Source of the DNA: Bdellovibrionales bacterium
GTDB taxonomy: Bacteria; Pseudomonadota; Alphaproteobacteria; UBA9219
DNA length: 64,000 nucleotides
Assembly: GCA_040275305.1 (NCBI GenBank)
Contig: JBEOJY010000005.1
Location: 393 to 64,392, forward strand
Reading direction: 5' to 3'
The notes beneath the pieces were generated by a model. The model was not told where the DNA came from, made no database searches, and worked only from the letters and a program-made list of their open reading frames with translations. Below, one piece after another: positions 1 through 64,000 of the stretch; positions within the stretch are counted from its first letter, which is position 1; each line of letters starts with the position of its first letter. Both the position numbers and the translations under genes were made by a program.

Positions 1-148
1 TGATCTTGTGACGACTGGGCCGCTTTCCAGTAGCGGGCATGCGTTAACTATTCGCGCGCGGGCTTCCCTTCTGCGCCAACATCGCGTAAGCAAAGGGAGA
101 ATAGCTTTTTACCCCGACACCCTTATTTGTTTTTTGGATAGATAGCTC

Positions 149-2821
149 ATGCCGTCATTCCTGCAAGCGATCCTATTATCGCGCACGCCTATCGTTGCCG
201 CTGTTTCCGTCGCTTTGGCCTTGTTGCTTCTTGGTGGGCTCAAGTTCGGATTGGAGCCAAGCATGGGGCTTGCGCTTGCCGCTGCGGCGGCGGTCGGCGT
301 TTTGGCCATTTTGGTTGCGGCGCTTAACAAGCGACGCACGGAAGTCGAGCAACAAAACCGCGTGTTGCGTTTTTCGGTCGAGCGGTTGCAGGCTATGCTT
401 TCAACGGTTCCGGTCGGGTACTGCTTGTTTACCCCGCAAGGCATTTTGCGCGAGACGCAGCGCGCGGCGCAGATTCTTGGCATCGAGAAGGTTTCGCATG
501 TCGAAGATATCGTGAGCGCGATCAAAGATGGCGCGGCGTTCGTCGACGCTTTCCGCAAGCTACAGTCAATCGGGTTGCCTTTCACGTTGCAGGTCGAGAC
601 GGTATTAAATGGCAAACTGGCGCAGATTATCGGCGATCGGTTTCGCGTGGGGCGCGAGGGGCCGCAGATCGATGTGTTGTGGCTGACAGAGCGCGTGATG
701 CCCTCCTTGCAGGCGCTTGGGTTTGGGAGCGCGGCTTCGCTATCTACGACCATGGCTGTATCTGTGGAAAGTAGACCAACCGAGTCCGTTGCGGGGGAGG
801 CTGCGGCTATTGTTGACGCTGTTCGCCATGATCGGGATTCCCAGACCTTGCTTGACGCTTTGCCGTTTCCGGTGTGGGGGCGCAAACAGGATTTGAGCAT
901 CGCGTTCTGCAATAGAGCTTATGCAAATGCGTTGGACATGAAGCCTGAAGATGTCTTGCGTGGCGCGCAAGGGCAAGGGGAACTGGTTTCTTCCACGACG
1001 CGCGGCGGGACCGGGCGCACTTTGGCGGCGGACGCGCAGGCTACAGGGGCGCTGCGCAAGGAGCGACGGCATGTCATCATCACTGGGCAACGCAGGTTGC
1101 TGGAGATCGTCGAAATTCCCCTTAAGACGTTGATTGAGGCGCCTGTCTCTTCTGAAAGCGCGTCTGATGGAAACGCACCCGGCGGCGGCGGCGTGGCGGC
1201 GGAAGGGAATGAGACCATGCTGGCTTTGCTTGGCTTTGCCGTCGATGTGACGGTTGAGGAGGAGCGCGAGCTGGAACTTCAGCATCATTTGGCCGCGCAG
1301 AAAGAAGTGCTGGAACAGCTTGGCAGCGCGATTGCCATTTATGGGCGCGACATGCGGCTTGAGTTTTATAACCGCGCTTATCAGCGGTTGTGGGACGCCG
1401 ACGAGACATTTCTGGCGAGCAAGCCGACTTTAGGCGAGATTTTAGAGGATCTGCGCACACGCCGACGCGCGCCGGAGCAGGCAGATTTTCAGCGCTACAA
1501 GAACGAGCGCATCGCCCTCTTCACGTCGCTGCTGGAGCCGCGCGAGGACTTAATGCATTTGCCGGACGGCACGACGCTGCGCATTCTGGCTGTGCCACAC
1601 CCGTTTGGCGGGATCATGTTCGTGCACGAGGACGTGACCGACAAGCTTGCGCTGGAGTCGTCCTATAACACCTTGATCGCCGTTCAGCGCGAGACGCTCG
1701 ATAATCTGGCCGAGGGAATCGCCGTGTTCGGTCCGGATGGTAAGTTGCGGCTGTTCAACCCATCTTTCGCGAATATCTGGAAGCTTGAGGCGGACTTTTT
1801 ATCTGGCAATCCGCATATCGCAGATCTCTTGGAGAAAATGAAGCCGTTGCTGGCTTATGACGGCGATTGGGCGGTTTACAAAGCCGAGAGGGTTGGCTAC
1901 GCCCTTGATCGCAATCCACGCAAGGGGCGTCTTGACCGCGCGGATAGCGTCATCGTCGAATACAGCACGATTCCGTTACCTGATGGGGCTGTGTTGAACA
2001 GCTATCTCGATGTCACGGATTCCGTGCAGGTGCAGAAGGCTTTGCGCGAGACCAACGAAGCGTTGACGGCGGCGGATCGGCTTAAGTCGGAATTCGTGGC
2101 CAATGTGTCCTATCAATTGCGCACGCCCCTCAACACGATCATGGGTTTCGCCGAGATTCTCACGAACCAGTATTTCGGGACGCTCAACACGCGGCAGCTT
2201 GATTACACGCGCACGATCATGGATGCGAGCAAGAAGCTGCTTGTGCTCATCAACGACGTGTTGGACCTCGCGACGATCGAGGCTGGGCGCATGGCGCTCG
2301 AACGCGACGCGATCCGTTGCGCCGAGCTGCTTAACGTCGCTAAAAATATGACGGCGGAATGGGCGCGGCAGCAATCTCTGGAAATCATGATCGATTGTCC
2401 GTCGGATATCGGCTCCTTCGAGGCGGACGAACAACGCATGAAGCAGATATTGTTCAACCTTATCAGCAATGCGATCAAATACACGCCAGCGGGCGGGAGA
2501 ATCACGTTGGAGGCACGGCGCAGCGAGCCATGGATGATCTTGACTGTGGCCGATACGGGCATCGGGATTCCGGAGCCGGACCGCGACCGCGTGTTTGGCA
2601 AGTTCGAGCGGACGAACGCGCAGGCGCGTCAGGCGGGCGCGGGGCTTGGTTTAAGTTTGGTCAAGAGCTTTATCGAGCTGCATGGCGGCCATGTCGAGCT
2701 GGAGAGCGGAGCCGAACAGGGCACGCGCATCGTGTGCTATGTGCCGACGAAGATGAAGGCGGAGCGTGACGAAGATTCGCGTGGCGCAGGCGCTGATACT
2801 CCGGACAAAATGAGAGCATGA
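149..2821 (+). CDS. divL: PAS-domain sensor histidine kinase, DivL-type pseudokinase
   Basis: N-terminal TM helices, several PAS-like segments, HisKA box SEFVANVSYQLRTPL with Tyr at the phospho-His position, HATPase N/G1/G2 boxes (NAIKY, DTGIG, GAGLGL); directly upstream of tsaE. Confidence 0.85.
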   Translation: MPSFLQAILLSRTPIVAAVSVALALLLLGGLKFGLEPSMGLALAAAAAVGVLAILVAALNKRRTEVEQQNRVLRFSVERLQAMLSTVPVGYCLFTPQGILRETQRAAQILGIEKVSHVEDIVSAIKDGAAFVDAFRKLQSIGLPFTLQVETVLNGKLAQIIGDRFRVGREGPQIDVLWLTERVMPSLQALGFGSAASLSTTMAVSVESRPTESVAGEAAAIVDAVRHDRDSQTLLDALPFPVWGRKQDLSIAFCNRAYANALDMKPEDVLRGAQGQGELVSSTTRGGTGRTLAADAQATGALRKERRHVIITGQRRLLEIVEIPLKTLIEAPVSSESASDGNAPGGGGVAAEGNETMLALLGFAVDVTVEEERELELQHHLAAQKEVLEQLGSAIAIYGRDMRLEFYNRAYQRLWDADETFLASKPTLGEILEDLRTRRRAPEQADFQRYKNERIALFTSLLEPREDLMHLPDGTTLRILAVPHPFGGIMFVHEDVTDKLALESSYNTLIAVQRETLDNLAEGIAVFGPDGKLRLFNPSFANIWKLEADFLSGNPHIADLLEKMKPLLAYDGDWAVYKAERVGYALDRNPRKGRLDRADSVIVEYSTIPLPDGAVLNSYLDVTDSVQVQKALRETNEALTAADRLKSEFVANVSYQLRTPLNTIMGFAEILTNQYFGTLNTRQLDYTRTIMDASKKLLVLINDVLDLATIEAGRMALERDAIRCAELLNVAKNMTAEWARQQSLEIMIDCPSDIGSFEADEQRMKQILFNLISNAIKYTPAGGRITLEARRSEPWMILTVADTGIGIPEPDRDRVFGKFERTNAQARQAGAGLGLSLVKSFIELHGGHVELESGAEQGTRIVCYVPTKMKAERDEDSRGAGADTPDKMRA

Positions 2822-4296
2822 TTTCTTCTTCCCCTTTTCGCTGCGTGGTCACGCTTCCCGATCTTGCGGCGACGGGGAGGCTGGCGCGGGAATTGGCGCG
2901 AGGGATGGAGCCGGGACTGGCGGCGGGCGATGTTCTTGCGCTGGAAGGCCCTTTGGGGGCGGGGAAGACGGCTTTTTCTGCAGCCTTTTTAAGGGCTTTG
3001 GGCGTGGCTGGCGAGATTCCAAGTCCTACATTTACCATCGTGCAATCCTATGACACGGTGCGCGGCGTTGCGCATCATTTTGATCTCTATCGGATCAAGC
3101 GCGAGGACGAGCTGGATGAGCTGGGCTGGGACGACATGTTGGCGGAAGGTTTCGCTTTGGTCGAGTGGCCTGAGCGGGCTGGCGGGCGTTTGCCGGACGA
3201 TAGGTTGACGCTGCGCTTTGGCTGGGAGGATGGGCAGCGCATGTGCGCCATCGAGGCTTCGGGGCGCTGGGCCGCGCGTGTCGAGCGCGTGTTGGAGGCG
3301 GCGGCTGGAGTTCGTGACTGCGAGGATTTTCTTGCGTGCGCGGGATGGGAACATGCGTTGCGCGAGCCTCTTTGCGCGGATTTCTCGGCGCGGCGGTTCA
3401 CGCGCTTGCGCAAGGGCGCGGAGGCGGACGCGGCGACGGCGATCCTGATGGAAGCGGGCGATGATCAGAATACGGATGCGTTCGCGCGTGTTGGGCGGAT
3501 GCTGCGCCGTATGGGGCTATCCGCGCCGGAGCTTTTTGCCGAAGACGCTTTGCGCGGGTTCGCGTTGATGGAAGATTTCGGCGACTGTCGGTTTGGCGCG
3601 ATGATCGACGTCGGCGCGGAGGCGCTGCCGTTGCTGCTTCGCGCGGCGGAGGTGTTGGCTCATTTGCACAAGAGCTTTGCCGCGTTGCAGGAATTTACGT
3701 GGCGGCGGACTATACAGAATGGCATGGCAGAGTGGGATGCTTTGCCGTGTTTCGATGTCGAGCGGTTCGTGTCGCAGGCGGAGCTTTATCTGGACGAATG
3801 GATTCCGTTTACGGAAGGGCGCAATGTGACGGCGGAGGAGCGCGAGGATTTCCGTGCGGCGTGGCGCGAAAGGCTGCGCATGGTTGAGGCGCTACCGCGC
3901 TCGCTATTGCTGCGCGATTTCATGCCGGACAATTTGATGAATCTTCCGGAGCGCGAGGGCGTTCGGTCGGTGGGGTTGCTGGATTTTCAGGATGCTGGCG
4001 TTGGGCCGATCGCTTATGATCTTGCGTCGTTGTGCGAGGTTGTGCGGCGCGACGCGGACAAGGGCTGGGAGCATTTCGAGGCGGTAACCGCGCATTATCA
4101 CGCTTTGGCCAAGCCGTCATGCTCGCTGGAGGCGTTACGTGAGGGTGGGCGGACTCTTTCAGCGCAGCGGCACTTGCGCGTGCTTGGCATATTGGCGCGA
4201 CTTGCGCGGCAGGGAAATCCGGCGAAGCTCGCGGCTTGCGGGGAGCGGGTTAAGGGGCATGTGGAGGGGTTGGGAATTACGCCTTGCGTTGTTTGA
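2818..4296 (+). CDS. tsaE: TsaE (t6A ATPase) fused to an APH-like AmgK MurNAc/GlcNAc kinase
   Basis: GPLGAGKT P-loop, SPTFTIVQ, HFDLYR and EWPE TsaE motifs; C-terminal DFSARRF, MEDFGD, RDFMPDNL and LDFQDA phosphotransferase motifs; ATGA overlap with divL. Confidence 0.85.
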   Translation: MISSSPFRCVVTLPDLAATGRLARELARGMEPGLAAGDVLALEGPLGAGKTAFSAAFLRALGVAGEIPSPTFTIVQSYDTVRGVAHHFDLYRIKREDELDELGWDDMLAEGFALVEWPERAGGRLPDDRLTLRFGWEDGQRMCAIEASGRWAARVERVLEAAAGVRDCEDFLACAGWEHALREPLCADFSARRFTRLRKGAEADAATAILMEAGDDQNTDAFARVGRMLRRMGLSAPELFAEDALRGFALMEDFGDCRFGAMIDVGAEALPLLLRAAEVLAHLHKSFAALQEFTWRRTIQNGMAEWDALPCFDVERFVSQAELYLDEWIPFTEGRNVTAEEREDFRAAWRERLRMVEALPRSLLLRDFMPDNLMNLPEREGVRSVGLLDFQDAGVGPIAYDLASLCEVVRRDADKGWEHFEAVTAHYHALAKPSCSLEALREGGRTLSAQRHLRVLGILARLARQGNPAKLAACGERVKGHVEGLGITPCVV

Positions 4297-4325
4297 GGTA
4301 TTGCAAGGCTTTGAAACTTTAGCAT

Positions 4326-4550
4326 TATATCCCTATCGCACATGAAGGGTTAGGATAACATCTCGGCGAGCGCAGCGCAAAGCCCCTCGCCCTCCACAGG
4401 AGGGAGGGGGGGGGTGGGGTGAGGGTGGAGTCTGGATTCAAGCGATAGACTCGCCCCCTCACCCCAGCCCTCTCCCCCTCACGGGGGCGAGGGAGTCGCG
4501 CCTGTCTTTTGGAAATGACTCGCTAACTCTTCATGTGCGATGGGCATATA
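4326..4550. mobile_element. MITE with TA-ended TIRs (IS630/Tc1-like ends) carrying a CCCCTC-type palindromic repeat
   Basis: 28-bp inverted ends, tatatccctatcgcacatgaagggttag (4326-4353) vs 4523-4550, 25/28 identical; internal inverted G/C-tract repeat at about 4383-4495. Confidence 0.7.
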
Positions 4551-4580
4551 TGTTGTAATTTCTTATTGTTTGGAGTTTTT

Positions 4581-5189
4581 ATGAATCCTTTTCAACTTTT
4601 TGGGCGGCGTTCTCGTGATGTCTTGCGAGAGAGGCTGGATCGGGTCGCATGCGAGCAGCAGTTTGCTTTGCTTGATGTTGCGAGTAAGCCCTTGTTCAGA
4701 TTTCTGGAGGCTTGCGGGGAGTCGTTCCCTCGTCCCGATGGGCATCTGGCTGTTTGCGATGCTTTCCATCAGGACAACGATGGCGGGCCGTATATTCTGA
4801 AGACTGTCTATTGCAAGGAGTTTGGTCTTAGCGGGAGCGTTAAATATGAAGCGGAGGCCCGTTCAATTCGCGCAGAATTTTTTATGTTTTCGCCTTCTTG
4901 TCCTGAAGACGCGAATCTTGAAAGGGTTATCATAGAAGGCGCGTGTCGCAGTTATGATCCGGTTGGCCGCCCTTATGAACATGTTCCAGTGGCGCTAGGC
5001 ATACTTGGGTACTGGTGGCCGGAGCTTGGCGCTCCATTGGTTCGGCATTTGAAGGAAGCAGATTTACGGCAAGGCACCTTTGCAGAACAAGTTTGGGGCA
5101 ACGTTGTTGAGCTTGATCGTGATTTATGGCGCATAAAAGTGGCGGCGCGTCGAGCGCTGGGGCGCAATCCTTCCACGCTGGATCGGTGA
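4581..5189 (+). CDS. Hypothetical protein (orphan)
   Basis: About 202-aa ORF; ggag RBS-like sequence before ATG 4581; no recognisable motif; more T-rich than neighbouring genes. Confidence 0.55.
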   Translation: MNPFQLFGRRSRDVLRERLDRVACEQQFALLDVASKPLFRFLEACGESFPRPDGHLAVCDAFHQDNDGGPYILKTVYCKEFGLSGSVKYEAEARSIRAEFFMFSPSCPEDANLERVIIEGACRSYDPVGRPYEHVPVALGILGYWWPELGAPLVRHLKEADLRQGTFAEQVWGNVVELDRDLWRIKVAARRALGRNPSTLDR

Positions 5190-5204
5190 AGGGCTGTCGG
5201 GCCG

Positions 5205-5948
5205 TTACGCCTTCGCGTCGGTGATGATGGTGTATTTGCCCTTGCCTTGCACGACTTCGGCGAAGGCGCCGTGGGTGAAGATCGAGAAGACGAGGATCGG
5301 GATGTTGCTTTGCCGCGCGAGCGAGATGGCGGAGGTGTCCATCACTTGCAGGTCCTGCGACAGCACGTCGAGGTAGCTTAGGCGCTCGTAGCGTTTGGCG
5401 TCTTTGACCTTGGTTGGGTCGGCGGTGTAGACGCCGTCGACCTTGGTCGCCTTCAAAAGCGCGCTGCACTGCATTTCCGAGGCGCGGAGCGCGGCGGCGG
5501 AGTCGGTGGTGAAGAACGGATTCCCGGTGCCTGCGGCGAAGATCACGACGCGGCCTTTCTCCATATGGCGGATCGCGCGGCGACGGATGTAAGGTTCGCA
5601 GACGGAGGACATCGGGATGGCGGATTGCACGCGGGTTTGGACGCCGATTTGCTCCAGCGCGTTCTGCATGGCGAGCGCGTTGATGACGGTGGCCAGCATG
5701 CCCATATAGTCGGCTGTCGCGCGGTCCATGCCGGAGGCTGCGCCGGAGACGCCACGGAAGATGTTGCCGCCGCCGATGACGGCGCTGACTTGCACACCTT
5801 GTTCGACGACCGATTTGATCTCTTCCGCGACGCGGTTCACGGTTTCGGGATCGAGGCCGTAGTCGCGCGCGCCCATCAAGGCTTCGCCGGAGAGTTTGAC
5901 CAGCACGCGCTTATAGCGAGGCTCTTTGGCAGATTTGGCGTTCGACAT
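5205..5948 (-). CDS. pyrH: UMP kinase
   Basis: [23 protein letters not shown] and GNPFFTTD motifs; downstream of tsf. Confidence 0.97.
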
Positions 5949-6040
5949 GGCGATTCCTTTTTATGGCTATTCGCAGATGATATATTTCTTCGTGTTATGA
6001 AAATTAGCAAGCCTTCAGCGTGGTCGGACACTCTATTATC

Positions 6041-6295
6041 GTAACCCCAAACCCTTCTACAAGAGGGGCAAACAAACGTCGAAAATGGACCGTCATTGCG
6101 AGGAGTTGCCCGCCTTAAGGCGGGCGAAGACGTGGCAATCTAGAGCAGCTCAGGACAGCCCTGTCGACTCTGGATTGCTTCCGCCGTCGTTGCTACGCAA
6201 CTATGGCGGACAGGTCGCCCTCCAAGAGGGGGCTCGCAATGACGGCGCTTTTTTCGACGTTCGTCTTTATGCCTCCAATGAGGCTTGGCAGTTAC
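6041..6295. mobile_element. MITE with GTAAC...GTTAC ends and 8-bp TSD (IS66-like), carrying a GTCATTGCGAG-type palindrome
   Basis: Direct repeat ctattatc at 6033-6040 and 6296-6303; nested inverted repeats aacgtcgaaaa/ttttcgacgtt and cgtcattgcgag/ctcgcaatgacg. Confidence 0.7.
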
Positions 6296-6298
6296 CTA

Positions 6299-7198
6299 TT
6301 ATCCCGCCATCTTGGCAACTTCGGCGGCGAAGTCGTCAGAGGTTTTTTCTATGCCTTCGCCCAGATGGAAGCGGACGAATCCGGACAGCTTGACGGGGGC
6401 GCCAAGCGTTTTGGCGGCTTTTTCGACCACGTCTTTCACGCGGGTTTCGCCGTCAACGACATAGACTTGCTCCAGGAGCACGACTTCTTCGTAATATTTA
6501 CGCAGGCGGCCTTCGACCATCTTGGCGATGATCGCGTCTGGCTTGCCGCTGGCTTTGGCTTGATCCGCGAAGATATCGCGTTCACGTTGCACGGCTTTGG
6601 CGTCCACGTCGGCAACGGTCAGGGCTTCCGGACGCGCGGCGGCGATGTGCATTGCGAGCTGCTTGCCGAGTTCCTGAAGCTTCGCGACGTCGGCGGAGGA
6701 TTCGAGCGCGACGAGCACGCCGATCTTGCCGAGGTTCGGCGCTAGCGCGTTATGCACGTAGCTTGCAACGATTCCCTGCGGCACGGATAGATGCGCGACG
6801 CGGCGCAACGACATGTTTTCGCCGATGGTTGCGACGAGGTTCGTGAGTTCGTCTTGAATCTTGCCTTTGAGCGTTTCGACATTCGCATCGGTTTGTAGCG
6901 CGGTTTGGGCGGCTGCGAGCGCAATCGCTTGGAACTTGTCGTTACGCGCGACGAAGTCGGTTTCGGCATTGATTTCGACGACCGAAGCTTTTTTGTCGCT
7001 TGCGGCTATGGCGACTAGCCCTTCCGCCGCGACGCGCCCGGCTTTCTTGGCGGCAGCAGAGAGGCCTTTCTTGCGCAGCCAATCGACGGCGGCTTCCATG
7101 TCGCCGTTCGTTTCGTTCAGCGCTTTCTTGCAGTCCATCATGCCTGCGCCGGTTTTTTCGCGCAGATCCTTGACCATGGTTGCCGTAATCTCTGGCAT
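6299..7198 (-). CDS. tsf: Elongation factor Ts
   Basis: [22 protein letters not shown] and ETDFVA motifs. Confidence 0.98.
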
Positions 7199-7290
7199 GG
7201 GGTTCTCCCTCTCTTATGTTTTGTCTTGTTTTGTCAGGATTTCTTGCGCATGGAGACGAAGCGGTTGAGCAATGTGGAAATCCCTAGTGG

Positions 7291-7327
7291 CTCTGGATTG
7301 CTTCGTCGCTTCGCTCCTCGCAATGAC
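7291..7327. repeat. Half REP/RPE-like palindrome
   Basis: ctctggattgcttcgtcgcttcgctcctcgcaatgac matches the right arm of the elements at 6168-6244 and 36591-36645. Confidence 0.65.
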
Positions 7328-7338
7328 TTTCCTGATCT

Positions 7339-8112
7339 TTATGCGCTGGCTGTTTCGGCAGCGGGTTCTTGACGCGCCGTTTCGCGTGGCGCGTTCTTTT
7401 CTCCTTTGCCGCCCGTCATCGAGGACTCGGCTTCGAGGCCGTCGAGGACCGCTTGCGCGACCATGTCGCAGTAGAGGTCGATGGCGCGGGAGGCATCGTC
7501 GTTGCCGGGAATCGGGTAGGTGATGCGCGTGGGATCGGAGTTGCTGTCCACCACCGCGATGATCGGAATGCCAAGGCGCGAGGCTTCTTCGATCGCGATG
7601 TTTTCCTTGATCGTGTCGATGATGAAGATGATGTCTGGGACGCCGCCCATGTCCTTGATGCCGCCCAGCGCGCGTTCCAATTTATCGCGATCACGGCTTA
7701 GGTTGAGCAGTTCCTTCTTGGTGAATTTCTTGTTCTGCGATTCTAGCTTTTCGCTGAGTTCGCGCAGACGCTTGATGGATTGCGAGATGGTCTGCCAGTT
7801 GGTCAGCATGCCGCCGAGCCAGCGGTGATCGACGTAATACTGGCCGCAACGTTTGGCGGCTTCGGCGATGCGTTCTTGCGCTTGATGCTTGGTGCCGACG
7901 ATCAACACGCGGCCACCGGAGGCGGCGACATCGCGAACCGCTTGCAAGGCGCGCTGCATCATGGGGACGGTCTGTTCGAGGTCGATGATGTGCACGTTAT
8001 TGCGCACGCCGAACAGATAGGGCTGCATCTTGGGGTTCCAACGGCGGGTGTTATGGCCGAAATGCACTCCGGCCTCGAATAACTGCCGCAACGTCACGAC
8101 GGGCATCGTCAT
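7339..8112 (-). CDS. rpsB: 30S ribosomal protein S2
   Basis: [23 protein letters not shown] and PGNDDA motifs. Confidence 0.98.
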
Positions 8113-8124
8113 GGTCTTGATCCT

Positions 8125-8240
8125 TTCTTTTCCGGTTGATCCACCACGTGTCGTAAAGAGCCTTCCTGTTTCGTGAGGAAGACACCGGATGGTTCACGGC
8201 GGGATTGACCGCAGGGAACCGTGACACGTGTGAGTTTTTA
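8125..8240 (-). promoter_or_regulatory. Probable structured rpsB 5' leader (S2-responsive, t44-like)
   Basis: gacacgtg (8223-8230) and cacgtgtc (8145-8152) can close a long stem just before the RBS; this is the position of known rpsB leaders. Confidence 0.45.
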
Positions 8241-8337
8241 TCCACGCTTTCCGGAACCATTCCGGGGAAGCTTGAGCTACTTTGCTTTTAACGCGGAAAC
8301 CGCGTCGAAAGCAAAGCCTTTCTGCTTGTCTTCGTCT

Positions 8338-9063
8338 TTACTCGCCTTTTTTGGCCTTGGTCTTTTTGGCGGGCTTGGCGTCTGCGACGCTGTCCTTTTT
8401 GGAGGCTTTAGCGGCTTTGGCTGCCTTGGGGGCGGCTTCTTCGTTTGCGCCTTCTTCGGCCTTGGTCTTCTTGTTCTTTTTGGCTGGCTTTTCGGCAGCT
8501 TCCGCTTCTGTGAAGGCGGCAGCTTCCGCAGCTAATTCCGCTTCGCCGGATTCTGCCTTTTTGGCAGCTTTGGCAGTGGCGGCCGCTTCCTTATTGGCCT
8601 GCACGACTGCTTCTTCCTGTGAGCGGGCGATGTTGACGGTGATCTTGATCGAGACTTCGGGGTGAAGTCTGACCTTGACCGGGAACAAGCCGAGAGTTTT
8701 GATCGGCGTGTCGATTTGAACCTGCGAGCGCTCAATCGGTTGGCTGGAGGTCTTAGCTGCTTCGGCGACATCGCGGGCGGTGACTGAGCCGTAGAGCTGA
8801 CCGGTTTCGCTCGATTGACGGATGATGACGAGCTTCAGGCCGTCGAGCTTGGCGGCAAGCGTCTGCGCTGCGCTGCGTTCGGCGGCGTTGCGAGCTTCGA
8901 GCGTCGCGCGTTGCTTTTCGAACTGTTCCAGGTTCATCTTGGTCGCGCGCAAGGCTTTCTTCTGCGGCAACAGAAAGTTGCGAGCGTAGCCGGGGCGCAC
9001 TTTGACGACTTGTCCCATGACGCCGAGGCGTTCGATACGTTCCAATAAAATGACTTCGATCAT
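8338..9063 (-). CDS. rplI: 50S ribosomal protein L9 with Ala/Lys/Glu-rich tail
   Basis: [20 protein letters not shown] and IKTLG motifs. Confidence 0.97.
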
Positions 9064-9097
9064 GACTTTTCCTCTCCTTTTTCCTTAATCCTGTTCC

Positions 9098-10090
9098 TTA
9101 ACGAGTTCCGTGGGACGGCTTTCCGGCCCAGCGATGCCGGAAATCCAGCCATTGGTCTGCGATGCCCAGCAAAATGACCAGAAGCATGAACACTGGCATG
9201 ATGGTTAGGGCGATATAGAAGACGATCAGCGCCAGCACGCTAGCCTTGTTCATGAGGGATGTCAGCGCGTGCGCGATGGCGATGCCTGTCAGCAAATAGG
9301 GGAGGCTGAACAGCAGCGTCATATTGTACGCATAGTACAGGTAGGGATCGCGTAATAGGGCCGTCGCGATGGCCAATCCCAGCGTAATATAGACAAGCCA
9401 CGCAGGCATGCGCATCTCGCGCAATTCGAAGCTGTCACGCAGGTTCCATTTACGCTTTTTCAGGATGCGTTGCGCCGCGAGCAGGCATAGCGACGTTATA
9501 CAAACCCATGCGGTGCCGATAAGCGATGGCATGAAGAACGCGGTCGACTCGATGCTGTTTTTTATGAGCGTTAGATCAATCTGAGTTTTTGAGGTTTTGG
9601 CTGCCTCTTCCATCTGACTTACGACAGCGCGCAAGGCTTCCTGCGTCATGTCCACGGGGATGTTTCCCTGCATCAAAGTCAATCCGCTTAAGGCCGCGAA
9701 CAGTATCGCGGCGTAAAACGGCAGGGCTGCGATAAGATAGCCTATCGGGCACCAATAGGTTTTCCCGTCATTGCCGATGCGATAACGCAGCGCCAGCGCC
9801 GACAATCCGACTGCGGGGATTCCATAGAGAAACGCATAGATCAGCGCGATGTTGGCGTGGACGGTGATAAAGAGGCTGGTCGATCCCGCCAAAGTTGCCA
9901 GAAGCGAGGCCAGCGCTCCTGCGCCCAATCCTGCCATGAAAATCGGCAGGCTGGTGGCGTAGGCTAGAAAAAGGAGAGGCGTACCGCTGTAGTTCAACGC
10001 CAGCACGAGGATGAGCGCGCTGAACACTCCGGCAAAGAGCGCTCCTACGTGGCTCGTTAGGCCTCGTGCTGTTTGGGGGGCGTTGGACAT
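9098..10090 (-). CDS. Multi-pass membrane protein, DUF2232/YybS-like
   Basis: About 8-9 hydrophobic segments, C-terminal LGIADQWLDFR; sits between rpsR and rplI as is typical for this family. Confidence 0.75.
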   Translation of the reverse strand: MSNAPQTARGLTSHVGALFAGVFSALILVLALNYSGTPLLFLAYATSLPIFMAGLGAGALASLLATLAGSTSLFITVHANIALIYAFLYGIPAVGLSALALRYRIGNDGKTYWCPIGYLIAALPFYAAILFAALSGLTLMQGNIPVDMTQEALRAVVSQMEEAAKTSKTQIDLTLIKNSIESTAFFMPSLIGTAWVCITSLCLLAAQRILKKRKWNLRDSFELREMRMPAWLVYITLGLAIATALLRDPYLYYAYNMTLLFSLPYLLTGIAIAHALTSLMNKASVLALIVFYIALTIMPVFMLLVILLGIADQWLDFRHRWAGKPSHGTR

Positions 10091-10119
10091 AGAGGATAAC
10101 CTCTTGCGCCGATGGGCCG

Positions 10120-10464
10120 TTAGCCGTTGCCGCCGCTGCCGCCGCGCTTGTCGGCGTAGGGCAGAAGGGCGAGATAACGTGCGCGCTTGATGGCGATGGC
10201 CAGCTTGCGCTGCATTTTGGCTGAAACCGCCGAAATACGGCTCGGCATGATCTTGCCACGCTCGGAGACCGAGCGGCGCAGGAGATTCACGTCCTTGTAG
10301 TCGATCTTGGGCGCGTTCTTGCCGGAAAACGGGCAGTTCTTGGGACGGCCACGAAAGCCCCCAAAGCTGCCGAAGCTGCGGCGCTGGCCTCCAGCAGAGC
10401 CTCTGTCTCCCCTGTCTCCTCTGTCTGCGCCGGGGCCTGAGGAAGAGTTGCGGTCCATGCTCAT
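10120..10464 (-). CDS. rpsR: 30S ribosomal protein S18
   Basis: [17 protein letters not shown] and [13 protein letters not shown] motifs. Confidence 0.97.
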
Positions 10465-10904
10465 GCTACGGCTCCTTCATTAGGCTTGTTGTCACGGGGG
10501 GCGCGGGCAGGGCGATCACGACGGTCGCCTCCTCTGTCGCTTCTTTCGGGGCGGTCGCCAAAGCCGCCGCGTTCGCTGCGTTCTTCTTTGCGCATCATGG
10601 CCGAGGGGCCAGCTTCAAGCTCTTCGACGCGTACGGTCAGGAAGCGCAGGACGTCTTCGTGGAGGCGCATGTTGCGTTCCATTTCGACAATCGCCGAGGA
10701 TGGCGCGTCGATGTTGAACAGGACATAGTGGCCCTTGCGGTTCTTGTTGATGCGATAGGCGAGGGTGCGAAGGCCCCAATGCTCGGTCTTGGCGATTTGC
10801 CCGCCTTGGGCGACGATGATATCGGCGAAGCTTTTCGCCAGAGTTTCCACCTGAGCGGTGGGCACGTCCTGACGGACGATGAAAACGGATTCGTAGAATG
10901 GCAT
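10461..10904 (-). CDS. rpsF: 30S ribosomal protein S6
   Basis: [25 protein letters not shown]; start moved to ATG 10904 behind a GGGAG RBS. Confidence 0.97.
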
Positions 10905-11072
10905 TCTTGCGCACTCCCTCAAGGGTTTATGCGACCGGACGCCGGGCCGGGGACATCCCGACACATCGGCCGCTCCGGTCAAGCCGACCCTCAATGGGGT
11001 CGGCAAGGAGCAGTAAAGCGGCGGATTATAGCGGCTGATGCCGGGAAAGCAAGGGGAAATTAGGCGGTATAT

Positions 11073-12386
11073 TTACGCTTTTTGCACTCTCTCCCAAATC
11101 TCTTTCGCGTGGCGGATATAGTAGTCGTTGTCGAAGCAGGCGAGGAGGGTTTCGGGTTTCACGAGGCTTGCGATGTCGGGGTCGGATTTGACGCGGTCGG
11201 GGAAGCTTAGGGTCGATTCCCCTTTCTGGATGGCTTGCCAGACGGCCATGGCGTGCGATTGGACGAGCTTGTAGGCGTCTTCGCGGCTCATTCCAGCTTG
11301 GGTCAGCGCCAGCAGCACGCGCTGCGAGAAATGCAAGCCTCCGAGCGCGTTCAGGTTCGCTTCGACACGGTCGGGATAGACGACCAGATCGCGGACCATG
11401 CCTGCGAGCCGCGACAGCGCAAAATCAAGCGCAATGGTGGTGTCGGGCGCGATGACGCGCTCGACCGAAGAGTGCGAGATGTCGCGTTCGTGCCAGAGAG
11501 CCACGTTTTCGAGCGCAGGCGCGACGGCGGCGCGGACGATACGAGCTAGGCCTGTCAGATTTTCCGACAGAACGGGGTTGCGCTTGTGCGGCATGGCGCT
11601 GGAGCCTTTTTGGCCCTTGGCGAAGGCTTCCTCGGCCTCGCGCACTTCGCTGCGCTGGAGGTGGCGGATTTCGATGGCGAGGTTTTCGATGGAGCTTGCT
11701 ATCACGCCGAGGGTGGCGAAGAACATCGCGTGGCGGTCGCGTGGAATGACTTGCGTCGAGATGGTTTCAGGCTGGAGGCCAAGCTTGTCCGCGACATAGG
11801 CTTCGACGCGCGGATCGACGGTCGCGAAGGTGCCGACGGGGCCGGAGATGGCGCAGGTCGCGATGTCTTCGCGCGCGGCCGTGAGGCGTTTGCGGTTGCG
11901 GGCGAAAGCGGCGTAGTGGCTCGCGAATTTGAGGCCGAAGCTGGTCGGTTCGGCGTGGATGCCGTGGCTGCGCCCTATGGTCACGAGGTCAAGATGCTTT
12001 TCCACCAGTGTTCTGAGCGCTTTCAGAACGGTGTCTAGATCTTTCAGCAGGAGGTCGGCGGCTTGCGTGAGCTGCACGGCGAAGGCTGTGTCGAGCACGT
12101 CGCTGGAGGTCATGCCCTGATGCAGGAAACGCGCATCAGGTCCGATGTTTTCCGAGACGTTGGTCAGGAAGGCGAGCACGTCGTGGCGGGTCGTCAGTTC
12201 AATTTCGTCGATCCGCGCGATGTCCCATTTCCCCTTTTTTCTTATGGCCTTAGCGGAAGAGGCGGGAATTGTTCCCAGTTCAGCCATCGCTTCGCAGGCG
12301 GCGGCTTCGATTTCGAACCAGATGCTGTAGCGGTTCTCGGCTTGCCAGATCTGTTCCATTTCGGGTCGGGAATAGCGTGGAATCAT
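11073..12386 (-). CDS. purB: Adenylosuccinate lyase
   Basis: MIPRYSR, GRSHGIHAEP and GSSAMPHKRNP signatures. Confidence 0.97.
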   Translation of the reverse strand: MIPRYSRPEMEQIWQAENRYSIWFEIEAAACEAMAELGTIPASSAKAIRKKGKWDIARIDEIELTTRHDVLAFLTNVSENIGPDARFLHQGMTSSDVLDTAFAVQLTQAADLLLKDLDTVLKALRTLVEKHLDLVTIGRSHGIHAEPTSFGLKFASHYAAFARNRKRLTAAREDIATCAISGPVGTFATVDPRVEAYVADKLGLQPETISTQVIPRDRHAMFFATLGVIASSIENLAIEIRHLQRSEVREAEEAFAKGQKGSSAMPHKRNPVLSENLTGLARIVRAAVAPALENVALWHERDISHSSVERVIAPDTTIALDFALSRLAGMVRDLVVYPDRVEANLNALGGLHFSQRVLLALTQAGMSREDAYKLVQSHAMAVWQAIQKGESTLSFPDRVKSDPDIASLVKPETLLACFDNDYYIRHAKEIWERVQKA

Positions 12387-12539
12387 GTGGATCTACCTTA
12401 AAGCTCTTTCTTCATGAAATGATGTAGGCTAATGTGTAGCATCCTTTTTTGCTTTCGCCTACTCTGCGCGTGTGGGCGGCAAGCTTTGGGTTTGGGGCTT
12501 GAGACGAAGCCCGGATCATTTTCAACGAGGGGGAGTCCC

Positions 12540-12908
12540 ATGCGTATCGTTTCTGTTTTGGCCCTGACGGGCGTTGTGGTGTTGGCGGCGGTTCCGGCGA
12601 TGGCGGGAACGCTTACGTTTTCCGGCGGGCAGGGCAATTGGAAATCGACCAAGTGCATCGAGCCTTCGGCTCCGCCTTCATTACAGGAGACTAATCCCGA
12701 AACCCCGGCCTCAAGCATGAACGCCATGATGACGCAATACAATGAGTATGTGGGCGCGATGCAGGCTTATATGAACTGCGTGAGCGATGAAGCTCAGAAC
12801 GATGCCAATACGGCGAACAAAACGATTGCCCAGTCGGCGCAATCCACTATCGAAGCTTCGAGCCAGAAGATTTCCTCGCTTGGCGCGATGTTGAGCCGTA
12901 AGAAGTAG
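12540..12908 (+). CDS. Small secreted hypothetical protein (two Cys, helical C-terminus)
   Basis: Strong RBS (gagggggag); Sec signal MRIVSVLALTGVVVLAAVPAMA. Confidence 0.7.
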   Translation: MRIVSVLALTGVVVLAAVPAMAGTLTFSGGQGNWKSTKCIEPSAPPSLQETNPETPASSMNAMMTQYNEYVGAMQAYMNCVSDEAQNDANTANKTIAQSAQSTIEASSQKISSLGAMLSRKK

Positions 12909-12916
12909 GCAGACTG

Positions 12917-13173
12917 CATGCTACCCTACAGATGGATGCATTGACATTGCAGGAAAAACAAGCCACACGCGTCATTCCGGCGAAAGTCGGAATCCAGCTT
13001 GCGAGCGGCAGCGAGCGGGACAGAACGAATTCACGGCCTGCGATCGTGAGCGCGCTTGAGACTCTTTCGCACCGCAGACGCGGCGCTGCTGGATTCCGGC
13101 TTTCGCCGGAATGACGCGGACGGCTAAGATAAGTGTTTTTATCAAACAATGGGTTAATGTGTAGGGTGGCGTG
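12917..13173. mobile_element. MITE family A (CATGCTACCCTACA TIRs, 9-bp TSD) with a GTCATTCC REP-like cargo
   Basis: TIRs catgctaccctaca / tgtagggtggcgtg; flanks ggcagactg (12908-12916) and ggcaggctg (13174-13182); second copy at 57927-58064. Confidence 0.8.
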
Positions 13174-13184
13174 GGCAGGCTGTA

Positions 13185-13295
13185 TATACTCTGTATCTGT
13201 TGAAACCAGAAAATGCGTTTCCCGCCTTCTGTGGGCCACTCCTTGCAATGACGTCCTTTTGGCTTCTTCGGGTTTTTTTTAGGATACAGAGTTTA
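13185..13295. mobile_element. Short TA-ended MITE (IS630-like ends) with a remnant half palindrome
   Basis: tatactctgtatc (13185-13197) inverted with gatacagagttta (13283-13295); internal ctccttgcaatgacg. Confidence 0.5.
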
Positions 13296-13491
13296 GCGTA
13301 TGAAGCGTTGAGCACACTTCTCAAGAAAGCACGAACTGATTTCGTTCCTCTCGTGGGGAAGGGATTTGGCTTGTCTTGTTTGCTGGGCTCCCAATTTTTG
13401 GACCGCGATGGGGGTATGCGTCTCGTTTCTTTTTCACGGAAAGCCATGTGACCCCTGTTCTGTAGTTCGTTCGTTTTTTCAGGTTCATTCG

Positions 13492-15222
13492 ATGACTGAA
13501 GTTTTTTCCGTCGCCTTCGCGCAGCTTAACCCCGTGATGGGCGATTTGGCAGGCAATGTCGCGCGCATTCGCAAGGCGTGGGAATGGGCGACGGCGCAGG
13601 GCGCGGATCTCTTGATGACTTCGGAACTGGCGTTGTGCGGCTATCCACCGGAAGATCTTGTGCTCAAGCCAAGCTTTCAGGACGCGACGCGCGCGGCTGC
13701 GGCGGAACTGGCGCGGTTGACGGAAGCGGAGGGGGCTCCCGCAATCTTACTCGGCGCTCCGTGGCGCGAGGACGATGGCGCGCTTTATAACGCCGCGCTG
13801 TTGCTCGATGGCGGACACATTGTCGGCAAGGCGTTCAAGCGCGACCTTCCGAATTACGGCCCGTTCGACGAGAAGCGCGTGTTTGCGGCAGCGGGCGTTC
13901 AAAAGCCGATTGATTTTCGTGGAATCAAGCTGGGTGTCATGATCTGCGAGGATATGTGGACGCCTGAGGCCGCAAAGGATCTTCAGCAAGCAGGCGCCCA
14001 GATTCTTTTGATTCCCAACGGCAGCCCTTATGAGCATGGCAAGGGTCGCGCGCGGATGGAGCTGGCGCGGCGGCGCGTGGCCGAGACCGGATTGCCGCTT
14101 GTCTATGTGAACCAGATCGGCGGGCAGGACGAGTTGGTGTTCGACGGAGGGTCGTTCGTTCTGGATGCGCAGGGGGTATGCGTCGCGCAGGCGCGGGTGT
14201 GGGAAACCGATCGCGGGTTGGTGGCGTGGCGCGTAGCAGGAGGGGCATTACCTTTGGAGGAGGGGCGGGCCGTTTTTGCGGACAACGCGCGCGCGCCGGA
14301 AGGGGATATGTCCGAGGAAGCCGCAGTCTATCACGCGCTGATGCTGGGGTTGCGCGATTACGTCAACAAGAACGCTTTTAACGGCGTTGTGCTGGGCTTG
14401 TCGGGCGGGATCGACAGCGCTTTGGCGGCGTTGCTTGCGGTCGATGCCGTGGGCGCGGATCGCGTGTGGACGGCGATGCTGCCGTCGCCTTACACGTCCG
14501 ACGAGAGCCGCGAGGACGCCACGAAGATCGCAATGGCGCTCGGATGCTTTTATGACGAGATTCCCATTCACGCCGCGATGGAGGCGTTCGAAGGCACGCT
14601 CGGCAAAGTGTTTCATGATCGCGAGGCGGAGGCGGGGGATGTTGGGCTGGCGCGGGAGAATATTCAGGCGCGCGCGCGTGGCGTGATGCTGATGGCTTTG
14701 TCGAACGCCTTTGGACCTATGGTGATTTCGACCGGAAATAAATCGGAGATGTCTGTCGGTTATTCGACGCTCTATGGCGATTTGTGCGGCGGGTTCGCAG
14801 TTTTGAAAGACGTGTACAAGACGCAGGTTTACAAGATTACGCGCTGGCGCAATGCGAATAAGCCCGCGACGGCTTTGGGGCCGCCGCCGGGGGGAGAGAA
14901 GGGCGACGATCAGCCGCTTGTTCCGGAGCGCGTGTTTACCAAGGCTCCGACGGCGGAGCTGAGGCCGAACCAGAAGGATCAGGATAGTTTGCCGCCTTAT
15001 GAGGTGCTGGATGCCGTGCTGGAATGTTTGATCGAGCGCGATATGGGGCTGGCCGAGATCGTTGCGCAGGGACATGATGCCGCGCTCGTCGCGCGGGTCG
15101 CGGCGATGCTCGACAAGGCCGAGTACAAAAGGCGGCAGGCTCCGCCCGGCGTTAAGATTACGCGGCGGCACCTTGGGATTGATCGGCGCTATCCGATTAC
15201 GAACAAGTATCGGGAGAGGTAG
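13492..15222 (+). CDS. nadE: Glutamine-dependent NAD+ synthetase
   Basis: Nitrilase domain (ELALCGYPPEDL, ICEDMW) plus GLSGGIDS, ENIQAR, GNKSE and APTAEL motifs. Confidence 0.95.
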   Translation: MTEVFSVAFAQLNPVMGDLAGNVARIRKAWEWATAQGADLLMTSELALCGYPPEDLVLKPSFQDATRAAAAELARLTEAEGAPAILLGAPWREDDGALYNAALLLDGGHIVGKAFKRDLPNYGPFDEKRVFAAAGVQKPIDFRGIKLGVMICEDMWTPEAAKDLQQAGAQILLIPNGSPYEHGKGRARMELARRRVAETGLPLVYVNQIGGQDELVFDGGSFVLDAQGVCVAQARVWETDRGLVAWRVAGGALPLEEGRAVFADNARAPEGDMSEEAAVYHALMLGLRDYVNKNAFNGVVLGLSGGIDSALAALLAVDAVGADRVWTAMLPSPYTSDESREDATKIAMALGCFYDEIPIHAAMEAFEGTLGKVFHDREAEAGDVGLARENIQARARGVMLMALSNAFGPMVISTGNKSEMSVGYSTLYGDLCGGFAVLKDVYKTQVYKITRWRNANKPATALGPPPGGEKGDDQPLVPERVFTKAPTAELRPNQKDQDSLPPYEVLDAVLECLIERDMGLAEIVAQGHDAALVARVAAMLDKAEYKRRQAPPGVKITRRHLGIDRRYPITNKYRER

Positions 15223-15351
15223 GCATCCAGTTGCGCCCAAGTCTGTGGCGCGAAAGAGACAAGAATCCCAACGTAGCCACATGCGGTGAATCCGTCGTGT
15301 TTTTGCTCGCTGCCGCTCGCAGACTGGATGCCGACTTCCGTCGGCATGACG
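15222..15351 (-). repeat. REP-doublet-like element homologous to the cargo at 12971-13115 (inverted)
   Basis: Reverse complement reads gtcatgccgacggaagtcggcatccag-tctgcgagcggcagcgagc...ctctttcgcgccacagac. Confidence 0.7.
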
Positions 15352-15587
15352 CTTGCGGCTACACCTAACTACATGACCCAACAATGGGTTGGTGTGCCAT
15401 TCGACTTGTGGTGCTACCTGCGCCCTTGCGGGGAGGGAATCCAGCTGCGCTTGCGGTGCGGTTGTTTTCATCTTTTCAAACTCAAGGAGCGCACTCGGTC
15501 TTCACGTGTTTACCTTGTCTTTACCAACGGGGTTCCATAGTTTTCGTTGCCTTTGAAGTTCTCATAGGCGTTCACCGTCGGGCCACC

Positions 15588-16811
15588 ATGATTTTCTATC
15601 CTCTCCATGAAGCGCAGCGCGCGGCGATGATGCCGTTGCGGATGGCGGCGGTGGCGGCTCAGGTCGCGCTGCATCATCCGTTCTTTCCGGGTTTTGGTTC
15701 GACGCCCGAACGCGCGGCGGTCGCGGGCGCGGAGATTTTCGAACGCGCGATGCGCGATTTTAACAAGCCTTCCTTCGGATTTGGGACTACGGAAACTGAC
15801 GGGCGCGAGGTCGCGGTCAGCGAAGAGGTCGTTTGGAATAAGCCGTTTTGCCAGCTTCTGCATTTTCAGCGCGAGGGTTGCGCGGCGCGGCGCGATCCGC
15901 GCGTTCTGATCGTCGCGCCGATGTCGTGCCACCATGCGACGCTGTTGCGCGGAACGGTCGAAGCGATGTTGCCCGACCATGATGTCTATATCACGGACTG
16001 GGCCGACGCGAAGCTGGTGCCGCTCGCCGAAGGGGCGTTCGATCTCGACGACTATATCGACTATGTGTCTGAGCTTTTGCGTTTCCTTGGACCGGATACG
16101 CATGTGGTGGCCGTGTGCCAGCCGTCGGTTCCGGCGCTGTGCGCGGTCGCTTTGATGGCGGCGGCAGGGGATGCCGCACAGCCGCGTTCGCTGACGTTGA
16201 TGGGTGGACCGATTGATCCGCGCCGCGCGCCGACGGCGATGACGCAGGCGATTGCCGCGATGCCTTTGGAATGGTTTAAATCCATGGTGGTCGAGGCTGT
16301 GCCGTTCAGCTATCCGGGCGCACTGCGCATGGTCTATCCGGGGTTTTTACAGTTGCAGGGATTCATGGCGATGAATCCGGATCGGCATGCGCACGAGCAT
16401 CTTCGGCTGTTTAACAGCTTGGTGGCCGGAGACGCCGAGGCGGCTCTTACACACCGGAAGTTCTACGACGAATATCTTGCCGTGATGGATGTGACGGCGG
16501 AGTTCTACTTGCAGACGGTCGAGCGGGTGTTTCAGCGTTTCGATCTGCCGCGCGGCGCGTTCGTTTCGCGTGGGCGGAAGGTCGAGCCTCAGGCGATCCG
16601 CAAGACCGCGTTGATGGTGATGGAAGGCGAGCACGACGATATTTCCGCGCCGGGGCAAGCGCTACCCGCGCTTGAGTTATGTAGCGGTTTGCCTGAGAGC
16701 ATGAAGGCCTATTACCTGCAGAAGGGTGTCGGGCATTTCGGGTTGTTTAGCGGAAAACTGTGGAGAGGCGAGGCGTTGCCGAAATTGCGGGCGTTTATGC
16801 GGGAGCATTGA
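15588..16811 (+). CDS. phaZ: Intracellular PHB depolymerase
   Basis: VLIVAPMSCHHATLLR, DVYITDW, AVCQP (catalytic Cys), MGGPID, EGEHDDIS and GVGHFG motifs. Confidence 0.92.
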   Translation: MIFYPLHEAQRAAMMPLRMAAVAAQVALHHPFFPGFGSTPERAAVAGAEIFERAMRDFNKPSFGFGTTETDGREVAVSEEVVWNKPFCQLLHFQREGCAARRDPRVLIVAPMSCHHATLLRGTVEAMLPDHDVYITDWADAKLVPLAEGAFDLDDYIDYVSELLRFLGPDTHVVAVCQPSVPALCAVALMAAAGDAAQPRSLTLMGGPIDPRRAPTAMTQAIAAMPLEWFKSMVVEAVPFSYPGALRMVYPGFLQLQGFMAMNPDRHAHEHLRLFNSLVAGDAEAALTHRKFYDEYLAVMDVTAEFYLQTVERVFQRFDLPRGAFVSRGRKVEPQAIRKTALMVMEGEHDDISAPGQALPALELCSGLPESMKAYYLQKGVGHFGLFSGKLWRGEALPKLRAFMREH

Positions 16812-17592
16812 GCCAGTCGCCGCATTGCGCTTGCCAGCAGGCGAGCGCAGCGAGCGCGGCGGTGTCGGCGCGGAGAATGCGGGGGCCCAAGCGCACGAAA
16901 ACGACATTGGGGATCGCGCCGAGCAAGGCGAGTTCCTCCGCCGCGAAACCTCCTTCGGGGCCGGTGACGATGGCTGCGCTTGGCGGGTTTGACGGCAAGC
17001 CTTTGCGCGGCTTCGCTAGTTCCTTGAGCGCGGTTTGCACGGGCGTCGCTTCGCCCCATTCGGCGCAGACGATCAGACGGCGGTCCGAGGTCGCCATGTT
17101 TTCGCGCCATTGCGCGACGAAGGATTCTAGATTCATTGTCTCCCGGATTACGGGAACGTTCAGCCTTTCGGATTGCTCGGCGGCTTCGATGGCGATGCCA
17201 CGGCAGCGTTGCGCGTTGACTTCGCGGATTTGCGCACGCGAGGTGAGGACGGGTTTGATTGCCGCAACGCCAAGCTCGGTCGCCTTTTCGATCATATAAT
17301 CGAAATGCGCTTTCTTGATCGGCGCGCAGCAAAGCCATAGGTCGGGTTCCTCTTTTTGCTCGCGAAGGTGCTTTTCGACCGCGATCATCAGGCCTTTCTT
17401 TGTTTCCATGCCGAGGGAGGCTTTCCATTCGCCGTCGTGGCCATTGAATAAACGAATTTCTTCGCCGGGCTTCATGCGCAGGACATGGAGCAGATAATGC
17501 GCTTGCTCGGCTGATACTGCGACGCTTGCGCCGATTTCGAGATCGGCTTCGACGAAGAGGCGCTGGCTTGAGGGGAATAACGAGGATGCCAT
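16795..17592 (-). CDS. rsmE: 16S rRNA m3U1498 methyltransferase
   Basis: HYLLHVLR, EKATELGV, EAAEQS, GPEGGF and LGPRILRADTA motifs. Confidence 0.95.
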   Translation of the reverse strand: MASSLFPSSQRLFVEADLEIGASVAVSAEQAHYLLHVLRMKPGEEIRLFNGHDGEWKASLGMETKKGLMIAVEKHLREQKEEPDLWLCCAPIKKAHFDYMIEKATELGVAAIKPVLTSRAQIREVNAQRCRGIAIEAAEQSERLNVPVIRETMNLESFVAQWRENMATSDRRLIVCAEWGEATPVQTALKELAKPRKGLPSNPPSAAIVTGPEGGFAAEELALLGAIPNVVFVRLGPRILRADTAALAALACWQAQCGDWLNAPA

Positions 17593-17602
17593 GTGGATTG
17601 CC

Positions 17603-18304
17603 CTATGATGCTTTGCGGAACGAGAGGGAAAAGTTTCGCGGCGCGGTTAGCTTTTCGCGGTCGATATCGCGTTGCGGTTTTCGCACGTTGCCTAGCGTGC
17701 TTTCGCCCCATGATGCTACGTTTTGGATGTAGTGCGTGCCGTGGTAGTCGCTGCGTTCCAAGTCGTCGAGAATGGCGTTGAGGTCGTTTTCGTCCATTAG
17801 GTCTGGGTGAAAAGTCGTGCGCGTTTCGAATGTTAGATCATTGCCTTTGGCATAGGCAATCAGCAGCGCAAGCGTTTCGCGAAACGCGGCGACGAACTTG
17901 TCGGTTCCTAACAGGGCTTGCGCTTGCGTAGCGGGGCATTTGTAATCAAGCGCGACGTAATCGAGTAGGTTGGATTCCAGCATGGTGCGCACGATTTCCG
18001 GGCGTGTCCCGTTGGTGTCGAGCTTGATCTTGTAGCCCATCTCTTTGGCTTGCTGCGCTATGGCAGGAACGGCGGGGCAACAGGTCGCTTCTCCGCCCGA
18101 CAACACAAGTCCGGTGAGGAGGCCTCGGCGTTTGTCGAGGAAGGCCAAAAGCTCTTCGTCGCTCTTATCGCCGTGGGTTAGGACGATGTCGGGGTTATGG
18201 CAATAGGCGCAGCGCAGGTTGCAGCCGGAGAACCACGCGATGCAGGCTAGTTCGCCGGGGTAGTCGAGTTGCGTGAAGGGCGTGATGGCGTAGAGTTGTC
18301 CCAT
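17603..18304 (-). CDS. nrdG: Radical SAM anaerobic ribonucleotide reductase activase-like protein
   Basis: ITPFTQLDYPG, CNLRCAYCHN (CxxxCxxC), SGGEAT, KLDTNG and ETRTT motifs. Confidence 0.75.
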   Translation of the reverse strand: MGQLYAITPFTQLDYPGELACIAWFSGCNLRCAYCHNPDIVLTHGDKSDEELLAFLDKRRGLLTGLVLSGGEATCCPAVPAIAQQAKEMGYKIKLDTNGTRPEIVRTMLESNLLDYVALDYKCPATQAQALLGTDKFVAAFRETLALLIAYAKGNDLTFETRTTFHPDLMDENDLNAILDDLERSDYHGTHYIQNVASWGESTLGNVRKPQRDIDREKLTAPRNFSLSFRKAS

Positions 18305-18314
18305 GCGCGGAGTT

Positions 18315-18782
18315 TCAGTCCATTTGTTCCGATAGCACTTTGGCTTGTTCCCGGTAGTATATGGCTTGCTTCTTTTGCCCGTCGCGTCCGTAAAGGTCGC
18401 CGAGTTGCTTGGCCGCGCGGCTGGCAGTTTCGAAAGCGTCCAATATCACATTGCGGTCTTCGGTGTGTTCCAGAGCGCCTTCCTTGAAACGCCCTGCGAT
18501 GTAGCCCGTGCCGCTGTCTATCACGCCGAGGCTTAAGGCGCCGTTTTCCATGGTTCCGTAGAAGGTTTCGACGGCGTTGTTGTCTTCAAAGCGCCTGAGC
18601 ACGCCAAGACCGTTGGCTTGAGAGTTCTTACAGCCTCCCACCCATTTAGCCGTTTGATGTTCCCAGCCCTTTGGCATTTGAAATGCGCAACCAGAGTTTT
18701 TATCGTCGTTTTGGGCGATGGCCGGAGCGGCTGCGCTTAAGGCAAGAATGGCGGCGAGGCACAAAGGGCGAAGGGTGAGCAT
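18315..18782 (-). CDS. Secreted hypothetical protein with a MORN-like segment
   Basis: Signal peptide ending APAIA; WVGGCKNSQANGLG and FYGTMENG repeat-like motifs. Confidence 0.6.
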   Translation of the reverse strand: MLTLRPLCLAAILALSAAAPAIAQNDDKNSGCAFQMPKGWEHQTAKWVGGCKNSQANGLGVLRRFEDNNAVETFYGTMENGALSLGVIDSGTGYIAGRFKEGALEHTEDRNVILDAFETASRAAKQLGDLYGRDGQKKQAIYYREQAKVLSEQMD

Positions 18783-19021
18783 GGCTTGGCCTATTGGGTG
18801 GGAGGGTGAACATGCGCAGAGAAGGATGTTTGTTCATAACGCCGTCGAGCTTTTGGGTAAAGCGAACATTACGGCCCTTACAGGCGTTAACCAATATGAT
18901 GCGCTTTTGAGCGGCCCTATGGGTAGGGATTGGTCTTTATTTTCGCAAGCTTCTCGTATAATGACTAGGTTCTTAAGCGGGCAATTGTTTCGGGTTTTTT
19001 GGGAACTTTTGGAGAGATGGC

Positions 19022-21125
<2,104 letters not shown>

Positions 21126-21178
21126 TTTCGTTTTCACTTTGATCGGCGATAACACTCAGAGAACAAAAGAGACGGGCC

Positions 21179-21493
21179 ATGCATATTTACTGCACTGATA
21201 CGAACGGCATCGAACATAAACTGGCGGCTGTCGAGGAGTGGAGCGTGATGGAAATCATACGCGAGGGCGGGATTCCCATTCTTGCGCAGTGCGGCGGTTC
21301 CTGCGCTTGCGCGACGTGCCACGTGTATGTCGATCCGGCATGGAAGGACAAGCTTCCCGAACCGAACGAGGAAGAGATTGGTATGCTTGACGGCGCATTC
21401 GAGGTCAATCAGGATTCACGGTTGGCATGCCAGATTATCTTCACGACTAAGCTTGATGGGCTGAAGGTGAAGCTTGCGCCGGGATCTGTTTAA
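21179..21493 (+). CDS. fdx: 2Fe-2S ferredoxin (adrenodoxin type)
   Basis: CGGSCACATCHVY and SRLACQ motifs. Confidence 0.93.
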   Translation: MHIYCTDTNGIEHKLAAVEEWSVMEIIREGGIPILAQCGGSCACATCHVYVDPAWKDKLPEPNEEEIGMLDGAFEVNQDSRLACQIIFTTKLDGLKVKLAPGSV

Positions 21494-21518
21494 GGCGAAA
21501 GCAGGAAGAAATGGAATC

Positions 21519-21785
21519 ATGACAGGCGATGGCGTCGATTCTCGCCGAGCATTGATCGATTGGGTCACGAATGTCTGTCTGCCGTTCTTCACGATTCTTG
21601 GATTTCTTCTGACTTCCTTGAAAATTCCGCAATGGGGGCTGGCGGCTAATCTGGTCGCGCAGGTGTTTTGGTTCTACAGCTCCTATCGCGCGTGGAAACA
21701 GGCCAACCAGATTGGCATTTTTATTACCACTATTGCTATCACGCTTATCCTTTTGGGTGGGCTTGTGAATTATTGGTTGTTGTGA
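21519..21785 (+). CDS. Small three-TM membrane protein
   Basis: 88 aa, three hydrophobic helices, fills the gap between fdx and rluC. Confidence 0.65.
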   Translation: MTGDGVDSRRALIDWVTNVCLPFFTILGFLLTSLKIPQWGLAANLVAQVFWFYSSYRAWKQANQIGIFITTIAITLILLGGLVNYWLL

Positions 21786-21797
21786 AGGACTAAAACA

Positions 21798-22808
21798 ATG
21801 TCGGGCGCTGGTCATGAGCAGGAAGTCGAGGCGGACGAAGCCGGAATCCGGCTTGATCGCTGGTTCAAGCGGCATCATCCAACCTTGTCGCACAGCGCGT
21901 TGCAGAAGCTTTTGCGCACTGGGCAAGTGCGCGTGGACGGCAAACGCGCCGAATCTTCGACGCGGCTTGAGGCTGCGCAGAAGCTGCGCGTTCCTCCGCA
22001 GGTTCTGACGCCGCCGCCGCCGGATCCCGCCAAAGTTATCCGTCGGGTCGGGCGCGAGGTCGAGTTGTTGCGCAAGATGATCCTGTTCGAGGATGACGAC
22101 GTGATCGCGCTTAACAAACCTGCGGGACTCGCTGTGCAGGGCGGAACGGGATTGAAAGAGAATCTCGACGATATGTTGGAGGCGCTGGCCAAGAAGGGGC
22201 AGGGGAAGCCCAAGCTGGTCCATCGGATTGATCGCGATACGAGCGGAGTTTTGCTTGTCGCGCGGTCGGCTTTCGCCGCGATGCGGCTGACCGAGGCTTT
22301 CCGCGAGCGCGAGACGCGCAAAATCTATTGGGGCGTGACGGTTGGCGTGCCGAAGCCGCCATCCGGCAAGGTCGCGGCTCATCTTATCAAACAGGGCGAG
22401 ACAATGCGGTTGGCGACCGAGGACGAGATCAAGGACTCGCGCCGCAAGGATTATCATGGTGGTGTCAAAACGGCGACGACTCTTTATCAAGTCGTTGATC
22501 GCGCCGCTAAGAAAGCCTCCTTTATCGCGATGTGGCCGTTATCGGGGCGTACGCACCAATTGCGCGTCCATATGGCATACGTCGGCACGCCTTTGCTGGG
22601 CGACAGGCTGTATGGCGCGGATGCGTCGGCTGGACTGCCTCTCGACGAACTGGGGAGCGGATTGCATCTTCATGCGCGGCGGCTGGTGATTCCGCATCCA
22701 AGACGAGGCGTTATCGATGTGACGGCTCCGCTTGGCCCGGAAATGCGCAAGACGTGGGATTGGTTTCATTTCGATCCGAACGAAGAAACGGAGTTTGTAG
22801 AAGACTAG
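21798..22808 (+). CDS. rluC: RluA-family 23S rRNA pseudouridine synthase (RluC-like, with S4 domain)
   Basis: RLDRW, NKPAGL, HRIDRDTSG, GRTHQLRVH and LHAR motifs. Confidence 0.88.
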   Translation: MSGAGHEQEVEADEAGIRLDRWFKRHHPTLSHSALQKLLRTGQVRVDGKRAESSTRLEAAQKLRVPPQVLTPPPPDPAKVIRRVGREVELLRKMILFEDDDVIALNKPAGLAVQGGTGLKENLDDMLEALAKKGQGKPKLVHRIDRDTSGVLLVARSAFAAMRLTEAFRERETRKIYWGVTVGVPKPPSGKVAAHLIKQGETMRLATEDEIKDSRRKDYHGGVKTATTLYQVVDRAAKKASFIAMWPLSGRTHQLRVHMAYVGTPLLGDRLYGADASAGLPLDELGSGLHLHARRLVIPHPRRGVIDVTAPLGPEMRKTWDWFHFDPNEETEFVED

Positions 22809-22860
22809 GCAGCGGGTGTAGAATGGCCTTCATAGTTGATGTGTTCCTGTGGAGGTCGCC

Positions 22861-24804
22861 ATGAAGAAACTTTTGATCGGGTTGATCTTACTTCCCGTCG
22901 TTTTGATCGCGTTTGTGGCTGTGTTCGTGGCGACGCTTGATCCCAATCATTACCGCGAGCCGTTGACCAAGGCGCTTAGCGAGCAGACTGGGCGCAGAAT
23001 TGAGCTTAATGGCCCTATCACGATTGGCTTGTCGTGGCATGGAATCAGGTTGAGCGTCAGCGATGTCGTCGTTGGGAATCCTGCGTGGGCAAGCCGCCCT
23101 GAGATGGCCAAGATCGGGTCGTTCGAGATGGGGCTGGCTTTGCCGCCTTTGCTGCGCAAGCGGGTTGTTGTGACGGGCGTTACGCTGGCGAAGTCGGATG
23201 TTCTTTTGGAGTCCGCGAGCGGCGATCGCCATAACTGGGATATCAAGTTTTCCAACGCGCAGGGAGGCGGCGCGGGCGGGACTGATTCTCCTGCGATAGG
23301 GGGCGGTTCAGGCGCAAAGTCAGCTGCGCCGATTGCGTGGCAGGTCAATCATTTGGCGGTTATGGATAGCGTGTTCGGGATACGCGATGTGAGCGGCAAG
23401 GTTACGCGGCTTGAGGTCGGTAGCTTGTCGGTCGCGCCGGGGAGCGGCGGCGTAGCGGTGAATTTCGCTGGCAAACTCAATGGCGAGACGCTGCGGATTT
23501 CAGCCAGCACGGACGGCAGCGATTTGTTTGGGAAGGCTATGCGCCCGCTTGCGTTCGATCTCGATTACGCTTCCTATGCGCTCAAGGCGGGTGGCAAGAT
23601 TGGTTTGGATGCGAAGAAGGCTGATTTCGAATCCTACTCGTTTAAATCCGGGGGGTCGGAAGTCCATGGCAAGCTAAGCGCCGAATGGGGCGGAGCGCAG
23701 CCGAAGATTGTGGCGACTGTGTTGAGTTCGCATGTGGCTCCTTCTGATTTTCAAGGCGCGAAGGCTGATTCTGGCGCGGCCGTCGATAGCGGCGGGCAGA
23801 ATGGGGCGGCTTTAGCCCCTGCGCCTGCGCAGGCGGACGTTTCGGGCCGCGTGTTGAGCGATGCGCCGCTAGGGTTTAGCGCTTTGCGGCAGATCGAGGC
23901 CGATGTTGACGTCGATATCGGCGATTTGCTGCTGGGTTCGATGGCGATGACGCAGGTCAAGGCGAAGGTCGCCGTTCATGACGGGCAAATGAATATTGCG
24001 CCCTTGACGGCTGTGGTGGGCGGAGGATCGCTCAATGGGCAGGTTCAGGTCAATGCCGCGACGAGTCCCGCGAAGCTTGGGACGACCTTGATTTTCAAGA
24101 ATGTCGAGCTGGCCGATATGCTGAAGTTCCATGGCGCGGAATCGTTGATACAAGCCAAAGCAGCGGTCGATATCAATCTCACGAGCTTCGGCGAAAGCGT
24201 TCGCGCGCTGGCGGGCAATCTGAGCGGCACTGTTTCGGTGATCAGCGCGGGCGGCGATGTTGTGTCGCGTTCGCAGGAAACGGTTTTGTCGGGACTTGCG
24301 AAACTGCTTGCGCCGGGAACGTCCGGCAATGCCGCGATGAACTGCCTCGTCGCGCGGTTTACGGCTGCTGAAGGCGTTGTGCGCGACAACGGCATTCTGG
24401 TCGATACGGTGGCCACGACGGTCGCGGGGAGCGGCGGGGTCGATTTGAGGAACGAGACGCTCAACTTCACTTTTCGTGCCAAACCAAAGGGCGTGAATGT
24501 CGGGGGGATGTTGCCTCCTGTTCAGATAGGCGGTTCGCTGGCCAAGCCGAGTTATGGCGTTCATGCGGAGTCTGTCATTCGTAACGTGGCGGGCCTGCTG
24601 ATGGGAAATGGTGCGGGCTTGAACGATCCTATCCCCGACGTGGTCGTGCAGGCGGGACAGAACGCTTGTCTTGCCGCTTTGAACAATCCGCAGGCGCGTA
24701 AGACGACGCCGGAAGGAGGAGCGGTACAGGATTTGGCAGGCAAGGCCAATAAGGCGGCGCAGGATATTGGCGGTAAGCTGATGAAGGGCTTGTTCGGGAA
24801 ATGA
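22861..24804 (+). CDS. AsmA-family protein
   Basis: N-terminal anchor, DPNHYR...EQTGR, NPAW...MAKIG; beta-rich body with C-terminal AsmA-like segment. Confidence 0.8.
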   Translation: MKKLLIGLILLPVVLIAFVAVFVATLDPNHYREPLTKALSEQTGRRIELNGPITIGLSWHGIRLSVSDVVVGNPAWASRPEMAKIGSFEMGLALPPLLRKRVVVTGVTLAKSDVLLESASGDRHNWDIKFSNAQGGGAGGTDSPAIGGGSGAKSAAPIAWQVNHLAVMDSVFGIRDVSGKVTRLEVGSLSVAPGSGGVAVNFAGKLNGETLRISASTDGSDLFGKAMRPLAFDLDYASYALKAGGKIGLDAKKADFESYSFKSGGSEVHGKLSAEWGGAQPKIVATVLSSHVAPSDFQGAKADSGAAVDSGGQNGAALAPAPAQADVSGRVLSDAPLGFSALRQIEADVDVDIGDLLLGSMAMTQVKAKVAVHDGQMNIAPLTAVVGGGSLNGQVQVNAATSPAKLGTTLIFKNVELADMLKFHGAESLIQAKAAVDINLTSFGESVRALAGNLSGTVSVISAGGDVVSRSQETVLSGLAKLLAPGTSGNAAMNCLVARFTAAEGVVRDNGILVDTVATTVAGSGGVDLRNETLNFTFRAKPKGVNVGGMLPPVQIGGSLAKPSYGVHAESVIRNVAGLLMGNGAGLNDPIPDVVVQAGQNACLAALNNPQARKTTPEGGAVQDLAGKANKAAQDIGGKLMKGLFGK

Positions 24805-25517
24805 ACGAGCAGGGGCAGAAGCAAGCCATTGTCGCTTATGAGGTTGTTGAAATCGCGGGGGCGCGGTTTGCGTTGCATCGCGACGGGGCTGTTTTGCGCA
24901 GCCCCGGCGGGAAGGATTTCGCCGTGCCCACGAAGGCGCTGGCGGAGGCTGTGGCGCAGGAATGGCGCGCGCTCAAGCGTAATCGGCTTGACCCCGCGAC
25001 GATGCCGCTGACGCGGATGGCCATTTCGGCGCTCGACGGACCAATGGTTTCGCAAGACGAGGCGGCAGAGGCTTTGCTTGGGTTTGCGCAGAGCGATACT
25101 TTGCGGCATCGCGCGCCTGCGTATGAGCCATTGTCAGCGCGGCAGGAGAAAGTTTGGCAGCCTTTGCTCGATTGGTTCGGGGAGCGCTATGGCGTCGAAC
25201 TCGTGCCCGGCGCGGGGATTATGCCGCTCGCGCAGTCCGACGATATGCTTGAAGTCGTGAAGGCGGTTTTGGCCGGGTTCGATCCGTTCGCGCTCGCGGG
25301 GATTGGGCAAGTTTGCCATGTGACGGGCTCTTTGGCGCTGGCGTTGGCTTTGGCGACAGGACACCTTGACGTCGCGCAGGTTTTCGACGCGGCGGAGCTT
25401 GAGGCGCTTTATCAGATCGAGCGCTGGGGCGAGGACGAAGAAGCGCGTTTGCGGCTGGACGGCATTCGTCGCGACCTCGATGATTGTGCGAGGTGGTTTG
25501 GGTTGCTGGCGAGGTGA
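24801..25517 (+). CDS. ATP12-family F1-ATPase chaperone
   Basis: RSPGG, LAEAVAQEW, MPLTR, WQPLLDW and QIERWGED motifs. Confidence 0.88.
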   Translation: MNEQGQKQAIVAYEVVEIAGARFALHRDGAVLRSPGGKDFAVPTKALAEAVAQEWRALKRNRLDPATMPLTRMAISALDGPMVSQDEAAEALLGFAQSDTLRHRAPAYEPLSARQEKVWQPLLDWFGERYGVELVPGAGIMPLAQSDDMLEVVKAVLAGFDPFALAGIGQVCHVTGSLALALALATGHLDVAQVFDAAELEALYQIERWGEDEEARLRLDGIRRDLDDCARWFGLLAR

Positions 25518-25520
25518 TGT

Positions 25521-25678
25521 CTAGCAGTCTGCTGGAAAACGTTCAGGGAGGCGATCATGTTTGCAGAAAAAAAGAAAATGGGATGCCCGCCTTCGTGGGC
25601 ATGACGTTTGTATTAACGGAGAAACTTTTCTCAACAAGCGCTGCGCCCCATTTGTTTTTTTAGCAGATAGACTGCTAG
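25521..25678. mobile_element. MITE family B (CTAG-bounded, ctagcagtctgctg ends) with REP-like hairpin
   Basis: Begins ctagcagtct, ends agactgctag; interior homologous to 41352-41544; right CTAG overlaps the pyrB stop codon. Confidence 0.7.
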
Positions 25679-26730
25679 ATTCGTTTGATCTTGTAAAACT
25701 CCGCGTCGTGGTTGGCGATGGCGTCGGGACGCCACCAGCTTGCGGGTTTGAGCGAGGCCTTGATGCTGCTCTCGACACCGAGCACCATGCAGAACAGCGC
25801 CATGCGGACGGGGATTCCGGCGTCGGTTTGGCGGAAGATGGCGAGGCGCGGATCGCTGTTGTCGAAGTCGTTGCTTAAGTCGTTCGCGCCGGGGCGGCTG
25901 TCGCGCGGCAGGGGGTGCATGATGATCACGTCTTTGGGCGCGGCTCGGTCCGCGAGGTCTTTGGTGATGCGGAAGCTGACGCCTTCATTGGCGGCTTTTT
26001 CGCTTTCCGACATACGTTCTTTTTGAATGCGCGTGGTGTAGAGCAAGTCGGCTTTGGCGAGGCCTTCCTCCAGATTATGCGTTTCCTTGACGGCGTGGCC
26101 TTTCGCGCGCGCGGCTTCGACAAGTTCTTGCGGGATTTCGAGGCCTTTGGGCGCGACCATGGTGAAGGTCAGGCCTTTGTAGAGCGAGAGCAAGCGGATC
26201 AGCGAATGGATCGTGCGGCCATAGCGCAAATCTCCGGCCATCGTGACGTGGCAGCCGTCGAGTTTTTTGTTGAGGCGCTTGAATTCGGTGCGGATGGTAT
26301 AGAGGTCGAGCAGCGCTTGCGTCGGGTGCTCGCCGCTGCCGTTGCCGCCGTTGATGACGGGGATGTTGGTCGAGGCCGCGAACTGGTGGATGGCTTTTTC
26401 CTCGAAGTGGCGCACGACCAATGTGTCCATATAGCCACCGACGACGCGGGCGGTGTCTTCCAGAGACTCGCCCTTGACGACGGAGGAGAATTCGACGCCT
26501 GTCGTGTTGGAAACGGAGCCGCCCAACCGCATGAAGGCCGCGTCGAAACTTAGGCGCGTGCGGGTGCTTGGTTCAAAGAAGATGCTGCCCAACACTGCGC
26601 CACGCAGGACATCGGTTGTCATCTGGCCGCGCGCGACAGGCGCAAGGGTATCCGCATAGCCGTAAAGCTCGTCGAGCAGGGGCATGTCGAACTGGGCGCT
26701 GGAGAGGATATGCTGTCCTTTGAGGCTCAT
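25675..26730 (-). CDS. pyrB: Aspartate carbamoyltransferase catalytic subunit
   Basis: FFEPSTRTRLSF, KGESLED, HPTQALLD, GDLRYGRT and HPLPR motifs. Confidence 0.95.
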   Translation of the reverse strand: MSLKGQHILSSAQFDMPLLDELYGYADTLAPVARGQMTTDVLRGAVLGSIFFEPSTRTRLSFDAAFMRLGGSVSNTTGVEFSSVVKGESLEDTARVVGGYMDTLVVRHFEEKAIHQFAASTNIPVINGGNGSGEHPTQALLDLYTIRTEFKRLNKKLDGCHVTMAGDLRYGRTIHSLIRLLSLYKGLTFTMVAPKGLEIPQELVEAARAKGHAVKETHNLEEGLAKADLLYTTRIQKERMSESEKAANEGVSFRITKDLADRAAPKDVIIMHPLPRDSRPGANDLSNDFDNSDPRLAIFRQTDAGIPVRMALFCMVLGVESSIKASLKPASWWRPDAIANHDAEFYKIKRI

Positions 26731-26842
26731 GGGGCTGCTCCTGATGGCTTGTTGGGCTGATTTTCAGGTTCTTGATAGCAGACCGGGTATTTTTGTACAG
26801 TGTCCGGTGTGTTAACCTTTTGTCTTGGTTTGGAATACTATC

Positions 26843-27928
26843 ATGGCTACTTCATCTGCAGTTTCTGTCGATCGCTTGACCCTTCGTCGGCCCGACGATT
26901 GGCATGTGCATTTGCGCGATGGGGCGATGTTGAGAGCGGTCGCGCCCTTGACGGCGGCGCAGTTCGGGCGAGCCGTTGTCATGCCCAACCTTAATCCTCC
27001 GGTGACCAGCGCGGCGCGGGCGAAGGCTTACCGCGAGGAGATTTTGCGGGCCGTGCCGAAGGGCATGAATTTTCAGCCGCTGATGACGCTTTATCTGACC
27101 GACGATGTGGATGTCGCTGATCTGGAGGCGGGATTCCGTGAGGGCGTGTTTACGGCGGCCAAGCTTTATCCGGCTAACGCGACGACCAATTCCGCTAAAG
27201 GCGTGACGGATGTTCGCAAGCTTTATCCGGCTTTGGAGCGTATGCAGAAGATCGGGATGCCTTTGCTTGTGCATGGCGAGGTGACGGAGGCGGAGGTCGA
27301 TGTTTTCGATCGTGAGAAGATCTTCATCGAGCAGGTTATGGAGCCGCTGCGCAAGGCTTTTTCGGGGCTGAAGGTCGTGTTCGAGCATGTCACGACGGCG
27401 GAAGCTGTGGCCTATGCGCGCGAAGGGCACTCGGCGGGCGGCAAGTTGGGCGCGACGATCACGGCGCATCATCTGTTCCTTAACCGCACGGATATATTCA
27501 GGGGCGGGGTGCGGCCTCATCATTATTGCCTGCCGATTGCCAAGCGCGAGAAGCATCGGCTGGCTTTGATCGAGGCGGCGACTTCTGGCGAGGCGGCGTT
27601 CTTTCTGGGGACCGACTCCGCGCCGCATCCGGTCAAGAACAAGGAATCTTCCTGCGGTTGCGCGGGGGTGTTTACGGCGGCGACCGCGTTAGAGCTGTAT
27701 GCCGAGGCGTTCGATCGGGCGGGCGCTTTGGACAGGCTGGAGGCGTTTGCGAGCCTCAACGGGCCGCGTTTCTATGGGCTTGCGGTTAACGAGGACACCG
27801 TGACGCTGGTTCGGGCAGACTGCCCGGAGCCTGTGCCTGTGGTGACGGAAACGGGAGATTCAGTGGTTACATTCGTTCCGCCGACCGGGAAGGTTGGGTG
27901 GAAGATGGATAAGCAATCCTCAAGTTAA
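26843..27928 (+). CDS. pyrC: Dihydroorotase (homodimeric, E. coli type)
   Basis: DDWHVHLRDG, MPNL, KLYPANATTNS, HGE and LGTDSAPH motifs. Confidence 0.95.
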   Translation: MATSSAVSVDRLTLRRPDDWHVHLRDGAMLRAVAPLTAAQFGRAVVMPNLNPPVTSAARAKAYREEILRAVPKGMNFQPLMTLYLTDDVDVADLEAGFREGVFTAAKLYPANATTNSAKGVTDVRKLYPALERMQKIGMPLLVHGEVTEAEVDVFDREKIFIEQVMEPLRKAFSGLKVVFEHVTTAEAVAYAREGHSAGGKLGATITAHHLFLNRTDIFRGGVRPHHYCLPIAKREKHRLALIEAATSGEAAFFLGTDSAPHPVKNKESSCGCAGVFTAATALELYAEAFDRAGALDRLEAFASLNGPRFYGLAVNEDTVTLVRADCPEPVPVVTETGDSVVTFVPPTGKVGWKMDKQSSS

Positions 27929-28034
27929 CCATATTTGCTGTTTGCCTTTTGGGGCTTTATTCCGGTAGAGTGTGCGCTCGCCAGCACCCCTGGAGGCTGG
28001 TTTTGTTAACGTTTTGAACTTTATGGAGACGACT

Positions 28035-28799
28035 ATGGCGCAAGTTACTGAACTTGCGGCGGAAGCGCGTGATCGGGCCGGCAAGGGGACCAGCCACGCA
28101 ATTCGCCGTCAAGACAAGACACCCGGCGTGATCTATGGCGACAAGAAGCCGCCCGTGATGGTGACGCTCGAAGACAAGGTTCTCGCTCGTTTGCTCGAGC
28201 GCCCTGGATTTTTTACCCATCTGATCGATCTTACCGTCGGTAAGGAAAAGTATCGCGTGATCCCGCGCGACGTGCAGTTCGATCCGGTCAGCGACAAGCC
28301 CTTGCATGTTGATTTTCTGCGCGTTTCGGCTAGCACGCGGATGCGCATCAGCGTTCCCGTCGTGTTCGTCAACAGCGAGAAATCGCCCGGCATCAAGAAG
28401 GGCGGCACGCTCAACATCGTGCATCACGAGATCGAGGTGCTTTGCGCTCCGGATCGTATCCCTGAGAAGTTCGAGATCAGCCTTGAAGGGCTTGAGATCA
28501 ATCATGCCGTGCATTTGAGCGCCTTGAAACTGCCGGAAGGCGTGGCGCTTACGACGCATGAAAAGGACTTCACGATTGTGACGATTGCGGTTCCGTCCGC
28601 CATACGTGCCGAGGCTGAAGAAGCAGCGGCAGCGGCTGCGGCGGCTGCGGCGGCTCCTGTGGCGGAAGGCGCTGCGGCGGCTCCTGCGGCGGCAGGCGGG
28701 GCAGCAGCTCCGGCGGCTGGCAAGGATGCCAAGGCGGCAGGCGGGGCAGCGGCTCCGGCGGCTGGCAAGGCGGATGCCAAGAAGGCTGACAAGAAGTAA
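28035..28799 (+). CDS. rplY: 50S ribosomal protein L25/Ctc with Ala-rich tail
   Basis: PGVIYG, QFDPV, HVDFLR and GIKKGG motifs; ggag RBS. Confidence 0.95.
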   Translation: MAQVTELAAEARDRAGKGTSHAIRRQDKTPGVIYGDKKPPVMVTLEDKVLARLLERPGFFTHLIDLTVGKEKYRVIPRDVQFDPVSDKPLHVDFLRVSASTRMRISVPVVFVNSEKSPGIKKGGTLNIVHHEIEVLCAPDRIPEKFEISLEGLEINHAVHLSALKLPEGVALTTHEKDFTIVTIAVPSAIRAEAEEAAAAAAAAAAAPVAEGAAAAPAAAGGAAAPAAGKDAKAAGGAAAPAAGKADAKKADKK

Positions 28800-28895
28800 G
28801 TTTGAAAATCTAAGGTCGGTTTGGACTGTTTCGTTCGGGCGTGTATGATCCGTTCGGGGCTGTACGGATCGGCCTTATTTTCTTTACAGGCCCTT

Positions 28896-29495
28896 ATGCA
28901 GACATTTTCCCATCTTGTCGTCGGTCTTGGCAACCCCGGTGGAGAGTATGCCGGGACGCGACATAATATCGGGTTCATGGCTGTTGACGCTTTGGCGAAA
29001 AAGTTTGGATGCGCGACGGCTTGGAAGAAGAAGTTTAAGGGATTGGTTGCGGCGTCTTCAGAGCCGAATGTCCTGTTGCTCAAACCTCAGACCTATATGA
29101 ATTTGTCGGGCGAGTCGGTTGCGGAAGCCGCGCGGTTCTATCGGATTGAGCCTGCGCGGATCATCGTGTTCCATGACGATCTCGATCTTCAGCCGGGGCA
29201 GGTCAAGGTCAAGCAAGGCGGAGGGTCGGGCGGACATAACGGGATCAAGTCTATCGACTCGCATTTGGGGCCGGACTATTGGCGCGTGCGGATTGGCATC
29301 GGGCATCCCGGCGTCAAGGGCGAGGCGGTGACGCGGCACGTGTTGGACGGGTTTGCGAAAGCCGACGCGCTGTGGCTTGGGCCGTTGCTGGAGGTTGTCG
29401 TCAAAGAATTTGATCTTATGCTTGAGGGCAAGGCTTCGGAATACGCCAACCGCGTCGCGCGGAAGATGGCGGCGCTTCAGGAGCCTTCGACATGA
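28896..29495 (+). CDS. pth: Peptidyl-tRNA hydrolase
   Basis: GLGNPG, TRHNIGF, KPQTYMNLSG, HDDLD and GGHNG motifs. Confidence 0.97.
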   Translation: MQTFSHLVVGLGNPGGEYAGTRHNIGFMAVDALAKKFGCATAWKKKFKGLVAASSEPNVLLLKPQTYMNLSGESVAEAARFYRIEPARIIVFHDDLDLQPGQVKVKQGGGSGGHNGIKSIDSHLGPDYWRVRIGIGHPGVKGEAVTRHVLDGFAKADALWLGPLLEVVVKEFDLMLEGKASEYANRVARKMAALQEPST

Positions 29496-30193
29496 CTTTG
29501 CTGATCTTCGATTGCGATGGGACGTTAACGGATACAGAGCAATTGCATTCGGAAGTCGATTGCGCGTTTATTGACGCGGCTTATGGCGTCACTTGGGACG
29601 TTCAGGAGATGAACAGGCGGTTTGCGGGCGGAACGTCCGCTGCCGTCGAGCTTGCCTTGTCCGAAGCGATTGGGCGTCCGCTTCCGGGCGATCATCGGGA
29701 CAGGCTTTTCGCCTATAAGAGCGCCGAGTTTCGTAAAAAACTTGCTCCATGCGCCTATGTTCACGAGGCGCTCGCGGCGTTACGGGATTACAGGATGGCA
29801 GTCGCTTCGAACGCGCTGATGCGTATGTTGACGGTCAATCTTGAAGCGGCGGGACTTTATGACCTGTTCGCGCCGCATATCTATTCGAGCAGTATGGTTG
29901 AGCGCCCCAAGCCCGCGCCGGATTTGTTTTTGCACGCGGCGCGGCAGAGCGGAGTTGGCGCGGAAGATTGCCTTGTGATAGAGGACAGCGAGCCCGGAGT
30001 CGCGGCGGCTCGCGCGGCGGGCATGCGTGTGATCGGGTATGCCGGGGGCCAACATTGCTATCCGGGATATGCCGGGGAGAAGCTGAGACACGCGGATGTT
30101 GTGATCGACGATATGCGTAAGTTGCCAGAGGTCGTGAGAGCGCTTGAGGGCGGGGCGAAGCGCGTTAGCCAAGTTTGGCGAAGCGAGAAGTGA
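29492..30193 (+). CDS. HAD-superfamily phosphatase (beta-PGM/CbbY-like)
   Basis: FDCDGTL, ASN, KPAPD and IEDS motifs. Confidence 0.9.
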   Translation: MTLLIFDCDGTLTDTEQLHSEVDCAFIDAAYGVTWDVQEMNRRFAGGTSAAVELALSEAIGRPLPGDHRDRLFAYKSAEFRKKLAPCAYVHEALAALRDYRMAVASNALMRMLTVNLEAAGLYDLFAPHIYSSSMVERPKPAPDLFLHAARQSGVGAEDCLVIEDSEPGVAAARAAGMRVIGYAGGQHCYPGYAGEKLRHADVVIDDMRKLPEVVRALEGGAKRVSQVWRSEK

Positions 30194-30206
30194 TCGGGGA
30201 GATGTT

Positions 30207-31313
30207 ATGGGTTTTCAGTGCGGTATCGTGGGCTTGCCGAATGTCGGCAAATCGACTTTGTTCAACGCTTTGACCGCGACGGCGGCGGCGCAGGCGGCTA
30301 ACTATCCGTTTTGCACGATCGAGCCGAATGTGGGGCGGGTGGCGGTTCCCGATGCGCGGCTCGACAAGCTGGCGGCGTTGGCGCAATCGGCCAAGACTGT
30401 GCCGACGCAGCTCGAATTTGTCGATATCGCGGGGCTTGTGCGCGGCGCGGCGAAGGGCGAGGGGCTTGGCAATCAGTTTCTCGCGCATATCCGCGAGGTC
30501 GACGCGGTGATCCATGTTGTGCGCTGTTTTGAGGGCGGAGACGTTACGCATGTCGAAGGCTCGGTCGATCCGTTGCGCGATGCGGCGACGGTCGAGACGG
30601 AGCTGATGCTTGCCGATCTTGATAGCCTTGAGAAACGGCTGTCCAACACGCAGAAGAAAGCCAAGATAGGAGATAAAGAGTCTCTGGAGCTGTTGAAAGT
30701 GTTGGAACCGTGCGTTGCGGCTTTGCAGGCGGGACAGCCCGTGCGTTCACTTATGCACAACATGGACGCAGCCTCGCGCGAGATGGTGCGGTCGTTGCAG
30801 ATCGTGACATCCAAGCCCGTGCTTTACGTCGCGAATGTTTCCGAGGGCGATGCGGCGAAGGGCAACGCTTTGTCCGCTCTCGTCGCGGAGAAAGCCAAGG
30901 CGGAGGGAGCTGAGTGCGTTGTTATCGCTGCGGCCATCGAGTCTGAAGTTTCCTTGCTAGATACTGAGGCTGAGAAGAAGGAATTTTTATCAGACCTTGG
31001 GCTTGAGGAGCCGGGCTTGAATAAGATAATTCGCGCCGGGTACAAGCTGCTTGGGCTTCTGACATTTTTTACTGTGGGACCTAAAGAAGCGCGGGCTTGG
31101 ACGGTGCGCAAGGGGGCGGCTGCGCCGCAGGCGGCTGGCGTCATCCATACGGATTTCGAGCGCGGGTTTATTAAGGCCGAAACCATCGCCTATGCCGATT
31201 ACATTGAGGCCGGGAGCGAGGCGAAGGCTCGCGAAACGGGCAAGTTGCGGCAGGAAGGCAAAGATTATATGGTCAAAGACGGCGATATTTTTCATTTCAA
31301 ATTCAATGTGTGA
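30207..31313 (+). CDS. ychF: Redox-regulated ATPase YchF
   Basis: GIVGLPNVGKSTLFN, NYPFCTIEPN, DIAGLV and IHTDFERGFI motifs. Confidence 0.97.
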   Translation: MGFQCGIVGLPNVGKSTLFNALTATAAAQAANYPFCTIEPNVGRVAVPDARLDKLAALAQSAKTVPTQLEFVDIAGLVRGAAKGEGLGNQFLAHIREVDAVIHVVRCFEGGDVTHVEGSVDPLRDAATVETELMLADLDSLEKRLSNTQKKAKIGDKESLELLKVLEPCVAALQAGQPVRSLMHNMDAASREMVRSLQIVTSKPVLYVANVSEGDAAKGNALSALVAEKAKAEGAECVVIAAAIESEVSLLDTEAEKKEFLSDLGLEEPGLNKIIRAGYKLLGLLTFFTVGPKEARAWTVRKGAAAPQAAGVIHTDFERGFIKAETIAYADYIEAGSEAKARETGKLRQEGKDYMVKDGDIFHFKFNV

Positions 31314-31335
31314 GCGAAGGGCGAGCAGGTGAGAC

Positions 31336-32061
31336 ATGGCCGGACATTCCCATGCCAAGAACGTGATGCACCAAAAGGGCGTCAGCGACGCGAAGAAGGC
31401 GAAAATCTTCAACAAACTTGCGCGCGAAATTATGGTTGCGAGCAAGCAGGGGTTGCCTGATCCGGCGTTTAATCCCCGTCTTCGAGCGGCGGTATTGGCT
31501 GCGAGGAAGGGTAACCTTCCGCGCGAGCGCATCGACCGCGCGATCAAATCAGGCCAACCCGGAGGCGATGACGGCGCGAATTATGAGGAAGTGCGTTACG
31601 AAGGGTATGGGCCGGGAGGCATCGCTTTGATCGTCGAGGCGCTGACAGACAACCGCAATCGCACGGCTTCGGAACTTCGCACCGCGTTTTCCAAGAATGG
31701 CGGGACGATGGGCGAAAGCGGGTCGGTATCCTATATGTTCGATCGTAAGGGCGTTATCGTTTATCAGGCCAAGGTCGCCACCCCGGATGCTATGCTGGAG
31801 GCCGTTATTGAGGCTGGTGGCGATAATGTCGATTCTGATTCTGACGCTCATGAAATAACATGTCAGGTCGAGGATTTTGGAGCGGTTCGCTCCGCGCTGG
31901 AAGCCAAATTCGGCGAGCCGGAGAGCGCCAAGCTTGATTGGCTGCCCAAGACCGAAACGGCGGTTACTGGTCAGGTTGCGCAGGATTTGGCGCGGCTTGT
32001 GGAGGTTCTCGAAGACAATGACGATGCGCAGAATGTTATTACCAACGCAGCCGATGGGTGA
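31336..32061 (+). CDS. yebC: YebC/PmpR-family protein
   Basis: MAGHS, NPRLR, YEGYGPGG and TDNRNRT motifs. Confidence 0.95.
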   Translation: MAGHSHAKNVMHQKGVSDAKKAKIFNKLAREIMVASKQGLPDPAFNPRLRAAVLAARKGNLPRERIDRAIKSGQPGGDDGANYEEVRYEGYGPGGIALIVEALTDNRNRTASELRTAFSKNGGTMGESGSVSYMFDRKGVIVYQAKVATPDAMLEAVIEAGGDNVDSDSDAHEITCQVEDFGAVRSALEAKFGEPESAKLDWLPKTETAVTGQVAQDLARLVEVLEDNDDAQNVITNAADG

Positions 32062-32079
32062 TTGGGACTTGTCTCTAAT

Positions 32080-32122
32080 AAAAAAAGGGGTCTTGGCTTT
32101 ATGTGGCTAAGACCCCTTTTTT
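32080..32122. terminator. Bidirectional intrinsic terminator
   Basis: aaaaaaaggggtcttggc-loop-gctaagacccctttttt between convergent yebC and the FapF-like gene. Confidence 0.85.
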
Positions 32123-32139
32123 ATGAGGATGTCGATTGG

Positions 32140-33483
32140 TTAATTGCCAAAGGCTTGCAGGGCAACGGGCACACGGAAGGTAACCTGAGCGTCCGGCGCA
32201 TCGCGCGTGATACCTGCGGCCACGTTCATATTCACATGCACGCGATTGTTCACTTTGAACGAGAAGCCAGTTAGCGTCGATCCAACCTGAAGCGAATCGC
32301 CACGTTGGGAGACGCCGCCGATTTCTGTGGTTGTGGGCCTGACGTAGGCATGTTCATAGCCCAGCGTGAAGGACAGGCGGTCATTGAGAGATACGCCCAT
32401 GCCTGCGCTGGCCGTGTAGGCGGCACCGGGATCAACTCTGCCGATGGCGCTGCCCGCAACAGTGCGGTTGATCGTTTCGCCGAAGCTGTGGACGTAACCG
32501 ATATTGCCGAACAGCACGGCGGGGTCGAGCGGGTAAATGGCCGTCACGCTAGGCGCGACCGACATAAAGCCGGATCCTGTCGCTAGATCTTTCGAGCTCC
32601 CATTCGCGTTGTAGGCAATCCGGTAGGGGCTTGTTCCTGTGTCTGACTTATAACGTAAATTCGCGATGAAGAAGGGCCAATCCTGTTGCCCTTTGTTGAT
32701 CTGATAGTGGGCGCCGAATTCGATATCGCCTAGTCCGTAGCCATTGGTTGTTTGATGGGCTGTCGGCGATCCTGTCAGCGACACGATGGTGTCGTATTGC
32801 GAATCCTGACGCCAGACAAATGGGACTCTGGCTTCCAGTTCGAGGCGGTTCGTGACGCCGACACGCACCGTTGTTCCCGTTGTGACGATATCTCGCGCCA
32901 CGCGATTGGCGCTGATTTCACCGATCAGGAAGGAAGGCAGCAGCGAGCCGCCCAAAAATGTGAAGTTGTTGATCGAAGAACGCGCGTATTCGGCAAAAGG
33001 TTCCAGCACTATCTTGCCGTACGGGGTTAACACGCCGCCGGTGTTGGCTAAAATGGGAACTTCGGGCGGCTTGTCTTGTCCGGCAGGGGCTTGCCCTACT
33101 TGTTCTGTAGGCATAGCTGGCGAGGCCGCCGATTGCTGGGCGGTTTGTTTTTTCTTCGGCGCGGTTGCTGATTCTTGCGGTTCACCCGAAGCGTCGCGCC
33201 ATGACGATTTCTGTTTCTTGGCCAGTTGGGCTTCGAGCGCCGTGATTTTGCGGTCTTTGTTGCCGATGTCCGCTTCCAGCTTGCTGAGACGCTCTTGCTG
33301 GCTTTCCAGTTTTTGGGCTAGGTCAGCCAAAGCCTTCTGGATGGTTGCTTCTTCTGCTTTCGCATTAGAGGTCTTGGCCATTGCCGGCGATGCCGCAAGC
33401 CCTACTACGGCAGTAAAAACTACAAGGGATGACAGCGTACGGATGCCATGGAGCATTGCGCGCGCGGACGCATGGAAAGGCAT
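32140..33483 (-). CDS. FapF-like outer-membrane beta-barrel amyloid transporter
   Basis: Signal peptide, coiled coil (IQKALADLAQKLESQQERLSKLEADI...), linker, GVLTPYG, then alternating strands with GLGDIEFG, TGSGF, DPAVLFGN and APDAQVTFRVP; start codon uncertain. Confidence 0.75.
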   Translation of the reverse strand: MPFHASARAMLHGIRTLSSLVVFTAVVGLAASPAMAKTSNAKAEEATIQKALADLAQKLESQQERLSKLEADIGNKDRKITALEAQLAKKQKSSWRDASGEPQESATAPKKKQTAQQSAASPAMPTEQVGQAPAGQDKPPEVPILANTGGVLTPYGKIVLEPFAEYARSSINNFTFLGGSLLPSFLIGEISANRVARDIVTTGTTVRVGVTNRLELEARVPFVWRQDSQYDTIVSLTGSPTAHQTTNGYGLGDIEFGAHYQINKGQQDWPFFIANLRYKSDTGTSPYRIAYNANGSSKDLATGSGFMSVAPSVTAIYPLDPAVLFGNIGYVHSFGETINRTVAGSAIGRVDPGAAYTASAGMGVSLNDRLSFTLGYEHAYVRPTTTEIGGVSQRGDSLQVGSTLTGFSFKVNNRVHVNMNVAAGITRDAPDAQVTFRVPVALQAFGN

Positions 33484-33526
33484 GGGGGACTCCAAAAAAT
33501 TTGGTCTAGTGGATGGATGCTAGACA

Positions 33527-34165
33527 CTAACGTCGTAGTACATTACGTAGACTGTTCATAGCCTGTGATTTCAGTGCCGTCAGCGCTTGATATGCCTGAG
33601 ACTTTTCTGCCACGTAGTTCGTTATATCAATCGTGATGCTCTGAATCTGACTGATGACAGCCCCATTCGCTGAGTTGGAGACTAGCGTTGTGACATTGCC
33701 TGTCAATGGGTCGGCTGAACTTGTTATAGTTGTGTTGCCTGTTGGTAACGTTGTTGTTTGAGTTTCAGGTTGAGAAACTGACGCGCTGGATGCGACTGGA
33801 TAAACCTTTGTAGTTGTACCTAGTTGCTCGATTTTCGCTGCCGCTACAGTGCTAGAGGCGGATGTCGGGGCAGTGATTTTACCGCTTGAGTAATAATTAT
33901 GTACCACGCTCTTTCCGTCGAGTAGAATTTCTGTTTCGATCCCGATGTTTATATTCATTCCGTTTGGTAAAATGTATCCCCCGTAGGCTTCTTCTAGTTC
34001 GGCGGCATTCATGGGTGATAACCCATGCAGAGCGTCGATGGATTCAGCTTTAGCTATTGAGAGGGGCGCCATGATGCCAAGGCAAGCCGCAAGGAGCAAT
34101 GCGGTTGCGCGGCCCATGAGGTTGCGGAAAAAGTCGCGAGAGGGGGTGGGGGATTTAGTGTTCAT
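33527..34165 (-). CDS. Secreted accessory protein, FapE-like (double-Gly motif)
   Basis: Signal ending AKA; PMNAAELEEAYGG|YILPNGMNINIGIE; C-terminal TTLVSNSANGAVISQIQSITID. Confidence 0.6.
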   Translation of the reverse strand: MNTKSPTPSRDFFRNLMGRATALLLAACLGIMAPLSIAKAESIDALHGLSPMNAAELEEAYGGYILPNGMNINIGIETEILLDGKSVVHNYYSSGKITAPTSASSTVAAAKIEQLGTTTKVYPVASSASVSQPETQTTTLPTGNTTITSSADPLTGNVTTLVSNSANGAVISQIQSITIDITNYVAEKSQAYQALTALKSQAMNSLRNVLRR

Positions 34166-34877
34166 GGAATGTCGGGTGGTTGATGGTGAAAGAGGAGAGC
34201 GCGTTGTGGTTGTGGGTTCGGCCTCTGCTGATTGGAGAGCGCGGCAAGGCTTTTAAGTCTGCACTATCATTGAAGTGAGCGCGGCCTTTGGCCACATTGT
34301 CGCGAATGACGAAAACAACTTTGTTCCAGATGGCTTCAAACTCGTCCAAGGGGATTCGACGTAAACCAAGTTGCGAATCGGCAACGATAACCGCCCCGTT
34401 GTCGATGCCCCTTATCACTATGAAGTGGTTATATCCACCGGGGCTTATCAATGTTAGGGAGGGCAGATCCAGCGATTGTAGCTGCTGGATCGTGAGCTTG
34501 TATCCGTCTGCGCGATATCCTTCGGACGCAAGAAACTTTTTGATATCCAGCAGCGAGAAGCCGACCTTGCGGATGTGTTCCTGATTCCCAACTTTGTACA
34601 TCGCTTGGAACACGCTTTGTTCGTCCGTGGGGATATCGTAGCTGTGCGTAAGCAATGTCGCAACGGCGGCAGAGCCACAGCTGTAGTCATAGGCTTGATG
34701 TATGACGCGCTCGTCGCGCAGTTCCTTAATGCTTTTGACCTTAACCGAAAAGTCACCTGACGGCGCGACGATCTGTCCTGCCTGCGCGTTTTTTCCGCCG
34801 CTCAATGCGACAGTGAAAATAACGATTAACAGACACGCCATTCGCCAACACATCCCGGTTGCTCCGCTTAATGGCAT
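34155..34877 (-). CDS. Stand-alone periplasmic C39 peptidase, FapD-like
   Basis: QAYDYSCGSAAVATLL (catalytic Cys), GFSLLDIK, GYNHFIVIRG (His), VADS (Asp); signal-like N-terminus, no ABC domain. Confidence 0.85.
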   Translation of the reverse strand: MPLSGATGMCWRMACLLIVIFTVALSGGKNAQAGQIVAPSGDFSVKVKSIKELRDERVIHQAYDYSCGSAAVATLLTHSYDIPTDEQSVFQAMYKVGNQEHIRKVGFSLLDIKKFLASEGYRADGYKLTIQQLQSLDLPSLTLISPGGYNHFIVIRGIDNGAVIVADSQLGLRRIPLDEFEAIWNKVVFVIRDNVAKGRAHFNDSADLKALPRSPISRGRTHNHNALSSFTINHPTFHEH

Positions 34878-35233
34878 CAGTGCATGTACACGAGAATTGA
34901 CGTGGATTGCGAAATCGAAACCTGATTGCCGGAATTCGCAATTAAGGTCGTAAATCCGCTGTTATTGCTTAAGCTGTTTCCGAACACTTCGCCTGTGGAT
35001 CCAATCGAACCGATTGAATTTTGCGACACTTCGGACTTTACGTTCGCCGAGCTTTCGTTCGTGACGATTGTATGGCCGCCCGATATGTTGTTAAGCGTTT
35101 CTGCGCTGACGCCTGATAAGTGCGACAAGGCAAACTCATCCTGTGGGCTTGCCGCGTCTTCGGCAGAGGCCAATTGCGGCGCTCCGACCAAGCTAAGCAC
35201 TAATACGGCGGAAAAGATTATCTTGGGATACAT
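34877..35233 (-). CDS. Small secreted Fap-like minor subunit/nucleator candidate
   Basis: AAGGAG RBS; signal ending ASA; VSAETLNNISGG; C-terminal SNNSGFTTLIANSGNQVSISQSTSILV. Confidence 0.6.
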   Translation of the reverse strand: MYPKIIFSAVLVLSLVGAPQLASAEDAASPQDEFALSHLSGVSAETLNNISGGHTIVTNESSANVKSEVSQNSIGSIGSTGEVFGNSLSNNSGFTTLIANSGNQVSISQSTSILVYMH

Positions 35234-35282
35234 GGCAATCTCCTTAACAATCAATATTTGTCGCTACGTTCGCGAAAGAAAG

Positions 35283-35310
35283 GGGATGGAAATTTTTCAA
35301 TTTCCATCCC
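35283..35310 (-). terminator. Intra-operon stem-loop (leaky terminator or mRNA stabiliser)
   Basis: 12-bp perfect stem gggatggaaatt/aatttccatccc followed on the minus strand by ctttctttc. Confidence 0.6.
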
Positions 35311-35326
35311 GCAATCTTATTAGGTC

Positions 35327-36139
35327 TTAGCGGGTTGATGCCGCAACGGCGGTCGAAATGCCGACGTTCGAGATCGCGCCTGTGTTGACGCTGCTGCTGA
35401 TCACGCCACCAGAGGTGCTGGTCGACACGCCATTTACGCTGCCGCTGTTGACGGATGCGTCGCCAGCGTGCTTGCCGTTGCTGTCTGCGTCGATCTTGTT
35501 GCCGGTGCTGACTTGCGAAAGCGCGGCAATCGAGAGCGCGGCGGAGATGTCATACTTGTTCTCGGTCTTGGTCGAGTTGAAGCTGTCTTCGGCCGTGTAG
35601 GTGTTGGTCGTCGTGTTGGTGGTCTTGTTCTTCGTCGTGTTGGTCGTGTTGTAGCTGTCTTCGACTTCCAGTGAGGTCTTGTTGGATGTGTTGTAGCTGT
35701 CGTCGGTCTTGTTGTTGCTGTTCTTGGTGTTGGTCGAGGTCTTGTTGTAGCTGTCTTCGATGTCAACTTCTGACGAGGTCTTGTTTTCGGTCGAAGTCTT
35801 GTTGAAGCTGTCCTTAACTGAGACATCGACATCGGTCGAGGTCTTGTTTTCGGTCGAGGTCTTGTTGAAGCTGTCCTCGACATCGACATCGACATCGGTC
35901 GAAGTCTTGTTTTCGGTCTTGGTCGAGGTCAGGTTGGCTGTGTTGAAGCTGTCGTCAACCGTCTTTGTGTCCGACTTCGAGCTCGTGTTCGTCGTCGTCG
36001 TGCTGCTCGACTTTTCGGTGTTGAAGCTGTCGGTGGTGTTGTTATTGGCTTGATCGTTGCCAAATCCATTGACGCTATCAGCAAACGCGGGCGACGCGGC
36101 GAGCATCAAGCCAAACGCGGCGAGTGCAATCTTCTTCAT
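35327..36139 (-). CDS. Secreted Ser/Thr/Asn/Asp-rich DS[F/Y]N-repeat protein, putative major amyloid subunit
   Basis: AGGAG RBS; signal MKKIALAAFGLMLAASPAFA; eight DS[FY]N motifs; mature part has no Pro, Cys, Trp or Met; first gene of the operon. Confidence 0.7.
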   Translation of the reverse strand: MKKIALAAFGLMLAASPAFADSVNGFGNDQANNNTTDSFNTEKSSSTTTTNTSSKSDTKTVDDSFNTANLTSTKTENKTSTDVDVDVEDSFNKTSTENKTSTDVDVSVKDSFNKTSTENKTSSEVDIEDSYNKTSTNTKNSNNKTDDSYNTSNKTSLEVEDSYNTTNTTKNKTTNTTTNTYTAEDSFNSTKTENKYDISAALSIAALSQVSTGNKIDADSNGKHAGDASVNSGSVNGVSTSTSGGVISSSVNTGAISNVGISTAVAASTR

Positions 36140-36211
36140 GATATTCTCCTAAGAGTTGGTTGTTTGGGTTTGATATCAATCCCCTATGGTCCTCACAGGG
36201 AACCAGACCTT

Positions 36212-36239
36212 GGTTTAGCGTATGAGGGAATTGCGTCAA
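36212..36239 (-). promoter_or_regulatory. Candidate RpoD promoter for the Fap-like operon
   Basis: Minus strand TTGACG-N14-GCTAAACC resembles the alphaproteobacterial sigma70 consensus. Confidence 0.45.
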
Positions 36240-36249
36240 GGGGAAAAAT

Positions 36250-36263
36250 TTGATTCGAATCAA
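36250..36263. promoter_or_regulatory. FNR/FixK-type box
   Basis: Exact TTGAT-tcga-ATCAA palindrome. Confidence 0.55.
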
Positions 36264-36483
36264 AAATATAATTATGATTATCGTGTTTTTGTCGTGAAGC
36301 TGCTTTGCGTTATTTCTTGTCGCTGCGATGCACGCATGCGGTGGCAGGTGGCTATGTAAGCAAGATACTCTTGCTTTATTTAGCGTTCTTTGCGTTTCGA
36401 TTGCGCTTTGCGCAGGGGGAGCTATTCTGGTCTTTGATAGAGGATTGCTGTCGCTCAAAGATTTTGAGAAGCTTCACCAATTA

Positions 36484-36731
36484 TATACTCCGTAGGATTG
36501 GAAAGCCGAAAAAGCAACAAGGGTCGTCAATCGCGACGAGCTCCCTTTGGGAGAAGACGCGATCCAGTGTCGCGCAGTATATTGCTTGGGACTCTGGATT
36601 GCCGCGTCGCTTTCCGCCTTCGGCGGAAAACTCCTCGCAATGACGCCCTGTTTGCAAGGATTGTTTTTCATGAGCCACAACAAGCGCTTTAAGAGCCAGT
36701 CATTTTCTGGGTTCCAATCCTACGGAGTCTA
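36484..36731. mobile_element. TA-ended MITE (IS630-like ends) with REP-like cargo
   Basis: Perfect 17-bp inverted repeat actccgtaggattggaa (36487-36503) / ttccaatcctacggagt (36712-36728); internal ...ctcctcgcaatgacg palindrome. Confidence 0.7.
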
Positions 36732-36907
36732 GTTAAAGTGGATAATTTCCGTAATATTCCGCAATCGTCGTCATCGCGAGCGAACGCGAAGCGATCCAGA
36801 GTCGGTGGCGATGTCGTGTGGGATTCTGGATCGCGTCGTCGCCCGAAGGGGGCTTCTCGCAATCATGGCGTTTATTGCGCGTTTAAGTAAATTAGCTGGT
36901 TTGACTA
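36730..36907. mobile_element. Second, abutting TA-ended MITE with REP-like cargo
   Basis: tagttaaagtggataattt vs reverse-complemented right end tagtcaaaccagctaattt (14/19); internal gtcatcgcgag...gcgatccag / ctggatcgc...ctcgcaat. Confidence 0.5.
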
Positions 36908-36928
36908 TAGCTCGCGATTTTTGCAGGT

Positions 36929-37900
36929 TTACAAATATTTGACGATGCTGAGTTGTCCCAGTTTTGCCGTTGCCGAGTAGGATGCTTCAAGTTGCGTTTG
37001 CAGCAGGGTAATTTTGATGCTTACTTCCGTGAGGTCGACTTTCTGGATGTCATCCACCTGATCTTTTAGCGTGTTAATGCTGTCGGATAGATTTGTTACC
37101 TGACTATTTATGGTGTTTTGGTTTCCTGCAACAGCGGTATGAATGCCCTGAATGCCTTGTAGCGCTGTCGCGAGCATTGTTGCGGCCTGATTCATATCGG
37201 ATTGATATGTCGCTGGGTCGGTGGTTTGGGTTGCGCGATACATATAGCGCAGGCCATTTATGAGCCTTTGGAAGCTCGGATCGTCGCTGCTAACCCCATA
37301 AGTGATGCTGTAGTTGTCGTCCGCAAGAACCGAGTCGGCTGTATAGGCGTTGGCGTCGGTTACTGTGCCACTTAAGACATACGCATTATCGTAATCCGGA
37401 AGCGTTAGGTTATCGTTGTGGATCGTTGCCGCTGGGGCGCCCGATAAGACGGTCAGGTCGTCGGAAACAGGTTGCGTCGTGTAGCGGATGCCTGCGTATA
37501 CATAGCGGTTGCCGACTTTTTGGTTAAGATCGTTGGATACTTGTTTCAGGTAGTTCTCGACTTGGGCTTTGATTTGCGGAATTTTCGTCGCGTCGTAGCT
37601 CTGGTTCTGAGATGCCAGAGATTTGGCGTCTGCCGTAATGCTCTCTATGTCGGATAAAGTCGTGTCATACATCTCAAGCCGCGTTTTTACGGATTTGAGC
37701 CCAGAAGTGTAAGCATCTTTTGCGTTCACGCTGTTTTGGAAATTCATCAACTGCCGAGCTTCAAGCGGGGCATAGTCCGTGAGATCGGCGTTCTTCTTTC
37801 CGCTTGAAAGCTGTTCGTTGAGCTTGCTTAGATCCTTTTGCTCCTTTTGCAGGGAGTTAGTCATTAGAATCTGCATGCCTAGCGAGCTGACGTATGTCAT
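36929..37900 (-). CDS. flgL: Flagellar hook-associated protein FlgL
   Basis: EQLSSGKK, NRYVYAG, C-terminal QLEASYSATAKLGQLSIVKYL; downstream of flgK. Confidence 0.85.
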   Translation of the reverse strand: MTYVSSLGMQILMTNSLQKEQKDLSKLNEQLSSGKKNADLTDYAPLEARQLMNFQNSVNAKDAYTSGLKSVKTRLEMYDTTLSDIESITADAKSLASQNQSYDATKIPQIKAQVENYLKQVSNDLNQKVGNRYVYAGIRYTTQPVSDDLTVLSGAPAATIHNDNLTLPDYDNAYVLSGTVTDANAYTADSVLADDNYSITYGVSSDDPSFQRLINGLRYMYRATQTTDPATYQSDMNQAATMLATALQGIQGIHTAVAGNQNTINSQVTNLSDSINTLKDQVDDIQKVDLTEVSIKITLLQTQLEASYSATAKLGQLSIVKYL

Positions 37901-37919
37901 GTGATAACCTTTTGCGTTT

Positions 37920-39335
37920 TTATGACACGAGTTGCATCAAACTTGTCAACATTTGGTTGACCGTGCTGATAATATGCGCGGCAGCTGCATAACTGTTTTG
38001 ATAAGTTATTAGATTGGACAGCTCGGTATCTATATTTACTCCCGTGCGATTGGCCAATGTCTCGGTATAATACGATTTCTGGGTCGTTACCGTGTCGTTT
38101 TGATCTATGATGCTGTTGGCCGTTTGCTGAAAATTGGACAGGATGGCCGTGGTTAGCTCCTCGTAGGTCACATTCGTGGCAGACAAACCGGAGGCGCTAT
38201 AGTTCGCCGTGTTTGTGAGACTGTCGGCAATGTCTTGCGTGTTGGTTTCTGGCAGACCAGAGGTGCCTGCGAGGATGTTGGCGTTTACCTGAAACGTCGC
38301 TGGATCTAGGGGCAAGCCGCTGGCCGTGAAGAAATGCGCGTCCAATGTTTGGCCATTTTGCGTTCCCGCGAGCGAGTCCGTTACTGCCGCGCCATAGGCG
38401 GTGTCGAATAGCCCGCTCGTTAGTCCCGTGACGAGCGTTGACAATTGCGCGTTGAGCTTTGCAATAACGCCGACGCCAGCAACATTGCTCGACGCAGCGG
38501 AGGCGCTTGTGTCGATAAAATTGAACTGAGCTTCCAGCGAGCCGCCGATTAAGGCGGTTCGCACATCGTTGCCACTGGAGTCCAAGACCGTGGTTCCGTT
38601 GAAACTGAAGGTTTCTGCGCCGATTCCTCCGTCAACCAATAACTTGCCGCTCGGCGTATACAACGCGATTTGCCCGTTGCTTCTTTGCTGGATCGTAATG
38701 TCCATATATTGGGCGACTTTGTATACTAGCTGGTCCCGGTTGTCTTGTAGATTGACCGTTTGTTGGCCAGACGTTGTCGAGGACTGGATCTTTCTGTTGA
38801 TATCTTGAATTTGTTTCAAGGTTTCGTTCAGATCCGTGACGGAGGTGGCGATGTCATTGTTGACCTGACTTGTCAGCTGGTTAACCTTGGTCGCGATACT
38901 GTTGATTGTCTTTGCGAGATTGTTGCCGGTTGTGACGAGATTCTGTTTCTGGATGTTACTTTCCGGTTCTGCGGCATACTGTTTCCATGCTGCAGAGAAC
39001 TGGGACATTTGATCGGATAGGTCCGGGTTGTCCGATGTGGAGTCGAGAATCGACTGCACTTGTTGCATGTAAGATTTCTGGGCGCTGAAGTATCCTTCTT
39101 CCGTTGTCGCCTCGACGAGGTTGAGCGTCAGGGCCTGATCGGTCGAGCGCGTGTAGCCTGAGATGGTTGAACCGCCGAATTCAGTGCCATATTCAACCGT
39201 GGTGACGGTTGCCGATTTTGCCGTGTAGCCGGCAGTATTCGCGTTCGAGATGTTGTTCGCGGTTAGCGCTATGAGGTTTGTCGATGTCCTCATGCCGGTT
39301 AGGGCAAGCGAGAAGGCTTGGGTTAGCGAAGACAT
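37920..39335 (-). CDS. flgK: Flagellar hook-associated protein FlgK
   Basis: ANNISNANTAGY, NLQDNRDQL, GVNIDTELSNLITYQNSYAAAA. Confidence 0.9.
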   Translation of the reverse strand: MSSLTQAFSLALTGMRTSTNLIALTANNISNANTAGYTAKSATVTTVEYGTEFGGSTISGYTRSTDQALTLNLVEATTEEGYFSAQKSYMQQVQSILDSTSDNPDLSDQMSQFSAAWKQYAAEPESNIQKQNLVTTGNNLAKTINSIATKVNQLTSQVNNDIATSVTDLNETLKQIQDINRKIQSSTTSGQQTVNLQDNRDQLVYKVAQYMDITIQQRSNGQIALYTPSGKLLVDGGIGAETFSFNGTTVLDSSGNDVRTALIGGSLEAQFNFIDTSASAASSNVAGVGVIAKLNAQLSTLVTGLTSGLFDTAYGAAVTDSLAGTQNGQTLDAHFFTASGLPLDPATFQVNANILAGTSGLPETNTQDIADSLTNTANYSASGLSATNVTYEELTTAILSNFQQTANSIIDQNDTVTTQKSYYTETLANRTGVNIDTELSNLITYQNSYAAAAHIISTVNQMLTSLMQLVS

Positions 39336-39386
39336 CTTTTATATCCTTAAAGCGGATTGCCTTGTAAGCGCCCGTCGAACTTCATG

Positions 39387-40688
39387 TCACTGAACCATGT
39401 TGATGGTCACTTGCAGCAAACTGTTGTCAGCGGTCACGACCTTCGCATTGGCTGAGTATATCTGTTGCGCTTGAATCAAGGTTGTGAACTCGGTCGCGAT
39501 ATCGACGTTGGATTGCTCAAGGGAGTTGGCCGAGATCGTGCCTGCGCCTGTTGTGCCTGGCACGCTGTAACGCGGCGTTCCGGCGGCCAGTGTCGATGAG
39601 TAGGCTCCTCCGCTTATGCGCTGAAGCTGGTTTTCCGCGTAGAACTGAACGATTGGGATTTGATAGATAGTTCTGGTCGTGCCGTTGCTGTAGTTGATCG
39701 ACATGAGGCCGTCGCTGTCTATGCCGAGGCTATCGAACGAACCACGCGGCAAGCCATCCTGACTGAAGTTCGTAACGCTTACAGCTACACTGCTGTCCGC
39801 ATATTGCGAGACGCCGCCGGAGCTGCCAAGAGTGCCAAAGTCAAGTGTCGTCGTTTGCGCGGCCGTGCCCGGGAAGGTTATCGACGCATTCCATTCGGCA
39901 GGGTCTCCGGCTGTGTTGATCGTCGTGGTTCCGTCCGTAATGCTGGCAATCGTACCTGCCGTTGTGCCGCCGCTGCCAGTGTTGAAGACGAAGGTTAGGG
40001 TTTCCGCGTAGGCGGGCGTAGCGTCTGGTATGCTGATATCCAGATCCCATATGTTTGTCGCTGTTTTACTCCACTCGTAGCTGAGATCGTGCGTGTTGCC
40101 GAGCGCGTCGTAGATTTTAACGGTTGAAGTTGAGGAGGTATAGGCATTCGCCGCGTTTGAAGGAAGATTGGCGCTGTATGTAACTGTGCCGGTGGAGACG
40201 GGATCGTCTAGAAGCGCAGACACCTGGATTGCCTCTGTTGACGATGTGTCTACGTTGCCTGAGCTGTCGACTGTGTAGCCGGTAAGGTAGAAACCAGAGC
40301 TGTTGACCATGTAGCCGCTTTTATCGAGCGAAAAGTCGCCTTGGCGCGTGTAGAGCGGCTGGCTGTTAAAGTTTGTGGTGCCCGTCGCATCGGTGGAAGC
40401 CGATTGCACGGCAAAATACCCTGAGCCCGATATGGCAAGGAAGGTTTCCGTATTCGAGCTGACGATACTTCCTTGCACATCGTTTTGATATTGCGGTCTG
40501 GCGCGCACGCCGCCGGGGTTGTTGACGGCGGCGTTAGAGGAGGTCACCAACTGCTCAAAGGACGTGCTGACGGCTTTGTAGCCTGTCGTTTGGGCGTTCG
40601 CGAGGTTGTCGGAGATGTTGCCGATCGAGCTTGACTGCGCGTTCAATCCGGCCACAGCGGTGGTAAGAGCGGAAAATAGCGAACCCAT
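39387..40688 (-). CDS. flgE: Flagellar hook protein FlgE
   Basis: ISDNLANAQTTGYK, YTRQGDF, YDALGNTH, LEQSNVDIATEF; start ATG 40688 behind AAGGAG. Confidence 0.92.
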   Translation of the reverse strand: MGSLFSALTTAVAGLNAQSSSIGNISDNLANAQTTGYKAVSTSFEQLVTSSNAAVNNPGGVRARPQYQNDVQGSIVSSNTETFLAISGSGYFAVQSASTDATGTTNFNSQPLYTRQGDFSLDKSGYMVNSSGFYLTGYTVDSSGNVDTSSTEAIQVSALLDDPVSTGTVTYSANLPSNAANAYTSSTSTVKIYDALGNTHDLSYEWSKTATNIWDLDISIPDATPAYAETLTFVFNTGSGGTTAGTIASITDGTTTINTAGDPAEWNASITFPGTAAQTTTLDFGTLGSSGGVSQYADSSVAVSVTNFSQDGLPRGSFDSLGIDSDGLMSINYSNGTTRTIYQIPIVQFYAENQLQRISGGAYSSTLAAGTPRYSVPGTTGAGTISANSLEQSNVDIATEFTTLIQAQQIYSANAKVVTADNSLLQVTINMVQ

Positions 40689-40774
40689 AACGTGTGCTCC
40701 TTTGCGTTGATTGGAAGGCTGTTCGTGTAGAGGGACTGTTCCGGAGGGCGCAGTCGTGATTTCGGACACACCTT

Positions 40775-40791
40775 TGCAAGCGGTGTGCCAA
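40775..40791 (-). promoter_or_regulatory. Sigma-54 (-24/-12) promoter of flgE-flgK-flgL
   Basis: Minus strand TTGGCACACCGCTTGCA matches TGGCAC-N5-TTGCA. Confidence 0.85.
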
Positions 40792-41120
40792 CAGAGAGGG
40801 GTGCCCGGCTTTGGGCCTAAGAAGCGCTTGGCAGTTACGAAAACGCTGAAAATCCTTTGACGCAGTGAGATTCTGATAGGTTCTTACTGTTTCGCTGTAG
40901 AATCGGACAGCGATCCGCGATCGAAAAGATTATGGACGAGGTTGCCGTTTAGTGAGCATAATCAGGGAAAATGGGGGGTATTTTAGCTAATATGGCTTGA
41001 AATCTTTATGCCGGATTCACCCGTTTGGGGCATAATGGGAAACGTAGAAATTTTTAGTGGTCATGCGAATAGCGCGTAGCAAATTTAAGATAGAGTATTT
41101 TAAGGTTAGGGAGATGCTTC

Positions 41121-41345
41121 ATGGCTAACATTGATAGCGTTTCAACTGCGCAAGCCGCATCAGCGCCTCCGCCTGCGCGGCCTGTGCGGCAAGAAGCCGA
41201 GCCACCTGCACAGGAACTTCCTCCTCCGCCGCCGCCTGTGGCTCCTGCCGCGCCGCAGGATCAGGCTGCAAGCGTTATCTATACCGCGCTTGCGAGCGCG
41301 AGCGCCTCGACGATACGCGGCGGATCGGTCAATACGTCGGCTTAA
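41121..41345 (+). CDS. Small Pro/Ala-rich hypothetical protein, divergent from flgE
   Basis: gggag RBS; 74 aa; C-terminal IRGGSVNTSA. Confidence 0.6.
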   Translation: MANIDSVSTAQAASAPPPARPVRQEAEPPAQELPPPPPPVAPAAPQDQAASVIYTALASASASTIRGGSVNTSA

Positions 41346-41351
41346 TCAGGT

Positions 41352-41544
41352 CTAGCAGTCCGCTGAAAAACACTTTTGGAGGTGGTTACGCTTATAGAAA
41401 AAGGAAAATGGGATGCCCGCCTTCGCGGGCATGACGCTTGTTTTTATTGAGAAAGTTTTCTCAACTAGCGCCGTCACACCCGCGAAGGCGGGTGTCCCAT
41501 TTGGTTCTTATGCCTTCCTGATGGGTTTTTCAGCAGACTGCTAG
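41352..41544. mobile_element. MITE family B (CTAG-bounded, IS5/IS1182-like ends) with REP-like cargo
   Basis: ctagcagtccgctgaaaaac ... gtttttcagcagactgctag; internal inverted pair gggatgcccgccttcgcgggcatgac / gtcacacccgcgaaggcgggtgtccc. Confidence 0.75.
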
Positions 41545-41644
41545 AGCCGTTTTAATCATAGGTAGCTCCCAACATATTTATGTTCTGACTTAGCGGCCCC
41601 TTGCGCGAGGCATGGGATGTCGCGAGCGGCGCGGCGCTGCTACA

Positions 41645-43267
41645 TCACAAACATAGGCGGGTTTCGTAAAGGTCGGGCAGGTCGTTTTCGAGCAGGACGA
41701 CGTCGTTTGCGCGCAGGTTTTGGCCTAGCCATAAACGCGCGGCGGCGAAGGATGGGACAGGTTGGATCAGTTTTTGCGGTTCGACGGATTGGAAGCCTTC
41801 GACGAAAGTTGGTATGCGGTCGGCTGCGACCGCCAGAACGATGTCGGCATATTTTGCCGCCTCGCGTCCTAGTTCGCGGTGCGCTTGGTCGTGTTTGTCA
41901 CCCATCTCCACAAGGCCGGGCGTTACGAGGATGCAACGGCCTTTTTGTGTTTCTCCTAGTTGTCTCAGAAGCTTCAGCGCTGATTTGAAGCCGAGCGGGT
42001 TCGCGTTATAGGCGTCGTCGATCGTGAAGGTTCCGTCCGTTTGCGGTTTGACTTCTAGGCGGTGTTGGATTTGCGGAACGGTGCGAAGGGCCGCGCTGGC
42101 GCGTTCGGCGGGGATGCCGAGCGAGAGCGCGGTCGCGAAGGCTAGAGCGACGTTGCCGACGTGATGCTCGCCATAGAGGGGGACGAACAGGGCGTGCGTA
42201 TGACCTTGATGGCGCATGCTTATGGTTAGGCCGGTCGCGGTTTGTTCGAATTTTTCGATGACCATATCGGCGTCGGGGCTTTGGCCGCAGACGATAAAGC
42301 GCGCGCGTTCCCGCGCGACGAATTCTCGCGCGTAGTCTTGCGCCAGCACGCTTTCATGGATGATAATGGGCTGCTTTGCGTTGGCGAGGACGGCTTCGGC
42401 TAACTCGAATTTGGTTCGCGCGACGTTGTCGAGCGTTTTGAAGCGTTCGACGTGCGCTTCGCCGATGGCGGTGATGATCCCGGCCTTTGGCGGCGTGAGA
42501 TCGCACAGTCGCGCGATGGAGCCGCGCCCGTAGGCCCCCATTTCGACGATGAAGAATTTGCACCCGTCGTCTAGATTTTCGCGGATGATGCGCGAAACTC
42601 CCATCAGGGTGTTGACGCTTCCCGGCGTGTAGAGCGTCGGCGCGTTGACGCGCAGGATGTGTCCGAGGATGTGCTTGACGGAAGTTTTGCCGAAGGAGCC
42701 AGTCACGCCGACAGTTTCGGGGTTGACTTCGGCTAATCTTGCGCGAGCTTCGTCCATGATCTTCTTTTTTATGGCCTGTTCGAAGGGGCTGAGGAGGCCG
42801 TTGCCCCAGGTCAACATCAGGGGGATTATTTGAATCGCGAGAATCCAGATCAATGGGGTCGGTAGCGCGGAGAGGGGATAGGTGGCGAGCAGGCAGAGCG
42901 CGAAGGCCAGCGCGTGGATCCGCTTGGCGCGGCTCGTCATCACGAGCTTCTTTTTAGCGGCCTTTATGGGATTTTGCTCGCGAAGGGCGGCTGTCAAGAA
43001 CAGCAAGGCGAAGCTTAGGCCTGCCAGCAGGGTTAGCATGCGCGGTTGCAGCGCCGTGAAGCGGTGTAGGGCATAGAGCGCGCCGGAGAGCAGAGCGGCG
43101 TTGAGGGTCGCGCGTTGGTCGAACGAGCGCGTTTTGATCAGCCAGCGCAGGAAGCGGGGGCTGTCATATTCTTCCTGTTGATAGATATGGAGGTAGGTCA
43201 AGAGTCTGCGCCATGCGAAGAAGGCGAAGGCGGCTAGCGCCAGCAAGGAGGCAAGTACGGTCATCAA
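41645..43267 (-). CDS. murF: Membrane-anchored MurF-like Mur ligase
   Basis: 4-5 N-terminal TM helices with QQEEY; GVTGSFGKTSVK P-loop, VEMGAY, DDAYNANP, TPGLVEMG, C-terminal ENDLPD. Confidence 0.75.
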   Translation of the reverse strand: MMTVLASLLALAAFAFFAWRRLLTYLHIYQQEEYDSPRFLRWLIKTRSFDQRATLNAALLSGALYALHRFTALQPRMLTLLAGLSFALLFLTAALREQNPIKAAKKKLVMTSRAKRIHALAFALCLLATYPLSALPTPLIWILAIQIIPLMLTWGNGLLSPFEQAIKKKIMDEARARLAEVNPETVGVTGSFGKTSVKHILGHILRVNAPTLYTPGSVNTLMGVSRIIRENLDDGCKFFIVEMGAYGRGSIARLCDLTPPKAGIITAIGEAHVERFKTLDNVARTKFELAEAVLANAKQPIIIHESVLAQDYAREFVARERARFIVCGQSPDADMVIEKFEQTATGLTISMRHQGHTHALFVPLYGEHHVGNVALAFATALSLGIPAERASAALRTVPQIQHRLEVKPQTDGTFTIDDAYNANPLGFKSALKLLRQLGETQKGRCILVTPGLVEMGDKHDQAHRELGREAAKYADIVLAVAADRIPTFVEGFQSVEPQKLIQPVPSFAAARLWLGQNLRANDVVLLENDLPDLYETRLCL

Positions 43268-44049
43268 CGCTTATCCATCGTTTCCATGAAGGCGAGCAAC
43301 TTTTTTAGCATGGTATGCCGTCCAGTGTTTAGCACGGTGTAGTGGTCCTGTTGTGGAAGAATGGAGAGTTCCGCGTTTGGGATCAAGCGGCGGTAGGATT
43401 TGCCTATATCCGGAGGGGCTTCGGTATCATCGCCGCCATAGACAAGCTGCGTGGGGCAGGTCACGCGGCGGGCTTGTTCCGAAAGGTTTTCACGGACGAC
43501 GTTGACAAAAATGGGGCGCATAGGGCCGGCGTTGCGGTAGTCCGAGCTGCCGAATTTTTCGCGCAGCTTGTCGATGTCCTGATGGATCAGCGGCGCTATA
43601 TGTTTCAGCGTTTTGAACGCGGCGACACGCGCGCGCATTCTGAGCGTCTGCATGAGCGTGCGATGGCGGGGAAGTCCTGCTGCGGCGATCAAGAACAGGC
43701 CGTCCACGAGGTTGGGATGACGCGCCGCGAGTTGGATTCCTACACGGCCTCCGAAGGAGTGGCCGACCCAGAGGATGGTTTTGAGGTTGGGCTTTGCCCG
43801 ATAGGGGGCGAGCAGTTCCGCCATGGCGTCGGCATATTCCGCCGTCGTCCAGTTATCGGGCGGTTTGGGCGACTGGCCGAAGCCGGGGAAGTCTATCTGG
43901 AGATGCGCGGCGCGGGGGGCCAGCGCTTGCGCGCAGGCGTCGAAGGCGTGGCCGTCATGTCCCCAGCCATGGCCCCAGACGATCAGCGTTGAGGCTTGAT
44001 CGACGGGGAGGCCGGAGAGCGTTTGCGCGATGGGGAGGGTAGCAGTCAT
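43264..44049 (-). CDS. Alpha/beta hydrolase
   Basis: HGWG, DFPGFG, GHSFGG nucleophile elbow, GGDD (Asp), DH (His); 4-bp overlap with the murF-like gene. Confidence 0.9.
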   Translation of the reverse strand: MTATLPIAQTLSGLPVDQASTLIVWGHGWGHDGHAFDACAQALAPRAAHLQIDFPGFGQSPKPPDNWTTAEYADAMAELLAPYRAKPNLKTILWVGHSFGGRVGIQLAARHPNLVDGLFLIAAAGLPRHRTLMQTLRMRARVAAFKTLKHIAPLIHQDIDKLREKFGSSDYRNAGPMRPIFVNVVRENLSEQARRVTCPTQLVYGGDDTEAPPDIGKSYRRLIPNAELSILPQQDHYTVLNTGRHTMLKKLLAFMETMDKR

Positions 44050-44140
44050 GCTCTTTGAACAACATCGGATTCCGCATCTTCTCATTCAGCTTTGTTGAAT
44101 GCGTCGCGCGGAATGACCGCCCTTTCTGCTTTTCAAGATT

Positions 44141-45013
44141 TCATCGGGACTGAGTATATTCAAGCGTGACCTGTATAAACAGGGGACAAATCTCCTCTAC
44201 AGGTTCCGGGCTTTCCGTATACCCATACCATGCGGATCGGGGAGCGTCAGCAAGGCGGAGTTCTTGGGCGTGGAAGACGTGCATCTGGTCGCCAAAATCG
44301 AAGTGCCAGAATTCGAGCGGGTAGTTGACGAAGCCTTCGCGGGTCATGGCTTGGTGGAGAATACGCCTGTTGACAAGAGCTGGGTGGGTTTCGCTGATTT
44401 CTTCATCTTCATATCGGCGCTCATAGGCGTCGGTATAGACGATGGGCGAAAGCTCGTCGAAACGTCCTCCCATATCGAGCCGATGCCCTGAAGCGATTTC
44501 TTCCAGCGTGACGTCGACTGCGCCTCCGCAGGCGTGCACGGGCCATGTCGTAGGATCGTCGCGATTGAATCTTGTTGGGTCTGATACGATCTTGAGCATG
44601 GTTTGCTTGCGCTCTTCAGCGGTTGCGTTCGGCATATCCCGCTGTGTTTGGCGGTCGAAGAACGTCCACAGACCTTGCTGGCACGCGACGCTACGATAAG
44701 CGTCGAGAACCACCACCCGGGTTCCTATGGATTCCAGTCTTTGGTTTATCTTGACGAGTTTCTCAGCGACGGCGCGGCGGCACCAGACATGCCGGGTTGC
44801 GCCTTCAATTGGGGCGTTATATGGCCAATTTTTACCATCGTCACGCGCGTAGAAATTTTCGCAGGCGATGCCGTAGTCTTCCAGCTTGACGAGCGGTTCA
44901 CTGGATCGGGGATCGTTCGCGTCGAAGGGAACGTCGTGGTAGGTTCCAACATCTGGAGGCGTGTTGAGGATCGGGATGCGATAATCCGGTGACGGCGAGC
45001 GTTTTGTCGGCAT
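44141..45013 (-). CDS. D-Ala-D-Ala dipeptidase (VanX/DdpX, peptidase M15D)
   Basis: LDAYRS, HACGGAVDVT, DMGGRFDE and EFWHFDFGD Zn-binding motifs; start at ATG 45013, upstream ORF extension is antisense to ddl. Confidence 0.85.
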   Translation of the reverse strand: MPTKRSPSPDYRIPILNTPPDVGTYHDVPFDANDPRSSEPLVKLEDYGIACENFYARDDGKNWPYNAPIEGATRHVWCRRAVAEKLVKINQRLESIGTRVVVLDAYRSVACQQGLWTFFDRQTQRDMPNATAEERKQTMLKIVSDPTRFNRDDPTTWPVHACGGAVDVTLEEIASGHRLDMGGRFDELSPIVYTDAYERRYEDEEISETHPALVNRRILHQAMTREGFVNYPLEFWHFDFGDQMHVFHAQELRLADAPRSAWYGYTESPEPVEEICPLFIQVTLEYTQSR

Positions 45014-45088
45014 TGACTTTCTCTTGCGGCTGTTATCATCCTTGGCAGCGCTGTTTCCGGTTTTCTCCAGCCAAGGCTTTTCATACCG

Positions 45089-46321
45089 ATGACCAGTCAG
45101 AAAACAAGAGTTCTCGTTCTTTTCGGCGGGCGCTCGCCTGAACATGACGTTAGCATTATTTCGGGCCTGCAGGCTATGGCGGCGCTTGATCCGGAACGCT
45201 ACGAGGCTATTCCGCTCTATATCGCGCCGGATGGGGCGTGGCTGGTTGGTGAAGCTTTGCGCGAGCGCGGGTTCTATATCCCAAGCGAGGAGCAGCGCGC
45301 GGAGAAATTGACGCCAGTTACGCTGAATTTGACACCCGGCAAGACGCCTTATCTTGTTACGCGGCCACGCTCGGTCTGGCAGAAGGCCAGAACCATTCCG
45401 TTCGATGTCGCGATGCCCGTCTTTCATGGACTGGTGGGCGAAGATGGCCAGATTCAGGGGCTGTTCGAGGTGGCGGGCGCGCCGTATGTGGGCATGCGCA
45501 CGATGGCTTCGGCGGTGCTGATGGACAAGGCTGCGACCAAGCGCATGATGGCGGGCACGGGAGTTCCGCAGCTTGCCTACCATGAAATTCGACGGCCAGC
45601 TCAGGGCGTTTTATTGACAGTCAACGAACTGGAACCGATTTTGAAGGGGGCGACGTTTCCGGCCTGCATCAAGCCCGCGCATCTGGGCAGCAGCATCGGA
45701 GTCGCGCAGGTCAAAAATCTTCAGGAGGTTTCGGACGTGCTGGCGGCCAGCATTTTTCCTTATGACGATTTGGCTTTGTTGGAGCCGTTCGTCGAGAATC
45801 TTGTCGAATACAATGTCGCCGTGTGCCGCGTGAAAGGGAAGATCGTAACCTCAGCGATCGAACGGCCCAAGCGGTCGAGCGAGTTGTTGGACTTCAAGAC
45901 GAAATATATGTCGGGAGGCAACGGCAAGCAGGGCGGCGGAAAAGCAGGCGGCGCGAAGACTCCGGGCCAGAGCAGCGAGGGGATGTTGTCGCTTACGCGA
46001 GAGATCAACCCCAAGATTCCAGAGGCGTTCGAAGCTAATCTGCGCAAGTGGGCGGTGGAGGTCTTTTCCTGCGTCGTCGGGTCCGGCGCGCCGCGCCTTG
46101 ATTTCATGTGCAACAGCGCGACGGGCGAGGCGTGGTTTAACGAGGCTAATCCGTGTCCGGGATCGTTCGGCTATTTCCTGTGGGAGGCCGCGACACGGAA
46201 TCCGATGTTGTTTTCGGAGCTGCTTGACAATCTCATCGCCGAGGCGCTGGAGCTGCACAGACGCGCACAGATTCCGCTCGATCCGACGCCTCAAGAGGCG
46301 CGGTTGTTTCCGAGAAAGTAA
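45089..46321 (+). CDS. ddl: D-alanine-D-alanine ligase family protein (divergent)
   Basis: FGGRSPEHDVSIISG, HGLVGEDG, MDK, KPAHLGSSIGV, LLDFKTKY and NEANPCPGS motifs. Confidence 0.85.
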   Translation: MTSQKTRVLVLFGGRSPEHDVSIISGLQAMAALDPERYEAIPLYIAPDGAWLVGEALRERGFYIPSEEQRAEKLTPVTLNLTPGKTPYLVTRPRSVWQKARTIPFDVAMPVFHGLVGEDGQIQGLFEVAGAPYVGMRTMASAVLMDKAATKRMMAGTGVPQLAYHEIRRPAQGVLLTVNELEPILKGATFPACIKPAHLGSSIGVAQVKNLQEVSDVLAASIFPYDDLALLEPFVENLVEYNVAVCRVKGKIVTSAIERPKRSSELLDFKTKYMSGGNGKQGGGKAGGAKTPGQSSEGMLSLTREINPKIPEAFEANLRKWAVEVFSCVVGSGAPRLDFMCNSATGEAWFNEANPCPGSFGYFLWEAATRNPMLFSELLDNLIAEALELHRRAQIPLDPTPQEARLFPRK

Positions 46322-46325
46322 CGGG

Positions 46326-48572
46326 TCAGTCGGTTTGACGGAATTCGTTAGAGAAGGACCCTCCGGTCGCCGAGTCTGTTTGCGCGCCGCCGAGGTTTTT
46401 CAGGAAGAGATGGAATACGACGGATGTTCCATTTTTCGTGTCGGCGCGGGTTGTGTTGTCATGCGCAACCGTGACGCCAAAAATAAAACATTCGTCCGTG
46501 TAGCTTAATCCAACTGTCGTGGTGCGGGGGCCGGGTTGTGGGTTGAAGACATGCACATGGCTTGCGGTGAAATCCCAGTATTTGGCGAAGTGCGCGTTAA
46601 AACCTGGGATGATTTCGTCGACCTTGCTGGTTGCGCCTGTGGTGTCAAGGTGATAGCCGGAGATGTAGCGGATGTATGGGCGGAAAGCGCGGGTGCCGAT
46701 TGAGACGCGGGCGTCCTGAAACTGCGGCGCGAGAGTCGCATGATCGAGACGGAAACCGTAATTCGCTTCGAACCATGATGTCGGGCGAAGATCTAGGCGT
46801 CCCACATAGTCCGACCAGTGGTTGCGAAGCCCTGATAGTCCGGGGAAATTATCGTTACGGCTGAAATTGTAGCTCTGGCCGCCGAACAGCTCCATGCGCG
46901 CGCCGCCTTGCGAGGTGACGGATTGCCGCAGACCGTAAGTCGCGCGGGTGCCGCCTTCGAACAGATCGTTGCCGTTGAAACGGTTGGAGGCGAACAGGTT
47001 GGTTTCGTCGAACTGCACGTTGAGGCTGTCTTCGTTTGGTTGCTTCTGAGAGACCGTGACATCGGGCGCGGCGGTCAGTTGGAGAATCGGTTCGACCAAA
47101 TGCTGGTAGCCTTTGCCGTTGCGCATAAGCGGATAACGCATTGTGGCGCTGGCCTGTTCGAACTGGCGGGCCATGGCGACATTGTTGTAGACGGCATTCG
47201 ATCCGTCGGTCGCAATGACGTTGTCCGCCCACCAAGCATTGACTCTGCCTTGCGCGTTGAGGTCTGTCACAAGGCCGATATCCGAGATCAGGCGGCGATC
47301 CCATCCGGCTTTGAGCGTAAGTCTGCGCGTGTTGGGTCCTTGTTGCCATAAAGCCTGATTGGCGTTGTCACGGGAGGTGACAAGCAATCCGCCGTCGAAC
47401 GACCAACGTCCGCCCAAGGTTTGGCCAGGCTCGCCCAAGGCGCTGAATTTGGCTTGCGGCAAGACCAGGGGTTGCACCTGTTGCGTGCCGGGGCGGAGAT
47501 CCTCGAACGCATAGGCGTTGATTGAGGCGAAGTTCCTTCCCCGGAATCCTTCCAGATAGGCGCGGCTGATCAGGTTGTCGGTCGATGTGATGCGGTAACG
47601 TTGGAGATAGCTTTTGTCCGAAGCGAAATTGACTTCGGTTCCCGCGCGCCAAACGTTGTCAATGTTATAGAGAAACGAGCCGAATAGGTGGCCGCGCCAT
47701 TGTTTGCCTCTGTCAATGCCTGTGTCGCTGATGAGCTCTGTGTGGACGAAGGAGCCGTCAAGATTCAGGAATCCATCGGCGAAGCGCTTACGGAAGGAGC
47801 TGCCCAGTTGGGCGGTGTCGTTGACGCTGAAAGTAGGCGCGATGACGGCGTCCATATCGGGCGCGATGTCGAAATAATACGGCACCCGCACGAAGCCGCC
47901 CAAGGTTTGCGATGTGCCGGGGGTAACCGTCAGGAGGCCTTGCCTACGCTTGACGGTTGGATCGGGGCCGGAGAGGTAGGGGGTGTAGAGGACGGGCACG
48001 CCTGCGAAATCAAGCGTCGCGTCGCGGTAGTAGATATCGTGCTCGACGTTGTCGTGCGTGACGGTTTCGGCGCGGATTTGCCATAGCGGCAGCTTGTCGG
48101 GATTTTCACGGCAGACATTGCACGACGTGTAGACGCCTTTGTCGGCTACGACATAGCGGCCTTCGTATCGTTGCACGCTGCGCGCGGCGAGGCGCGAATG
48201 GTCGGGGAACAGGATGCTGATGTTTTCGGCGAAGGCCCGTTTGAGGTCGCCTGTGACTTCTTCCGATTCCGCGAACTGCACTTCGCCGGAAGGGGCCAGC
48301 ATCACGACATGGCCTTCGGCGCGGGCGACCTGCGACCGTTGATTGTAGGTCACGCGGTCGGCTTTCAGGATATAGCCGTCGCGCGCGATTTCGACGTTGC
48401 CTTCCGCGATCAGCAGGCTGGCGTTCTGGTCCTGCATCATGTGGTTGGCGCTGATGAGCGTTTCGCTATCTTCACTGGCGGCGGTCGCAGGCGATGGCAT
48501 GGCCAGCCCGCAGTTTAAGGCGGCGGTCGTCGCAAGTAGCAGCAGGCGGTGGATGGTCGTCTTAGATCCCAT
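46326..48572 (-). CDS. lptD: LPS assembly protein LptD
   Basis: Signal peptide, AEGNV, YTSCNVC, PLWQIRA, PVLYTPY, RVPYYF, NEDS, YTDECF. Confidence 0.9.
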   Translation of the reverse strand: MGSKTTIHRLLLLATTAALNCGLAMPSPATAASEDSETLISANHMMQDQNASLLIAEGNVEIARDGYILKADRVTYNQRSQVARAEGHVVMLAPSGEVQFAESEEVTGDLKRAFAENISILFPDHSRLAARSVQRYEGRYVVADKGVYTSCNVCRENPDKLPLWQIRAETVTHDNVEHDIYYRDATLDFAGVPVLYTPYLSGPDPTVKRRQGLLTVTPGTSQTLGGFVRVPYYFDIAPDMDAVIAPTFSVNDTAQLGSSFRKRFADGFLNLDGSFVHTELISDTGIDRGKQWRGHLFGSFLYNIDNVWRAGTEVNFASDKSYLQRYRITSTDNLISRAYLEGFRGRNFASINAYAFEDLRPGTQQVQPLVLPQAKFSALGEPGQTLGGRWSFDGGLLVTSRDNANQALWQQGPNTRRLTLKAGWDRRLISDIGLVTDLNAQGRVNAWWADNVIATDGSNAVYNNVAMARQFEQASATMRYPLMRNGKGYQHLVEPILQLTAAPDVTVSQKQPNEDSLNVQFDETNLFASNRFNGNDLFEGGTRATYGLRQSVTSQGGARMELFGGQSYNFSRNDNFPGLSGLRNHWSDYVGRLDLRPTSWFEANYGFRLDHATLAPQFQDARVSIGTRAFRPYIRYISGYHLDTTGATSKVDEIIPGFNAHFAKYWDFTASHVHVFNPQPGPRTTTVGLSYTDECFIFGVTVAHDNTTRADTKNGTSVVFHLFLKNLGGAQTDSATGGSFSNEFRQTD

Positions 48573-48672
48573 GGCCTTATGGATTGCCAGATCGCGCGGG
48601 AGAGGACAAGGTGCAATAGGCGGTGGATTTGTTTCTTCTTTGAAGCTTTGCCAAGATATGCCTAGATAGGGC

Positions 48673-49479
48673 ATGGCGAATATGGATCACATTTCCTCGA
48701 CGGCGATGGTGCTGGCGGCGGGCATGGGCGTTAGGATGCGGCCTTTGACGCTGGAAAAGCCTAAGCCGTTGCTTGAGGTCGGCGGAAGGACGATGCTGGA
48801 TCTCGCGTTGGATCGGCTGGTGGAGGTTGGCATTCGGCGGGCCGTCGTTAATGCCTATTATCTCGGCAACATGATCGAGGCGCATGTGGCGCGGCGAAAC
48901 GATATTGAAATTGTCGTGTCGCGTGAGGCCGAATTGCTCGACACAGGCGGAGGAATCAGGAATGCGCTTGCTCAGTTTGGAGGCAAGCCCTTCTTTGCCT
49001 TGAACGCGGATTTGCCTTGGCGCGACATGGGCGATCCTGCGCTGGCAAGAATGGCGCGGGCGTGGGACGCGGCGGCGATGGACGCGCTTTTGCTTGTGAT
49101 GCCGACGCGCAAGGCCAGAGGGTTTTCGCCGGACGGTGATTTCGGGATGGATTTATCGGATGCGGCAGGATTGTCGATGGCCCCCCTCCCTAGCCCTCCC
49201 CACGAGGGGGAGGAAATCTCGCTGGGATTGTTGCGGCGGGCGGGTGTCGCGACACCGAGGCCGTATGTGATGCTGTCGGCGCAGATCGCGAAACCGGAGT
49301 TTTACGCGGCTATGCCTGAGCGCGTGTTTTCCAATAACCGGATTTGGGACGAGGCTGAGCGTAAGCAGCGGCTTTATGGGATTGTCCATGATGGCAGTTG
49401 CTATCACGTCGGCAGGCCCGAAGATTTGCTCCGCGCGAACGAGCTGTTGTCGTCCGGCGCAGGATGGGATGTTGCGTGA
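48673..49479 (+). CDS. murU: MurU-like nucleotidyltransferase (MurNAc-1-P uridylyltransferase)
   Basis: AMVLAAGMGVRMRPLT, PKPL, LLDTGGG, HVGRPE; directly upstream of addB. Confidence 0.8.
   Translation: MANMDHISSTAMVLAAGMGVRMRPLTLEKPKPLLEVGGRTMLDLALDRLVEVGIRRAVVNAYYLGNMIEAHVARRNDIEIVVSREAELLDTGGGIRNALAQFGGKPFFALNADLPWRDMGDPALARMARAWDAAAMDALLLVMPTRKARGFSPDGDFGMDLSDAAGLSMAPLPSPPHEGEEISLGLLRRAGVATPRPYVMLSAQIAKPEFYAAMPERVFSNNRIWDEAERKQRLYGIVHDGSCYHVGRPEDLLRANELLSSGAGWDVA
49175..49218 (+). repeat. CCCCTC-type palindrome arm, in frame inside murU
   Basis: Near-identical to intergenic 56245-56288. Confidence 0.8.
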
Positions 49480-52436
49480 TGTCGGAGGCCGCGCGCAAGA
49501 GTCTTTACACCATCGCGCCCGGCTTGCCGTTCGTGGATGAGCTTGCGCGCGGTTTGTGGGCGCAGGCGCAAGTCGGGCCTTTCGGCCTTTCCGATATGCG
49601 CGTGTTTTTACCGACGCGCCGCGCGTGTTTGCATTTGCGCGAGGCGTTTTTGCGGCTGCCGGATTGCCATGGCGCGATTTTGCTTCCGCGTTTACAGCCT
49701 TTGGGCGATATCGACGACGACGAGGCGCTTTTTACGGGCTATGCCAATTCCGGCGATTTGGCGCTTCCGCCAGCTATCGCGCCGTTACGCAGGCTGATGT
49801 TGCTCGCGCGTTTGGCGCAGAAGAAAGAAGTCGGCATGACTTGCGATCAGGCGGCGTTGCTGGCCGGGGCGCTTGCGTCGTTTCTGGACGAAGCGCACAT
49901 CGCGCGGGCGGATTTCACGAAATTGCCTGCGTTGGTCGAAGAACAGGAACTTGCCGGGCACTGGATCGAGACGGTGCGGTTTCTTGAGATTCTTACCCAT
50001 GAATGGCCGCGCATTTTGGAACAGGAAGGCTGCCTTGATCCGGTCGAGCGACGTAATCGCGCCATGGATCTGCAGATCGCGGCGTGGAAGACCGAGCCTC
50101 CGCGTCATCCCGTGATTGCGGCGGGTTCGACAGGAAGCATGCCGTCCACGGCGCTGTTTCTCGGCGCTGTCGCATCCTTGCCGCAAGGTTCGGTTGTGCT
50201 GCCGGGGCTTGACGCGTCGCTTGATCACGAGTCGTGGCAGGCGATTGGGCCGATGCATCCGCAATACGGCATGAAGAATTTGCTTGAAGCCATGGATGTG
50301 GAGCGCGGAGAGGTGAGGCCGTGGAGCGCTTCTGAGGGAGGCGCGTGGCGGCAGGACAGTCCGCGTTACCTTCTGCTGCGCGAGACGATGCGTCCGGCAG
50401 AGGTCACCGAGAAATGGCGCGAACTGAACATCGAGTCAATTCCGCCGGACGCGCTTGCGCCTTTAAAGCGGATCGAGGTCGATCATCCGCAGGAGGAGGC
50501 GCAGGTCATCGCGCTGATGCTGCGCGAGACGCTTGAGCATCCGGAGCGAACGGCGGCGCTGGTGACGCCGGATCGCGGTCTTGCGCGTCGCGTCGCGTCG
50601 CTGCTTGCGCGGTGGGGGATCGAGGCGAACGATTCCGCCGGGGCATCGTTGTCGGATCACCAGATCGGGAGCTTTCTTTCCTGTTTGCTCGCGGCGGCGA
50701 AGCCCGACGCGGAGGCCGTCGCGTGGCTTTCTTTGCTTAAACATCCGTTGTGCGGCTGTGGCGTGGAATTGCCTGTATGCCGCAAGCGCGCTCGCGAGAT
50801 CGAGTTGGCCGTATGGAGGGCTGAAAAGCCTTCCGCCTTTCCGTGGCTTGAGACATTGCGCGAGATGATGCGCGGCTTGACGGCTTTTTGGGCCGAGGAG
50901 GTTCCGCTTGCGCAAAGGATCGCCGAGCATGTGCGCGTGGCGGAACTGTTCGCGGCTACTGCGGATGAGGATGGCGCCGCGCGGCTGTGGAAAGGCGAGG
51001 CGGGCGAGGTTTCGGCTTTGTGGCTCGACGAGTGGCGCGAGGCGGCGCATGATTTCCCAGCGCTCGATGGCGAGTCGTATCGCAATTTGTGCGATCATTT
51101 GCTGCGCCAGCAGACCGTACGTTCGCGTTATGGCTGGCATCCAAGGCTTGCCATCATGGGGCCACTGGAGGCGCGGCTCATTCATTTTGATCGCGTGATT
51201 CTTGGCGGGCTTAATGAGGGCGTATGGCCTGCCGAGGTGCCTGCCGATCCGTGGATGTCGCGTCCGATGAAGCGGCGTTTTGGTCTGCCTTCGGCTGACT
51301 TTCGGATCGGCCTTGCCGCGCATGATTTTACGCAGCTTGTGTGCGGCGCTGCGGAAGTCGTTTTGACTCGCGCTCGGCGCGACGGCTCTTCGCCAACCGT
51401 TCCTTCGCGATTTTTGATGCAACTCGATGCGGTTCTGCGCGCGGCCGGAGCGTCGAAAGATGGACAGGACGCATTGGCGGCGCCTGAGCCGTGGCAGGTC
51501 TGGGCCGGGCTTCTCGACAGGCCGCGCGACGGCGTGATCCGTCCGTGCGCTCCGCCGGAACCTCGTCCGCCCGTCGCGCAGCGGCCATGCAGGGTTCGCG
51601 TCACCAAGATTGGCGCATGGCTGCGCAATCCTTATGCGATTTATGCCGAATATATCCTGAAGCTGAAGCCGCTGGAACCTCTTGACGGAATGGTCGGCGA
51701 GGCCGAGCGCGGGACGGCTATTCACGAGGCCTTAGAGAGGTTCGTCGCGGACTGGCCCGACGTCGCGCCGGATCAGACAGAGCGGGCTTTGCGGAGGCTT
51801 TTGGAGATCGGGCATGAGGTGTTTGCCGCATATTCTTCCGTCCATCCTCATGTCGCCGCGTTCTGGTGGCCGCGCTTTGGTCGCGCGGCGCGGCAGTTCA
51901 TCGCGTGGCAGATCGAGCGGCGCCAAAGGGGAACGCGCGTGTTGCGGGTTGAGGCTGCCGGGACGCTTCATGTCGGCGGACTTGATCTTACGGGGCGCGC
52001 GGATCGGATCGACAGGCTTGAGGATGGGGCGCTTGCAATTCTCGATTACAAGTCGGGACGGGCTCCTACCAAGGATTCTGTGAGGAAGGGATGGGAGCCG
52101 CAGTTGCCGTTGCTTGCCTTGATGGCGGCGGAGGGAAGTTTCGGCGATTTGGGCCATGGTTCCGGCGGCGGGGCGCTTTGCGTCGAAGAGTTGGCTTACT
52201 GGCAGTTGGGAGGAGGGCGCGGCGTGGGCAAGGAGGTCGAGTTTTCCGGCGAAGAGGTTCCGCGATTAATGGATGAGGCAAAGGAAAATTTGCTGAAGCT
52301 GACGCATGCCTATGCCGATCAACAGATGCCTTATCGCGCGACGCCTAAACCCGGATATGCGCTGCGTTACGACGACTACGGGCATCTCGCGCGCGTGTCG
52401 GAATGGAGCAGGTCGGCGTGGGAGGATGCGTCATGA
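49479..52436 (+). CDS. addB: Double-strand break repair protein AddB
   Basis: LPTRRA, AGSTGS, LPGLD, VTPDR, GLNEGVWP, NPYAIYA, GRADRID and DYKSG motifs. Confidence 0.93.
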   Translation: MSEAARKSLYTIAPGLPFVDELARGLWAQAQVGPFGLSDMRVFLPTRRACLHLREAFLRLPDCHGAILLPRLQPLGDIDDDEALFTGYANSGDLALPPAIAPLRRLMLLARLAQKKEVGMTCDQAALLAGALASFLDEAHIARADFTKLPALVEEQELAGHWIETVRFLEILTHEWPRILEQEGCLDPVERRNRAMDLQIAAWKTEPPRHPVIAAGSTGSMPSTALFLGAVASLPQGSVVLPGLDASLDHESWQAIGPMHPQYGMKNLLEAMDVERGEVRPWSASEGGAWRQDSPRYLLLRETMRPAEVTEKWRELNIESIPPDALAPLKRIEVDHPQEEAQVIALMLRETLEHPERTAALVTPDRGLARRVASLLARWGIEANDSAGASLSDHQIGSFLSCLLAAAKPDAEAVAWLSLLKHPLCGCGVELPVCRKRAREIELAVWRAEKPSAFPWLETLREMMRGLTAFWAEEVPLAQRIAEHVRVAELFAATADEDGAARLWKGEAGEVSALWLDEWREAAHDFPALDGESYRNLCDHLLRQQTVRSRYGWHPRLAIMGPLEARLIHFDRVILGGLNEGVWPAEVPADPWMSRPMKRRFGLPSADFRIGLAAHDFTQLVCGAAEVVLTRARRDGSSPTVPSRFLMQLDAVLRAAGASKDGQDALAAPEPWQVWAGLLDRPRDGVIRPCAPPEPRPPVAQRPCRVRVTKIGAWLRNPYAIYAEYILKLKPLEPLDGMVGEAERGTAIHEALERFVADWPDVAPDQTERALRRLLEIGHEVFAAYSSVHPHVAAFWWPRFGRAARQFIAWQIERRQRGTRVLRVEAAGTLHVGGLDLTGRADRIDRLEDGALAILDYKSGRAPTKDSVRKGWEPQLPLLALMAAEGSFGDLGHGSGGGALCVEELAYWQLGGGRGVGKEVEFSGEEVPRLMDEAKENLLKLTHAYADQQMPYRATPKPGYALRYDDYGHLARVSEWSRSAWEDAS

Positions 52437-55400
52437 ACGCTTCCTTTTCCGCGCAGGCGTTCGCGTCTTCGTCTTCGCGCGAAGACGAAGGCGAGAATCC
52501 CAATCTTTTGCAATGGCGCGCCTCTTCGCCGCAGGATTCCGTTTGGGTGAACGCTTCGGCGGGTTCCGGTAAGACGACGGTTCTGGCCAAGCGCGTGCTG
52601 AGATTGCTGCTTTCCGGCGTGCGGCCTGAGAGGGTTTTGTGCCTGACCTATACCAAGGCGGCGGCGGCGGAAATGTCGATCCGCGTGATGCAGCGTTTGG
52701 GGCTTTGGGCTTCGATCGACGATAATGCCTTGAACGAGGAATTGTCGAAGCTTGAGAACGCGCCGCCGACGCCTGAGCAGATGACGAACGCGCGGCGGCT
52801 TTTCGCGCGGGCGCTTGGTTGCCCCGGAGGGCTGCGCATTCGCACGATCCATTCCTTTGCGCAGGATGTCTTGCGACGGTTCCCGGTCGAGGCGGGCGTG
52901 CCGCCGCATTTCGCCGTGATGGACGAAAGCGATGCGCGGGCGATGCAGGACGAGGCGCTGATGGACGTGTTGCGTTCCGCTTCGCTTGATGCGCTTGATG
53001 GGGTGGCGTTGGAGGGTATGCAGGAGAGCGAAGATTTTCCGGGCGGTTTTTCTGAAGATTTGCGCGGCGCGTTACGCTTCTTGATCGTCGAACTTGGAGA
53101 ACGCGGGTTTTTTCAAGCGATGCGCGACGCTTTGAGCGAGCGCGATCGGCTGCGCCGCGAAGTCGAGGAGTCGGGAGGAGTCGCGGGGTATATCGAGCGC
53201 CTTCGCGCGAGGCTTGGGATTTCGGCGGAGGAATCTCGCGCGAGTTTTCTTGTTGTCGCAGCGTCGGCTCCGTCGCTGCCGGAAGAGGATTTACGCGAGG
53301 CGGCGCGGTTGGTGGCGCGTGGCGATACGCCAAGTTATGCCGAACGCGCGGAAAGGATTCTTGCTTGGCTTGAACTAGCCCCGGACATGCGGGCGCAACC
53401 GGAGGCGTTTGAGTCCTATCGCAGGTGTTTTCTTAAGCAGGATGGCGAGATTTATGGTGGGCAGAAGCCCAAATTGTGCGGCAAGAAGCTGGGGCTGGCG
53501 CATCCTGATCTGGAGCCTGTTTTGTTGCGCGAAGCGGAACGGCTGCAAGCGCTCGATGAACGACTTGAGGCGTTCGAGACTTCGACGATGGCCGAGGCCG
53601 TGCTTGTGTCGGCTTTGGCGTTGATCGGCAGGTACGAGGCGCGCAAGGCTTCGCGCGCGGCGCTTGATTATGACGATCTGATTGCCAAGGTCGCGGCGCT
53701 GCTGAGGGAGGAAGGGAACGCCGCGTGGGTGCTCTATAAGCTCGATGGCGGGTTGGACCATATCCTGCTGGACGAAGCGCAGGATACGAGCCGTTTGCAA
53801 TGGGAAATCGTTTCAGGGCTGACGCAGGAATTTTTTGCCGGTGAAGGGGCGGGGCGCGACGGGAACTCGCGCACGTTGTTCGTGGTCGGCGACGAAAAGC
53901 AATCTATCTTCAGTTTTCAGAAAGCCGATCCGGAATCTTTCGCAAGAATGCGCGGCTATTTTGCCCGGCGCGTCGGCGAGTCCGGGAAGGTCTTCTCCGA
54001 GATTCCCATGCGTGTGTCGTTTCGTTCGGCTCCGGCGGTTTTGGACGCGGTGGATAAGACGTTCGCGAGCGAGGAGGCGCGGGCAGGCGTTTCGGTTCCT
54101 CCCGTTCGGCACGAGTCGTTTCAACGCGGCAAGCTGTTCGGGCATGTCGAGATTTGGCCGCTTTTGCGTTCGCCGCGCGAGGAGAAGAAAGGGCAAGAAG
54201 GCGGCGCTTGGGAACTTTCCGACAAGTACGAGGACGTGAACGATCCGCAGGTCAGTTTGTCCGAGCGTATCGCCGCGACCATCGAGGGTATGTTGGCGCG
54301 GCACGAGATTATGCCCGGCCTGTCGCGTCCCGTGGCGCCGGGCGATATCATGATCCTTGTGCGCCAGCGCGGAAATTTCGCGGGCACGATGGTCAAGGCG
54401 CTTAAAAGGCGGCGCATTCCGGTGATGGGCGTGGATCGCATGCGCTTGTCGGAACAGCTTGCGGTCAAGGATGTTTTGGCGCTGGCCGCTTTCGCGTTGT
54501 TGCCGGAAGACGATCTTACGCTGGCGACGGTGTTGAAGGGGCCGTTGGTCGGGTTGAGCGAAGATCATCTGATGGAACTGGCGACGGGGCGCGAGGGGAG
54601 TTTATGGAAGCGCTTGGGCCTGTTCGCACAGGAAAGGATCGGCGAGCCTGTTTGGGGAAGGGCGCAGGCCTATCTTATGCGCTGGCTCAACGCGGCAGAT
54701 ATGATGACGCCGTTTTCGATGATTTCTGGCGTATTAAACGGAGTTTGTCCCGCCAGCGATCTCAGCGGAAGGCAGGCTTTGTGGACGCGGCTTGGGCCGG
54801 ACGCGCTTGATCCGCTCGACGAATTGTTGAACGCGGCGCTCCATGACAGCCGCCAGCATATGCCGTCCTTGCAAGGATTTTTGCAGCGCTTTGCCGCGAA
54901 TCAGGGCGAGATCAAGCGCGAGATGGACAAAGGCGGCGGCGGGACCGAGGGTGGCGGACAAGTGCGGATCATGACCGTGCATGCTTCGAAGGGGCTTGAG
55001 GCTCCGATCGTGTTTTTGCCGGATTGCGGGCAAGTTCCATCTCCGCAAAATCTGCCAAAATGGCATTGGGACGAGGCGGAGGGGACGTTTTTCTATCTGC
55101 CACGCAAGCCGCGTTCGGGGCCAGCGCTTGCGGCTTATGCGCTCGCGGGACAAAGGCAGCAGGAGGAGTATAAGAGGTTGCTTTACGTCGCGCTGACGCG
55201 GGCCGCCAACAGGCTTTATGTCGCAGGGTGGGAATCTGACAAGAAGGGGCAGGGGGCGAGTTGGCACGAGCTGGCGCGGCGCGCGCTCGTCGTGGAAGAG
55301 GGGGATGGGGGGGGGGCTAGCGCTGCTTCGGAAGATCCCGCCCAGCCCTTTTATCCTTTGGCGACCTTGTCCGACCCTCTTCCCGACGATTGGAACGGCG

Positions 55401-56044
55401 TGGCCAAGACTTCAAGCTCCGAGACGAAGCGCGCGCCGGAACAGTTACCAGAATTGCCATTGTGGGCGGTGGTCGCTCCGGAACCGGAAGCGCAGGAAGA
55501 ACGGCTTCTGGCTCCATCGCGGCAGGCGCAGCCGCAAGAGATTCCGATTCCTCCGGCGGCGGCGACGCCTGACGCGCTTTTCGCTCGCGGGAAGATTATT
55601 CACCGTTTGTTGCAAAGCCTGCCCGATTTGCCTGAGGCGCGGCGCGAGGAGGTTGCGCGGCAGTTTCTTGCTAATCCTCGTCATCGGTTGTCGGAGGCCC
55701 AGCAGGACGAGGTCAGGGGCGAGGTGATGGCGATTTTGAGCCATACGGAATTCGCGCCGTTGTTCGGGGAGGGGAGCCGGGCGGAAGTCCCGATAGCGGG
55801 ACAGCTTGCCGACGGTTCGCGTTGGTCGGGGCAGATTGATCGCTTGTGCTTGCGCGACGGGGCGGTTTGGGTGGTCGATTACAAGACCAATCGGCCACCA
55901 CCGCGCGATCCGCGCGATATTCCCGCCGTTTATGCCGCCCAGATGAAGGCTTATCGCGCGTTGTTGCAGGAGGTCTATCCGGGGCGGCAGGTGCGATGCT
56001 TCTTGCTTTGGACCTATGGGCCACGCATGATGGAATTGCATTAG
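52433..56044 (+). CDS. addA: Double-strand break repair helicase-nuclease AddA
   Basis: ASAGSGKT, LTYTKAAA, TIHSF, DEAQD, VGDEKQSIF, TVHASKGLE, YVALTRA and DYKTN motifs. Confidence 0.95.
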   Translation: MNASFSAQAFASSSSREDEGENPNLLQWRASSPQDSVWVNASAGSGKTTVLAKRVLRLLLSGVRPERVLCLTYTKAAAAEMSIRVMQRLGLWASIDDNALNEELSKLENAPPTPEQMTNARRLFARALGCPGGLRIRTIHSFAQDVLRRFPVEAGVPPHFAVMDESDARAMQDEALMDVLRSASLDALDGVALEGMQESEDFPGGFSEDLRGALRFLIVELGERGFFQAMRDALSERDRLRREVEESGGVAGYIERLRARLGISAEESRASFLVVAASAPSLPEEDLREAARLVARGDTPSYAERAERILAWLELAPDMRAQPEAFESYRRCFLKQDGEIYGGQKPKLCGKKLGLAHPDLEPVLLREAERLQALDERLEAFETSTMAEAVLVSALALIGRYEARKASRAALDYDDLIAKVAALLREEGNAAWVLYKLDGGLDHILLDEAQDTSRLQWEIVSGLTQEFFAGEGAGRDGNSRTLFVVGDEKQSIFSFQKADPESFARMRGYFARRVGESGKVFSEIPMRVSFRSAPAVLDAVDKTFASEEARAGVSVPPVRHESFQRGKLFGHVEIWPLLRSPREEKKGQEGGAWELSDKYEDVNDPQVSLSERIAATIEGMLARHEIMPGLSRPVAPGDIMILVRQRGNFAGTMVKALKRRRIPVMGVDRMRLSEQLAVKDVLALAAFALLPEDDLTLATVLKGPLVGLSEDHLMELATGREGSLWKRLGLFAQERIGEPVWGRAQAYLMRWLNAADMMTPFSMISGVLNGVCPASDLSGRQALWTRLGPDALDPLDELLNAALHDSRQHMPSLQGFLQRFAANQGEIKREMDKGGGGTEGGGQVRIMTVHASKGLEAPIVFLPDCGQVPSPQNLPKWHWDEAEGTFFYLPRKPRSGPALAAYALAGQRQQEEYKRLLYVALTRAANRLYVAGWESDKKGQGASWHELARRALVVEEGDGGGASAASEDPAQPFYPLATLSDPLPDDWNGVAKTSSSETKRAPEQLPELPLWAVVAPEPEAQEERLLAPSRQAQPQEIPIPPAAATPDALFARGKIIHRLLQSLPDLPEARREEVARQFLANPRHRLSEAQQDEVRGEVMAILSHTEFAPLFGEGSRAEVPIAGQLADGSRWSGQIDRLCLRDGAVWVVDYKTNRPPPRDPRDIPAVYAAQMKAYRALLQEVYPGRQVRCFLLWTYGPRMMELH

Positions 56045-56340
56045 CAGTCTGCTGAAAAACCTATCGGGAAGATATACCCCTCGCAATTGAAGAGTTGGGA
56101 TAAGGTTTAGCCGTTGGCGCGGCGCAGTCCCCTCCCCCTCGTGGGGAGGGTTAGGGAGGGGGGGCACGCCGCAAGCGCATGATTCCCAAAGTCGGAAAAG
56201 CCTTGCGGGAGGCCTGTTCTGTCAAAGACACATATCGGGACCGCCGATGGCCCCCCTCCCTAACCCTCCCCACGAGGGGGAGGGGATCAGGCCGCGCTTT
56301 CTTCAGAATTGTTACCAACTCTTGATGCGTGATGGGTCCA
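56041..56340. mobile_element. Composite MITE remnant: family-B left end plus an element related to 4326-4550 with CCCCTC palindrome cargo
   Basis: ttagcagtctgctgaaaaac overlaps the addA stop; tatacccctcgcaattgaagagttgggataa at 56073 resembles 4328; inverted arms at 56128-56166 and 56245-56288. Confidence 0.6.
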
Positions 56341-56435
56341 GACCAAATAGCTGGGGGTGGCTGCTTGCTTTTTTGACAGCGCATCCCCAGATGAGTATGG
56401 TTCGTCATAAACTTTATGCATCAGGAGAACAGGTT

Positions 56436-56768
56436 ATGGGCGCAGCAACAAAACCAGTCAGCGACGATACGTTTGAGGCCGAGGTCTTGAAAGCCTCCCA
56501 GCCGGTTTTGGTCGATTTTTGGGCCGAATGGTGTGGGCCATGCCGCATGTTGGGGCCTGTTCTTGAGGAAGTGGCGGCGGAGCTTGGTGGTCAGGTGTCG
56601 GTGGTCAAGATGAACGTGGACGAGAATCCGAAGGCTCCGACGACCTATGGCATTCGTAGCATTCCGACTCTTATGCTGTTCAAAGGTGGGCAACTGGTGG
56701 CGACAAAGACCGGAGGAATGCCCAAGCCCGCGCTGGTCAGCTGGATTAAGGAGCAAGCGGGAGTTTAG
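56436..56768 (+). CDS. trxA: Thioredoxin
   Basis: DFWAEWCGPC, SIPTL; aggag RBS. Confidence 0.97.
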   Translation: MGAATKPVSDDTFEAEVLKASQPVLVDFWAEWCGPCRMLGPVLEEVAAELGGQVSVVKMNVDENPKAPTTYGIRSIPTLMLFKGGQLVATKTGGMPKPALVSWIKEQAGV

Positions 56769-56807
56769 CTCTCTCGTTTTCATTAACTATCATGGGGCGA
56801 AAGCTTC

Positions 56808-57917
56808 ATGCATCTGGCATTTATCGATATCGCAAGCGCCTATGGCGCGGATCGTCCCGATGAAGACGCGCCGCTTGGTGGCACGACTTCCGCCGTGTGT
56901 TTTCTGGCGCGAGAGATGGTCAAAGCTGGGATTGCTTGCACTTTCTTTAACAAGGTTGGCGAGCCGCTGGCTGCTTGCGGAATTCGGTCGTTGCCGCTTG
57001 AAGCGCTGGCCGACGAATGTTCCAATCCGGTTTATTCGGCTTTTGTGTTTTGCGGGCGCTGGACGGAATGGCTGGTTCGTCTGGTCGCTGGGGCGTCGCG
57101 CGCACCGGTGGTCGGCTGGATGCATGAAAGCCTTATGGGGACGGAATTTGTGCCTGCGTTGGACACTTTTCGCGGCATGGTGTTCGTCAGCGAATGGCAA
57201 AAGAAGGTCAATCAATCTTTTGTGGCTCCGTCCTGTCAGCAAATCGTGATCCGCAATGCGATGAATCCGGTTTTCGAGCGCTTGTTTGCGCCGGACGAGC
57301 CGACGTTGGCGGCCAAGGGGGGCGATGCGCCGATCATCTTTTATGTCGGGGCGACACCGCGCGGCGCGTTGCATATGCCGGGCGTCATCGCGCATTTGCA
57401 ACATAGACTGCCTGATTTTTCCGTGGAGATTTACAGTTCCTGCGCGCCGAGCCGCGATCCGGTCGAGAACGCGGCGTGTTTCGCGCGGATGCGGGCGCTT
57501 TCGCATGTTACGCATGTTGGGATGGTGGGACAGGCGGAGCTTGCCCAGCGGATGAAACGCGCGTCGATCATGGCGATGCCTAATCCGTGGCCGGAGACTT
57601 CGTGCATTGCTTTGATTGAGGCTATGGCCGCAGGATTGATGGTCGTCGCGACCGATAGGGCTGCGTTACCTGAGACGGCGGCAGGGTTTGCGCGGCATGT
57701 TCCTGTCGAAGACGCCGATCACCCGATCCGGTTCGATATGGAGATCCCATATGAGGCTTTTGCGGATGCAATCGCTTTGGAATGGAGGGAGCGCGTACGC
57801 AAGCCGGAAGAAAGGGAGCGCAGGCTTCGCGCGCAGATCGACGCGGTGGTTGCCAATTACCAGTGGCGGCATAGAGTCGCGCTGTGGACAAGCTTTCTGG
57901 CCGGATTATCTGGGTAA
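56808..57917 (+). CDS. Glycosyltransferase family 4
   Basis: PLGGT, FVSEWQ, ETSCIALIEAMAAG (Ex7E) motifs. Confidence 0.85.
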   Translation: MHLAFIDIASAYGADRPDEDAPLGGTTSAVCFLAREMVKAGIACTFFNKVGEPLAACGIRSLPLEALADECSNPVYSAFVFCGRWTEWLVRLVAGASRAPVVGWMHESLMGTEFVPALDTFRGMVFVSEWQKKVNQSFVAPSCQQIVIRNAMNPVFERLFAPDEPTLAAKGGDAPIIFYVGATPRGALHMPGVIAHLQHRLPDFSVEIYSSCAPSRDPVENAACFARMRALSHVTHVGMVGQAELAQRMKRASIMAMPNPWPETSCIALIEAMAAGLMVVATDRAALPETAAGFARHVPVEDADHPIRFDMEIPYEAFADAIALEWRERVRKPEERERRLRAQIDAVVANYQWRHRVALWTSFLAGLSG

Positions 57918-57926
57918 GCAGGGACG

Positions 57927-58064
57927 CATGCTACCCTACAGAGATGTGCATTGATATTGCAGGACAAATAAGCCACCAGCGTCATTCCGGCGCAAGCCGG
58001 AATGACGCGGGTGGCTAAGATAAGTTTTCTTATCAAACAATGGGTTAATGTGTAGGGTAGCGTG
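57927..58064. mobile_element. MITE family A, second copy with collapsed cargo
   Basis: TIRs catgctaccctaca / tgtagggtagcgtg; perfect 9-bp TSD gcagggacg at 57918-57926 and 58065-58073. Confidence 0.85.
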
Positions 58065-58074
58065 GCAGGGACGT

Positions 58075-58112
58075 AAAAAAAGCGCCGCAGAAACAGGTTT
58101 TGCGGCGCTTCT
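58075..58112 (-). terminator. Intrinsic terminator of the phasin gene (possibly bidirectional)
   Basis: A7 tract plus stem agcgccgcagaa / ttttgcggcgct. Confidence 0.75.
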
Positions 58113-58135
58113 TATCGCTATTGCGTTCGCTTTAA

Positions 58136-58585
58136 TTAGCCTGACTTCTTCATCATGCCACGTAGTTCTTCGATGCTTTCGTTCATGCGGCTGCTAACGG
58201 TTTCCAGCGCTTTGCTGTTGCATTTGCTGATCGTTTCCGCAATTTCGCGCGCATTCATGATGCATTTGTCGATCGCTACCTTGGACGCCTCGGCCTGTTT
58301 CACGACTTTTTCCTCGGGCGAGGGGCATGACATGATCGAGTTCATCAATGCCGTCGCTTCTTCAAGACCTTGGCGCACGACATCCGCCTGCTGGCGCGTG
58401 AGCGACTGCATGCTTTCGAAAGTCGCCTGATTGATGCTTGCGACTGTTTCGAGGTTTTTGCGAATCGTCGCCGAAATGACTTCATAGCTGATGGTCGGAA
58501 CCTTGAAATCGCTCAAAGTTTTTGAGAAATCCGCATATTTCGAGAAATTCGTTTCGAAGAAGGGGTTGGTGAGGGGCTGGGGCAT
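58136..58585 (-). CDS. phaP: Phasin (PHA granule protein)
   Basis: RKNLET...NQ, TRQQAD, NAREIAE, VSSRMNESIEELR pattern of alphaproteobacterial phasins; phaZ is in the same window. Confidence 0.8.
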   Translation of the reverse strand: MPQPLTNPFFETNFSKYADFSKTLSDFKVPTISYEVISATIRKNLETVASINQATFESMQSLTRQQADVVRQGLEEATALMNSIMSCPSPEEKVVKQAEASKVAIDKCIMNAREIAETISKCNSKALETVSSRMNESIEELRGMMKKSG

Positions 58586-58974
58586 CTATCTCTCCATAAG
58601 AGGTTACATAATTCCGGTATCAAAGAGTGGGAGGCAACGAACCCGGAAAACTACAACTGTCACAAGTGTCAGCATAGCCAATCAGCAGACGCAGGACTTC
58701 TATAACAAGAAGCATATGAGCTTGATTCGTTTGTTTGTCACGCTGATTTTACTGCTCATTTCCTTTGAATTACCTGAATATATGCGACTGTGGTGTTTGC
58801 AACACAACGTGTCCACTCTCTGGTATGAGCGATGGGGGGAAGCGATCCATTCGAGTATTGTCAATATCTTTGAGCGATCTAACTTTTCTGACGGATTAAC
58901 ATGAGGTATGTTCGGTTACTCGGCGCTTTCGCGTCTTCTGTTTTTTGCTCACCCCTTATCTGAATTTTTTGCAC

Positions 58975-59850
58975 ATGGCGCGCATTCGGCGGCATTCTCT
59001 TCGCGGCAGCGTGAGACAAAATGTCTCCGTGCGCATGTCCGCGCGCGGCAGGACGCGATTGGGCGCAATCATTGGATACGCGGTCGTGGGGGTATCCGCG
59101 TTGACGATCTTTGTGATTGCCCTGTGGCTGTGGCGGATCGGGTGGCCTCAACATCAGGTCGAGCGGACGCGGGACGCGCTGTTACGCGCTACTGCCGATG
59201 CGCGTTTCGCGGTCGGGGATATTGTCGTTGAAGGGCGTAGCCAACTGGATCGCGAGCAACTGTTGGACGTGTTGGGCCTGTCGCGCGGCGCGCCGATATT
59301 GGATTTTAATCCCGCTGCCGCGCGCGCACGGATTCTGGCTTTGCCGTGGGTTGCCGAAGTTCGGGTGGAGCGTAAGCTTCCCGATTCGGTTCGCGTCGTT
59401 CTTCAGGAACGCAAACCTTTGGCTCGTTGGCAATATAGTGGGCGCCTCAGCGTCATTGACGAGGAGGGACGGGAGTTGCAGGAGGCTAAACCGGAAGCGT
59501 TCGCCACATTGCCCTTGATCGTGGGCGCTGGCGCTCCTGAGGCCGCGCATGATTTGTTTGAAGCCTTGCGAAACCACCCGCGCGTATTGGAGCTTGTAAC
59601 GGCAGCGACGCGCGTGGGGGAAAGAAGATGGGATCTTTACCTGCAATCCGGCGTCGCGGTCAAGCTTCCGGAGGAAGGATTGTCGGCGGCGCTTTCGCGT
59701 CTGTCGGGAATCATCGAGAAAAAAACTCTTATCGAGCGAGAGGTTAAGGTAATCGACTTGCGTTTGACGGATCGTCTGATTATCCAGTCGGATGTCCCGG
59801 TCACGACCGATTCCTTTCCTCCTTCCCAGACCGGGGAAAATCGCCCATGA
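58975..59850 (+). CDS. ftsQ: Cell division protein FtsQ
   Basis: Single TM, POTRA domain (LPWVAEVRVERKLPD...ERKPLARWQ), RRWDL, IDLRLTDR. Confidence 0.92.
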   Translation: MARIRRHSLRGSVRQNVSVRMSARGRTRLGAIIGYAVVGVSALTIFVIALWLWRIGWPQHQVERTRDALLRATADARFAVGDIVVEGRSQLDREQLLDVLGLSRGAPILDFNPAAARARILALPWVAEVRVERKLPDSVRVVLQERKPLARWQYSGRLSVIDEEGRELQEAKPEAFATLPLIVGAGAPEAAHDLFEALRNHPRVLELVTAATRVGERRWDLYLQSGVAVKLPEEGLSAALSRLSGIIEKKTLIEREVKVIDLRLTDRLIIQSDVPVTTDSFPPSQTGENRP

Positions 59851-61193
59851 AAAATCTCGCTGCTTGGCTATTGGCAAAATCGCGCGCGTCGAAGGGCGAA
59901 GCGTATGCGGCGCTTGACGTCGGCACGAGCAAAATCGCTTGCTTTATCGCGCGGTGCGACGAGGAAGGCAGGCCGCGCGTGATTGGCGTCGGGCATCAGC
60001 TCGCGGAGGGCATGCGCGGCGGTTCGGTGTCGGACATGGAGGCTTTGCAGAACGCGATCGGTTCGGCCGTCGCGACGGCGGAGCAAATGGCGGGCGAGAC
60101 CATAGACCGCGTGACGGTGAACGTCGCCGGGGCGCAGCTTAAGTCGCAGATGGTCAATATCGAGTTGCCACTTAATGGGCGCGAGATCAACGATAACGAT
60201 CTGCAACGCATTTTGGCGCAGGCGCAGGCGATGGCGCCTGAAGACGTTCAGGGCCATGCGCTGGAGCTTATTCACACGCTGCCTGTGCATTACGCCTTGG
60301 ACGGACAGAAGGGGATTCGCGATCCGGTCGGCATGACGGGCAATACGCTGCAGGCGCAGATGCATCTTGTTTCTTCGACTTTCGGTCCAGCGCGCACGTT
60401 GGTGACGGCGGTGGCGCGTTGCCATCTGACGGTCGACAAGTTGGTTGCGGCGCCTTATGCGAGCGGACTGGCCTGTCTTGTCGAAGACGAGATGGATCTT
60501 GGCTGCCTTGTGATCGACATGGGGGCTGGCACGACGAGCCTTGCGGTGTTTTTTGACGGGAATGTTGTGCACACCGAGGGGATTGCCGTCGGTGGTGGGC
60601 ATGTCACGAGCGATATCGCGCGCGGTCTTACGACTTCGATGGCGCAGGCTGAGCGGCTTAAAACTCTTTACGGCAATGCGGTACCGAGCGCGATGGATGA
60701 ACGCGAGATGCTTAACGTGCCTTTGGTCGGCGAGGAAGGCCCAGAAAACGCCAATCAGATTCCTAAATCGCATTTGATCCGCATTATCCAGCCACGACTT
60801 GAAGAGATTTTCGAGATGGTGCGCTCGCGCATGGAGCGTGGAGGATTTCAGGAGCAAGCCGGAAGGCGCGTCGTGTTGACGGGCGGCGCAAGCCAGCTTA
60901 CAGGCGCGCGCGAGATGGCTCAGAAGATTTTGGACAGGCAAGTGCGGTTGGGGCGGCCCTTGCGCGTGGCGCGTTCGATGCCGCGCGAGATTTCGGGCAG
61001 GGTTGCGAGCGGGGGAGTATCCGCGACGGGTTTGGCCGAGGCGACGTCGGGGCCCGCTTTCGCGACGACGGCGGGGCTTCTTGCCGTTGCGATGCAGCCA
61101 GATCTGGCGGCTATGGGCGGCTTTTTCGGCGAGCTGACCGGGGGAGGCAATCCCTTGTCGAAGGTTATGCAGTGGTTAAAGCAGAATATGTGA
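59847..61193 (+). CDS. ftsA: Cell division protein FtsA
   Basis: LDVGTSKI, DMGAGTT, AERLKT, VLTGGAS, amphipathic C-terminal helix WLKQNM. Confidence 0.96.
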   Translation: MKNLAAWLLAKSRASKGEAYAALDVGTSKIACFIARCDEEGRPRVIGVGHQLAEGMRGGSVSDMEALQNAIGSAVATAEQMAGETIDRVTVNVAGAQLKSQMVNIELPLNGREINDNDLQRILAQAQAMAPEDVQGHALELIHTLPVHYALDGQKGIRDPVGMTGNTLQAQMHLVSSTFGPARTLVTAVARCHLTVDKLVAAPYASGLACLVEDEMDLGCLVIDMGAGTTSLAVFFDGNVVHTEGIAVGGGHVTSDIARGLTTSMAQAERLKTLYGNAVPSAMDEREMLNVPLVGEEGPENANQIPKSHLIRIIQPRLEEIFEMVRSRMERGGFQEQAGRRVVLTGGASQLTGAREMAQKILDRQVRLGRPLRVARSMPREISGRVASGGVSATGLAEATSGPAFATTAGLLAVAMQPDLAAMGGFFGELTGGGNPLSKVMQWLKQNM

Positions 61194-61295
61194 GTTTTTG
61201 GGAGGATTTTGTCTTCTGCGACACTTGAATTGCTCACGTTATGTGCTAATAACCATGGCCGGAGCGGACAGAGCAAGCGGTTGATCGCTCTTCAT

Positions 61296-61369
<74 letters not shown>

Positions 61370-61420
61370 ATTTTTTTTATTTCAGACATCATGTGTTTCT
61401 TGAAAGGTTGACGCAAGCCA

Positions 61421-63658
61421 ATGGCAACCAGCGCTTCTCCTGCTTCCACGTTTATGAACGATCCCGACGAGTTGAGCCGGTTTCTTGCCGATCATGGCAT
61501 GTCGCGTGACGAATATGACGTGTTGCTGCGCGTGCTGGGACGCGAGCCGAGCAAGGCCGAGGCGGGAGTCACGGCGGCGATGTGGTCGGAGCATTGTTCG
61601 TACAAGTCGACGCGCGTGTGGCTTAAGCAGCTTCCGACCAAGGGACCGCAGGTGATTTGCGGGCCCGGCGAGAATGCGGGCGTGATCGACATTGGGGACG
61701 GGCTGGCGGCGATTTTTAAGATCGAGAGCCATAACCACCCTTCGTTCATCGAGCCATATCAGGGCGCGGCGACTGGCGTAGGCGGCATTTTGCGCGATGT
61801 GTTCACGATGGGCGCGAGGCCTATCGCCAATCTCAACGCGCTGCGTTTCGGCGATGTCAAACATCCAAAGACTCGTTCGCTTGTGTCGGGCGTGGTCGCG
61901 GGGATTGGCGGTTACGGCAACTGCATGGGCGTTCCGACTGTCGGCGGCGAGACGAATTTTCATGTGAGCTATAACGGGAATTGCCTTGTCAATGCCATGA
62001 CGGTGGGCATTGCAGACAGAAACCGCATTTTCTATTCACGCGCGGCAGGCATCGGGAATCCGGTTGTTTATGTTGGTTCTAAGACCGGACGCGACGGGAT
62101 CAAGGGCGCGACGATGGCTTCTGGCGAGTTCAATGCCGATGCCGAGAGCAAGCGGCCTACGGTGCAGGTGGGCGATCCGTTCACCGAGAAGCTTTTGATG
62201 GAAGCCTGTCTTGAGTTGATGGCGACGGACGCGATTGTCTCGATACAGGATATGGGCGCGGCGGGGCTGACCTCCTCGGCGGTCGAGATGGCCTCGAAGG
62301 GCGGGCTTGGCATTGCGCTTGACCTCGACAAGGTGCCGCTGCGCGAAGATGGCATGGATGCTTACGAGATTATGCTGTCGGAGAGTCAGGAGCGGATGCT
62401 TTTGGTTCTGAAGCCGGAACGCGAGGCTGAGGCTGCCAAGATTTTTGAGAAGTGGGAGCTGGATTTTTCGATCATCGGCAGACTAACCGACACAGGGCGG
62501 ATCGTTTGCTCTCGGCATGGCGCGGTCGAGGTCGATATTCCGGTTGGGCCGCTGGTCGAGCAATCGCCTTTATATAATCGTCCGTGGGAGCCGACTGCGG
62601 CGCAGCCCGTGGTTTCAGCAACGGCCTATCCTTTGCCGATCGGACAGACGCCGCTCGCTGTTCTTGAACAGCTGATGGCGTCGCCGGATTTGTGTTCGCG
62701 TCGCTGGATTTGGGAGCAGTATGACAGCCTCGTCAACGCCGATACGGCGATTGGGCCGGGAGGCGACGCGGCGGTTGTGCGCGTGCGCGATACGAACAAG
62801 GCGCTTGCGATGACGGTCGATTGCTCGCCGCGTTATTGCGCGGCGGATCCGGTGATGGGCGGCAGGCAGGCGGTGGTCGAGACGTGGCGCAATATTTGCG
62901 CGGTTGGCGCGAAGCCACTGGCGATCACCGACAATATGAATTTCGGGAACCCGGAAAAGCCGCTTATCATGGGGCAGTTCGTTGGCGCTGTGCAGGGAAT
63001 TAAAGACGCTTGCTTGGCGCTTGATTATCCGGTGGTGTCGGGCAATTGCAGCCTTTACAACGAGACGAATGGCAGCCCGATTTTGCCTGCTCCAGTGATT
63101 GGGGGCGTTGGTGTGCTGGACGATGTGGCGCTGACGACGACGATCGCGTTCAAGGCCGATGGCGAGGAGATTTACCTGATCGGCGAGACGAAGGGACATA
63201 TTGGGCAGTCTTTGTACTTGCGCGAGATCCATGGCAAGGAAGAAGGCGCGCCTCCGCCCGTAGACCTTCAGGCCGAGCGTAAGCACGGCGAATTCGTCCG
63301 CGCGTTAATTGCTAGCCGTAAAATTACGGCGTGCCACGATGTGTCGGATGGCGGGTTGCTGGTCGCGCTGGCGGAGATGGCTTTGGCCGGAGAACGCGGG
63401 TGCGCATTGGACGATCTGATTCAGGAATGCGGTCCGGCAGGATTGTGGTTTGGCGAGGATCAAGGGCGCTACGTTATCACGACTCGCGACGGTCATTGGT
63501 TGGAACAACGCGCGAAATCGGTAGGCATTCCTTTGATGCGTCTCGGCCAAGCGCAGGGATTGGCGATCACGTTGAAGGGCTGCGGCGCGCTTGATCTCGC
63601 GCAGTTGCGCAAGGGATTCGAGGGCTGGTTACCAAGATATATGGAAGAAACAACGTAG
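61421..63658 (+). CDS. purL: Phosphoribosylformylglycinamidine synthase subunit PurL
   Basis: [30 protein letters not shown] and HDVSDGG motifs. Confidence 0.97.
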
Positions 63659-63668
63659 GAGGCTTTCG

Positions 63669-63923
63669 ATGCCGATGACTGCGGAAGAAATTGAGCGTCT
63701 TATCATGGAGGCGATGCCGGATGCCGTGATTGAAATCAAGGATCTGCGCGGCGACGGCGATCACTATCAGGTGTATGTCGAGAGCCGCGCTTTTACCGGA
63801 TTGCCGCGCGTGCGCCAGCATCAGATGGTTTATGCTGCGCTTCAGGGGCGGGTCGGCGGCGTTTTACATGCGCTTGCCTTGACGACAGCGGCGCCAGCGC
63901 GTCAAGCTCAGGCGAGAAAATAG
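63669..63923 (+). CDS. bolA: BolA-family protein
   Basis: GDGDHY, RVRQHQMVY and LHALAL motifs. Confidence 0.92.
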   Translation: MPMTAEEIERLIMEAMPDAVIEIKDLRGDGDHYQVYVESRAFTGLPRVRQHQMVYAALQGRVGGVLHALALTTAAPARQAQARK

Positions 63924-63945
63924 GGCCACTTGGAGGAGGAATCTT

Positions 63946-64000
63946 ATGGTTGACGCAACGCTTGTCGAACGCATTGAGCATGAGCTTACCACGAATGACG
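63946..64000 (+). CDS. grxD: Probable monothiol glutaredoxin (partial, runs off the window)
   Basis: ggaggagg RBS; MVDATLVERIEHELTTND; the order purL-bolA-grxD is typical of alphaproteobacteria. Confidence 0.6.
   Translation, partial: MVDATLVERIEHELTTND

Follow-up and report, generated by a model that had tools for sequence, protein, structure and literature searches.

The five-gene operon described here, P1 to P5, comes from an uncultured alphaproteobacterium, lies within a stretch of 64,000 nucleotides analysed as a whole (the window) and probably encodes a Fap-related, Sec-dependent, two-step secretion and assembly system, where a C39 peptidase would remove a second leader from the substrates, followed by export through an outer-membrane barrel. 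The new point concerns two of the secreted proteins: as read from their sequences, P2 and P4 both carry a double-glycine-type leader after the Sec signal peptide, i.e., about Lxxx[E/D][L/M]xxxRGG, and this signal suggests what the periplasmic peptidase P3 cuts. The system is not peculiar to this genome and belongs to a widespread sister family of Fap. The features of the operon are given in Table 1.

Table 1. Features of the operon; positions are those of the window.
Feature	Positions	Strand	Description	Basis
P1	35327..36139	-	Secreted Thr/Asn/Asp/Ser-rich repeat protein, 270 aa	ORF
P1 tandem repeat	35774-35918		63 bp (21 aa), 2.3 copies	
Intercistronic hairpin	35283..35310	-	Downstream of the P1 stop, CUUUCUUUC tail	-27.1 kcal/mol, z -5.6
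P2	34877..35254	-	Small secreted protein, 125 aa	ORF
P2 leader codons	35075..35161	-	Double-glycine type, residues 32-60	Aligned position table
P3	34155..34877	-	Periplasmic stand-alone C39 cysteine peptidase, FapD-like, 240 aa	Pfam, NCBIfam
P3 Cys67 codon	34677-34679		Catalytic residue	
P3 His151 codon	34425-34427		Catalytic residue	
P4	33527..34165	-	Secreted protein at FapE position, 212 aa	ORF
P4 leader codons	33977..34045	-	Double-glycine type, residues 41-63	Position table, complex model
P5	32140..33495	-	FapF-like outer-membrane transporter, 451 aa from TTG	NCBIfam, PDB, AF2, Foldseek
Closing terminator	32080..32116	-	Intrinsic terminator closing the operon	Stem 32116-32109 / 32094-32087, then seven T

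As an earlier note on this DNA had claimed, the ORF list gives five genes of the same orientation, all on the minus strand over 32140-36139 and in the order P1-P2-P3-P4-P5, of which two junctions overlap, namely P2/P3 (1 nt) and P3/P4 (11 nt). The gaps are 72 nt between P1 and P2 and 31 nt between P4 and P5. The signal-like N-termini it had attributed to all five proteins are also present, each of the five starting, by direct reading, with basic residues followed by a hydrophobic stretch and a site resembling AxA. Its stand-alone C39 peptidase matching FapD is likewise borne out: P3 passes the gathering cut-off of 22 for Pfam Peptidase_C39 (PF03412; 4.2e-18, 65.9 bits) and matches the NCBIfam FapD equivalog (NF058616; 1.8e-39, 135.3 bits, below the 330-bit cut-off) as well as FilB (NF050078; 5.4e-31, 108 bits, below the 475-bit cut-off). 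Residues Q61, D64, C67, H151 and D167 are invariant in 66/66 aligned C39 sequences, five of them from fap-type operons, the N-terminus is hydrophobic and includes an AQA site, and the protein has, by direct reading and Pfam, no ABC transporter or other further domain. On these sequence grounds, P3 belongs to the FapD-type C39 peptidases, has its catalytic residues in place and bears a signal peptide. According to the available text of PMC5557850 and PMC6173800, Pseudomonas FapD is periplasmic, its catalytic Cys is required for secretion and its substrate is stated as unknown; the FapD cleavage site is still not given in a 2026 preprint.

As modelled, P5 is composed of a signal peptide, an N-terminal coiled coil, a disordered linker and a FapF-type beta-barrel, and the coiled coil and barrel of FapF type already claimed in the earlier note are supported by both sequence and fold. 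Regarding sequence, P5 matches FapF in the PDB (5o67, E 1.6e-26) and the NCBIfam FapF equivalog (NF058560; 3.2e-40, 138.2 bits) over positions 5-417 of 420, below the 700-bit cut-off, where true FapF genes score 760-766 bits; the match to FilC (NF050079; 1.6e-19, 70.5 bits) is below the cut-off of 630 bits. Regarding fold, the AF2 model (pLDDT 84.3) exhibits a helix at residues 45-101 (pLDDT >90), a disordered linker at 106-141 (pLDDT <50) and a barrel at 161-447. Its top 10 Foldseek matches are all chains of FapF, the beta-barrel of which has 12 strands in the crystal structure; the best is 5o65_B (E 1.4e-21, TM 0.81 by target) and the next match after the FapF chains is a COG4313 channel (3.5e-11). 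In FapF, a salt bridge (E98-K401) pins the helical plug and F102/F103 anchor it, as given in the available text of PMC5557850. In P5, no plug helix is predicted by AF2 within residues 142-160, and in the alignment E98 pairs with Thr, F102/F103 with Val-Leu, and K401 with Arg441, which is invariant in nine close relatives. Of note, the start of P5 is taken here as the TTG at 33495, where the earlier note had the inner ATG at 33483.

Double-glycine leaders follow a consensus in which -12, -7 and -4 are hydrophobic, -8 is acidic, -2 is G, and -1 is G or A. The position tables of 62 P4-type and 63 P2-type proteins fit this pattern, and no other feature of either family is conserved as well as the leader. 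P4 has a Sec signal and a leader of 23 aa whose last two residues are GG (62-63), followed by a body rich in beta structure and, at the C-terminus, a helix; in its family, L or M occupies -7 in 62/62 rows, R occupies -3 in 57, G occupies -2 in 59 and -1 in 61, and F occupies +1 in 55, the GG pair occurring in 58. The P4 family comprises 3094 representative clusters at E<=1e-3, and among the 150 best of these the strict motif is found in 121, the other 29 being variants. P2 has a Sec signal and a leader of ~29 aa with GG at residues 59-60, which leaves a mature part of 65 aa rich in Ser, Asn and Gly; in its family, -7 is L or M in 63/63 rows, -12 is L, I, V or M in 61 and -2 is G in 55, but G occupies -1 in only 37, against 12 rows with R and 8 with A, so that one rule for cleavage might not cover them all. 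The relatives of P2 are all annotated as hypothetical, with no Pfam domain, and P2 itself is 118 aa long in the database gene call, which starts at Met8. Double-glycine leaders end with GG or GA according to the available text of PMC5557850; the same leader as in P2 and P4, ending with GR or GK, is found in the FapE-position protein of 7/7 fap-type operons, three of which have a FapF above the NCBIfam cut-off.

The peptidase and the leaders resemble those of the PCAT exporters PCAT1 and LahT (PDB 4RY2, 6V9Z, 6MPZ), sharing the C39 family (E 1.4e-4 to 2e-3), the same catalytic residues, and a leader with the hydrophobic and acidic positions named above and GG at -2/-1. There are differences: the C39 domain of a PCAT is fused to the ABC exporter in the cytoplasm, whereas P3 would be free in the periplasm; the PCAT leader begins the protein, whereas the leader here lies behind a Sec signal peptide; and export here would proceed through an outer-membrane barrel. 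In a complex model built with alignments made for this analysis, P3 together with P4 residues 41-100 scores 0.74 vs 0.11 for the best of three controls, a mark reached by 58/80 solved complexes vs 2/110 mismatched pairs, with at least 61% of contacts agreeing between runs and a partner pLDDT of at least 51. P4 residues 41-64 are modelled in the C39 active site, against C67 and H151, the interface bringing together P3 C67 and 149-152 with P4 leader residues 57-64. This result may reflect a memory of solved PCAT-substrate structures.

P1, a candidate major subunit, has no match in Pfam or NCBIfam. The conserved domain at its C-terminus (~60 aa) is akin to mature P2, with 95.3% and E 2.2e-8 between the P1 C-terminal profile and the P2 family vs only 7% between the P1 C-terminus and FapB (hhalign). 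A short Ser/Asn/Gly-rich module is common to P2, P4 and the P1 C-terminus. By a crude filter, P1 homologues are located upstream of P2 in 38/63 related loci.

The same cluster is present in 8/8 relatives having the barrel, and the P2-C39-P4 cassette with a barrel recurs in most of 80 public loci from Alpha-, Beta- and Gammaproteobacteria and Thermodesulfobacteriota, seven of these loci being contigs from which the profiles were built. C39 is found in 72 of the 80, P2 in 62 and P4 in 61; all four components, as P2-C39-P4 with a downstream barrel, are found in 51, where the barrel gene is colinear in 18 and convergent in 33. Species-representative genomes give at least 203 matches to the class, and P4-type proteins fall into about 3000 clusters.

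These data bear on the claims of the earlier note respective to Fap. The divergent Fap-type export system it proposed is supported by the FapD and FapF matches and by the co-occurrence of the genes in many genomes, with all scores below the NCBIfam equivalog cut-offs. The match of the D-E-F order it pointed out reflects homology and not position alone, the P4 family aligning with FapE at 95.9% probability (hhalign, E 5.9e-9) over only 33 columns around the leader, although P4 has no match to NCBIfam FapE (NF058559) at E<=1 and the genome none at E<=0.01 (353 bits on a true FapE). The lack of FapA holds for both the operon and the genome (99.65% complete), where the FapA model (NF058556) gives no match and its positive control worked; FapA is often absent from fap operons according to the available text of PMC3792158. 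As for a different major subunit, the FapB and FapC models (NF058557, NF058558) give no match to P1 or P2 at E<=1, nor FapC any in the genome, while the FapB, FapC and FapE models score above cut-off on a true fap operon.

The resemblance to Fap is extensive, i.e., a periplasmic stand-alone C39, Sec dependence, secreted subunits encoded upstream, Asn/Ser/Gly-rich repeat-like modules, a secreted protein with a shared leader region encoded between C39 and barrel (P4, FapE), and a barrel fold, N-terminal coiled coil and disordered linker as in the FapF structures (5O65, 5O67, 5O68). It could be read as a drifted true fapABCDEF operon with P1 as FapC and P2 as FapB, forming a three-repeat cross-beta amyloid. 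Besides the subunit-subunit-D-E-F gene order, the P2 family does align with FapB over one 40-column repeat-like stretch (hhalign, 82.5%, E 1e-5; 2% for FapC), and the FapC-like protein of fap-type locus L114, the FapF of which scores below cut-off, is likewise Thr/Asn-rich in part. Such an origin is nonetheless quite improbable, considering the silence of the FapB, FapC and FapE models on P1, P2 and P4, the distance of P3 and P5 from the cut-offs (135 vs 330 and 138 vs 700 bits), and the branch with 99% support separating P5-type barrels from seven fap-type barrels. P1 and P2 have one repeat-like module each and not three; P2 has a leader where FapB and FapC have none, and the leader ends with GG here but GR or GK in FapE; the operon lacks FapA, P5 lacks a predicted plug helix, and the barrel gene is convergent in most relatives. 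The Fil-type "putative pilus" system, known from the Acinetobacter filABC models of NCBIfam (FilA, FilB, FilC), also pairs a C39 with an adjoining FapF-like barrel; its upstream secreted proteins have, behind the signal peptide, a brief stretch resembling a leader, and both FilB and FilC match. That the operon belongs to it is hardly credible: FapD and FapF outscore both models, a search of the genome for FilC gives nothing at E<=1e-30, NCBIfam search finds no FilA-like subunit in the operon, and the barrels of Fil-type loci branch off as a group of their own (100% support). The four Fil-type loci read have no gene between C39 and barrel, no FapE-like gene, no P2 or P4 profile match, different subunits and a shorter barrel N-terminus.

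The remaining alternatives touch upon the leader itself. The GG motif might be an uncut recognition or chaperone-binding tag, P3 acting as a holdase or targeting factor, since inactive C39-like domains serve as substrate chaperones in some type 1 secretion systems (PMC5557850, available text) and the complex model shows binding, not cleavage. This is unlikely given that all four catalytic residues (Gln, Cys, His, Asp) are kept throughout, that the Pseudomonas FapD catalytic Cys is needed for secretion (PMC5557850, available text) and that the small residues at -2/-1 are the best-conserved positions, as expected of a scissile site. Alternatively, P2 would be a bacteriocin- or microcin-like peptide matured and exported by the C39 and the barrel, P1 and P4 being unrelated cargo or accessory proteins. 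A double-glycine leader followed by a Ser/Gly/Asn-rich mature part is indeed reminiscent of class II microcins, but such a role is very improbable, since P2 has a Sec signal peptide, its module also ends the large repeat protein P1, the same leader occurs on the FapE-like P4, and the ORF list has no ABC/PCAT transporter or candidate immunity gene in or adjoining the operon.

Under the Fap-related, two-step reading, (i) P1 to P5 would all pass the inner membrane via Sec, (ii) periplasmic P3 would bind P4 and P2 by their amphipathic leaders and cut after GG, (iii) leader cleavage would license or start export via a putatively trimeric P5 channel, (iv) mature P4 (FapE-like) and P2 would remain at the surface as anchor, adaptor or nucleator, and (v) P1, made in excess because the hairpin behind its gene would attenuate read-through, would follow leaderless via the P5 channel and polymerise or dock by the conserved module at its C-terminus, with its variable repeats of low complexity forming an exposed fibre or matrix. 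Fibre formation itself is an inference. In curli (CsgA/B, CsgG channel), unfolded Asn/Gln/Ser/Gly-rich subunits undergo Sec-dependent export and the minor subunit nucleates; such export and assembly outside the cell are points of likeness, but there is no homology, the channel is another one and curli have no protease. There is about an even chance that the operon typifies a large unnamed class, where substrates bear a Sec signal and a double-glycine leader and a periplasmic C39 removes the latter, licensing export by a FapF-type barrel. If true, the same logic with GR or GK for GG would pinpoint the long-sought FapD site in Pseudomonas FapE.

As regards transcription, the terminator previously claimed at the end of the unit is confirmed (-23.8 kcal/mol, z -6.2; 0/200 shuffles equally good), with an A-run to one side, a T-run to the other, and the convergent neighbour gene ending at 32061; it was missed by a consensus scan because its loop is 14 nt. 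The P1-P2 hairpin, the second strong hairpin of the operon and absent from the earlier note, is likely a partial terminator or attenuator, and in 23/25 loci the P1 stop has a hairpin of 8 or more pairs no further than 80 nt away.

Bacterial functional amyloid has two model systems, of which Fap is one. The five-gene minus-strand operon of the window encodes, in order of transcription, a repeat protein (P1), a small secreted protein (P2), a stand-alone C39 peptidase (P3), a secreted protein in the position of FapE (P4) and a coiled-coil plus beta-barrel protein (P5). It shares with Fap the FapD- and FapF-type machines as well as a FapE-like protein, yet fails the NCBIfam criteria for Fap and, by these criteria, is a sister family and not a member. 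The earlier observation of the operon and its Fap-related interpretation hold as regards homology of the machinery, co-occurrence of the genes and the FapE-like P4. To this reading is added a new element, namely a double-glycine leader, i.e., a conserved stretch behind the Sec signal peptide of P2 and P4, which gives it a precise and testable mechanism; we infer that the operon would serve in export, cleavage and fibre formation.

Coordinates of the operon and its hairpins
Feature	Positions	Strand	Description
P1	35327-36139	(-)	270 aa, ORF
P2	34877-35254	(-)	125 aa, ORF; database gene call of 118 aa, from Met8
P3	34155-34877	(-)	240 aa, ORF
P4	33527-34165	(-)	212 aa, ORF
P5	32140-33495	(-)	451 aa, ORF
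P1-P2 intergenic hairpin	35310-35283	(-)	-27.1 kcal/mol, z -5.6
Terminator	32116-32080	(-)	hairpin then seven T; -23.8 kcal/mol, z -6.2; operon end

The ORF list, with overlaps of 1 nt between the P2 and P3 genes and 11 nt between those of P3 and P4, and the hairpin with its run of T agree with the earlier description of five co-oriented genes with two overlapping junctions and a closing terminator. The signal-like N-termini then ascribed to all five products were also found on direct reading: basic residues come first, a hydrophobic segment next and then a small-x-small site, as in putative signal peptides. Thr, Asn, Asp and Ser abound in P1, whose gene contains a 63-bp repeat. In 23 of the 25 loci examined, the stop codon of the P1-family gene is followed by a hairpin with 8 or more base pairs, which fits a major subunit produced in excess over the machinery. 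An Rfam scan of the operon returned neither a riboswitch nor any other RNA family; as a sigma-70 scan yielded 4 sites where 3.4 are expected, no promoter is claimed.

Pfam assigns P3 to the C39 peptidases (4.2e-18), and the proposed comparison with FapD gave that family as its best NCBIfam match (1.8e-39), though at 135 bits it is below the cut-off of 330, the next being FilB (5.4e-31). Among solved structures, its relatives are C39 domains from bacteriocin exporters (E 1.4e-4 to 2e-3); Q61, D64, C67, H151 and D167 do not vary across 66 aligned sequences, including 5 from fap-type operons. P5, similarly, aligns with almost the full length of the NCBIfam FapF model (3.2e-40, 138 bits for a cut-off of 700) and also matches the FapF crystal chains by sequence (E 1.6e-26). 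The AF2 model of P5 (70 sequences, pLDDT 84.3) comprises a helix (45-101), a disordered linker (106-141) and a barrel (161-447); FapF chains take the first ten places among its PDB matches (best E 1.4e-21, TM 0.81 by target), ahead of a COG4313 channel. Of the FapF-like fold and plug looked for in the barrel, the fold is borne out; as to the plug, the AF2 model predicts no such helix and P5 does not conserve E98 of the FapF plug. Directly before the barrel, P5 residues about 146-160 (33016-33060) hold a family-conserved 'GGVLTP.G' motif, of which 9 close relatives all share G153, L156, P158 and G160. Rouse et al. reportedly speculated that FapD may cut GG motifs at the corresponding FapF junction; the residues upstream of the P5 motif are out of keeping with the leader register.

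Conservation in the P2 family, as in the P4 family, is highest in a stretch directly behind the signal peptide. Counting back from its GG end, the 62 rows of the P4 alignment have L/V/A/M at -12 (60), S/T at -11 (36), E/D at -8 (43), L or M at -7 (62), L/M at -4 (43), R at -3 (57), G at -2 (59) and at -1 (61), followed by F at +1 (55); the 63 rows of P2 have L/I/V/M at -12 (61), L or M at -7 (63), G at -2 (55) and, at -1, G (37), R (12) or A (8). C39 peptidases recognise double-glycine leaders with a consensus defined by such a position register, and, as judged from the alignments, the register of the P2 and P4 leaders is that of a double-glycine leader of the type cut by these enzymes. The cleavage motif of C39 peptidases is given as GG or GA in an excerpt of PMC5557850. 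A profile search of 1.84 billion representatives retrieved 3094 P4-type clusters at E<=1e-3, of which 2370 remain at E<=1e-10; among the best 150 of the 3094, the strict motif [LM]xxxRGG[FYW] occurs in 121 and the strict or relaxed motif in 143, the other 7 being close variants by eye. A complex model of P3 (34-240) with P4 (41-100) scored 0.74 against 0.11 for the best control; 58 of 80 solved complexes attain this mark, as do 2 of 110 mismatched pairs. Since solved PCAT-substrate complexes exist, the score is to be read as likeness to these and not as binding of this pair. The runs share at least 61% of contacts, with a partner pLDDT of at least 51, and place C67 and residues 149-152 of P3 against P4 leader residues 57-64. 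In the titles and abstract beginnings of the papers listed on periplasmic C39 peptidases and double-glycine leaders, no description of a Sec-plus-GG leader was found.

The leader bears on FapD, the essential Fap protease, the substrate of which is stated in the excerpts consulted to be unknown since 2017. According to the excerpts of PMC5557850 and PMC6173800, FapD works in the periplasm and requires its Cys, no substrate was identified as the Fap proteins were without canonical C39 sites, and FapE was the sole Fap protein without N-terminal peptides; in the part available, an October 2026 preprint still names no FapD cleavage site. Among 401 genomes of the phylum, NCBIfam FapF matches 31 at E<=1e-10 (one being the unpublished genome G443), 5 of them above cut-off. 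Seven fap-type operons were compared, one of which scores above cut-off for FapA, FapB, FapC and FapE; in 7/7, the protein in the FapE position has the same leader after its signal peptide, with RG at the end, then R/K and then Y/F. The P4 family aligns to FapE with 95.9% probability (hhalign, E 5.9e-9), limited to 33 columns of the leader region. The leader rule probably also applies to FapE, and the operon and its relatives likely reveal the FapD substrate site in undegenerate form, i.e., a leader on a FapE-like protein and on a small subunit. The FapE motif or the broader occurrence of FapD and FapF may already be on display in PMC5557850 Supplementary Fig. 18 and PMC6173800 Fig. S1. FapA, the first gene of fap-type loci L111-L117, has a mid-protein 'ELSDxDF..x.SG' stretch with a register like that of a double-glycine leader. 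That FapA could be cut by FapD or act as its decoy finds no support when profiles are compared with those of the leaders of P2 and P4 (0.7-2.5%); as a counterpart of P2, which the 'ELSDxDF...SG' stretch had prompted, FapA is likewise unsupported by hhalign.

As for the secreted proteins themselves, P1, P2 and P4 have no family in Pfam or NCBIfam, candidates such as DUF7035 and the YSIRK lipase being discarded as weak matches far below cut-off. The P4 model (pLDDT 70.9) had 0 matches at E<=0.001 in a PDB fold search, and its protein atlas matches, solely unnamed or oddly auto-named clusters without Pfam family, were taken as unannotated; the relatives of P2 in a word-indexed search were all unnamed and without Pfam domain (64/64). 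By eye, mature P2, the P1 C-terminus and a C-terminal stretch of P4 have a Ser/Asn/Gly-rich module in common. With hhalign, the P1 C-terminal profile aligns to the P2 family (95.3%, E 2.2e-8), and the P2 family to FapB (82.5%) and FapE (75.5%); on these profiles, the P2/P1 module is likely related to the Fap repeats. Relations were not supported for the P2 family with FapC (2%), for the P1 C-terminus with FapB (7%), FapC (0.5%) or FapE (0.1%), or for the P4 family with FapB (1.7%). In 38 of 63 P2-bearing loci, crude filtering points to a gene (123-1363 aa) just upstream of P2 that is co-oriented with it and encodes a secreted, low-complexity protein with a conserved C-terminus. In L114, a fap-type operon whose FapF scores below cut-off, the FapC-like protein (3670-5229) contains a long region rich in Thr and Asn that recalls the P1 repeats through its 'DTDVD'-like stretches.

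The barrel, i.e., the P5 family, is present in 8/60 related genomes (6/36 of the same family, 2/8 and 0/8 of two neighbouring families); C39 and P4-type genes adjoin it in 8/8, a P2-type gene is found in 7/8, the eighth locus (L018) ending at a contig end, and BLAST detects P1-type genes in 3. A pattern search with the barrel profile found 203 stretches encoding a relative in species-representative genomes, including Rhodospirillales, Kiloniellales, Brevundimonas, Novosphingobium endophyticum, Pelagibius litoralis, Thiobacillus denitrificans, Sulfuricella and Desulfopila aestuarii. In the 80 stretches kept for the gene-neighbourhood survey, profiles from close relatives detected C39 in 72, P2 in 62 and P4 in 61, 7 of the 80 being contigs that supplied the profiles and several loci being cut by contig ends; the expected co-occurrence of P2, C39 and P4 genes with the barrel is thereby confirmed. 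The order P2-C39-P4 is kept across the surveyed loci, while the barrel is colinear downstream, as in the window, in 18 and convergent in 33 of 51 complete cassettes, and alone detected in 8 loci. Locus L030 has two barrel and two C39 genes. A quick tree was computed for 76 barrels, grouped beforehand according to the retrieval that yielded each row; it sets apart the window's group (65 rows, 99% support), the seven fap-type barrels (98%) and the four Fil-type barrels (100%). In titles and abstract beginnings of the papers listed on FapF-like and FapD-like proteins, no description of the P1-P5-type family was found. The range of unannotated surface proteins that FapD/FapF modules probably serve is far wider than Fap amyloid; it spans Alphaproteobacteria, sulfur-oxidising Betaproteobacteria and Thermodesulfobacteriota and includes long, highly variable low-complexity subunits. 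The leader supplies a sequence rule for genome searches for substrates of such systems.

Upstream of the C39-barrel pairs of Fil-type loci, the signal peptide of secreted proteins (L126, 4070-4747; L128, 6360-8356) leads straight into a short segment that has TGQ or VAQ at its end and is hydrophobic at -12, -7 and -4; among these proteins, one weakly matches NCBIfam FilA (1.2e-13). This suggests that the Fil-type family also has a leader rule; a literature search on the Acinetobacter FilB/FilC pilus found nothing.

The downstream neighbour of the operon is a convergent gene ending at 32061, and the neighbours appear unrelated to it. Upstream of P1, a 790-bp spacer precedes three minus-strand ORFs (36929-40769; 323, 471 and 460 aa) that, on inspection, read like flagellar hook-associated and hook proteins. 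The spacer holds a MITE-like element (36480-36730, ~250 bp, 29-nt terminal inverted repeats) with a second partial copy around 36788-36863 and 43 matches in the window's own genome, itself included. Elsewhere in the window, Rfam gathering-level matches correspond to an rpsB sRNA/leader (8118-8234, 45.3 bits) and a tRNA (61296-61366, 74.1 bits).

Follow-up and report, generated by a model that had tools for sequence, protein, structure and literature searches.

The window analysed here, a stretch of DNA 64,000 nucleotides long, contains a gene (35327–36139, minus strand) whose 270-aa product carries a long tract of DS[FY]N repeats, and it raises the question of what such a protein is made for. 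A sequence-only reading had taken it for a candidate new amyloid or beta-solenoid subunit. Part of that proposal is supported here, as the protein appears to be secreted cargo of a system with a C39 peptidase and a barrel; the other part, in which the DS[FY]N units themselves serve as the cross-beta block, finds little support. We consider it probable (roughly 0.6) that a diverged operon of the Fap type, exporting a surface fibre or matrix, has this protein as its leading cargo, probably the most abundant one. The DS[FY]N repeats look like a fast-changing hydrophilic spacer and not a fibre core.

The gene is an open reading frame present in single copy in the genome. Its product begins with a Sec-type signal peptide (residues 1–20; 36080–36139, minus strand; MKKIALAAFGLMLAASPAFA|DS), read from the sequence and likely cleaved at AFA|DS. 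The same signal peptide occurs in two other proteins, P0001 and P0010. Residues 37–196 (35552–36031, minus strand) form a variable tract rich in Thr, Ser, Asn, Lys and Asp with DVDV-type alternation, in which DS[FY]N motifs start at residues 37, 63, 89, 110, 129, 147, 161 and 185, at spacings of 26, 26, 21, 19, 18, 14 and 24 residues. Shuffling the mature sequence 20000 times yielded a mean of 0.025 motifs and a maximum of 2, so the eight repeats counted by the sequence-only reading lie far beyond chance. The reported absence of Pro, Cys, Trp and Met after the signal peptide was also correct for the mature 250 aa. Overall composition is 19% Thr, 18% Ser, 14% Asn, 9% Asp and 8% Lys, and the tract is net acidic (28 acidic vs 18 basic residues), with only 22 hydrophobic residues out of 160. 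The tract has 18 N-x-S/T sites compared to 12.6 ± 2.6 in shuffles, an excess of N-glycosylation sequons of only about two standard deviations that we do not regard as a finding. Near-identical DNA repeats noticed earlier at about 35760–35930 are real, since Tandem Repeats Finder reports a tandem duplication with a 63-bp unit within the tract (35774–35918; 2.3 copies, 91% matches). Contigs of two wastewater-metagenome runs showed no indels; their coverage was partial and has no bearing on repeat-number polymorphism.

Family models did not place the protein. At E ≤ 1 it matched no Pfam family and neither NCBIfam FapB nor FapC, and it received no rank in searches by profiles of 15 FapB and 16 FapC sequences; no match to the FapC model turned up anywhere in the genome at E ≤ 10. 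The earlier statement that the protein is neither FapC nor CsgA thus holds at the level of family models.

The five genes of the operon all lie on the minus strand, in the order repeat protein, single-module protein, FapD-like C39 peptidase, FapE-like protein and FapF-like barrel. The second gene (34877–35254) encodes a secreted protein of 125 aa with a signal peptide, a double-glycine-type motif (ETLNNISGG|H) and one C-terminal module (SGFTTLIANSGNQVSISQ...); a leave-one-out HMM of the small-protein family recovered it at E 4e-12, top among 10778 ORFs. The third (34155–34877; 240 aa) encodes a FapD-like periplasmic C39 peptidase (Pfam PF03412, E 4.2e-18) that scores E 1.8e-39 against NCBIfam FapD, at 135 bits with a cut-off of 330 bits. 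Aligned to the double-glycine protease 6MPZ, its CG(S/A)A, NHF(I/V)V and (A/N)D stretches match, and the protein is thus a putative peptidase with intact catalytic Cys, His and Asp stretches. An N-terminal hydrophobic segment can also be read from its sequence.

The fourth gene (33527–34165) encodes a FapE-like secreted protein of 212 aa, with a leader-like motif, MNAAELEEAYGG|Y, behind its signal peptide. It was recovered by a leave-one-out HMM of its family at E 3.4e-27, and this variant FapE-like family aligned to a profile of 16 canonical or near-canonical FapE sequences at 95% in hhalign (E 2.8e-8). The NCBIfam FapE model had no match among the operon proteins at E ≤ 1 and found nothing in the genome either. 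A leader of the [LMIV]...xG[GR] form was present in all 19 variant FapE-like proteins, 18 of them having the ELxxxRGG|F type. The fifth gene (32140–33495; 451 aa) encodes a FapF-like outer-membrane barrel with an N-terminal coiled coil, matching NCBIfam FapF at E 3.2e-40 (residues 29–443 vs model positions 5–417 of 420) and PDB FapF 5O67 at E 1.6e-26 (residues 146–443). Its FapF score of 138 bits is below the equivalog cut-off of 700 bits, and it is therefore a homologue and not an equivalog. The FapA model matched none of the five operon proteins. A putative double-glycine-type leader is present in the 125-aa and 212-aa proteins and absent from the 270-aa protein.

As the first gene of a FapD-/FapE-/FapF-like operon, the repeat gene very probably encodes an exported fibre or matrix cargo. 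It conforms to the profile of what we call position-1 cargo, being the first gene, with a Sec signal, a long low-complexity tract, a conserved C-terminal module and a stem-loop before the small-protein gene. This 12-bp stem-loop (35283–35310, minus strand), followed by CUUUCUUUCG, sits in the gap between the repeat gene and its downstream neighbour and resembles a terminator or attenuator. Its predicted stability is -24.6 kcal/mol (z -5.5), and none of 200 shuffles was as stable; comparable hairpins occur at the same place in related loci, with z ≤ -2 in 8/10. Its role could be mRNA stabilisation instead of transcription attenuation. The repeat gene is probably the most strongly expressed cargo gene of the operon. 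A weak sigma-70-like promoter match (9/12 positions) lies upstream at 36271–36298 (minus strand), although promoter-like sites around the operon were no more numerous than in shuffles, making the promoter evidence weak. Rfam gave only sub-threshold matches over 31900–37100.

The nearest homologue of the repeat protein is P0001, which is 61–73% identical and differs most in the DS[FY]N tract, the least conserved part. Searches with the 270-aa protein as query found no match in 60 relatives' genomes at E ≤ 0.001. Four or more operon lineages (the window, L041, L109 and Vibrio L086/P0005) have position-1 proteins with the motif, as do L114 and L115, and in the window, L109, L041 and P0009 many motifs are preceded by DVDVDV- or DIDV-type alternation. 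Tunable length, as previously suggested, was supported by motif numbers of 8 in the window, 6 in P0001 and 11 in L041. In 6/6 loci with readable context (the window, L041, L109, L086, L114 and L115), the DS[FY]N protein has a signal peptide and its gene adjoins those for a small protein and a C39 peptidase. The predicted linkage of homologues to C39 and barrel genes was seen in this Gram-negative type, and failed in an actinobacterial type, where 0/11 loci (L087–L097) had a C39, FapF, small-family or FapE-like match.

Position-1 proteins of the wider family are extremely diverse, ranging from 189 to 958 aa, and a loose N-terminal 'NG.G.ND' motif was seen in just 13 of 33. The organisation around them is far more constant. 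Among 30 loci reached through the peptidase or through P0005, 28 shared a variant architecture of one or two position-1 proteins, a small protein, a C39 peptidase, a FapE-like protein and usually a FapF-like gene; all 10 loci outside the training set of the small-protein HMM are among these 28. A FapD-like peptidase was present in 27/401 sampled genomes of the class, nearly all loci examined being of the variant type, and the variant-locus peptidases formed their own branch apart from 15 canonical FapD sequences (support 99/96). The variant Fap-type branch is thus widespread. We found no published description of this variant system; the literature found on Fap-like C39/amyloid loci concerns canonical Fap, and none was found on secreted DSFN-repeat proteins.

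The conserved part of the repeat protein lies at its C-terminus. Residues 197–270 (35330–35551, minus strand; A.LSQVSTGN...GGVISSSVNTGAISNVG...) form a module of about 70 aa, rich in Gly, Asn, Ser and Val and 79% identical to that of P0001, whose relationship to the modules in the remaining cargo proteins appears weak but consistent. When an HMM was built from the position-1 proteins encoded in the operons of six relatives, it placed the repeat ORF first of 10778 genome ORFs (E 0.017), and adding P0009 and P0010 improved this to E 8.4e-6, with residues 202–266 aligned. P0010 consists of two C-terminal modules in tandem, without DS[FY]N. The position-1 protein of L106, an operon that is the sister of the window operon in the peptidase tree (support 100/99), keeps the module (HMM E 1.3e-7) and has an unrelated N/S/Q-rich tract in place of DS[FY]N. 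Among the families, hhalign linked the small proteins to the FapE-like proteins (95.7%, E 8.8e-9) and the position-1 C-termini to the small proteins (79%, E 1.6e-5). In virtually every variant locus the position-1 and small proteins end with the module, while FapE-like proteins have at least 30 further residues after it.

Direct matches were weaker. An HMM of 23 position-1 C-terminal modules from other families, leaving out the window protein and P0001, missed the 270-aa protein, and the corresponding profile gave E 0.19 against it in hhalign. A five-sequence profile of the window's module subfamily matched the small family at only E 0.0023 and the other position-1 modules at only E 0.008. BLAST with the last 82 residues found P0001 only, plus a weak match to L041 (E 0.22), and hhalign of the small family against the 270-aa protein aligned the signal peptide alone. 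Because these profile and BLAST matches are weak, homology of the module to the other cargo modules rests on intermediates and operon position; its match to position-1 proteins from more distant loci lacks significance. A weak link to canonical Fap repeats is suggested by the small family against the FapB profile (E 3.7e-4) and position-1 modules against FapC (E 0.005); the small family against a single FapB-like sequence was weak in hhalign (E 0.022), and its profile had only chance-level matches to PDB sequences (E > 7).

We propose the following mechanism for the gene product. The repeat protein would cross the inner membrane by Sec, stay unfolded in the periplasm and exit through the FapF-like trimeric pore. 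The FapD-like peptidase would cleave the FapE-like and small proteins behind their double-glycine-type leaders and, as we propose, spare the repeat protein because it has no such leader. Of the Fap proteins, FapE alone is fully processed at its N-terminus, and secretion stops in the FapD C38A mutant (PMC5557850). Outside the cell, the C-terminal module of about 70 residues may dock on, or stack with, its relatives in the small and FapE-like proteins. That the module polymerises is purely our inference, because AlphaFold2 assigned a fold neither to the 270-aa protein nor to P0010 with its two modules (pLDDT 35 for the latter, from a shallow alignment). The DS[FY]N tract would be an exposed, acidic, Thr/Ser/Asn-rich spacer or brush that sets surface chemistry and lengthens or shortens via tandem duplication. 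We liken this role to that of the variable FapC linkers, for which an exposed position and an influence on fibre properties have been proposed (PMC3792158).

A more specific version of this reading, which we put forward only tentatively, is a modular fibre with one rung per subunit. Each cargo protein would give one beta-module of about 70 residues to a common core, for which the FapE-like and small proteins, once stripped of their leaders, would act as nuclei, and the position-1 protein would add a hypervariable DS[FY]N brush, altered by tandem duplication and cassette-like replacement. If this were true, surface chemistry could shift fast while the assembly and export parts stay fixed.

It is also conceivable, though unlikely, that the FapF-type pore is an export route only and that the repeat protein does not polymerise, belonging instead to the surface or matrix as a hydrophilic cargo, either soluble or loosely attached, that may bind cations or be glycosylated. 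Disorder in all predictions is consistent with this, as are the acidic, Ser/Thr/Asn-rich tract with its N-x-S/T sites and the extreme diversity of position-1 proteins. However, the C-terminal module is common to both other cargo proteins, at low significance, and its occurrence as a tandem pair making up P0010 suggests a function beyond export. Relatives of the system, moreover, build fibres (PMC6173800).

The original proposal casts each DS[FY]N unit as a rung in a new fibre of the cross-beta or beta-solenoid type, with V/D strands, a stacked aromatic, an Asn ladder and a length set by the number of units. We regard it as improbable; as a new amyloid rung, the motif is the least supported claim of the set. 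The motif count far above shuffles, the V/D alternation before many motifs and the recurrence in at least four operon lineages all favor it. Nevertheless, the units are irregular (14–26 aa), the tract is hydrophilic, with few hydrophobic residues and an acidic surplus, and it is the least conserved part of the protein. It is also evolutionarily dispensable, since both L106 and P0010 lack it and retain the module, and the actinobacterial proteins carry the same repeats in another protein type without the operon. Structure prediction, suggested earlier as a check, returned disorder: AlphaFold2 gave a pLDDT of 36 and no secondary structure for the 270-aa protein, from a two-sequence alignment so shallow that it is weak evidence, and the ESM Atlas model (pLDDT 0.43) was likewise disordered. 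These results weaken the notion of a DS[FY]N core and do not refute it, because predictions on shallow alignments could miss a fold. Nor is a disordered monomer decisive, because functional-amyloid monomers are disordered before assembly, as stated in a preprint (10.64898/2026.10.01.755530), a point that also speaks for the rung proposal.

The cargo reading has one further competitor. We give very little credence to the idea that the C-terminal module is a mere secretion or targeting signal for the FapF-like pore with no later structural role: the N-terminal 22 residues of CsgA are an export signal for CsgG, and both the terminal position of the module in position-1 and small proteins and a core pattern common to all three cargo types suit such a signal, but the residues beyond the module in FapE-like proteins and the tandem pair in P0010 are more in keeping with a repeat unit.

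To our knowledge, Fap is one of only two well-studied Gram-negative amyloid export systems, and the substrate of the FapD protease is still unknown. The near-textbook double-glycine leaders on the FapE-like proteins make that question directly testable. The variant branch has single-module proteins in place of the classic three-repeat subunits and a fast-evolving repeat protein as its leading cargo, and its loci thus offer a natural experiment on which parts of a Fap-type cargo serve export and assembly. An exposed tract that tolerates large changes is, in addition, a possible scaffold.

Comparison with known systems places the operon closest to Fap. Actinobacterial proteins annotated as 'IniB N-terminal domain-containing' (P0002, P0003, P0004 and P0008) share (V/I)(E/D)DSFN repeats with acidic alternating flanks, but they come from Gram-positive hosts and lack the architecture of signal peptide and C-terminal module. 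Curli CsgA/CsgB resemble the repeat protein as extracellular fibre subunits with imperfect repeats and dedicated outer-membrane export; the exporter in the window is, however, a FapF-type barrel and not CsgG, and the repeat chemistry differs. Identity with curli was rejected on the lack of any Pfam match, curlin included, at E ≤ 1, together with the FapD-/FapE-/FapF-like neighbours. The Acinetobacter Fil system, a 'putative pilus', likewise pairs a C39 peptidase (FilB) with a FapF-like barrel (FilC), and FilA has been detected as a surface fibre subunit (PMC11784438). Window proteins matched FilB at E 5.4e-31 (108 bits, cut-off 475) and FilC at E 1.6e-19 (70.5 bits, cut-off 630), scores that are far under the cut-offs and weaker than those for FapD and FapF, so Fil identity was rejected; the Fil cargo models had no match to the 270-aa, 125-aa or 212-aa proteins at E ≤ 1.

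A deviant Fap system has been described in Vibrio (Dueholm et al., 2013), with a single-repeat FapB, fapF apart from the operon and a FapC with 16 Fap repeats (PMC3792158). The Vibrio MAG locus L086 is similar in its single-module small protein and convergent FapF-like gene; in place of the 16-repeat FapC of that article, L086 and the window carry a protein of DS[FY]N repeats that ends in a single module.

Compared to Pseudomonas Fap (fapABCDEF; FapF structures 5O65 and 5O67), the window lacks FapB and FapC bearing two to four canonical repeats, and each cargo protein has one module. The minimal Fap repeat, given as X15-G-X4-N-X3-G-X6-N-X7 in PMC3792158, had no match in the 270-aa, 125-aa and 212-aa proteins, nor in any of 18 small-family proteins, and matched 1 of 21 position-1 proteins; all 31 controls (15 FapB and 16 FapC) had 2–4 matches each. 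Together with the lack of a family match, this rules out the 270-aa protein as a canonical FapC, FapB or CsgA. The window's NCBIfam scores are also far below the equivalog cut-offs, the variant FapE-like proteins have a ...RGG|F leader where canonical FapE has ...RGR|Y, and the FapF gene is on the opposite strand in 15/24 variant loci vs 0/15 canonical loci. The likenesses are nevertheless substantial. The window has a periplasmic C39 peptidase, a FapE homologue and a FapF-type coiled-coil barrel, and its cargo is Sec-exported and rich in Asn, Ser and Gly. Hydrophilic regions vary among Fap homologues as well (PMC3792158), and the conserved Gly-Gly spacing of the module, nine residues between G245 and G254, equals that of the canonical repeat core G-x4-N-x3-G in the same source.

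Very probably, the 270-aa DS[FY]N-repeat protein is the lead cargo exported by a variant of Fap, the functional-amyloid export system encoded in Pseudomonas by fapABCDEF. Its gene, an ORF on the minus strand (35327-36139) that is single-copy in the 2.1-Mb genome, is real, as are its repeats. The N-terminus is a Sec-type signal, MKKIALAAFGLMLAASPAFA followed by DS, and eight DS[FY]N motifs start at residues 37, 63, 89, 110, 129, 147, 161 and 185, at intervals of 14-26 residues; in 20000 shuffles of the mature sequence the motif appeared 0.025 times on average and at most twice. The sequence-only reading had described these repeats, an absence of Pro, Cys, Trp and Met after the signal peptide, and near-identical DNA repeats. 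All three were borne out: C, M, P and W are absent from the mature protein, 51% of which is T, S and N, and a 63-bp unit recurs within the gene in 2.3 copies with 91% matches (35774-35918). Pfam gave no match to the protein at E<=1, and NCBIfam nothing meaningful, whether FapB, FapC or another family. The mature N-termini of some products of the first cargo gene (position-1 proteins) carry an 'NG(x)G(x)ND'-like motif, for example DSVNGFGNDQ in the window (36019-36078, residues 21-40) and DTLNGNGFGNDTQ in locus L043, with loci L045, L112 and L113 and proteins P0005 and P0010 also listed as carriers. A loose pattern finds it in 13/33 position-1 proteins, and it may serve in targeting or may be a coincidence of N/G/D-rich composition.

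Downstream of the repeat gene lie four genes on the same (minus) strand, encoding a 125-aa secreted protein (34877-35254), a 240-aa C39 peptidase (34155-34877; Pfam PF03412, E 4.2e-18), a 212-aa secreted protein (33527-34165), and a 451-aa barrel with an N-terminal coiled coil (32140-33495; NCBIfam FapF, E 3.2e-40, nearly full length). The peptidase matches the NCBIfam models FapD (E 1.8e-39) and FilB, the C39 peptidase of the Acinetobacter Fil system (5.4e-31), both under the curated cut-offs, and its Cys, His and Asp stretches align in register with 6MPZ, a solved double-glycine protease domain. The barrel also matches FilC, the Fil barrel (1.6e-19), and the solved FapF structure 5O67 (E 1.6e-26). 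Upstream of the operon, a spacer of about 790 bp with lower GC (46-51%) and no convincing ORF lies between it and flagellar hook and hook-associated genes (36929-40769, minus strand; flgE-, flgK- and flgL-like by translated ORFs). In the sequencing run that probably supplied the window, a contig of low depth (3.3 vs about 31), matching 34380-34892, shows 43 differences across the peptidase gene; the sample therefore contains a related strain too.

The operon belongs to a wider family. At E<=1e-10 the peptidase was found in 27/401 sampled genomes of the same class, a tally in which one unpublished genome (G291) is counted but its sequence left out of the analysis, and in 9 of 61 relatives, the window's own genome counted, with 6 of the 9 among 36 same-family genomes. 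We examined 30 loci, comprising 20 regions from the class sample, eight from relatives, one locus from a Vibrio MAG reached via protein P0005, and the window. One common architecture, window included, holds in 28 of them: one or two highly variable secreted position-1 proteins (189-958 aa, S/T/N/G/A/Q-rich), a small protein of 114-222 aa, the C39 peptidase and a FapE-like protein. The exceptions are L048, a diverged canonical Fap operon (NCBIfam FapB 1.3e-21, FapC 6.8e-34, FapE 1.3e-16), and L050, a peptidase alone. A FapF-like gene falls inside the fetched stretch at 24 of these 28 loci. It is convergent with the operon, on the other strand, at 15 of them, the sister locus L106 included, and co-directional at nine, among them the window, as is FapF in 15/15 canonical operons examined. 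An HMM of the small protein, built from 18 of the loci, matches 10/10 loci outside its training set, and leave-one-out HMMs rank the window's 125-aa and 212-aa proteins first of 10778 genome ORFs (E 4e-12 and 3.4e-27, respectively).

All six loci with a signal-peptide DS[FY]N protein also encode the small protein and the C39 peptidase. These are the window, L041 (11 motifs), L109 (five motifs), the Vibrio MAG locus L086, in which the DS[FY]N ORF is interrupted in that assembly, and the metagenome contigs L114 and L115, with P0006 and a P0007-like protein; the FapF-like gene is found in every one whose contig extends far enough. Among Gram-negative-type proteins, therefore, homologues are not mainly found apart from the secretion genes, the outcome that the sequence-only reading had set as refuting. 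The motif on its own does not mark the system: it recurs throughout actinobacterial proteins annotated by NCBI as 'IniB N-terminal domain-containing', and none of 11 such loci matches the peptidase, barrel, small or FapE-like profiles. These loci (L087-L097, from Microbacterium, Arthrobacter, Gulosibacter and other actinobacterial contigs) carry 5-10 (V/I)(E/D)DSFN repeats closely resembling the window's.

Sequence comparison leads us to conclude that the G/N/S/V-rich C-terminal ~70 residues (the module) are the conserved functional part of the protein and the DS[FY]N tract its variable part. An exhaustive search of 1.84 billion representatives gave only seven proteins at E<=1e-3, and a word-indexed search likewise gave seven. 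The sole close relative, P0001 (234 aa), conserves residues 1-35 and is 79% identical over the last 82 residues, with deletions in the repeat tract (six motifs vs eight). P0010 (186 aa) shares the signal peptide, lacks DS[FY]N and carries the module twice in tandem. P0009 contains eight DS[FL]N units and ends close to the family consensus (...FSGISNVNLNAGSFNNAAAQVTIGIR). The position-1 protein of L106, a locus whose peptidase, barrel and small protein are 49%, 52% and 50% identical to the window's, retains the module (HMM E 1.3e-7), ahead of which stands an N/S/Q-rich tract unrelated to the DS[FY]N tract; DDSYN repeats occur in L109, from the window's bacterial family and a different peptidase lineage. 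A module HMM, built from the last 70 residues of position-1 proteins of six relatives at loci located via the peptidase and not via the 270-aa protein, has the 270-aa ORF as its best match in the genome (E 0.017; second-best ORF 1.5), and adding P0009 and P0010 brings this to E 8.4e-6 over residues 202-266. A profile built on the C-termini of 23 more distant position-1 proteins did not recover the protein (hhalign E 0.19), and the subfamily module profile scores just E 0.0023 with the small family and E 0.008 with the remaining position-1 modules. That this module is homologous to those of other cargo proteins is thus probable, not proven.

The proposal of a beta-solenoid gained no support from structure prediction. 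AlphaFold2 gave a mean pLDDT of 36 and no secondary structure for the window protein aligned with P0001, and a pLDDT of 35 for the two-module P0010 (10-row alignment); the ESM Atlas entry for the 270-aa protein has pLDDT 0.43 and pTM 0.24. The alignments were shallow, and Fap subunits are disordered prior to assembly according to a preprint (10.64898/2026.10.01.755530), so these predictions weaken the solenoid reading and do not refute it. For the DS[FY]N tract, the best reading is an exposed spacer able to expand, and the C-terminal module is the better assembly candidate. Interest would rise if a fibre with one module per subunit, or a DS[FY]N fold, proved true.

Seventeen nucleotides past the repeat-gene stop codon, before the 125-aa gene, lies a perfect 12-bp stem with a U-rich tail (35283-35310, minus strand; -24.6 kcal/mol, z -5.5). 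A hairpin at the same position reaches z <= -2 in 8/10 related loci tested; in L106 the stem is visible (z -1.6), and L086 has none. Across the window, L106-L109, L112, L113, L041, L045 and L049, strong hairpins between the position-1 and small genes vary in sequence and keep their place, and such a hairpin is present in most variant operons. In pilus operons, a hairpin after the first gene is usual where the first structural gene outexpresses the accessory genes, and by this analogy the placement fits a major-subunit role for the 270-aa protein.

Fap has been reported from Beta-, Gamma- and Deltaproteobacteria, with deviant Vibrio forms known (PMC3792158, in part), and fapD-fapF pairs from five further phyla (PMC6173800, in part); we found nothing further in the literature on variant systems or the DSFN motif. 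For comparison we gathered 14 further Fap operons via the NCBIfam FapB model, which matches 14/401 genomes of the phylum sample, five over cut-off. In profile-profile comparison, the variant FapE-like family matches FapE (95%, E 2.8e-8), the small family matches the FapE-like family (95.7%, E 8.8e-9, a common 28-residue C-terminal core) and FapB (36%, E 3.7e-4), position-1 C-termini match the small family (79%, E 1.6e-5) and FapC (7%, E 0.005), and FapB matches FapE (88%, E 3.3e-6). The scores therefore relate the cargo modules to one another and to FapE, and the modules are probably distant relatives of Fap repeats. The minimal Fap repeat, as given in PMC3792158, has 2-4 matches in every one of 15 FapB and 16 FapC controls, and none in the window's three cargo proteins or in 18 small-family proteins.

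In a maximum-likelihood tree of 44 peptidases, arbitrarily rooted and with groups set by cargo type (L050 being 'variant' by default), 15 canonical FapD sequences form a single branch (99/96) and 27 variant peptidases a separate one (98/93); between the two, on long branches, fall L049 and the lone L050. The window peptidase groups with L106 (100/99), away from other members of its own bacterial family. That family holds two distinct variant-operon lineages (window, L106-L113), and the Vibrio peptidase (L086) nests among alphaproteobacterial ones, which together suggests that the cassette may have moved by horizontal transfer.

After the signal peptide, a leader of the form [LMIV]...xG[GR] is present in 19/19 variant FapE-like proteins, 18 of them of the (S/D)xxELxxxRGG type followed by F; the window has MNAAELEEAYGG followed by Y. 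It is found in 12/16 canonical FapE, reading ...ELxxxRGR before Y in the corresponding position, in 12/19 small proteins (ETLNNISGG before H in the window's 125-aa protein) and in 4/21 position-1 proteins. The near-canonical double-glycine leader of the variant FapE-like proteins directly follows the Sec signal (window, L032-L047, L086, L106-L113). No match was found after the signal peptide of the 270-aa protein, which is therefore probably no protease substrate and not cut by the C39 peptidase. The accessible text of Rouse et al. (PMC5557850) reports full N-terminal processing in FapE alone and secretion that requires FapD Cys38; the leader patterns point to FapE-type proteins as the putative substrate of FapD-type peptidases. 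The same text describes Fap proteins as lacking canonical C39 sites; the site in the variant branch has a canonical appearance.
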